Origin: Catajapyx aquilonaris | Taxonomy: Eukaryota | Assembly (NCBI GenBank): GCA_000934665.2 | Contig: KZ538880.1 | Location: forward strand, 1-42,854 | Direction: 5' to 3' | Length of the DNA: 42,854 bases | Part shown: positions 1-42,854 of the stretch, piece after piece | Position numbering within the stretch: position 1 is the stretch's first letter | Layout: every line of letters begins with the position of its first letter | Notes under the pieces: model-generated | Told to the model about the DNA's origin: nothing | The model's database searches: none | Seen by the model: only the letters and a program-made list of their open reading frames with translations | Made by a program: the position numbers and the translations under genes

Positions 1-79
1 AAATTTTTGGCAAATTCTCAAACCATGTTGTCTTTTTGACAAGTGAAAAAATACTTTATATGGCGAGGCTGGGGGTGGT

Positions 80-561
80 GTGATACGTGTCTCTTTTTTT
101 GAACCCTCTAGTGCGGAGGAGGAGAAACAATTGTTTTTTTTTTGTCAATTATTCAGTACGGCTCAGTTTTTCCAGGCATTCCTACGTTTTTTCATATGCA
201 CATTTTGTACAAAAAAAAAACAAACAAACAACTGGTTATTTCTAGTGTATGGATGTATTGTACTATACAATAAAAAAAAAGGTATGTGTGGTTGTTACAT
301 TCGTGCAAAAAAATTATTGCAATACCACCTGACCTGTAATACATCATATAAATAATTATATGTAAACAAGATTGCAAATTACGTAACAAATATAATACAA
401 ATTATATAAAGAACGATAGCCTGCATCTGGCCTACATAAATAATGTGATCTTTTTAAAAATTATAAGACTACAATTCAACAAATTTAGGTAAATCAGAGC
501 CATCTACCCGGTGGTATGTGCAAGTGAGCAGAAGCACGTGTCTTTTTGACCCTGATAGTAC
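80..561. repeat. Non-coding segment duplicated at ~2695-2940 and 3409-3473 (tandem duplication unit)
   Basis: Colinear shared blocks: cgtgtctcttt..tgaaccct, ctcagtttttccaggc..ttcctacgtttt, atgcacattttgta, acca(c/t)ctgacct, cagagccatctacc, aagcacgtgtctttt, gatagtac. Confidence 0.8.
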
Positions 562-760
562 CCTGAGATATGACAGGAGCATTTTGCATGGGGGGAAGTC
601 CCCCTCTCACAGCCAAGCAGGAAGTATGAGAGCCACACATTGCATTGGAGTGAGGGGAAGGTTTCGCTGACAGCAAGTGTCAAATTTGCTGTGAGTTTGT
701 TGTATTGAGACATGAACGCTATAGGTGTTAACAGATGCAATTTTCTCATTTGAGATAAAA

Positions 761-2583
761 ATGGAGAGCAACGTTGCTGTCCTCAACCAGGCCAAGTTGT
801 ACATACGGTCAACGCTGCTGGCCGAGAAGGACGTAAGTCGTGCGGTGCAAAGTTGTGATATAATAATAAGGATTTTTGATATTTCCAGGGTCTGTCTCCC
901 AGCAAGTTGATGGGGTTGTATCGTGATATGGTGGGCCAGGACGTCCCTTGGAAGATACTAGGGTACGGCTCGGCCTTGTCCTTCCTGAGGTCCATACCCG
1001 ACACGGTGCAGGTCAGGGAATGCGGAGGGGAAGTCATGTTGATGTGCGTGGCTGACGCTTCCACTGCTCATGTGAAGGAGCTGGTCGACAAGAGCAAGAA
1101 GCGTCGTGCGAAGAAGTCTCGCTCTGGGCGGGCCCAGTGCAAGGGGGTATCTCCACCGGAAGAGAGTAGCACCCAGGATGCTCCAATTGTGAAGAAGAAT
1201 GCCATCAGTCAACCTAGACAAGGTAATAACCTGACTCGTATGTAGGAGGCGAGTGCATAGAATATATGGAATGTATTTTCACATTCCAGAAAAAATGGAT
1301 GACAATGCTGCGTCTGTGATCAATGAGACCAAGATGTACATACGGTCAATACTGCTGGCCAAGAAGAGACATGTAAGTCATGTGCCTTGTAATTTACTAT
1401 TACTTAATGTTCATGGTATTATGCATTATTTTGGCAATTTCAGTGTCTGAATCTCATCTGGTTTAGAAAGTTGTATCGTCGTAAGGTCGGCCAGGATGTA
1501 CCGTGGAAGCGGCTGGGATACAAATCAGTCGTGTCCTTCCTGAAGGCCATACCTGACACGGTGAAGGTCCAACAGTGGGGAGGGGGAGTCATGTTGAAGT
1601 GCGTGGCAGACGCTTCCACCCCGCATGGGAAGGAGCTGGCAGACAAGAGCTGCAGCAACCATTGCTCTGGCCGTGCCCAGGACCAGGGCGTACTGCTTGC
1701 ACCGAAAGGGACGTACGCCACGGTTGGGAAGAATACTATCATCAGTCATAATACCCCAACAATAACAGTATCTCCGACCTGTGCCAGACTCCAGGCCAAT
1801 TTAATCGAGATCACCCCTAGAGCTGCCACTGCCAGTCGTCCCATCCATCCCACCCCTGGCGGTATACGAGGCCCCCAAGCAGGTGTTGCATTCACCTGCC
1901 CTGTACAGAAACTGTTTGAACCTCAGGCTGACACAGTCCGGCCTCGGATCCAACCTAGTTCTGCCCCGAGCCGACTTCCACTCTCATCCGACTACTCGTC
2001 CACCAATTCCAAGGAAGGTTGGGCGCCTGCGAATGCAAGCGCAGGCACATTAGTAGACCAGAATGAAGTGGACCAGAGTTCGTCATCGCCTGAACAGGTC
2101 AGTCAGGTTTCTGTAGTGGTAATAGGTAATCCACATTCGCCGGTTCTGTAGGTAGCGAATGACATCACCGAGTCAGAAGTTGGCGTGTCCGGCGGGACCA
2201 AGATTCTTCCCGAAACCTTTGATGACATCCTGGCGGAAGTCGTGAGTCCGGAGATACTCTCTCAGATCCGTGCCATGCTTGCTCAGCATCCGGAAGGGAT
2301 CGCCTCAAAGCAGCTCAGGCAGCTGTACAAGGAGACGTACGGAGCTGACCTTCCTCGTGCCGAGCTGGTATGCAGCACCGTCCAGCAACTGACTCCGCAT
2401 CTGTCCGCTGTGGTGACACTACTGACGGGCCATACAAACGGACAGGTCCAGGAAAGCAAAGTAAAAAATGTACAGCCACATACCACGCCAGCTAAACCGA
2501 TATTTGCAATTGCACTTGCCTCGCTCACAGTGTACCTCATTACCCGTTGGCGTGGTAATAATAGCAAGTACGGAATTTACTGA
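761..2583 (+). CDS. LOTUS-only paralog of the TDRD5-like gene (partial tandem duplicate): eLOTUS-eLOTUS-Pro/Ser linker-LOTUS-hydrophobic C-tail, ~524 aa
   Basis: Exons 761-832, 889-1222, 1290-1372, 1444-2097, 2152-2583. All introns are GT-AG (56, 67, 71, 54 bp) and the joined 1575 nt are stop-free. MESNVAVLNQAKLYIRSTLLAEKD/GLSPSKLMGLYRDMVGQDVPW and MDDNAASVINETKMYIRSILLAKKRH/CLNLIWFRKLYRRKVGQDVPW both match the N-terminus of the 6112 gene. KILPETFDDILAEVVSPEI...QHPEGI matches its exon 5. It could instead be two separate or pseudogenised copies. Confidence 0.65.
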
Positions 2584-3408
2584 CTGGTACCCTCATTTTT
2601 GCATTGCCAGGCCATTTCGCACATGGGAAGGGAGGAATTCTCAGCCGTGTTGAATGGTCTTTATTACGACGGGTGAACTTATTTGTATGGCCAGGCGATA
2701 CAGCGTGTCTCTTTCTGAACCCTAATTTTTGCATGACGGCAAAAGGGGGTCGAACAATTTCTTTACATACCCGGTATTCAGTGATTACGCCTCAGTTTTT
2801 CCAGGCGCGTTCCTACGTTTTCTCATACTATGCACATTTTGTAAGGAAAAGCACTTGTGTACGCACGTGTTGTACTATACAGTTAAAAAGATTGTTATTT
2901 TTGAATAAATTAATTGCTACACCATCTGACCTCCAATAAATAATATTACATAACAAAATAAATAAACACGTTTCAGCTATATTTTTAATTATAATAATGC
3001 TTGTTTCACCAACTATATTAGAATTTATTGCTATATACATATATTCGAATGATCATCGAATTTATGAATATTCGAATATTTATTTTTATAATTTAAATTT
3101 AAAAAAATCGAATGAATTTAAAGATTTGAATGAACAACTATTTCATAAACATTGAAATTATAAAGGTATTACAATAAAATAATGTTCTATGTTATTTATT
3201 ATATTAAGTAAATTTGCAATGTATAATATAAAATATTAATAAGACTGCATACAATAATATTTTAATGCAAATAAATAGAATAAAATAGTATATTACATAA
3301 TGCAAATTATAAATGCAGCCTTAAAACTTCGAAGTACAAATAGCAAGAAGGGGTGGATTGCTGGAGTCGACAACGCATGACGACCGTATTTTCATTTACG
3401 GTATAAAG

Positions 3409-3473
3409 CAGAGCCATCTACCGGGCGCATGCGCAAAGTGAAAAAGCACGTGTCTTTTAGACGCCGATAGTAC
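3409..3473 (+). promoter_or_regulatory. Putative promoter-proximal block of the TDRD5-like gene (CTCF-like GCCATCTACCGG, NRF1/Ewg-like GCGCATGCGCA, E-box CACGTG)
   Basis: The block is conserved with 495-561, which lies ~200 bp upstream of the duplicate's ATG. Motif matches were made by eye only. Confidence 0.4.
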
Positions 3474-3629
3474 TTCTCAAATTTGCTCTTAAAAATTACG
3501 GGAAAAAACGTAATTTAAATCCGCTTTAAAAAAATCGTACAACAATTTGCGAATTATTTGTCAGGGGACGGTCTTAAGCGCTAGTGCACAGTTCGCAGCG
3601 ATCCGGTCGCAGTAGCGGTACTTTATCCT

Positions 3630-3774
3630 AATTAGATCAAAAACTTTCCCTTCGGTAAAAAAAAAAAGATAAGTAAGACCTCCGCGGCGGAATAAAAGTA
3701 CTGAAACAAGGCAGGCGCACGTAAGACCTTCACCAATTGATTTAAGCTGTACCATAGGTCTTACTCAAGCAATT
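3630..3774 (-). mobile_element. Inverted ~145-bp copy of the 5' end of the Helentron/DINE-1-like element at 4232
   Basis: Near-perfect reverse complement of 4232-4376. Confidence 0.75.
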
Positions 3775-4231
3775 TCCAATTCACTGCTCATGAAGTCTCC
3801 TTTCTGAAACAAATCTGTGGAGTTTCTGTCGTACTACTAGTTACTTCTAACTTGGCAGTACCAGTGTAGTGCAATGGTACTGCTAAGTTAGCAGTATTAG
3901 TTTTCCATGAGCCACTCCATATTAGTGTTTTATGAAATTAGGAACTTCAATATTAAGCACATTGAATTTCTATGCGATTAGTGCGAATTATTGCCATGAA
4001 ACATTAATGCAGAATCGTCACCTCTTTTAGATGCTGATTTTAACTCTAACGTTTAATTTTTCACATATAAACGTTAATTGGTGAATTTTAGAGGGTATGG
4101 TTGGACCAAGTCCGTTAGAATGGGTTTAGTCTTTTTCCCCAATTTTTTTCTTTTCAAAATAAAACCCTACATATACTACTCTGAGTAGTATGCAGCAGTC
4201 ATTTTACGAGCCGTTCCATACCGTACTTGAG

Positions 4232-5195
4232 AATTGCTTGAGTAAGACCTATGGTACAGCTTAAATCAATTGGTGAAGGTCTTACGTGCGCCTGCCTTGT
4301 TTCAGTACTTTCATTCCGCCGCGGAGGTCTTACTTCTCTTTTTTTTTTTACTGAAGGGAAAGTTTTTGATCTAATTTCAGTTCTTTTTTGACAGTACACG
4401 TAACTTATGCTCTACACTATACAGTCTGCACTATGAATGCATTGGAGACGATTTTTGTCGCTTAGAAGTCCCTAAAATTATTTGCACAGAGACAGTCGTA
4501 AAAAAAACCAAAGAGGAGTGCTACCAGCCAACGGTTAGTCTGATTTAATTATTATGAAATAGCCTATACGCTAAAGTATACGGAGTATATACATTGAGAA
4601 CTGTACCAGACGATACATAAACGCAAAGGTACATTAAAGTTGGGTGAAAACCCAACGGCGACAGTACGACTCGGCGTCGCTCATCTTGTCCTCCTTTGAC
4701 CCACAACAATATATGAGGTGGTAAACAACAACTGACGTTTCTAGGTGATGGCCTCATGAACAAATGAAGTAATGACAGAAAAAATACGAGGTAAAAAAAT
4801 CACAGCTCCAATCCTGTACCATAGGGAACTGTGAGATTTTGAACATAGATCCGCACCAGCATCCTACTGCACCTTCGGCCCTTATTGACGAAGAAACCAA
4901 ATTCCGAATAGTTATTGAGCAAAAAAATTGACACGTATTTTTTGGTGGTTGTAAATTTTTTGCGGCGTTTTGAAGAGGAATTAAGTAAAAGTGTAAATGG
5001 TAGGAAATCAAGTCACGACGGTGGAAATCTGTGTTCAAAATTTGGAAGCTCTACCTACAGCAGAATCTGAGTTAGGGCGATTGAAAAAAAACGTAACAAC
5101 AACAACAAGAAGAAGAAGAACCAGGAAAAATTCATTGTTGAAGCATTGTTGCAATCTATGATGCTACGGTCTTACTTAAGGGCTATCGCCCTTAA
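4232..5195 (+). mobile_element. Non-autonomous Helentron/DINE-1 (HINE)-like element
   Basis: 5' subterminal repeat AGTAAGACC has local inverted partners (GGTCTTAC). An (AAC)n(AAG)n microsatellite lies at ~5095-5120. The 3' GGTCTTACT is followed by the hairpin TAAGGGC-tatc-GCCCTTA and an A-run. No ORF or long TSD. Confidence 0.55.
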
Positions 5196-5275
5196 AATGC
5201 AAACAGCCAACTGCAGTATCGGCTATTTTAGAGAACCGCGATGTGATTCCTGTCCACTAATTTTTTCCTCTTTTC

Positions 5276-5616
5276 CAACGAGATAGAATAGGGTAGAGGC
5301 CGTAAAGGTCACGTGATCCTTGGCGGCCATGCCACTTCACGGCAAGAACGTGCGCTCATTTGAAATTGCCGTATTTCTAACCCTGTTCTCCTCTGTCTAC
5401 ACTCCTGCCTCCTGGCGGGGGGGTGGGAGTAAATAAAAACGTCCCCAGACAGCCTTTTCTTCCTAGTCCCGCCAGGAGGCAGGAGAGGAGTTAACAGGGT
5501 TAGCGATACTACAAATTTCAAAGTTCTTGCCGTGAAGTGTCATGGCCGCCCGATGGCCGCCATTTTGCTTCAATGATGTCCGACCTGTACGGCCTCTACC
5601 CTATTCTATCTCGTTG
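5276..5616. mobile_element. 341-bp foldback MITE, P-element- or hAT-type (8-bp TSD)
   Basis: Perfect 29-bp TIRs CAACGAGATAGAATAGGGTAGAGGCCGTA (5276-5304 / 5588-5616). TSD CTCTTTTC at 5268-5275 and 5617-5624. Further internal inverted blocks at 5322-5349 / 5523-5550. Confidence 0.9.
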
Positions 5617-6111
5617 CTCTTTTCCTTTTTTTTTTTTCTTCTTCTTAAATTTTTTTTTCTTCTTTTCCCTATTCTTTTGTTGGCTAAAGGTCTCTAGCTC
5701 TCCCAGCAGCACATGTCGGGCGTCTGTGGGGATCATCTGGTGTGGTCCAGGCGCCTCCCACGTCCAGCCCAGCAGGCCCAGCTACACTGTAGGAGGAACA
5801 GGGGGCCTTAGGGGATCGAGCCAAAAGAGGGTGTAAGAGTTACGCCACACTGGGTTCAGGTTACGCCAGACTTACAACGGGTTCAGACAGAAGAAGAACA
5901 GCTGCTGGGGATGAGGCGTGGCTCACCCTTTTCCCCATGCAAGGGAACCGGGTCCGCACCCGGCCCACTTGTCGGCTGCGGAACAAGTGGACCGGGTTGA
6001 CGAGCTGTCGTCTCATCCCGAAGCGCGTGTCTCTCACCCGACATTTGTTGAAGGAGTAGTTAACAAGCAGTACATTTGTTGATGACACTGGCCCACATTT
6101 TCCAGGTGAAG

Positions 6112-7772
6112 ATGGAGGGCAACGCGGTGGCGTTGCTGAACGAGGTGAAGATGTACATCCGGTCTACGTTGCTGGCCGAGAAGGACGTGAGTTTGGCTCC
6201 ATAGCGTACCTAGCGTCCTGATGATTCGGGTTGTGATTTCAGGGTCTGCCGCTCCACAAGTTCAGAGGGTTGTATCGTGATATGGTGGGACATGATGTGC
6301 CGTGGCAGCGCCTGGGGTACGACTCGGTCGTGTCCTTCATGAGGTCCATACCAGACACGGTGCAGGTCCGGCAGTACGGAGGGGAAGTGGTGTTGATGTG
6401 CGTGGCGGACGCATCCACCGCGCATGTGAAGGAGCTGGTCCAGAAAAGCCGCAGCAATAGCAGTCGTTCTAAGAGGTCTCGCTCTGGCGGGTCTCACTTG
6501 GGCGGATCTCACTTGGGCGGATCTCGCTCTGGCGGGTCTCGCTCCGGGGGCTCTCGCTCCGGTGGGCCTCGATCCAGCGGGTCTAGCTACAGCCGTACGA
6601 CCCAGTACCCGGGCGTACCTCCACGGCTTACGCCGGAAACGAGACGAGCCCAGGTTGCTCCAATTGTGAAGAAGAATGTCATCAACCTCCTAAGGTAACG
6701 GTCTGATCCAACCGTGTTCAGCGGGAAGACTAATTGACATTCTCTTGCAGGATACACACCCAAGGATTGTCCTACGCCGAGCTGTTGAGGCAGTACAAGG
6801 CCAGCTTCAAGATGCAGCTGGAGCTGATCGTTGCGGAGTATGCGAGTCCGGATCAGTTTGTTGATATTCTCCGCCCCGAAGTTACCACCACTCAAGTCCA
6901 AGGAGTTCACAAAGTGATTCTGTGCGGTGAGTACCTTTGTATGTCATCTTGAATTCGGTTTTTTAATTATATATTTCAATTTCGTGACTTGAAACCTGCA
7001 GGTGTAGGTCGGTGGAGTGTCTGGCCGGAATCTAATTAGCGTGAAGATAATTAGGGAGCATGTAATGTGTTGGTTTCAGGTTTCCAGCATGCATGTCGAA
7101 GCGGAATAATGTGGGCACAGCACTTTTCCAACTGCTCTCATTTTTTTTTGCTGCTCGAAAGTGCTGACTAGTTGTCTCCAATCGTTATTTTCAAGGGATT
7201 CAAGGTTCCTCGTAAACTTCAGTTGACCTTCAGACTTTTGTTCAAACAGTTGTCAGTGAACCTAAGGGCGATTATATTCTTGGTTGTGAGTCGTTTGCTA
7301 TTGCAGGTAACGTCAGAAGAACGACGGCAACAAGAGCATTTCCGTCTCATGCCAGCCCCCCCATCAACTTCAACGGCTTCATGTGGAAAGCTGTTCCGCC
7401 TGTGCCCCCGCCTGCGTTCAGCCCTAGAGAACCTCCGCCTCCCAGTCTTCCCATCCGTGCCAACCCTGCCCCTCTCCTAGGTCCTCAAGCAGGTAGCGCA
7501 TTCACCTGCCCTCAAGTAGGTAGCGCATTCACCTGCGCTGTACAGAAACCGTTTGAACCTCAGCCTGTCCGGCCCAGACCCCAGCCTAGTTCTGTCCGAA
7601 TGCGACCTCCTCCGCCTCCGCTCTCTGAGTCATCAGACACCTACTACTCATCCACCGACACCGAGGAAGGCTGGACACCTGTCAACACAAGCACAGGCAC
7701 AATAGTGGGACAGACCGAGGCGGATGAGAGTTCGCAATCACCTCAACAGGTCAGAGGATTTGTGTGCAGTTA

Positions 7773-7830
<58 letters not shown>

Positions 7831-10707
7831 CCTTTACACATGGTCATTCCATCCTTACTCATCCCCCCGTTACAGTAGATCAATTTCCCACTTCTTGCTA
7901 GTTCAGGAATCAGTGGAGAAGTCCCTGTGTGTGCAGTTAATGGTAAAAAGTAATCCGCAATTACCGGCTCTTTAGGTACTGGTAGCTAAAGACGTACCCA
8001 AGTCAGCCACAGAAGTTGGCAAGATGCATCCGGAAGAGAATGGCCACACTCATGAGCTTCCAGGCGTGTCCGACGGGACCAAGATTCTTCCAGAAACGTT
8101 CGACGACTTCCTAGGGGAAGTCGTAAGCCCCGAGATACGCTCGAAGATCCGTGCGGTGCTTTCCCAACATCCGGAAGGGATCACGTCGGACCAGCTCAAG
8201 CAAATGTACAAGGAGACATACGGTGCGGACCTTCCGCTTGCCGATCTGGGCTGCGATTCTGTACTGCAGCTGGCTCGGCATCTGACCGCTGTAGTAACGC
8301 TGGGCCAAACAAACGGAAATTGCCTTCTGTTCGACAGCCACGGGCACAAACCATCTCAGCAAGCAGCTAGGAGCAGCTCTCCCGCAGCCGAAGCAAATGG
8401 ACGGGTGGCACATGCGGACAAAGTGAACGCATCGGTTGCACATTTGGACAAACTGAACGCAGTGGTTGCACGTCGGGACAAACTGAATGGACCGGACTAT
8501 GAGGCCAAACTGTTACAGTGCATCCAACAGTTTAAGGAAGGCCTGGCGTACCAAAACATTGCGCAGGAGTTCAAGAAATTTACTGGGGAGGAGCTTCACG
8601 TAGGCCCGAACACAACGTTGGAGTGCATGTTAGCGGACATGAAGCCAGACATTGAGCTGTCGTACTCATGTAACGGCCTCAGGATAATCCCAGGCCGAAA
8701 GAGGCCGACTGTAAGTCAACACGGTATGGTCGCATTTCACGCTTAATAATTTTTTTTTGTAAAATGCAGCGTGCGAGTAACGCCAGAGAGGAGTCGGCTT
8801 CGGAGGTTCCGCAGCCTCAAGTCGTGTATGTCCCACCTGACGTTGTGGCCTTGGGCGAACAGTTTGTCTTCGAGACCTTGCCAGACTTCCAGACCATGGA
8901 CGAACTTGTGATTGTGGACGTCCAGGTGGTGGAGTACCGTTCGCCTTACGTGATCTTCTTCCACATCAAGGGCTGCCCCAAGTTCGAAGAGATGATGGAG
9001 CGAATGGGGCAGTTTTACGATGGACCGGACGGAAACAATTACATCATGCCTGAATCAGAGGTTATGGTCGGACGGATCTGCGCCGTTCCTTACACCGGCA
9101 TCTGGCACCGAGCCGTCATCACGTCACGAAAAGACAATGCAATCGGGGTAAGTCCACTGTTTGTAGCCGACAATTCATGTACCTCTAAACCCGGCTGTTT
9201 TCCAGATCAACTACGTGGACTATGGGACTAACGGTCAGGTGCACAGCCGGAATATGATCCGGCTGCTTCGTCAGGAGTACTTCACTCTTCCGGCGCAGGG
9301 AATCCGAGCCCGACTTTGCGGCGTTAAACCCATGGAGGAAAAGTGGCCGGGCGGCTCGATCCAGTTCTTATGGAACTATATTAACAGGCCGCTAGAGTTG
9401 AAGGCCTGTAATGTCCACTATAACATTGAAGTGAGTACAATAATCTCGCGGATAATGACACAATTTAAATGCAATTATTTACAGAGAAGTGCTCCAGATG
9501 TGGTTTTGCTGGATGTGACAGGTGGGAGCGTGACGTGCCTGAACGAGCTGATGATCAGCAGAGGGTTAGCAGAGGAGATTCCAGGGTGGCGATCGGTAAT
9601 GCAATATCCGCCTGGGCGTTACGAACGTGAGCCACATTCGGTTTCATTTCAGGTATTCAATCGCACGAAGGCGGCTCTTTCGGCCAGTTATCCTGCGGCT
9701 GTCGCACCCGCACCTGCCTTCGCAATGTCGTCTCATCCGATTGACAAGGTGAGCAGTTGGCTGCTGGCCAGCGCTTCCCTGTCCCCGTCGCCTGAAATGA
9801 CGCCGCAGAAACAAGCAGTGGCTCTGAACGGCCGAACCAGTGCAAGCCCAACTGCTCCGTCCGTCGCCTGTCCGGAAATGATGTCTTGGAACGACATGGT
9901 CAAAAAGGTCAGCCTGAGCGTCGCAACAGCCACGAAGACACCGCGTGGCGGACTAATAAGCGACAAGGCAGCGGCGTACCTCAGCCCAGACGCCGCCGTG
10001 GCCATGAACGGGTGAGATCACATGTTAGGATGAATCAAGCGGGAACTAATACGTTGCGGTTACAGATGGACAGGCTTCACTGCAGTTGACACCGAGAGTG
10101 TCGCCAGTCGCAGCCTCTTCTTGCGTGAGCCGCGATACGTCAAGGCATTCTGTAAGTACAAATCGTACATACTGATTGACGTTGCTCATGCGATGTTACG
10201 GTTGCAGCCTTGCCGTCAGGGAAGCGGGTTCATATGATTAACGTGAACGATGCGGCTTACATGACCGGGGCGGAGATTTCCTCGCTATTCCTTGACTGGC
10301 GGGGGATGGATCTCCTGGAAGAGATGCTGAAGAAGAAGGTGTTGGACGTCCCGTCTATGCAGGTCTATCGGTCGGAGAATCCGGTTCTGTTCAGACAAAT
10401 GCACAGGTGAGCGTTCAAAGCTACGTATTCAGATTCTGTTTCGTAACCGATGAACTTTGCAGAATGATGGTGCCAGGCTGCTTTCATGTCGCGACGGAGG
10501 TGATAACGGACAGTGTGACGCTTTACAGCATGTGGTATGTGGGGCAAGTGTTGATGCATCTGAACCATCCGAGCGCCGAAGTAATTACGGCGATTGAGGT
10601 GAGTTCGTTACCCTCATGATCCTTTACCCGTTAATTGTTTCCCCCGCACATTTCAGAATATTTCGGACACTTTCAATCACCTGGACGGATACTGGATGGG
10701 TTACTAG
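6112..10707 (+). CDS. TDRD5: Tudor domain-containing protein 5-like (Tejas/TDRD5 family): 4 LOTUS/OST-HTH domains + extended Tudor + C-terminal domain, ~1141 aa
   Basis: 13 exons: 6112-6186, 6243-6694, 6751-6926, 7307-7749, 7976-8710, 8770-9147, 9206-9430, 9485-9595, 9653-10011, 10066-10151, 10208-10406, 10463-10598, 10657-10707 (3426 nt, all GT-AG, phases consistent). LOTUS1 is IRSTLLAEKDGL...YRDMVG...LGY...SIPDTV with the C-terminal extension VADASTAHVKELV. Further LOTUS motifs: HTQGLSYAELLRQY, QHPEGITSDQLKQMYKETYG, FKEGLAYQNIAQEFKKFTG. Tudor: SPYVIFFH...CAVPYTGIWHRAVI...YVDYG...LPAQGIRARLCGVKP. A single Tudor favours TDRD5 over TDRD7. Confidence 0.85.
7775..7927 (-). mobile_element. 5'-truncated non-LTR retrotransposon/SINE fragment with (ATT)n tail in intron 4 of the TDRD5-like gene
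   Basis: 14-bp direct repeat TGTGTGCAGTTAAT at 7761-7774 and 7928-7941. An (AAT)n run (~7777-7830) forms the tail on the minus strand. The homologous 54-bp intron of the duplicate (2098-2151) lacks the insert. Confidence 0.75.
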
Positions 10708-11620
10708 CTTAAAAATGGTGCTGTTCCTACGCCTCAATGAGGAGGCGACAATTAGTCGCCGCATTTCATCATGTTTTTTGTATTTTTGTTTGTCATTTTC
10801 ATAAGGAGTCATCATGTTTGTGTTGCTTTATAAGACAAGAGATTAACTCCAGAGCGGAGTTTACTTTTTTACCATTGCCTGTATGATATCCAGACAATTT
10901 AAAGGGGGCTGAGTTGTACGAACGCAAATTAATGGAAGATCGCCTATGATTGTCACGCACTTGCGTTCACTCAACCAGCGCCTTCTCAAAAGTATTGGGA
11001 TACCGTACTTTCTTTTTTGTGGAAATAAAAAACTTGTATGTTTGTTAACAGATTTGTTTTGTTATTTTGGAATGAACTTCGATGAACGGTGTTCCTGGGG
11101 TGGCCCCACGTACTTGAACCAGTCTGTGTACGACCTCAGCGCGATCCAAGCCGGAGGTACGTAGCGTAATGCAGGCGGCTAGCAGGGTACGTTACGTGGC
11201 ACAGTGTGGTAATAAATGCATCTCAGTACCCCCCCCCCCCCCNCCCCCCCCTAGCTGCGCAATTATTATTCCATAACTTTCACTAAACTCTCAACTTGTC
11301 ATTAAACATAATTATAAAAAGAGTACATTTCAGTTTGAATTTTCCCGCTGTCCGTGTCCGAATAGTCCGACACCGGTTACGTCACTGTCACGTGACGGCA
11401 GCGTCCAAAACCGCGCTAATTTTTCAGCCAATCAGAGAGCAGCTGGACGATACCATCGATCGATAGCATCATTTTCCATCATTTTTTTGGTGACACATTG
11501 TTGTGAGGTGACATGTGATGGTGACAGGCCGAAATTGGTGACAAAAAAAAGTGACTCAGGATCCCTAAAGGTTTGTACTTGTCATAGAAATAATAACAAT
11601 CCGTTTATACACACTGTTTA

Positions 11621-11702
11621 TCCATGGAAATTGTTTGCCTGTTTGTTTGTCCATGGAAATTGTTTGCTTGTTTGTTTGTCCATGGAAATTGGTTTGTCCA
11701 TC
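11621..11702. repeat. 29-bp tandem repeat (tccatggaaattgtttgc(c/t)tgtttgtttg), ~2.8 copies
   Basis: Read directly upstream of the torsin-like gene. Confidence 0.85.
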
Positions 11703-11823
11703 GCAGTAATGATGGAGCAGGCATTGTTTAATTAAATTGTACATGACTTGTCATCACCCGGCAACTTGCATACCGTATATTAATTTTTATGTCGGCAGGT
11801 CATGTGAAGGGCGGAGGGGAACG

Positions 11824-12964
11824 ATGGAGACGGATCATAGTCCAAACGGGCCCAACAGCCCCCTGGTGCGGCGCAGGAGGCAGCTGCACCTGAACCGTGC
11901 GGTTGTGCCGTACTACGGTCTGCAGCGGCATGTCATGCACTCCCTAGGGAGGCAGCCGATGGTGCCGCAGATGTACAGGGGGGCCATCCGTAAGTGCACG
12001 TCAAATCAGGCGCAAATGGCACGCCAACTAATTACTTATTGTACGTACCGGTAGCGCAAGTTGCAACCGAACCGACGGGATGTACAGAGAGCGAGGCGTC
12101 AGAGGAGGAAGAACCGGTGGAGCAGGAGACAAACAGCGTCGCGTGGAAAGGACTAGCCATATTCCTAACCATTGTTGTCATAGCGCTTACAGCCGTAATG
12201 AGCGTACAATGGGTAACGTGCGAAGTGCAAAAAGGCAGAACGATCGACATCCCAGCGTTGAACCGGACGTTACGAGAGACCATCGTGGGTCAAGACGCTG
12301 CCATGTCGTCAATCGTTCAGGCTCTTACGAATTACGCGGACAACCCAGGTTAGTACGCACCGTACGACATGGCGCAGATGCACTAATTGGTTTAATTGCA
12401 GGTAACAAGCCGGTCGTGCTGATCCTGCAAGGTTGGACCGGCGTCGGGAAAACTTTAACGGCGCAAGTAATCGCAAGGCATTTCAAGTCGCATGGATTGG
12501 ACGTGCATTACCGCATTTCATCGCTGCTTGTGTCCAACATGACCGTGTCCACATGCGGATTGAGCCTCGTTGTACTGGACGATGCGGACAGCTCACACCG
12601 GACGTTCGTCGCCGATGTGATTCAAGCCAGCAGACAGCCTACGGTGATCATACTAGTGACCAGAAACTTGCCGGTAGACTTTGGCTTCAGCGACGAATCA
12701 AACTCGCATGCGATGAGGTTCCGTACGATTGCGGACGAACTCGGGTGCGAGTCGCACATGGCCCAGTTCAAGATGCTGAGCCGGAATGACGTGAGGGAAT
12801 GCGTCAGAAGATATTTAGACGGGGAATCAACGGCGATGGAGGACAGTGTGTTGGATCTGCTCAGTTTCTTCAACCTCGGAGAGACCGAGTTTGCGAAATT
12901 CGGCTGCAAACAAGCCCGAATAATGGCCAACTACGTGGCGGAAAAATCTGCGCTGAACATTTAA
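11824..12964 (+). CDS. Divergent membrane-anchored torsin-like AAA+ protein (Torsin-4A / LAP1-LULL1-like topology), ~340 aa
   Basis: Exons 11824-11989, 12055-12348, 12402-12964 (GT-AG, both phase 1). A basic then acidic N-terminus precedes the TM segment LAIFLTIVVIALTAVMSV. Torsin motifs: LRETIVGQDAA, KPVVLILQGWTGVGKT (Walker A), LVVLDDAD (altered Walker B), FAKFGCK (sensor II). AATAAA at 13041. Confidence 0.85.
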
Positions 12965-13177
12965 AACGCTTTGCTCCTGTTACGTGACTGTGATATTACG
13001 CAATTATTTTTTACTTACGACCTTGTAAATCTGTTGGGCTAATAAATATCCAATGGTCTCATGGCCTGTGATTGATGGCGTTTCTTGCGAACGGACATTT
13101 TGGCGACAAGCTTTCAATCTCGATAAATTTGATCAATATCCGGTTTTAAAAGGCGGGTTGTCACCGTTGCGTCAACG

Positions 13178-15290
13178 ATGATCGGGGTCGTACTTGTACT
13201 GACCGTATGTAGGGCGTACACACTGTATCCAATGCCCCTTAACGCTGATGTGGCGAAGGTTAATCGCGACTCGGCAGTCGCAGCGGACCTGATCCGTCAC
13301 ATTCTTGCGGCCGATGCATACGGCTGCTGTCCCAGATTTTACCATGACTTTGAGATTGTTCCGCTGACATTTCAAGCGCTTCTGCATGGCCTAAGTTCAC
13401 GCCTGTCTCCGTACGCTCTGTACCGCGTATTGGACTGGAAGGCCGTAGGTTCAGGACGGTACGAACCGCATCAGGTGCTGAACTTTCTACCGCAATGGAC
13501 CTGCTCGACTGCAGACCGTAAGCTCCCGCTGTCACCTCCGATGCCCAACGGTCCATGCGTCGTACACATCATAATTGCATCAGGCAAGTACGCACAGAGA
13601 ACAGCGGACATGTTGTGTTACATGTCACGCCGAGGCAACGCAGGACAAGACATAGTGATGAACCATCATTTATTCTTCTACTGGAACCGAGACGGAACTG
13701 AAGAGTCGCTAACGACTGCGAAGGATCCGTCGGTATTCAAGCACAATCTGCATGCGACCATCCAGGGGAAGAGCGTCCGACTGTACCGCAGCAATTGCAA
13801 CCGTAAGTACACTGCGACTAAGTCCCGCCCGAAATTTACTGTTCAATTTTCAGAGACGAGACTGATCAACTTTTACAACGTTTCCGTTGCGGACTTGATT
13901 GTTCCGGTGAAGTTGTTCGAAGAGCCGTCCTGTCGCTTCAACGGTATCGAAGTGCCGTTCATGGTGCTCGTACCATTCGGCGGGTTGTCCGGCCGGATAC
14001 GTGAAGACATTAACGACACTCATCCGCTGTACACTGGTCCGCGATGGATGCGAGACCTAGGTCGCTCCATGAACTTCGTCGCAAACCAGCATTTCGGCGG
14101 GATGCACCATTTCTTCCGGTCCTTCGGAAACGGCACGTGCGAGGTCCGTATTTGCTCTGATTATTTAACCGCAATGTAACCGCGATTGTATCCAGCAGGG
14201 CTACACAGGATTGTTGCACATGAAGCGATACGTGGTCGCCCTGCATCTGCAGCTTCCCCAGATGCATGGGTCGTACGATGCGATCATGGTGCAGTACCCG
14301 TACTTCTACGACTGGTTCACCTTCTACATAATCAACCCGCAGGTCGTCTTCTCCTGGACGTCGTTCATGGAGCCGTTTTCAACCAGTATGTGGTCCGTCT
14401 CGTTGGTAATGTACATCGGATCGTCTGTCGCACTCTGGGGCTTATGGCGCACGGTGCGGATGCACGGTTCGCTCGGACGCAGCTTTCAGGATCTGTACGC
14501 CGTGCTGCTGACCCAAGCGGCGGAGATGCCAGCGAATCTGACTGTCCGCACTTACATGGCCACGGTGCTTCTCTGCTTCATGGTGCTGGTTTGGGCATAC
14601 CAGAGCATCCTCTTCGTGTTTCTGATGAAGCCTAGGAAGGAGCACATACCCGAGTCATTCGAGGAGTTAGCTCAGAGCGACTACTACTGGGTGTTCTACG
14701 AGGTGATCCTGCGTGACCAGCTGGCTAATTACGCCGCACTTCCAGACGTCAAAGCGTTCCGGGCTGTCCTTCCGAAGATGCAAACCCGCTTCCTCGTGGA
14801 AGGGTCCGAAGCGCTGTGTCTCGGTTCGTGCATACAATCGCCAAAGAACGCTTGTATCGGCACACGCTTCTTCGCAGACCAGACCAAGTTAAAGTTCTAC
14901 AGCGACCGGCTGGGTAATCCGATGCTGACTAGAGCCCCGGACAAGTTCTTCCAGTTTGGATTCACCATTGCGGCCACCCGGGACTGGCCGTACTGGGAGC
15001 TTCTGTTGAAGTCGGTCCTGCGATGGTTCGAAGGCGGTATTACGCCTTGGTGGTACGACTATATGGCGTTGCAGTCGTGGTTCGCAACCAGAAGGCCTAA
15101 TCAGACCAAGCTGGTGGAGGAAATCGATGATGGTACGTCGCTCCGGCCAATTCGCTGGGGGATGGTGCAAGGCGTATTCGCTTTACTATTCGCAGGGTAC
15201 GTCCTAGCTGCGGTGAGCTTCATGTACGAGGTGATGGCCGGATGCTGGACAAGGCGGAAAAGACAGCCTGCACGCATCTTTATAAAATAG
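13178..15290 (+). CDS. Divergent ionotropic receptor (IR, variant iGluR family chemoreceptor), ~668 aa
   Basis: Exons 13178-13802, 13854-14143, 14199-15290. Signal peptide MIGVVLVLTVCRA; S1-like GNGTCEGYTGLL; PFSTSMW+M1; pore LYAVLLTQA; M3 RTYMATVLLCFMVLVWAYQSILFVFL; S2 PESFEELAQS...RWFEGGI; M4 GVFALLFAGYVLAAVSFMYE. The first intron (51 bp, in frame) is less certain. Confidence 0.85.
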
Positions 15291-15376
15291 CGCTGATTGA
15301 CATGCAATGTTGAAATGTAGACATGCACTTTATTCAATAATGAGTGGCGGATGATCTAGTATTAATGAAGCGTCAG

Positions 15377-17686
15377 TCAGAGTTCGTCTTTCATTGCTGC
15401 ACCGATTGAGTACATGTAGCGGTCCACTTTTTGCGCCACTCTTTTGCAGCCGGTGGTTGAAAACAGCTTGGCGTCGTCCGGCCAGTAGATCAGCTCGTCC
15501 GCTATTTCCCTGCAAAGTGGCGGTGTTAACGACAGGCCTGTTGCACCGACAGTGGTACTTACGAGACGGCTGCGTCGTCAAGGGTCAGTTGGTAGTCGGT
15601 TTGAACCCGATTCTGTATGCATAAGATGACGTGCTTCCTCTCCATTGGGAAGAAAGGCACGTAGTAATTAACGAGGCTTCCGCCAACGACGTCGCTCAGG
15701 TGCAGCCCGCCCTTCTCGTTGAAGGCGCCTTGTTGCAGCAGATGCTCCACATCTGCAACGAGTAGGCGTCCCTGTGTACAAATCAGTAGGCCCCCCGATT
15801 AGAGGGGAGGGTGCGAGACCCACCTCTGAACCTGATGTCCTCCCGTCTCATCCCCTCTGTCCAGGCGTCGTAGGCCATGGACTTGAGCGCCCCCCCTCCC
15901 GTGTTGCTGAGGAAGACGAAGACGGAGTGGCGGTGGTTGACCCCGTCGATGTTGTCGTGGAAGTCCAGGAAGGGCTTCAGGGCGTCGATCATCCCCACGG
16001 GCATCTTGTCGATCTCGTCAAACACGTACAATGAGTGGGCGCATCTGGACGTGTTGCCGCTTATCCAGGAACGCAGCTGGTCCTGGAGAATGAAAAGAAA
16101 AAAAAAAACACCCCAATATTTACAACACACAGGTCAGGTCATGTCAGGTCACGTCGGGTACGGTAATGTTATATCAGTTCAGGATAGTGAACTGATATAA
16201 CCTAACAGGCTATTATAACTGAACATGACCTAACTAATATAATAGCTGAATGTATAGCTAAACCTAACTAACCTAACAGCAAAATATGACCTATTATAAC
16301 TAATACAGCTGCCCATGAACTAATATAACTAATACAGCTGTCCATGAACTTATGTAACTAATACAGCTGCCCATGAACTTATGTAACTAATATAACTGAC
16401 CATGAACTGATATAACTAATACAGCTGTCCATGAACTTATGTAACTAATACAGCTGTCCATGAACTAATATAACTAATACAGCTGCCCATGAGCTGATAT
16501 AACTAATACAGCTGCCCATGAGCTGATATAACTAATATAACTGACCATGAGCTGATATAACTAATATAACTGTCCATGAACTAATATAACTAATACAGCT
16601 GCTTATGAACTAATATATCTGCCCATGAACTGATATAACTGACCATGAACTAATATAACTGACCATGAACTAATATAACTAATACAGCTGACCATGAACT
16701 GATATAACTGCCCATAAACTGATATAACTAATATAACTGTCCATGAACTAATATAACTAATACAGCTGACCATGAACTAATATAACTGCCCATAAACTGA
16801 TATAACTAATATAACTACCCATGAAGTAATATAACTAATACAGCTGACCATGAACTAATATAACTGACCATGGCCTAAACTAGTATATTCACTCATGGTA
16901 TTAGGTTATATTAGTCAGTTACATTAGGTCATGTTCAGCTATATTAGTTTAGCTCATGTTCAGCTATATTAGTTTAGCTCATGTTTGGCTATATTAGTTT
17001 AGCTCATGTTCAGCTATATTGGTTTCAGCCATGTTCAGCTATATTAGTTTAGATCACCTTAGGTTAGTCTATGTTCGGCTATATTAGTTTAGGTGACATT
17101 AGGTTAGGTCATGTTCAGTTACATGAGTTTCGGGCTCTGTGTTAATTCAGGGATAATGTTAGGTTGACTTGCCGCGTATCGAGGGACGTCCTTCTCGTGT
17201 GGGAAGTGTATGGGGGAGATGTACTGGTGGACGTAGCGGCTCTTCATCCCCTCCACGGGGTAGAGGGCCTGGGCCACGAAGTTGCTGACGTAGTTCTTCC
17301 CCGTCCCTGTCCAGCCGTGGAAGGAGAGCACCAGGGCCTTGGAGGGGTTGGGGTTCCTCACGTGCTGGCCCACAGCAGCCATGATCAGCTCCTTGGCCAG
17401 GTGCTGCCCGTGGAGGTGGCTGTCCAGGCTGTGCTGGAGCCCTGCAATGACGATGGTCAGCTTGCTTCGGGGGATAACCACAGCGTACGTATAATATACT
17501 CCTACTGGTCATGTCGGCCTTGCTCCAGCCTTCGTTGCAGCACTCGGCGAAGCTGCAGTAGACGAACCTCATGGCGTGGTAGAACCCGCTGCCTATCCCA
17601 CCGGTGCCTCCACCAGAACCGGACTCTCCTGCTCCAGCGAGGCACACGACCATCACCAGCAGCACCAGGTGGTGGTACCTCCGCAT
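15377..17686 (-). CDS. Torsin: Torsin (Torsin-1A-like ER/perinuclear AAA+ ATPase), ~343 aa, C-terminal KDEL
   Basis: Exons 17686-17506, 17441-17173, 16082-15824, 15752-15563, 15509-15377. Signal peptide; YCSFAECC; LHGQHLA; KALVLSFHGWTGTGKNYV (Walker A); YVFDEIDK (Walker B); FLSN (sensor I); YVPFFPMERKHV; IADEL; FSTTGCKRV (sensor II); ends AMKDEL*. Minus-strand AATAAA at 15334-15329. Confidence 0.95.
16165..17118. repeat. AT-rich minisatellite/foldback array in torsin intron 2
   Basis: ~19/28-bp units (ccatgaactaatataactaatacagctg) over ~16300-16870, then related ~25-bp units in inverted orientation (tcatgttcagctatattagtttagc) over ~16928-17118. Confidence 0.9.
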
Positions 17687-17909
17687 TGTCACTCGTCCCC
17701 CTGCAGTGTAGTACTTACTATTACAAACTAACTAAACGGCATTTCAAGGAAACTAGAGAGAATATAATCCAAACCTGATAAAACAAGCCGTCACATTGCC
17801 ACAAAAATCACCCGGTCAAAGTCCACAGACAGACACACTCTTTGCTGAAAAGTTGAAATGTGCAAACGTGGCTATACCATCGCGACAAAAGCACTATTGA
17901 ATATCGCCA

Positions 17910-18128
17910 GGAAATCGATACATCCGTCTATTGGAATCGATATTTATGCACAGTATCGATTCGGAATCGATATGTCGACTAAACATCGATATGTTACGCA
18001 GTATTGCCTTGAATCGATATTTTGCACTGCATCGGCTTTGGATCGATATGGTGGGTTGGGGAATCGATATCTCTGCTTCAATATCGGCATGGAATCGATA
18101 CTTGCTTCAATCATGATATCGATATCGC
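17910..18128. promoter_or_regulatory. Dense cluster of ATCGAT(A) (DRE/BEAF-like) motifs upstream of torsin
   Basis: About ten ATCGAT hexamers in ~220 bp, including TATCGATA near 18117-18124. It could equally be a transposon subterminal array. Confidence 0.4.
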
Positions 18129-18814
18129 GAACTTCAGCAACCATGATCTAATTAAATGATTTAACACCGCACTATTTAATACATTTCCAATTAGCTACTT
18201 ACTCTCACTCGAGCCTAATCTATTTATTTAAAGAACGTTCGTTGTGATTGTCCCCCCCACACACCCGCTTGTACCGTCCTTCACCATTGGTCCATCCGGC
18301 GTCCAATCACAGCCTTGGTTCCATAGGGTAAGCCCCGCCCACATTGGTTTTTTTTTTGTAAAGAGGAGGAGGAGGAGTGGGAATGGGGAGGAAGGGTTTT
18401 CTTCTCGGAACAGTAGAAGAACTGGAGGAGTGACGGGCGGTGGAGCTGGTCTACTAGTCGTGTCTGGCTGGGGGCAAAAGGAAGAAGAAGAAGAGGGCCT
18501 CGCACACTCCGAGGCACTCGTCGGGTGTTGTTGTTGTTGGCCCCTGGTTCTCTCTCCTCCTACTCTAACACAGGACGACTCCCTACAGACTGAAGAGGGG
18601 ACGGGGAAGCTGCCTAGCTGCCCCGAGGATCTTTTTTGGTCAAGAGGCGGGGGGGACCACCACACTCTGCAGGTAATAGAGGAACGTGAAAGGAACGGAA
18701 GAGGGCATTGCACTTGTGTTTCGAACACTGCAACAGGCCTGGTCTAATTATTATTATTATTGCACATGCACTCAAATCATTGCAATGAAATTGCTGACAT
18801 CAACAGATAACAAC

Positions 18815-19312
18815 ATTGTTGGTGAGGGGGGTTGGCTACGCCGCAATATAACGTGTTGGCTACACTTGCATTGTTGGAACACTGCAGTGTAGCCAGCGAT
18901 GCAGGTGCAGCCAACACATTGCGGCGTAGCCAACCCCCACCAACAATTACGTCAACATGAAACGACGCAGTGCTGTGTCAGTTGGCTACGCCGCAATGTG
19001 TTGGCTACACTGCAGTGTTCCAACAATGCAAGTGTAGCCAACACATTATTGCGGCGTAGCCAACTGGCACATACATGTCAATGTAGCCAATGCATGTATG
19101 TGTTGGCTACAGTTACATTGTTGGAACACTGTACAGTGTAGCCAACAATGCAAGTGTACCCAACGCATTGCGGCGTAGCCAACTGGCACATACATGTCAA
19201 TGTAGCCAATGCAAGTATGTGTTGGCTACAGTTACATTGTTGGAACACTGTACAGTGTAGCCAACAATGCAAGTGTACCCAACGCATTGCGGCGTAGCCA
19301 ACTGGCACATAC
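18815..19312. repeat. Palindromic/tandem foldback repeat built from GTTGGCTAC / GTAGCCAAC units
   Basis: Imperfect palindrome at ~18815-18948, a second at ~18980-19065, and a ~119-bp tandem duplication at ~19045-19312. Probably a non-autonomous DNA transposon remnant. Confidence 0.8.
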
Positions 19313-20225
19313 AATACATGCCGATTGTGGCGCGCTTCATGTGTCGGTAACGGCTGGGTACGTAGCCTGTGATGTACTGAGGAGCGTCGCAGGTTGGTGT
19401 GACATGCCCCACAATTAATCGGATTAATTAGGACAGGGAATGATTTGCGTTTCAGTTGACGGTTTAAATTTGCGGTGTTTTAAAGCAATTATTGTTGGTG
19501 TAATTGTCGTGTTCTGCTGCTAACTTCGGAAACACTGGGCGGTTGTACTACTACACGAGGGTTTGTTGACATTCAACTCGCTGTACCTGCATTTTTGGAT
19601 TCGGGCCAGTTATTCAAAATTTTTGCTCATTACTGCGAGAGAAATTCGGTGCTAGTAAACTGATAAGCTGTATCAGTAAATGTTGTCACATGCCCCAGTT
19701 CCTTTTATTATCAGGAAATAATTACCTCGGCTACGCTATTCAAAAACATGTTTGTTAGAAGGGGTTGTGAAATGGCATTATCTAGATATTCCCACAAGTA
19801 TTTTGACTGGTAATGACACTTCATGATGTAGAGTAAATCATACCAAATGCACCTACTCAGCATACGAAGCCGCAAGTACAGAATTTGAATTCACGTCATG
19901 TATGTGCTTTAATATTCATCACTTTCATCACCGAGTAAAAAAATGTGCAGTTGTTGAAATGTCCTTTGCTGAACGAGTTGACAGCTTCCTGCAGTTCATC
20001 AGCTGCTACGGATACAAGGAAAAACAGTGACGTGTGACATTATTGTGCCTTCAAATCAAGGACACTTTACTCATAAATTTGTGTTGTTTCAGAAGCGACA
20101 GTGCAACATCCCGAGGAATTCTACAGTATTTGTGTGAACCATGGCATTTGTGACGGAGACTGAAGCGCAGAACGGTGATGAAGCCCGGAGGTGATTCGGA
20201 CTTGTCCCGGGACAAACTGTGGTGA

Positions 20226-40013
<19,788 letters not shown>

Positions 40014-41681
40014 CTAACAAGGTTACCACAGCTGTCGGAAGACGGCTGATGGTAAATGCCCCTCCGAACGAGAGAAGATGCCGAACTCTGTAGTGTGGCT
40101 GCGAGTCGCTTCCAGGACGAAGATAACGTTTCTTACATTTTTCTTTATTCTATCTACTTCCCCCTTCCCCCGGAAATAAAAAGAAACCGTCAAGTGTATT
40201 TTTTGCATCGAAATAAAAACATTTAAAAGGAGAGGCTCCGCTAAACAAGTGGCGGTTCATTGCTCACGGTGCATTCATTGTATTGTTGTGAGCAGCGCGA
40301 TTGCTTTTTTTTCCCCCTTGCCTCTGGTTTTTTTCTAATTAACTTGTTAATTTATGCGCCGTGAAAGATTGTATGCAAGTATGCTTTTTTTTTTGCCTCC
40401 TAGTATTCAGCGCCTGTTTTATTTAAAGCGATTGATGTCAGATTCGACTTCCAATGCGGAACTTGCATATAAATTCAATCACAAATTTTTGGAAGTCGAT
40501 TATTTTGCATTGAATAAAAAATATTTAAAGAAAAAGAAAAGGATCCTGAGCTGTGGACCAGTTTAAAGAAATGTGATAATTATACAAATAATGTGTGTGT
40601 AGTTTACATGTGTGGAATTTTCTGTGAGATGTGGAAAAAATTTTTTTCTGATCCTTGTCAAGTGTGTGAGTGGACAGTTAAAGATGTACCTCGTGTCTCG
40701 TTAAAACTAATAGTTACATGTGTGGTCATCCACGCATGGTTTATTGGTCAATTATAGTTGTCTAAATGAGAGACTCGAGTTGTGTCTTTCAACCATTTTT
40801 CCGATATCACGTATGGTCAGTGTATGTGGAAACTAAGTGAATGTCTGTCGAACACAAAAAAAACTAAACGATAAGTGTAATTTTTTAGTACCGATATGAC
40901 GAGAGTTGAATATTCTCGAGTACTTGACACTTTCAACTGATTTTATTCTCATGTGCCAAGAATTAACAGCTCACTAAAGACGGGGCCCAAACAAAAAAGT
41001 CAATCATCGTACAATGATATATATATATAAAAAAAGTGAATTTCTGTTTTGTACATTGAATGAGTGTGTGCGCGTGTAATTTTATTTTTCCCTCCCACTC
41101 CTTTCATGTCCTGCAAGTAAAAAAAAAAAGGGTCATACTCCCCCATGACATCATGTGTTCTTCGGTATGTACATCAAATTGTTGAAAAGGGTTAAAAAAT
41201 AAGAAAACACTTGTGATTCATAAGTCTGTTTTTTTTTTTTGTGAGGCTTTGTAAGTAAACAGGTTATTAATGTGACATGTCTTGTTATCATTTATCTTTA
41301 CAATTGAAAACTCCAGTTGTCACAACAGCCCACTTGTGTACTGCAACTTTATAATTGATATTATATATATTAGATTAGGGAGGTTGGCCCAGCATTTTTT
41401 CCCGTGTTGTCCTTCCTGCCTGCTAAATCTCTGTAACTGGGAGCTGCCCTCGTCTGCAAAGAATGGCAAGAAATGGCCATTTAAATGGTTTTTAGTCATT
41501 TCAGACCCCTTTTAGAGGAGGGAGGGGAGAAAAATTTTTGGAAATTTTTAAGACACCTGCTTAATGGGAGGGGGCGATCACCTTTTTCGAAGAAAAAAGT
41601 CAAAAAAATAAAAAAGTTATTTAAATGATCAAGTGGCTTCGCTTGTTGTTGTCCATCCCGGCAGCCCCCACCCTACGCACC

Positions 41682-42657
41682 CCATAGTCCCTACATTTGT
41701 CTTATACCAGGGAGTTCCATTCTCAAACTCTATCACCCCTCCAAATATTTAAGTCTACAATTTAAACTATAGGTCCAATAAAATCACAAGCAAATGCAAA
41801 TGAATCGGCACACTTTTTAGGGCATTTCCAATGGTTTGTTGCAGCCTGACCTTTGACCTGAAAGGCCCTAATATTAGGTTTTTGGTCTGGGGCGAGGCCC
41901 TACCTCGGTTTCCATCTGTCGGAGCTTTCGTAATGAGACTGTACAGAGCACAGTACTTAGATATACAGTATATCTCTCAATGTGAGGTATAGTATGCCCC
42001 TAGCCTGCTAGCCAAATGTAGCAGTCCGCCTGTCCTTGTGGGTAGCGGGGCGGGGGTGGAAAGGGGGGAATATGTAAGGTCAAAGAGACAGGAAGGCGAC
42101 CAAGCCTACACCAAAATTTGCCTATCTAAAACCGCGTCGACGATAATTATGCGCATCTCCACACACAGCAGAAGCAGGTTGGAATTTATTATTTTAATAA
42201 TCCATAGAGCAATGCCACGAAACAGTGATGCCGCATGTCCGTCGTCGTGATGACCCCAAGGAGGTGACCACTCGCCTGCGTCCCATTCACACTGATACCA
42301 GCCAACAGGGACTGCTACATTTGGCTAGGGGCATACTTGTTCACATGGAGAGATATAGTCTACTCACTACTGTATATCCATGTACTGTGCTCTGTACACG
42401 CTCATTACGAAAGATCCGACAGATGGAGACTGAGGTAGTAGGGCCTGCCTCTGACCAAAAACCTAATATTAGGGCCTCTTAGGTCAAAGGTCAGCCTGCA
42501 ACAAACCATGGGAAATGTCCCAAAAAGTGTGCTGATTCATTTGCATGTGATGGTGATTTTATAAGGCCTATAGTTTAAATTGTATGGTTAAATATTTGGA
42601 GGGGTGATAGGTTTGAGAATGGAACTCCCTGGTATAAGACAAATGTAGGGACCACGG
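41682..42657. mobile_element. ~975-bp non-autonomous DNA transposon with ~345-bp imperfect TIRs
   Basis: 41682-~42027 is the reverse complement of ~42309-42657 (e.g. gtccctacatttgtcttataccagggagttccattctcaaac / gtttgagaatggaactccctggtataagacaaatgtagggac). ~280-bp spacer, no transposase ORF, no clear TSD. Confidence 0.85.
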
Positions 42658-42854
42658 TCATATAAGTAAGGTCTGGTCACTCCCACCCGCCCCCTGCCGG
42701 GGCATTTTGCAGCGGGTGCTCGCCGGAGAGCGCCAGGAGACATTTCGAGGCCACGATTAGTGGCGACCCTACCGGACTATAGGCTGAACTTTATAGATAC
42801 GAAGGGGAGGGCTACATTGGGGGGCCCAACATGGCCGCCGGCGGCCATGTTGGG

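Follow-up and report, generated by a model that had tools for sequence, protein, structure and literature searches.

We analysed a window of 42,854 nucleotides from Catajapyx aquilonaris (contig KZ538880.1, positions 1 to 42,854) which carries, near its left end and ahead of a TDRD5 orthologue, a five-exon gene encoding LOTUS domains but no Tudor domain, referred to here as the LOTUS-only gene. Its exons total 1575 nt and form a stop-free frame of 524 codons followed by TGA, while without splicing all three frames across 761-2583 are crowded with stops. All four introns (56, 67, 71 and 54 bp) run from GT to AG, and their lengths of 54-71 bp match the size class of nine of the 11 listed introns of the neighbouring parent gene (54-59 bp). 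An earlier reading of the sequence alone had proposed a stop-free ORF of ~524 aa passing through a 67-bp GT-AG intron, and both the translation and the exon join agree with that model; at the sequence level the 1222/1290 join reads CAA G/AA AAA ATG (Q-E-K-M). A single transcript across exons 1-5 is predicted, and AATAAA hexamers lie in the 3′ flank at 2904, 2935 and 2957. The features of the locus are listed below, where U1 and U2 denote the first and second LOTUS1 copies.

9..349, + strand: upstream flank, homologous to 2631-2946 (mean column identity 76%, 1-360 versus 2600-2960)
490..561, + strand: conserved 70-bp block, also present at 3404-3473 upstream of the parent (82% over 73 columns)
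761..832, + strand: exon 1, ATG and first helix of U1; homologue of parent exon 6112-6186
889..1222, + strand: exon 2, core of U1, canonical C-terminal extension, then a basic tail
1223..1289, + strand: hybrid 67-bp intron, AAG/GTAATA ... CACATTCCAG/AAA
1290..1372, + strand: exon 3, 5-nt 5′ UTR remnant, former start codon (1296) and first helix of U2
1444..2097, + strand: exon 4, core of U2, degenerate extension, exonised intron piece and Pro/Ser-rich linker
2098..2151, + strand: 54-bp intron, spliced out in a contig of run X1
2152..2583, + strand: exon 5, LOTUS3 at ~2254-2442, parent homology 8063-8317, stop codon 2581-2583
2584..2962, + strand: 3′ untranslated region and flank, a copy of DNA upstream of the duplicated segment
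6112..10406, + strand: parent gene, TDRD5 orthologue, with LOTUS1, RS repeats, LOTUS3 and Tudor

Descent from the adjacent TDRD5 orthologue

In the parent, ten of the introns are confirmed with zero mismatch by a 3368-nt spliced contig, and the TUDOR domain scores 25.9 bits in Pfam; none of the five exons of the LOTUS-only gene had a Pfam TUDOR match. A tblastn search of the parent protein against window positions 1-6000 recovered only residues 1-97 (twice) and 281-497, from which coverage the RS-rich stretch, the 6751-6926 exon and everything after LOTUS3, including the Tudor and C-terminal domains, are absent. The tblastn search and Pfam matches exon by exon bear out the architecture of two LOTUS1 copies plus LOTUS3 without Tudor described by the sequence-only reading. 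That reading also counted a LOTUS2 and a LOTUS4 among the losses, and while the absence of the Tudor and C-terminal domains stands, these two labels correspond to nothing that Pfam recognises in the parent itself: neither the exon at 6752-6925 ("LOTUS2") nor the second half of exon 5 at 8450-8710 ("LOTUS4") contained an OST-HTH by Pfam or by phmmer against orthologues.

Three collinear blocks of homology, at 70-85% nucleotide identity, pair 9-349 with 2631-2946, 490-561 with 3404-3473 and 758-2442 with 6109-8317. The 67-bp intron is a hybrid, its donor coming from the parent exon-2 donor and its acceptor from a site 6 nt before the parent ATG. Past U2, exon 4 reads through a lost exon-2 donor and then through a short stretch of exonised former intron at ~1760-1810; its last part is a Pro/Ser-rich linker that corresponds to parent 7418-7749. 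Together with this collinearity, the hybrid nature of the 67-bp intron and the loss of the exon-2 donor substantiate the proposal that the gene was built from rearranged TDRD5 exons. The LOTUS-only gene is a partial, chimeric duplicate of the TDRD5 orthologue next to it, with which it lies in tandem.

The rearrangements can be ordered as follows. A tandem segmental duplication took in the stretch that begins upstream of TDRD5 and breaks off midway through the fifth coding exon, leaving a truncated copy whose last 47 codons (478-524), stop and 3′ end would have been supplied by the duplicated upstream flank. Within the copy, the stretch comprising the acceptor before the ATG, exon 1, the intron, exon 2 and its donor was duplicated again, and this second, internal duplication generated the hybrid 67-bp intron linking both LOTUS1 units in frame. 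An in-frame deletion in the second unit removed the RS repeats along with the exon that follows and a part of the exon after that. As 9-349 is homologous to 2631-2946, the duplicated segment begins at or before the first bases of the window. The resemblance of 1-349 to 2600-2946 might also suggest that yet another copy of the gene lies immediately beyond the left edge of the window, but this is unnecessary since a single tandem duplication accounts for the collinear blocks. The 490-561 block may be a shared promoter or a 5′ non-coding exon. The protein collections searched yielded no orthologue of the LOTUS-only gene and no close relatives of the parent either; a word-indexed search of longer proteins with exon 4 and the parent fifth exon returned nothing at E 0.001, which is weak evidence.

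Domains of the LOTUS-only protein

The product comprises a canonical extended LOTUS domain (eLOTUS), a degenerate copy, a disordered Pro/Ser-rich linker, a minimal LOTUS3 and a novel hydrophobic tail, with no Tudor domain. In the Pfam OST-HTH scan (PF12872, gathering cut-off 23.8 bits) proposed along with the sequence-only reading, exons 2 and 4 lay above the cut-off at 30.2 bits each, in both cases with the first helix left out (it lies on exons 1 and 3, respectively), and exon 5 was matched below it at 20.5 bits, compared with 41.6 bits for the parent LOTUS3.

Extended LOTUS domains (Jeske et al. 2017) are characterised by binding to the C-terminal RecA domain of Vasa and stimulation of its ATPase, and their C-terminal extension is described as necessary for binding and stimulating Vasa (PMC5458760). 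U1 (761-1086) carries the extension motif VADASTAHVKELV at 1048-1086, and its best solved relative is the LOTUS domain of human TDRD5 (3s93, E 1.8e-11) in an alignment that spans the extension. An independent profile, built from 87 homologous eLOTUS segments, gave 103.6 bits for U1 and 109.2 for the parent. Positions 8 and 12 of its helix 5 are both Val, where the homologues have I/V/L/M (86 of 87) and V/I/M (87 of 87), respectively. Assessed by this profile, U1 can be assigned to the eLOTUS class as having a helix 5 with the conserved hydrophobic residues.

U2 (1296-1641) scored 75.0 bits against the same profile and ends in a degenerate extension motif, VADASTPHGKELA, at 1603-1641. Its helix 5 carries Gly and Ala at positions 8 and 12, respectively, neither of which occurs there in any of the 87 homologues (hydrophobic in 86 and 87 of them, respectively), and Pro at position 6, outside the seven commonest residues that cover 82 of the 87. 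Judged by the 87-homologue profile, the conserved hydrophobic helix-5 residues of the eLOTUS extension are thus absent from U2. Position 8 probably corresponds to Oskar L228, as suggested by the residue being Ile in TDRD5/7 (PMC5458760). U2 has accumulated 21 unique amino-acid changes against 10 in U1, and its branch omega of 0.83 (interval 0.37-2.51) is near neutral. The earlier description of two LOTUS1 copies with extension therefore holds in that motifs are present at both, but only U1 keeps the consensus extension; the idea of a "bivalent" Vasa adaptor is not sustained, given a nearly neutral U2 in which conserved positions of helix 5 are occupied by Pro, Gly and Ala. Some of the protein may consequently be dispensable.

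LOTUS3 is 69% identical to its parent counterpart, the homology stopping just short of the last wing strand. An AlphaFold model of exon 5 built from a 17-row alignment is a winged helix with pLDDT 86-89 over residues 31-70 (prediction from the single sequence, with a mean pLDDT of 48.9, was too poor for use). In a Foldseek search of the PDB the best seven matches to the LOTUS3 model were all LOTUS structures, the best at E 1.7e-3 with TM 0.77-0.80 and none reaching E 0.001; target TM was 0.64-0.80 across the six chains with a single domain, the two-domain chain of TDRD7 (2ly1) giving 0.33.

From ~2443 onwards exon 5 has no parent counterpart. Derivation of the tail from parent sequence after LOTUS3 was rejected, local alignment of 2443-2600 scoring 18 against a shuffle maximum of 27. 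The tail includes a hydrophobic segment at 2497-2544 (residues 497-512) whose Kyte-Doolittle mean is 1.81 over 17 residues and 1.5 over 19 (usual threshold 1.6), and which appears in the AlphaFold models as a low-confidence helix or coil. Tail anchors are defined by a single hydrophobic segment of ~16-22 residues no more than ~30 residues from the C-terminus; the transcribed variant described below retains the segment and follows it with at least 41 further codons. Intermitochondrial cement forms at the mitochondrial outer membrane, and a working anchor that places a putatively Vasa-binding eLOTUS on an organelle surface such as this one is a long shot, though it would, if true, make the protein a membrane-tethered Vasa recruiter, a class so far undescribed. 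No LOTUS protein anchored by a transmembrane or outer-membrane segment turned up in searches of the literature.

Transcription, selection and possible role

The LOTUS-only gene is at least partly transcribed. In one public run, X1, whose kind is unrecorded but which contains RNA, as a fully spliced parent transcript shows, a contig of 743 nt matches 1888-2095 and 2150-2706 and leaves out precisely the 54-bp GT-AG intron that was predicted (joint 2095/2150, cut +2, shorter side 208 letters). This verifies the junction 2097/2152 predicted by the sequence-only reading and is the one of the gene's four junctions, in its 3′ half, among the joints listed. Over the region of the other three, read cover was absent from the bin 1063-1416 and slight in 709-1062; the parent 5′ exons are thin too, with a depth of 3.1 versus 8-13 downstream. 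The contig, 97% identical to the window sequence, shows 17 mismatches; it also lacks 15 nt at 2056, which keeps the frame, and 5 nt at 2571, four codons ahead of the stop, which leaves the frame open to the contig end. There are no listed differences across 2152-2543, which includes LOTUS3, eight mismatches in the 208 bp of linker (six non-synonymous and one synonymous among the differences listed there) and eight listed differences in the last 163 bp. Given these differences the contig may stem from another allele or from a closely related paralogue, and the last residues of the C-terminus are not fixed.

We consider it probable that 761-2583 is a real protein-coding gene, tandem-duplicated from TDRD5, whose product would either serve as a monovalent adaptor for Vasa or compete with TDRD5. 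That the locus instead encodes something different from the 524-aa protein is unlikely. If the 67-bp intron were retained, the result would be a single-eLOTUS mini-protein of 143 aa ending at a stop at 1243-1245; transcripts that begin further downstream and use the ATG at 1296 would give a protein of 381 aa in which the degenerate LOTUS1 and LOTUS3 are the sole domains. Such products would fit the good context in which the second unit's own start codon has been kept (AAAAAATGG), the position of the sole RNA junction in the 3′ half, and the one-in-three chance of an in-frame join without selection. The donor GTAATA is also the weakest of the four, yet GTAATG is one confirmed parent donor. However, the second ATG (1296) follows the putative stop (1245) by only ~50 bp, with no AATAAA between them, which leaves no room for a terminator and promoter; two indels of lengths not divisible by three, one of +5 nt where exon 2 ends and one of -1 nt in the UTR remnant, jointly restore the frame relative to the parent layout; and the first unit is constrained (LOTUS1 branch omega over 95 codons 0.38, interval 0.14-0.95, compared with 0.21 for the parent), so that it is translated in some form.

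The reading frame is kept by selection, and the gene is not a decaying pseudogene. The comparison with the gene at 6112 suggested earlier gave a dN/dS of 0.25 for LOTUS3 (87 codons, bootstrap 0.12-0.48, Fisher p 2.9e-6), a value averaged over both lineages, and 0.45 (0.26-0.82) for the linker, which together with the U1 branch point to constraint, with U2 the exception. In a simulation of neutral substitution at the branch dS of ~0.2-0.3 the 1572-nt frame stayed stop-free in 1 of 20,000 replicates, and none of the 11 gaps that arise when the proteins are aligned with the parent breaks the frame. A transcribed but functionless and decaying duplicate that owes its open frame and low dN/dS to earlier constraint or to gene conversion involving the parent would suit the nearly neutral U2, the sub-threshold LOTUS3, the frameshifting deletion near the stop and, in the transcribed variant, a linker where non-synonymous changes prevail by 6:1, but is quite improbable against a frame that has outlasted this divergence, indels that respect it, a constrained LOTUS3, a splice site in use and a dS to the parent of ~0.45-0.62 in every segment, which means that recent gene conversion is not the cause.

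LOTUS-domain proteins recruit and activate Vasa and so organise germ granules. Under the favoured reading, that of a TDRD5-derived coding gene, the first eLOTUS would bind and stimulate Vasa as in TDRD5/Tejas, and the protein may have a germline role. As the Tudor domain is gone, the protein would not couple Vasa to methylated PIWI proteins, and would act as a monovalent adaptor or compete with TDRD5; LOTUS3 may add RNA binding or self-association. The likely Vasa-binding end of TDRD5 has here been separated from its PIWI-binding Tudor end and maintained by selection. With one eLOTUS copy conserved and the other decaying, the locus offers a matched natural pair, Val/Val versus Gly/Ala in helix 5, that could show what the extension requires for Vasa binding.

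Relation to other LOTUS proteins

The LOTUS-only gene shares with TDRD5/Tejas the same N-terminal eLOTUS (76-79% nucleotide identity to the parent; solved structures are human 3s93 and Drosophila Tejas 8wxs), and with the parent LOTUS3, the linker and intron positions. It differs in lacking the Tudor and C-terminal domains, the RS repeats and the 6751-6926 exon, in its doubled LOTUS1 and in its new, hydrophobic C-terminus. By its domain content it is a TDRD5 derivative and not a member of TDRD5/Tejas, as it has no extended Tudor domain.

Oskar likewise binds and stimulates Vasa through an extended LOTUS and has no Tudor domain (PMC5458760; PDB 5nt7, 5a48), but its LOTUS is paired with an OSK domain and dimerises, whereas the LOTUS-only gene has no OSK-like part. 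MIP-1/EGGD-1 and MIP-2/EGGD-2 of C. elegans (see also PMC8616582) are reported to bind and anchor the Vasa homologue GLH-1 (PMC8331183), the kind of role that the sequence-only reading had proposed here. By the description in PMC8331183 they resemble the LOTUS-only protein in having LOTUS domains with a helix-5 extension (two in the MIPs), disordered regions and no Tudor, and MIP-1/MIP-2 already embody the idea that a LOTUS protein lacking Tudor can act as an adaptor for Vasa. Unlike them, the LOTUS-only gene has an independent origin as a recent TDRD5 derivative, and has a third, minimal LOTUS and a second eLOTUS without the conserved helix-5 residues. It parallels both Oskar and MIP-1/2 in combining LOTUS with new partners in place of Tudor. 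As there are known precedents both for germline genes duplicated in part and for LOTUS proteins without Tudor, its value is illustrative and not surprising; it is an ordinary yet tidy case of a new gene made by duplication, and a natural experiment in which each rearrangement breakpoint can be read within one 10-kb stretch beside the intact parent.

Tudor-less arthropod proteins with repeated eLOTUS-like domains include P0001 (Oedothorax gibbosus), P0110 and P0137 (Anopheles) and P0066 (Artemia franciscana, with an RRM), and we know of none with a described function. They are alike in having two or three LOTUS domains with matches through the extension and no Tudor by Pfam, and differ in being unrelated duplications from other phyla, scoring ~40-50 bits per domain against the window LOTUS1 profile.

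Gene structure and domain content

We confirmed a spliced gene model of five exons, of which three carry OST-HTH/LOTUS matches (Pfam):

761-832, +, exon 1
889-1222, +, exon 2, OST-HTH/LOTUS 30.2 bits
1290-1372, +, exon 3
1444-2097, +, exon 4, OST-HTH/LOTUS 30.2 bits
2152-2583, +, exon 5, OST-HTH/LOTUS 20.5 bits

Joined, the exons amount to 1575 nt, or 524 codons followed by TGA, which bears out the stop-free frame of ~524 amino acids proposed by the sequence-only reading; unspliced, 761-2583 holds many stops in each frame. The introns (56, 67, 71 and 54 bp) are all four GT..AG, with splice sites resembling those of the adjoining parent gene (6112-10406, +), where 9 of 11 listed introns measure 54-59 bp. 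As that reading had it, the 67-bp intron joins two fragments in frame, 1222/1290 reading Q-E-K-M in the genomic sequence. Against the Pfam OST-HTH cut-off of 23.8 bits exons 2 and 4 score above and exon 5 below; no other Pfam domain was found in the five exons, consistent with the claimed loss of Tudor.

The exon 5 domain (LOTUS3) was modelled from a 17-row alignment as helix-strand-helix-helix-hairpin (pLDDT 86-89 over residues 31-70). Its seven best Foldseek PDB matches were LOTUS domains of TDRD7, TDRD5 and Oskar, with target TM of 0.64-0.80 for six single-domain chains and 0.33 for the two-domain TDRD7 chain 2ly1; the best E was 1.7e-3, with 0 matches at 0.001. Parent homology ends just ahead of the last wing strand. 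The tail that follows includes a run of 16 hydrophobic residues (497-512, nt 2497-2544) with Lys and Arg on its flanks; the Kyte-Doolittle mean is 1.81 over 17 residues and 1.5 over 19, and the models give the tail no confident structure. No LOTUS protein with a membrane anchor appeared in the titles and opening abstract lines of the literature matches listed, and a literature search found no TDRD5 duplicates.

Origin from the neighbouring TDRD5 orthologue

Sequence similarity identifies the gene from 6112 onward as a TDRD5 orthologue. It has Pfam matches to LOTUS at 32.5 and 41.6 bits and to TUDOR at 25.9 bits, its LOTUS1 best matches human TDRD5 among solved structures (3s93, E 1.8e-11), followed by Drosophila 8wxs (E 7.8e-10) and more weakly TDRD7, and its closest public proteins, from Ptychodera flava and Lingula anatina, carry the name TDRD5 or TDRD5-like. 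Comparison of the window with itself yielded the following collinear blocks, new-gene side against parent side, which one tandem duplication explains:

9-349 and 2631-2946
490-561 and 3404-3473
758-1132 and 6109-6491
1156-1207 and 6633-6684
1811-2102 and 7418-7754
2182-2442 and 8063-8317

The duplication ran from the window start, or further left, and stopped midway through the parent's fifth coding exon. The upstream copy, truncated there, reads on into duplicated flank, from which the new gene takes its final 47 codons, stop codon and 3′ end; in local alignment with the parent no similarity remains beyond 2442.

Two later events completed the gene: an internal repeat, and a donor loss with skipped exons in the second unit. 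Segment 740-1095 is repeated at 1275-1650 with 72% identity, starting in the acceptor 6 nt before the parent ATG and stopping just past the exon-2 donor, and the intron 1223-1289 is thus a hybrid of two parental introns. With the parent's present layout the same join would break the frame, a split codon contributing 2 nt and the UTR 6 nt; in the new gene exon 2 ends 5 nt later and the UTR remnant measures 5 nt, so that frame is restored at 1222/1290. The second unit has lost the exon-2 donor; its frame continues across ~50 nt that used to be intronic and enters the homologue of parent position 7418, leaving out the RS repeats, exon 6751-6926 and the beginning of the exon after it. A tblastn search of window positions 1-6000 with the parent protein matched residues 1-97 (twice) and 281-497 only. 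The claim of rearranged TDRD5 exons is supported.

The 70-bp block at 490-561 and 3404-3473, upstream of new gene and parent respectively, is 82% identical and contains CACGTG. At aligned positions each copy has a GT (caa|gtgagc in one, aaa|gtgaaa in the other), a possible donor for a non-coding first exon that would be spliced to the acceptor immediately ahead of each ATG. Between this block and the parent ATG, 3541-5300 is repeat-rich (contig word depth up to 109.7; joints rearranged or on opposite strands), probably reflecting transposon insertions upstream of the parent or in its 5′ intron. The parent's second exon carries a 15-nt tandem repeat (6475-6588, 7.6 copies) encoding GGSRS-type repeats, missing from both new-gene LOTUS1 copies (36-residue gap). 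A 27-nt tandem duplication in its linker exon (7483-7536, 2 copies, 96% matches) is present as one unit in the new gene (9-residue gap), and is therefore parent-specific or was lost from the new gene. A (TAA)20 microsatellite (7771-7830) lies within a 226-bp parent intron.

Transcription and selection

A public sequencing run of unrecorded kind (X1) contains a 3368-nt parent contig with 0 mismatches and GT..AG joints at ten introns, and hence contains spliced RNA. The same run holds a 743-nt new-gene contig over 1888-2095 and 2150-2706; its joint, moved by its stated 2 nt, is exactly the predicted junction 2097/2152 (shorter side 208 letters). The new gene is thus transcribed at least in part, as this spliced contig shows at one of four junctions. 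Against the window sequence the contig has 17 mismatches and lacks 15 nt at 2056 and 5 nt at 2571, so it is either allelic to the window copy or derives from a very close paralogue. Of the listed differences, six in the linker are non-synonymous and one is synonymous, and the 15-nt deletion there keeps the frame; 2152-2543 (LOTUS3) has none, the hydrophobic segment has a single synonymous change, and Q replaces K at 2566. The loss of 5 nt falls four codons ahead of the stop, the shifted frame staying open up to the contig end. Conservation between the two forms covers the LOTUS3 part but does not extend to the extreme C-terminus.

We estimated dN/dS by Nei-Gojobori with bootstrap intervals, using a three-point method on the three copies for the LOTUS1 branches.

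dN/dS of the new gene and parent
LOTUS3 against parent, 87 codons: 0.25 (0.12-0.48), Fisher p 2.9e-6
Linker against parent, 96 codons: 0.45 (0.26-0.82)
LOTUS1 branch, first copy, 95 codons: 0.38 (0.14-0.95)
LOTUS1 branch, second copy, 95 codons: 0.83 (0.37-2.51)
LOTUS1 branch, parent, 95 codons: 0.21 (0.07-0.59)

These values point to constraint on most of the new protein. Branch dS of the three LOTUS1 copies is roughly equal (0.24, 0.21 and 0.28), indicating that they split at about one time; unique amino-acid changes number 10/95 in the first copy, 21/95 in the second and 6/95 in the parent. The second LOTUS1 has been largely freed from constraint. In neutral simulations the frame stayed free of stops in 1 of 20,000 runs at 0.2-0.3 substitutions per site and in 0.55% at 0.1, and each of the 11 gap events found on aligning it with the parent preserves the frame. 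The whole new gene has been held open by selection.

Valency and related architectures

We compared the spliced LOTUS1 domains with an eLOTUS (LOTUS with C-terminal extension, helix 5) profile of 87 of the best 150 homologues, restricted to those that matched over the full length and left space for the first helix. The parent scored 109.2 bits, the first copy 103.6 and the second 75.0. At helix-5 position 8 (I 65, V 14, L 5, M 2, T 1 among the 87) the first copy and parent have Val and the second copy Gly, with a Pro two residues ahead; at position 12 (V 81, I 5, M 1) they have Val and the second copy Ala. Jeske et al. (PMC5458760) showed the extension to be essential for Vasa binding, which mutation of Oskar L228 in helix 5 abolishes, the equivalent residue being Ile in TDRD5 and TDRD7. 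We infer that position 8 corresponds to L228. On this evidence the new protein has one canonical eLOTUS, not the two proposed, and with the second branch at the highest dN/dS the idea of a bivalent Vasa adaptor is not sustained. What held of the sequence-only reading is the gene itself: a Tudor-less derivative of TDRD5 that is real, kept by selection and transcribed at least in part. Its product probably binds Vasa monovalently, as an adaptor or a competitor, a function that we infer along with tissue of expression and single-transcript structure.

At least two matches running through the extension occur in 6 of the best 150 homologues. Five of these six, from a spider (P0001), an unnamed cluster (P0055) and Anopheles (P0110, P0137) together with P0125, have OST-HTH alone among known germline domains; the sixth, Lingula TDRD5 (P0003), has a Tudor domain. 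Outside the six, an Artemia protein (P0066) combines two nearly identical eLOTUS copies with an RRM. Tudor-less multi-LOTUS proteins are thus a known and recurring kind, and their presence in spider, Artemia and Anopheles indicates that tandem eLOTUS architectures arose several times; the new gene is an independent, recent, TDRD5-derived instance. P0001, P0066, P0110 and P0137 are uncharacterised; each carries two or three eLOTUS-like domains but lacks a Tudor domain.

Elsewhere in the window we observed:

12032-12964, +, long single open frame, Torsin match of 21.5 bits (under the cut-off of 27), possibly a torsin-like paralogue that is divergent or lacks introns
13133-14179, 348-codon frame ahead of the next, no Pfam match
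14169-15290, +, 373-codon open frame, matching a ligand-gated ion channel below threshold (Lig_chan 24.4 bits against a cut-off of 30.8)
17119-17508, -, clear Torsin exon (Pfam 117.7 bits)
38672-39211, +, exon with NT-C2 domain (32.1 bits)
39147-40013, Ser-rich open frame after the NT-C2 exon
near 25.3-25.5 kb and 35.9-36.2 kb, two N runs (436 N in total) with G/C homopolymer-like flanks, assembly gaps

What the first reader, a model, noticed from the sequence alone, without database searches (positions are those of the whole stretch)
11824..17686. Convergent pair: canonical torsin plus a membrane-anchored torsin-like protein with LAP1/LULL1 topology
Seen: the + gene has no signal peptide, an Arg-rich (RRRR) then acidic N-terminus, one TM helix and a compact torsin fold. 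Walker A (GWTGVGKT, T in place of torsin's N) and GCK are retained, but Walker B reads DDAD instead of DE, and no obvious LAP1-type arginine finger precedes the ESHMAQF strand. Known: torsins need the type II membrane pseudo-ATPases LAP1/LULL1 for activity, and mutating the Walker B glutamate impairs hydrolysis. Inference: an ATP-binding, hydrolysis-poor partner or evolutionary intermediate between torsins and their cofactors, or a very divergent Torsin-4-like protein, encoded 2.4 kb from its candidate partner.
Basis: partly seen in the sequence, partly recalled or inferred. Interest (0 to 1): 0.7.

Follow-up and report, generated by a model that had tools for sequence, protein, structure and literature searches.

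The report
Membrane-anchored Torsin-4-like gene beside torsin
Both genes are real, but the odd one is most likely an arthropod counterpart of the little-studied, membrane-anchored vertebrate Torsin-4A rather than a stand-in for the torsin activators LAP1/LULL1, which this genome encodes separately.

Summary
Both gene models hold: spliced contigs of one public run show every intron. The + gene (340 aa; one TM helix; GKT Walker A; DD Walker B; GCK) is not a local oddity. It belongs to a copepod/butterfly subfamily of type-II membrane torsins: Walker B Asp in 29 of 29 rows, against Glu in 10 of 10 others. It keeps the torsin small domain and both sensor-2 cysteines, which LAP1/LULL1 lack, and has no arginine finger. 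A separate LAP1/LULL1 gene lies on another contig. It is not a recent copy of the neighbouring torsin (AU p = 1.6e-5), and an ionotropic-receptor-like gene lies between the two. The nearest ESM Atlas cluster to a copepod member is chordate Torsin-4, the one mammalian torsin with a predicted TM helix (PMC5350507). I could not retrieve a Torsin-4A sequence, so orthology is untested by tree. Likely role: a membrane-tethered, ATP-binding, slow or dead torsin module that receives partners on its front face, not an activator. Binding to the neighbour and conserved synteny remain untested. Earlier scan notes held nothing on it.

The parts
11824..12964 (+). Membrane-anchored torsin-like gene ('torL'), 3 coding exons (11824-11989, 12055-12348, 12402-12964), 340 aa; 5'UTR intron 11571-11798
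   Evidence: introns skipped in contigs; subfamily profile 116 bits vs canonical-torsin profile 52 bits
11824..12151 (+). Polar N-terminal tail (residues 1-87) with RRRR and an acidic run, inferred cytosolic or nucleoplasmic
   Evidence: 9 K+R, 11 D+E; orientation inferred
12150..12206 (+). Single transmembrane helix (residues 88-106), 76 residues before Walker A; coordinates approximate
   Evidence: KD 2.59; 21 of 28 relatives have a helix 62-84 residues before Walker A, and the other 7 begin too late to show it
12402..12964 (+). Exon 3: torsin AAA core (GWTGVGKT, LVVLDDAD, about 26-residue deletion after sensor 1) and small domain with the two torsin cysteines and GCK
   Evidence: (pLDDT 88.5)
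13178..15290 (+). Intervening ionotropic-receptor-like gene, probably one ~685-aa protein with a short intron near 14144-14198; unrelated to the torsins
   Evidence: Lig_chan E 2.5e-5, under cut-off; intron model, not confirmed by reads
15377..17686 (-). Canonical signal-peptide torsin, 343 aa, 5 coding exons, with a GC-AG intron at 16083-17172

Best explanation
The + gene is an expressed, fast-evolving member of a conserved arthropod (copepod and butterfly) subfamily of type-II membrane torsins, most likely the counterpart of vertebrate Torsin-4A. Shown: the gene structure, the subfamily membership, the torsin fold with small domain, the motif states, and a separate LAP1/LULL1 gene in this genome. 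Inferred: it is anchored in the ER or nuclear-envelope membrane by one helix, with the AAA module in the lumen. It probably binds ATP through an intact P-loop and GCK sensor 2. It probably hydrolyses slowly or not at all (Walker B Asp for Glu, altered sensor 1). It cannot activate another torsin (no arginine finger) and lacks the TorsinA 'back' face Gly. It would therefore act as a nucleotide-gated, membrane-tethered dock or scaffold that receives partners on its front face. Its place near a canonical torsin is a remnant of an ancient duplication or chance, not evidence of a dedicated pair.
For: Subfamily: an unbiased phmmer scan returned 14 hits at E<=0.001, of which 9 are TM/DD-type torsins. 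Named members are Calanus, Neocalanus, Danaus LOC116765704 and Brenthis. With torL left out of the profiles it scores 116 bits on the subfamily profile and 52 on the canonical one. Tree of 22 rows: the subfamily with torL is split from the canonical torsins plus P0013 at 99/98. Walker B second acid is D in 29 of 29 subfamily rows and E in 10 of 10 others; both small-domain Cys are present in 39 of 39. Fold: the top three Foldseek hits are TorsinA chains; model 1-181 aligns to TorsinA 93-331, Z 12.6, rmsd 3.3 over 177 residues. The subfamily profile hits TorsinA at E 2e-44. LAP1/LULL1 lack Walker motifs and the small domain (PMC4358337, PMC4999309). Own LAP1/LULL1 gene: LAP1_C above cut-off, and its only two PDB hits are LAP1 and LULL1. 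Torsin-4 link: the nearest ESM Atlas cluster to copepod member P0005 is 'Torsin family 4, member Ab' (0.96, 1416 members), and Torsin-4A is the one mammalian torsin with a predicted TM helix. Recalled, from no call: human Torsin-4A also has GKS and a DD Walker B.
Against: No vertebrate Torsin-4A sequence was retrieved, so orthology rests on one language-model ranking, one literature sentence and recall. In one search canonical torsin clusters follow at 0.95, almost tied. The same Atlas search with torL exon 3 itself gave only generic AAA clusters. torL is a long branch and joins the long butterfly branch weakly (83/73). With LAP1-like and ClpA rows added the subfamily is no longer one group. 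The subfamily profile scores the canonical neighbour (123 bits) slightly above torL (116), so torL is very divergent even there. P0013, a TM torsin with a DE Walker B, groups with the canonical torsins, so TM-anchored torsins may have arisen more than once. The folding alignment included 9 canonical torsins, which may bias the model towards TorsinA, and thymidine kinase ties on Z over the core alone. All activity statements are inferred from motifs.
Confidence: 0.68

Rival explanations
1. Same subfamily and same inferred mechanism, but an independent arthropod invention: a torsin paralogue that gained a TM anchor and a Walker B Asp in parallel with vertebrate Torsin-4A.
For: All named members retrieved are copepods or butterflies. 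The profile searches pulled canonical vertebrate torsins but no Torsin-4A. P0013 shows a TM torsin that groups apart from the subfamily.
Against: The word-seeded searches are insensitive (capped at 7999 candidates; 341 candidates). The ESM Atlas ranks chordate Torsin-4 first for a copepod member. TM position, Walker A and Walker B states would all have to converge (the Torsin-4A motif states are recalled).
Confidence: 0.15
2. The first reader's partner model, in the form the anatomy allows: torL binds canonical torsin, receiving that protein's back face on its own ATP-bound front face. It would cap torsin oligomers and tether them to the membrane, as a non-activating counterpart of LAP1, and the linkage of the two genes reflects this.
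For: torL keeps the front-face elements (P-loop, small domain, GCK) and lacks the back-face Gly and about 26 residues before it. TorsinA oligomerises through front/back contacts in an ATP-dependent way (PMC5638581 passages). Fly torsin function depends on membrane association and oligomerisation more than on ATPase activity (PMC8408595 passages). Both transcripts occur in the same run.
Against: An unrelated receptor gene separates the two genes. Four more canonical torsin copies lie on another contig without such a partner in the 22 kb read. No second species is shown to keep the linkage. The two proteins are very distant (one 61-residue BLAST segment at 33%).
Confidence: 0.11
3. torL is a LAP1/LULL1-type activator, or a direct intermediate on the way to one.
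For: Type-II topology and an altered Walker B. In trees the LAP1-like protein falls outside the canonical clade, near the subfamily, and a torL+LAP1 grouping is not rejected (AU p = 0.448). LAP1 and torsins probably share an ancestor (PMC4358337 passage).
Against: No Arg at the finger column in 29 of 29 subfamily rows; Arg one column earlier in 1 of 29. P-loop and small domain are retained. Pfam scans of exons 2 and 3 list Torsin (weakly) and no LAP1_C. A true LAP1/LULL1 gene with the finger Arg and the expected cysteines exists in the genome. The LAP1 placement involves long branches meeting.
Confidence: 0.06

Closest known systems
Torsin-4A (TOR4A / C9orf167, vertebrates)
   Same: Torsin AAA module with a predicted TM helix (PMC5350507 passage). 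Nearest Atlas cluster to a copepod member of the subfamily. Recalled, not from a call: no cleaved signal peptide, basic N-terminal tail, GKS Walker A, DD Walker B.
   Different: torL is shorter (340 aa), lacks about 26 residues after sensor 1 (shared with the butterfly members) and has an altered sensor 1.
TorsinA/B and canonical arthropod torsins (PF06309 + PF21376)
   Same: Fold including the small domain, both Cys (TorsinA C280, C319) and GCK sensor 2.
   Different: TM anchor after a polar tail instead of a signal peptide; GKT for GKN; DD for DE; no back-face Gly; about 19% structural identity to TorsinA.
LAP1 / LULL1 / Drosophila TorIP (PF05609)
   Same: Type-II topology with a luminal torsin-related domain.
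   Different: LAP1/LULL1 lack the Walker motifs and small domain and carry a conserved arginine finger; torL shows the reverse on each point. The genome's real member is on contig C749.
Uncharacterised arthropod proteins: Danaus plexippus LOC116765704, Brenthis ino CAH0728813.1, Calanus and Neocalanus transcript proteins
   Same: TM helix 62-84 residues before Walker A, GK[T/S], Cys before strand 3, Walker B Asp, C-terminal GC[K/R].
   Different: Only about 21-31% identical to torL exon 3; copepod members have much longer N-terminal tails.

Membership tests
Torsin family | HCLR-type AAA+ large domain with torsin sequence signature | tested here: met
   Best PDB sequence hits are TorsinA (E 8e-5); Foldseek top three are TorsinA. 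Pfam Torsin on single exons is below cut-off; 8 of the 10 relatives scanned are above it.
Torsin family | C-terminal small domain with Cys280/Cys319 and GCK sensor 2 | tested here: met
Canonical torsins (Tor1/2/3 type) | Cleaved signal peptide, GKN Walker A, DE Walker B | tested here: not met
Canonical torsins (Tor1/2/3 type) | Groups with the canonical clade or with the neighbouring torsin | tested here: not met
   Canonical clade 100/99 excludes torL; torL plus neighbour rejected, AU p 1.6e-5
LAP1/LULL1 | Type-II membrane topology | tested here: met
   Hydropathy only; orientation inferred
LAP1/LULL1 | No Walker A/B and no C-terminal small domain | tested here: not met
   P-loop, acidic Walker B and small domain are all present
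LAP1/LULL1 | Conserved arginine finger before strand 5 | tested here: not met
   the column was mapped by inference from the strand-5 position and from the genome's own LAP1-like protein
LAP1/LULL1 | Stimulates torsin ATPase | not testable with these tools
   needs an enzyme assay
Torsin-4A | Torsin module with a predicted TM helix | tested here: met
Torsin-4A | Orthology in a tree with vertebrate TOR4A | tested here: inconclusive
   No TOR4A sequence retrieved; only an Atlas ranking for a relative
Arthropod TM/DD torsin subfamily | TM helix 62-84 residues before Walker A, GK[T/S], Walker B Asp, GC[K/R]; groups apart from canonical torsins | tested here: met
   the Walker B column was included in the tree, and torL is a long branch

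The most novel reading that the evidence does not exclude
The membrane-anchored DD torsins (this gene, its copepod and insect relatives, and probably Torsin-4A) are an ancient third arm of the torsin system and the sister group of LAP1/LULL1. They would be ATP-locked, membrane-tethered caps that bind the back face of canonical torsin oligomers, with this locus keeping the old linkage between the pair.
Probability: 0.12. Interest if true: 0.62.

Novelty: new member of a known kind. Interest (0 to 1): 0.3.

Why it matters
In the papers my searches reached, Torsin-4A is mentioned only in passing. If the orthology holds, a Torsin-4-type protein is not limited to vertebrates but is kept in copepods and butterflies. 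Its invariant Walker B aspartate would then point to a conserved role that needs little or no ATP hydrolysis, in line with fly data that torsin function is largely ATPase-independent. That gives invertebrate models and a clear experiment for the orphan human paralogue. The locus itself, two torsin paralogues with a receptor gene between them, shows no new system.

Tried and rejected
1) Word-seeded homology search with torL exon 3: 159 candidates, none scored. 2) Two attempts to retrieve vertebrate Torsin-4A: a 10-sequence profile (37 hits, none named Torsin-4A) and a targeted two-fragment profile (10 hits, all already-known subfamily members). Supplement searches gave only a protein row and an N-terminal peptide of human TOR4A. 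3) Single-sequence AlphaFold model: pLDDT 45.8, discarded. 4) ESM Atlas with torL exon 3: generic AAA clusters only. 5) Complex prediction of torL exon 3 with the luminal part of the genome's LAP1-like protein: no answer, score 0.02, folded without alignments; no evidence either way. The torL plus neighbouring torsin pair was not folded, because the torsin's spliced sequence could not be submitted. 6) Synteny: a metagenome scan gave 7 canonical-torsin loci of 1.2-5.3 kb, too short to test, and none held a subfamily gene. 7) LAP1 and LULL1 chains are not among the listed fold matches; absence from a list excludes nothing. 8) The tree with ClpA and LAP1-like rows showed long branches meeting, so it was rebuilt without them and without 7 near-redundant or truncated rows. 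9) Exon 2 was given in the wrong frame; corrected. 10) No RNA holder was listed by the run search; the single run X1 is of unrecorded kind, and the intervening receptor gene is almost uncovered in it. 11) Literature searches listed no paper on an arthropod membrane-anchored torsin or on Torsin-4A function. The library lacks most subscription papers, including the Rose et al. 2015 review, and bioRxiv supplements were closed. 12) Earlier scan notes: 0 hits by sequence; 6 word hits for 'torsin', all on prokaryotic AAA proteins by their descriptions.

Full report
Observation. The + gene ('torL') is built from exons 11824-11989, 12055-12348 and 12402-12964 and encodes 340 aa. The - gene has five exons from 17686 to 15377 and encodes a 343-aa canonical torsin with signal peptide, GWTGTGKN, VFDE and FSTTGCK. 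Contigs of one public run skip all six coding introns, including a GC-AG intron, and one 5'UTR intron in each gene. The run's kind is not on record, but spliced contigs imply RNA.

It is a torsin, not a LAP1/LULL1. LAP1 and LULL1 lack Walker motifs and the C-terminal small domain and supply an arginine finger (PMC4358337, passages; PMC4999309, first part of Results). torL shows the reverse. A model of exon 3 folded with a 39-row alignment has pLDDT 88.5. Its top three Foldseek matches are TorsinA chains, and it aligns over residues 1-181 to TorsinA 93-331, which includes the small domain (Z 12.6, rmsd 3.3, 177 aligned). Two caveats apply: the alignment held 9 canonical torsins, and thymidine kinase ties on Z over the core alone. 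Both small-domain cysteines are present in 39 of 39 rows. The genome also has a separate LAP1/LULL1 gene on contig C749. It has a TM helix and no Walker A, scores above the LAP1_C cut-off, has LAP1 and LULL1 as its only two PDB hits, and carries an Arg and terminal Cys where expected. The activator slot is therefore filled.

It belongs to a conserved subfamily. An HMMER scan of 1.84 billion representatives with exon 3 gave 14 weak hits. By their sequences, 9 are TM/DD-type torsins, 1 is a TM torsin with DE (P0013), 1 is a canonical torsin fragment, 2 are Clp ATPases and 1 is a repeat protein. A profile search extended the set. Named members are from Calanus, Neocalanus, Danaus and Brenthis; the butterfly entries are uncharacterised or unnamed in NCBI. 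Of 28 relatives, 21 have a hydrophobic helix 62-84 residues before Walker A, and the other 7 begin too late to show it; in torL the distance is 76. The second Walker B acid is Asp in 29 of 29 subfamily rows and Glu in 10 of 10 others. The residue after Walker A GK is Thr or Ser in all 25 relatives that have the motif, and no row has Arg at the finger column (1 of 29 has Arg one column earlier). With torL left out of the profiles it scores 116 bits against the subfamily and 52 against canonical torsins. In a 22-row tree the subfamily, torL included, is separated from the canonical torsins plus P0013 at 99/98. A clade of torL with the neighbouring torsin is rejected (AU p = 1.6e-5), so this is not a recent tandem copy. 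Against this neatness: torL is a long branch, its join to the butterflies is weak (83/73), the LAP1-like row cannot be placed (torL+LAP1 not rejected, p = 0.448), and the subfamily profile scores the canonical neighbour at 123 bits.

The Torsin-4A link. For copepod member P0005 the nearest ESM Atlas cluster is chordate 'Torsin family 4, member Ab' (0.96, 1416 members), then an unnamed arthropod cluster (0.96), then canonical torsins at 0.95. PMC5350507 (one passage) states that Torsin-4A is unique among mammalian torsins in having a predicted TM domain, citing Rose et al. 2015, which I did not see. From memory, not from a call, human Torsin-4A also has GKS and a DD Walker B. Two searches failed to retrieve a Torsin-4A sequence, so orthology is likely (about 0.7) but not tested by tree.

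How it probably works (inferred). A single helix anchors the protein with its AAA module in the ER or perinuclear lumen. In TorsinA the nucleotide site and small domain form the face that binds LULL1, and a back face with Gly251 mediates ATP-dependent homo-oligomers (PMC5638581, passages). torL keeps the front-face elements, but the Gly251 column is not Gly in any of the 9 subfamily rows shown. torL and the butterfly proteins also lack about 26 residues just before it. With Asp for the catalytic Glu and an altered sensor 1, the simplest reading is an ATP-binding, slow or inactive module that can receive a partner but cannot activate or extend a torsin chain. Glu-to-Asp need not abolish hydrolysis, so this needs an assay. 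An ATPase-independent role fits fly data: torsin function largely survives loss of ATPase or activator (bioRxiv 10.1101/2025.11.07.687155, passages), and a TM-anchored torsin chimera rescues (PMC8408595, passages).

The pairing. Nothing beyond proximity and presence in the same run ties the two genes. An unrelated gene lies between them. Four further canonical copies sit on contig C49 with no subfamily gene in the 22 kb read. Synteny in other species could not be tested. Neighbouring torsin paralogues in opposite orientation are known in humans (TOR1A and TOR1B; PMC3352338, passage), so an old duplication remnant or chance is enough. A non-activating cap model, with torL binding the back of canonical torsin, fits the anatomy and is kept as the novel case at low odds.

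Verdict. This is a divergent member of an unannotated arthropod subfamily that most likely corresponds to Torsin-4A. My eight literature searches listed no description of the arthropod subfamily, but the library omits most subscription papers. Interest 0.3; new member of a known kind.

Noticed in passing
window 13178-15290 (+): Ionotropic-receptor-like gene between the two torsin genes; two ORFs can be joined by a 52-82 nt GT-AG intron into about 685 aa.
   Followed up: partly
G000:C749, L010:1351-2238 (-): The genome's LAP1/LULL1 homologue (TM helix, LAP1_C, finger Arg, terminal Cys), convergent with a TPR-repeat gene.
   Followed up: yes
G000:C49, about 78.5-86 kb (L007): Cluster of four canonical torsin copies: two on + that look complete and two on - with in-frame stops or frame changes.
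   Followed up: partly
window 16083-17172: 1,090-nt GC-AG intron of the canonical torsin, filled with AT-rich degenerate repeats; splicing seen in contigs.
   Followed up: partly
window 910-2583 and 6282-10015 (+): LOTUS (OST-HTH) domains twice over, with a Tudor domain in the second set; looks like a duplicated TDRD5/7-type germline gene (family name recalled).
   Followed up: no
window 38864-40013 (+): NT-C2 domain gene of the EEIG1/EHBP1 type.
   Followed up: no
window 12101-12155: A low-depth contig with five substitutions in the acidic part of torL's N-terminal tail; an allele or an assembly error.
   Followed up: no
P0013 (unnamed, 459 aa): A torsin with a long N-terminal tail and TM helix but GKT and a DE Walker B, branching between the subfamily and canonical torsins; a possible intermediate or a second origin of the anchor.
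   Followed up: partly
PMC13380729 supplement rows: Human TOR4A is listed as S-acylated at Cys21, which would fit a cytosolic N-terminal tail (inference).
   Followed up: no
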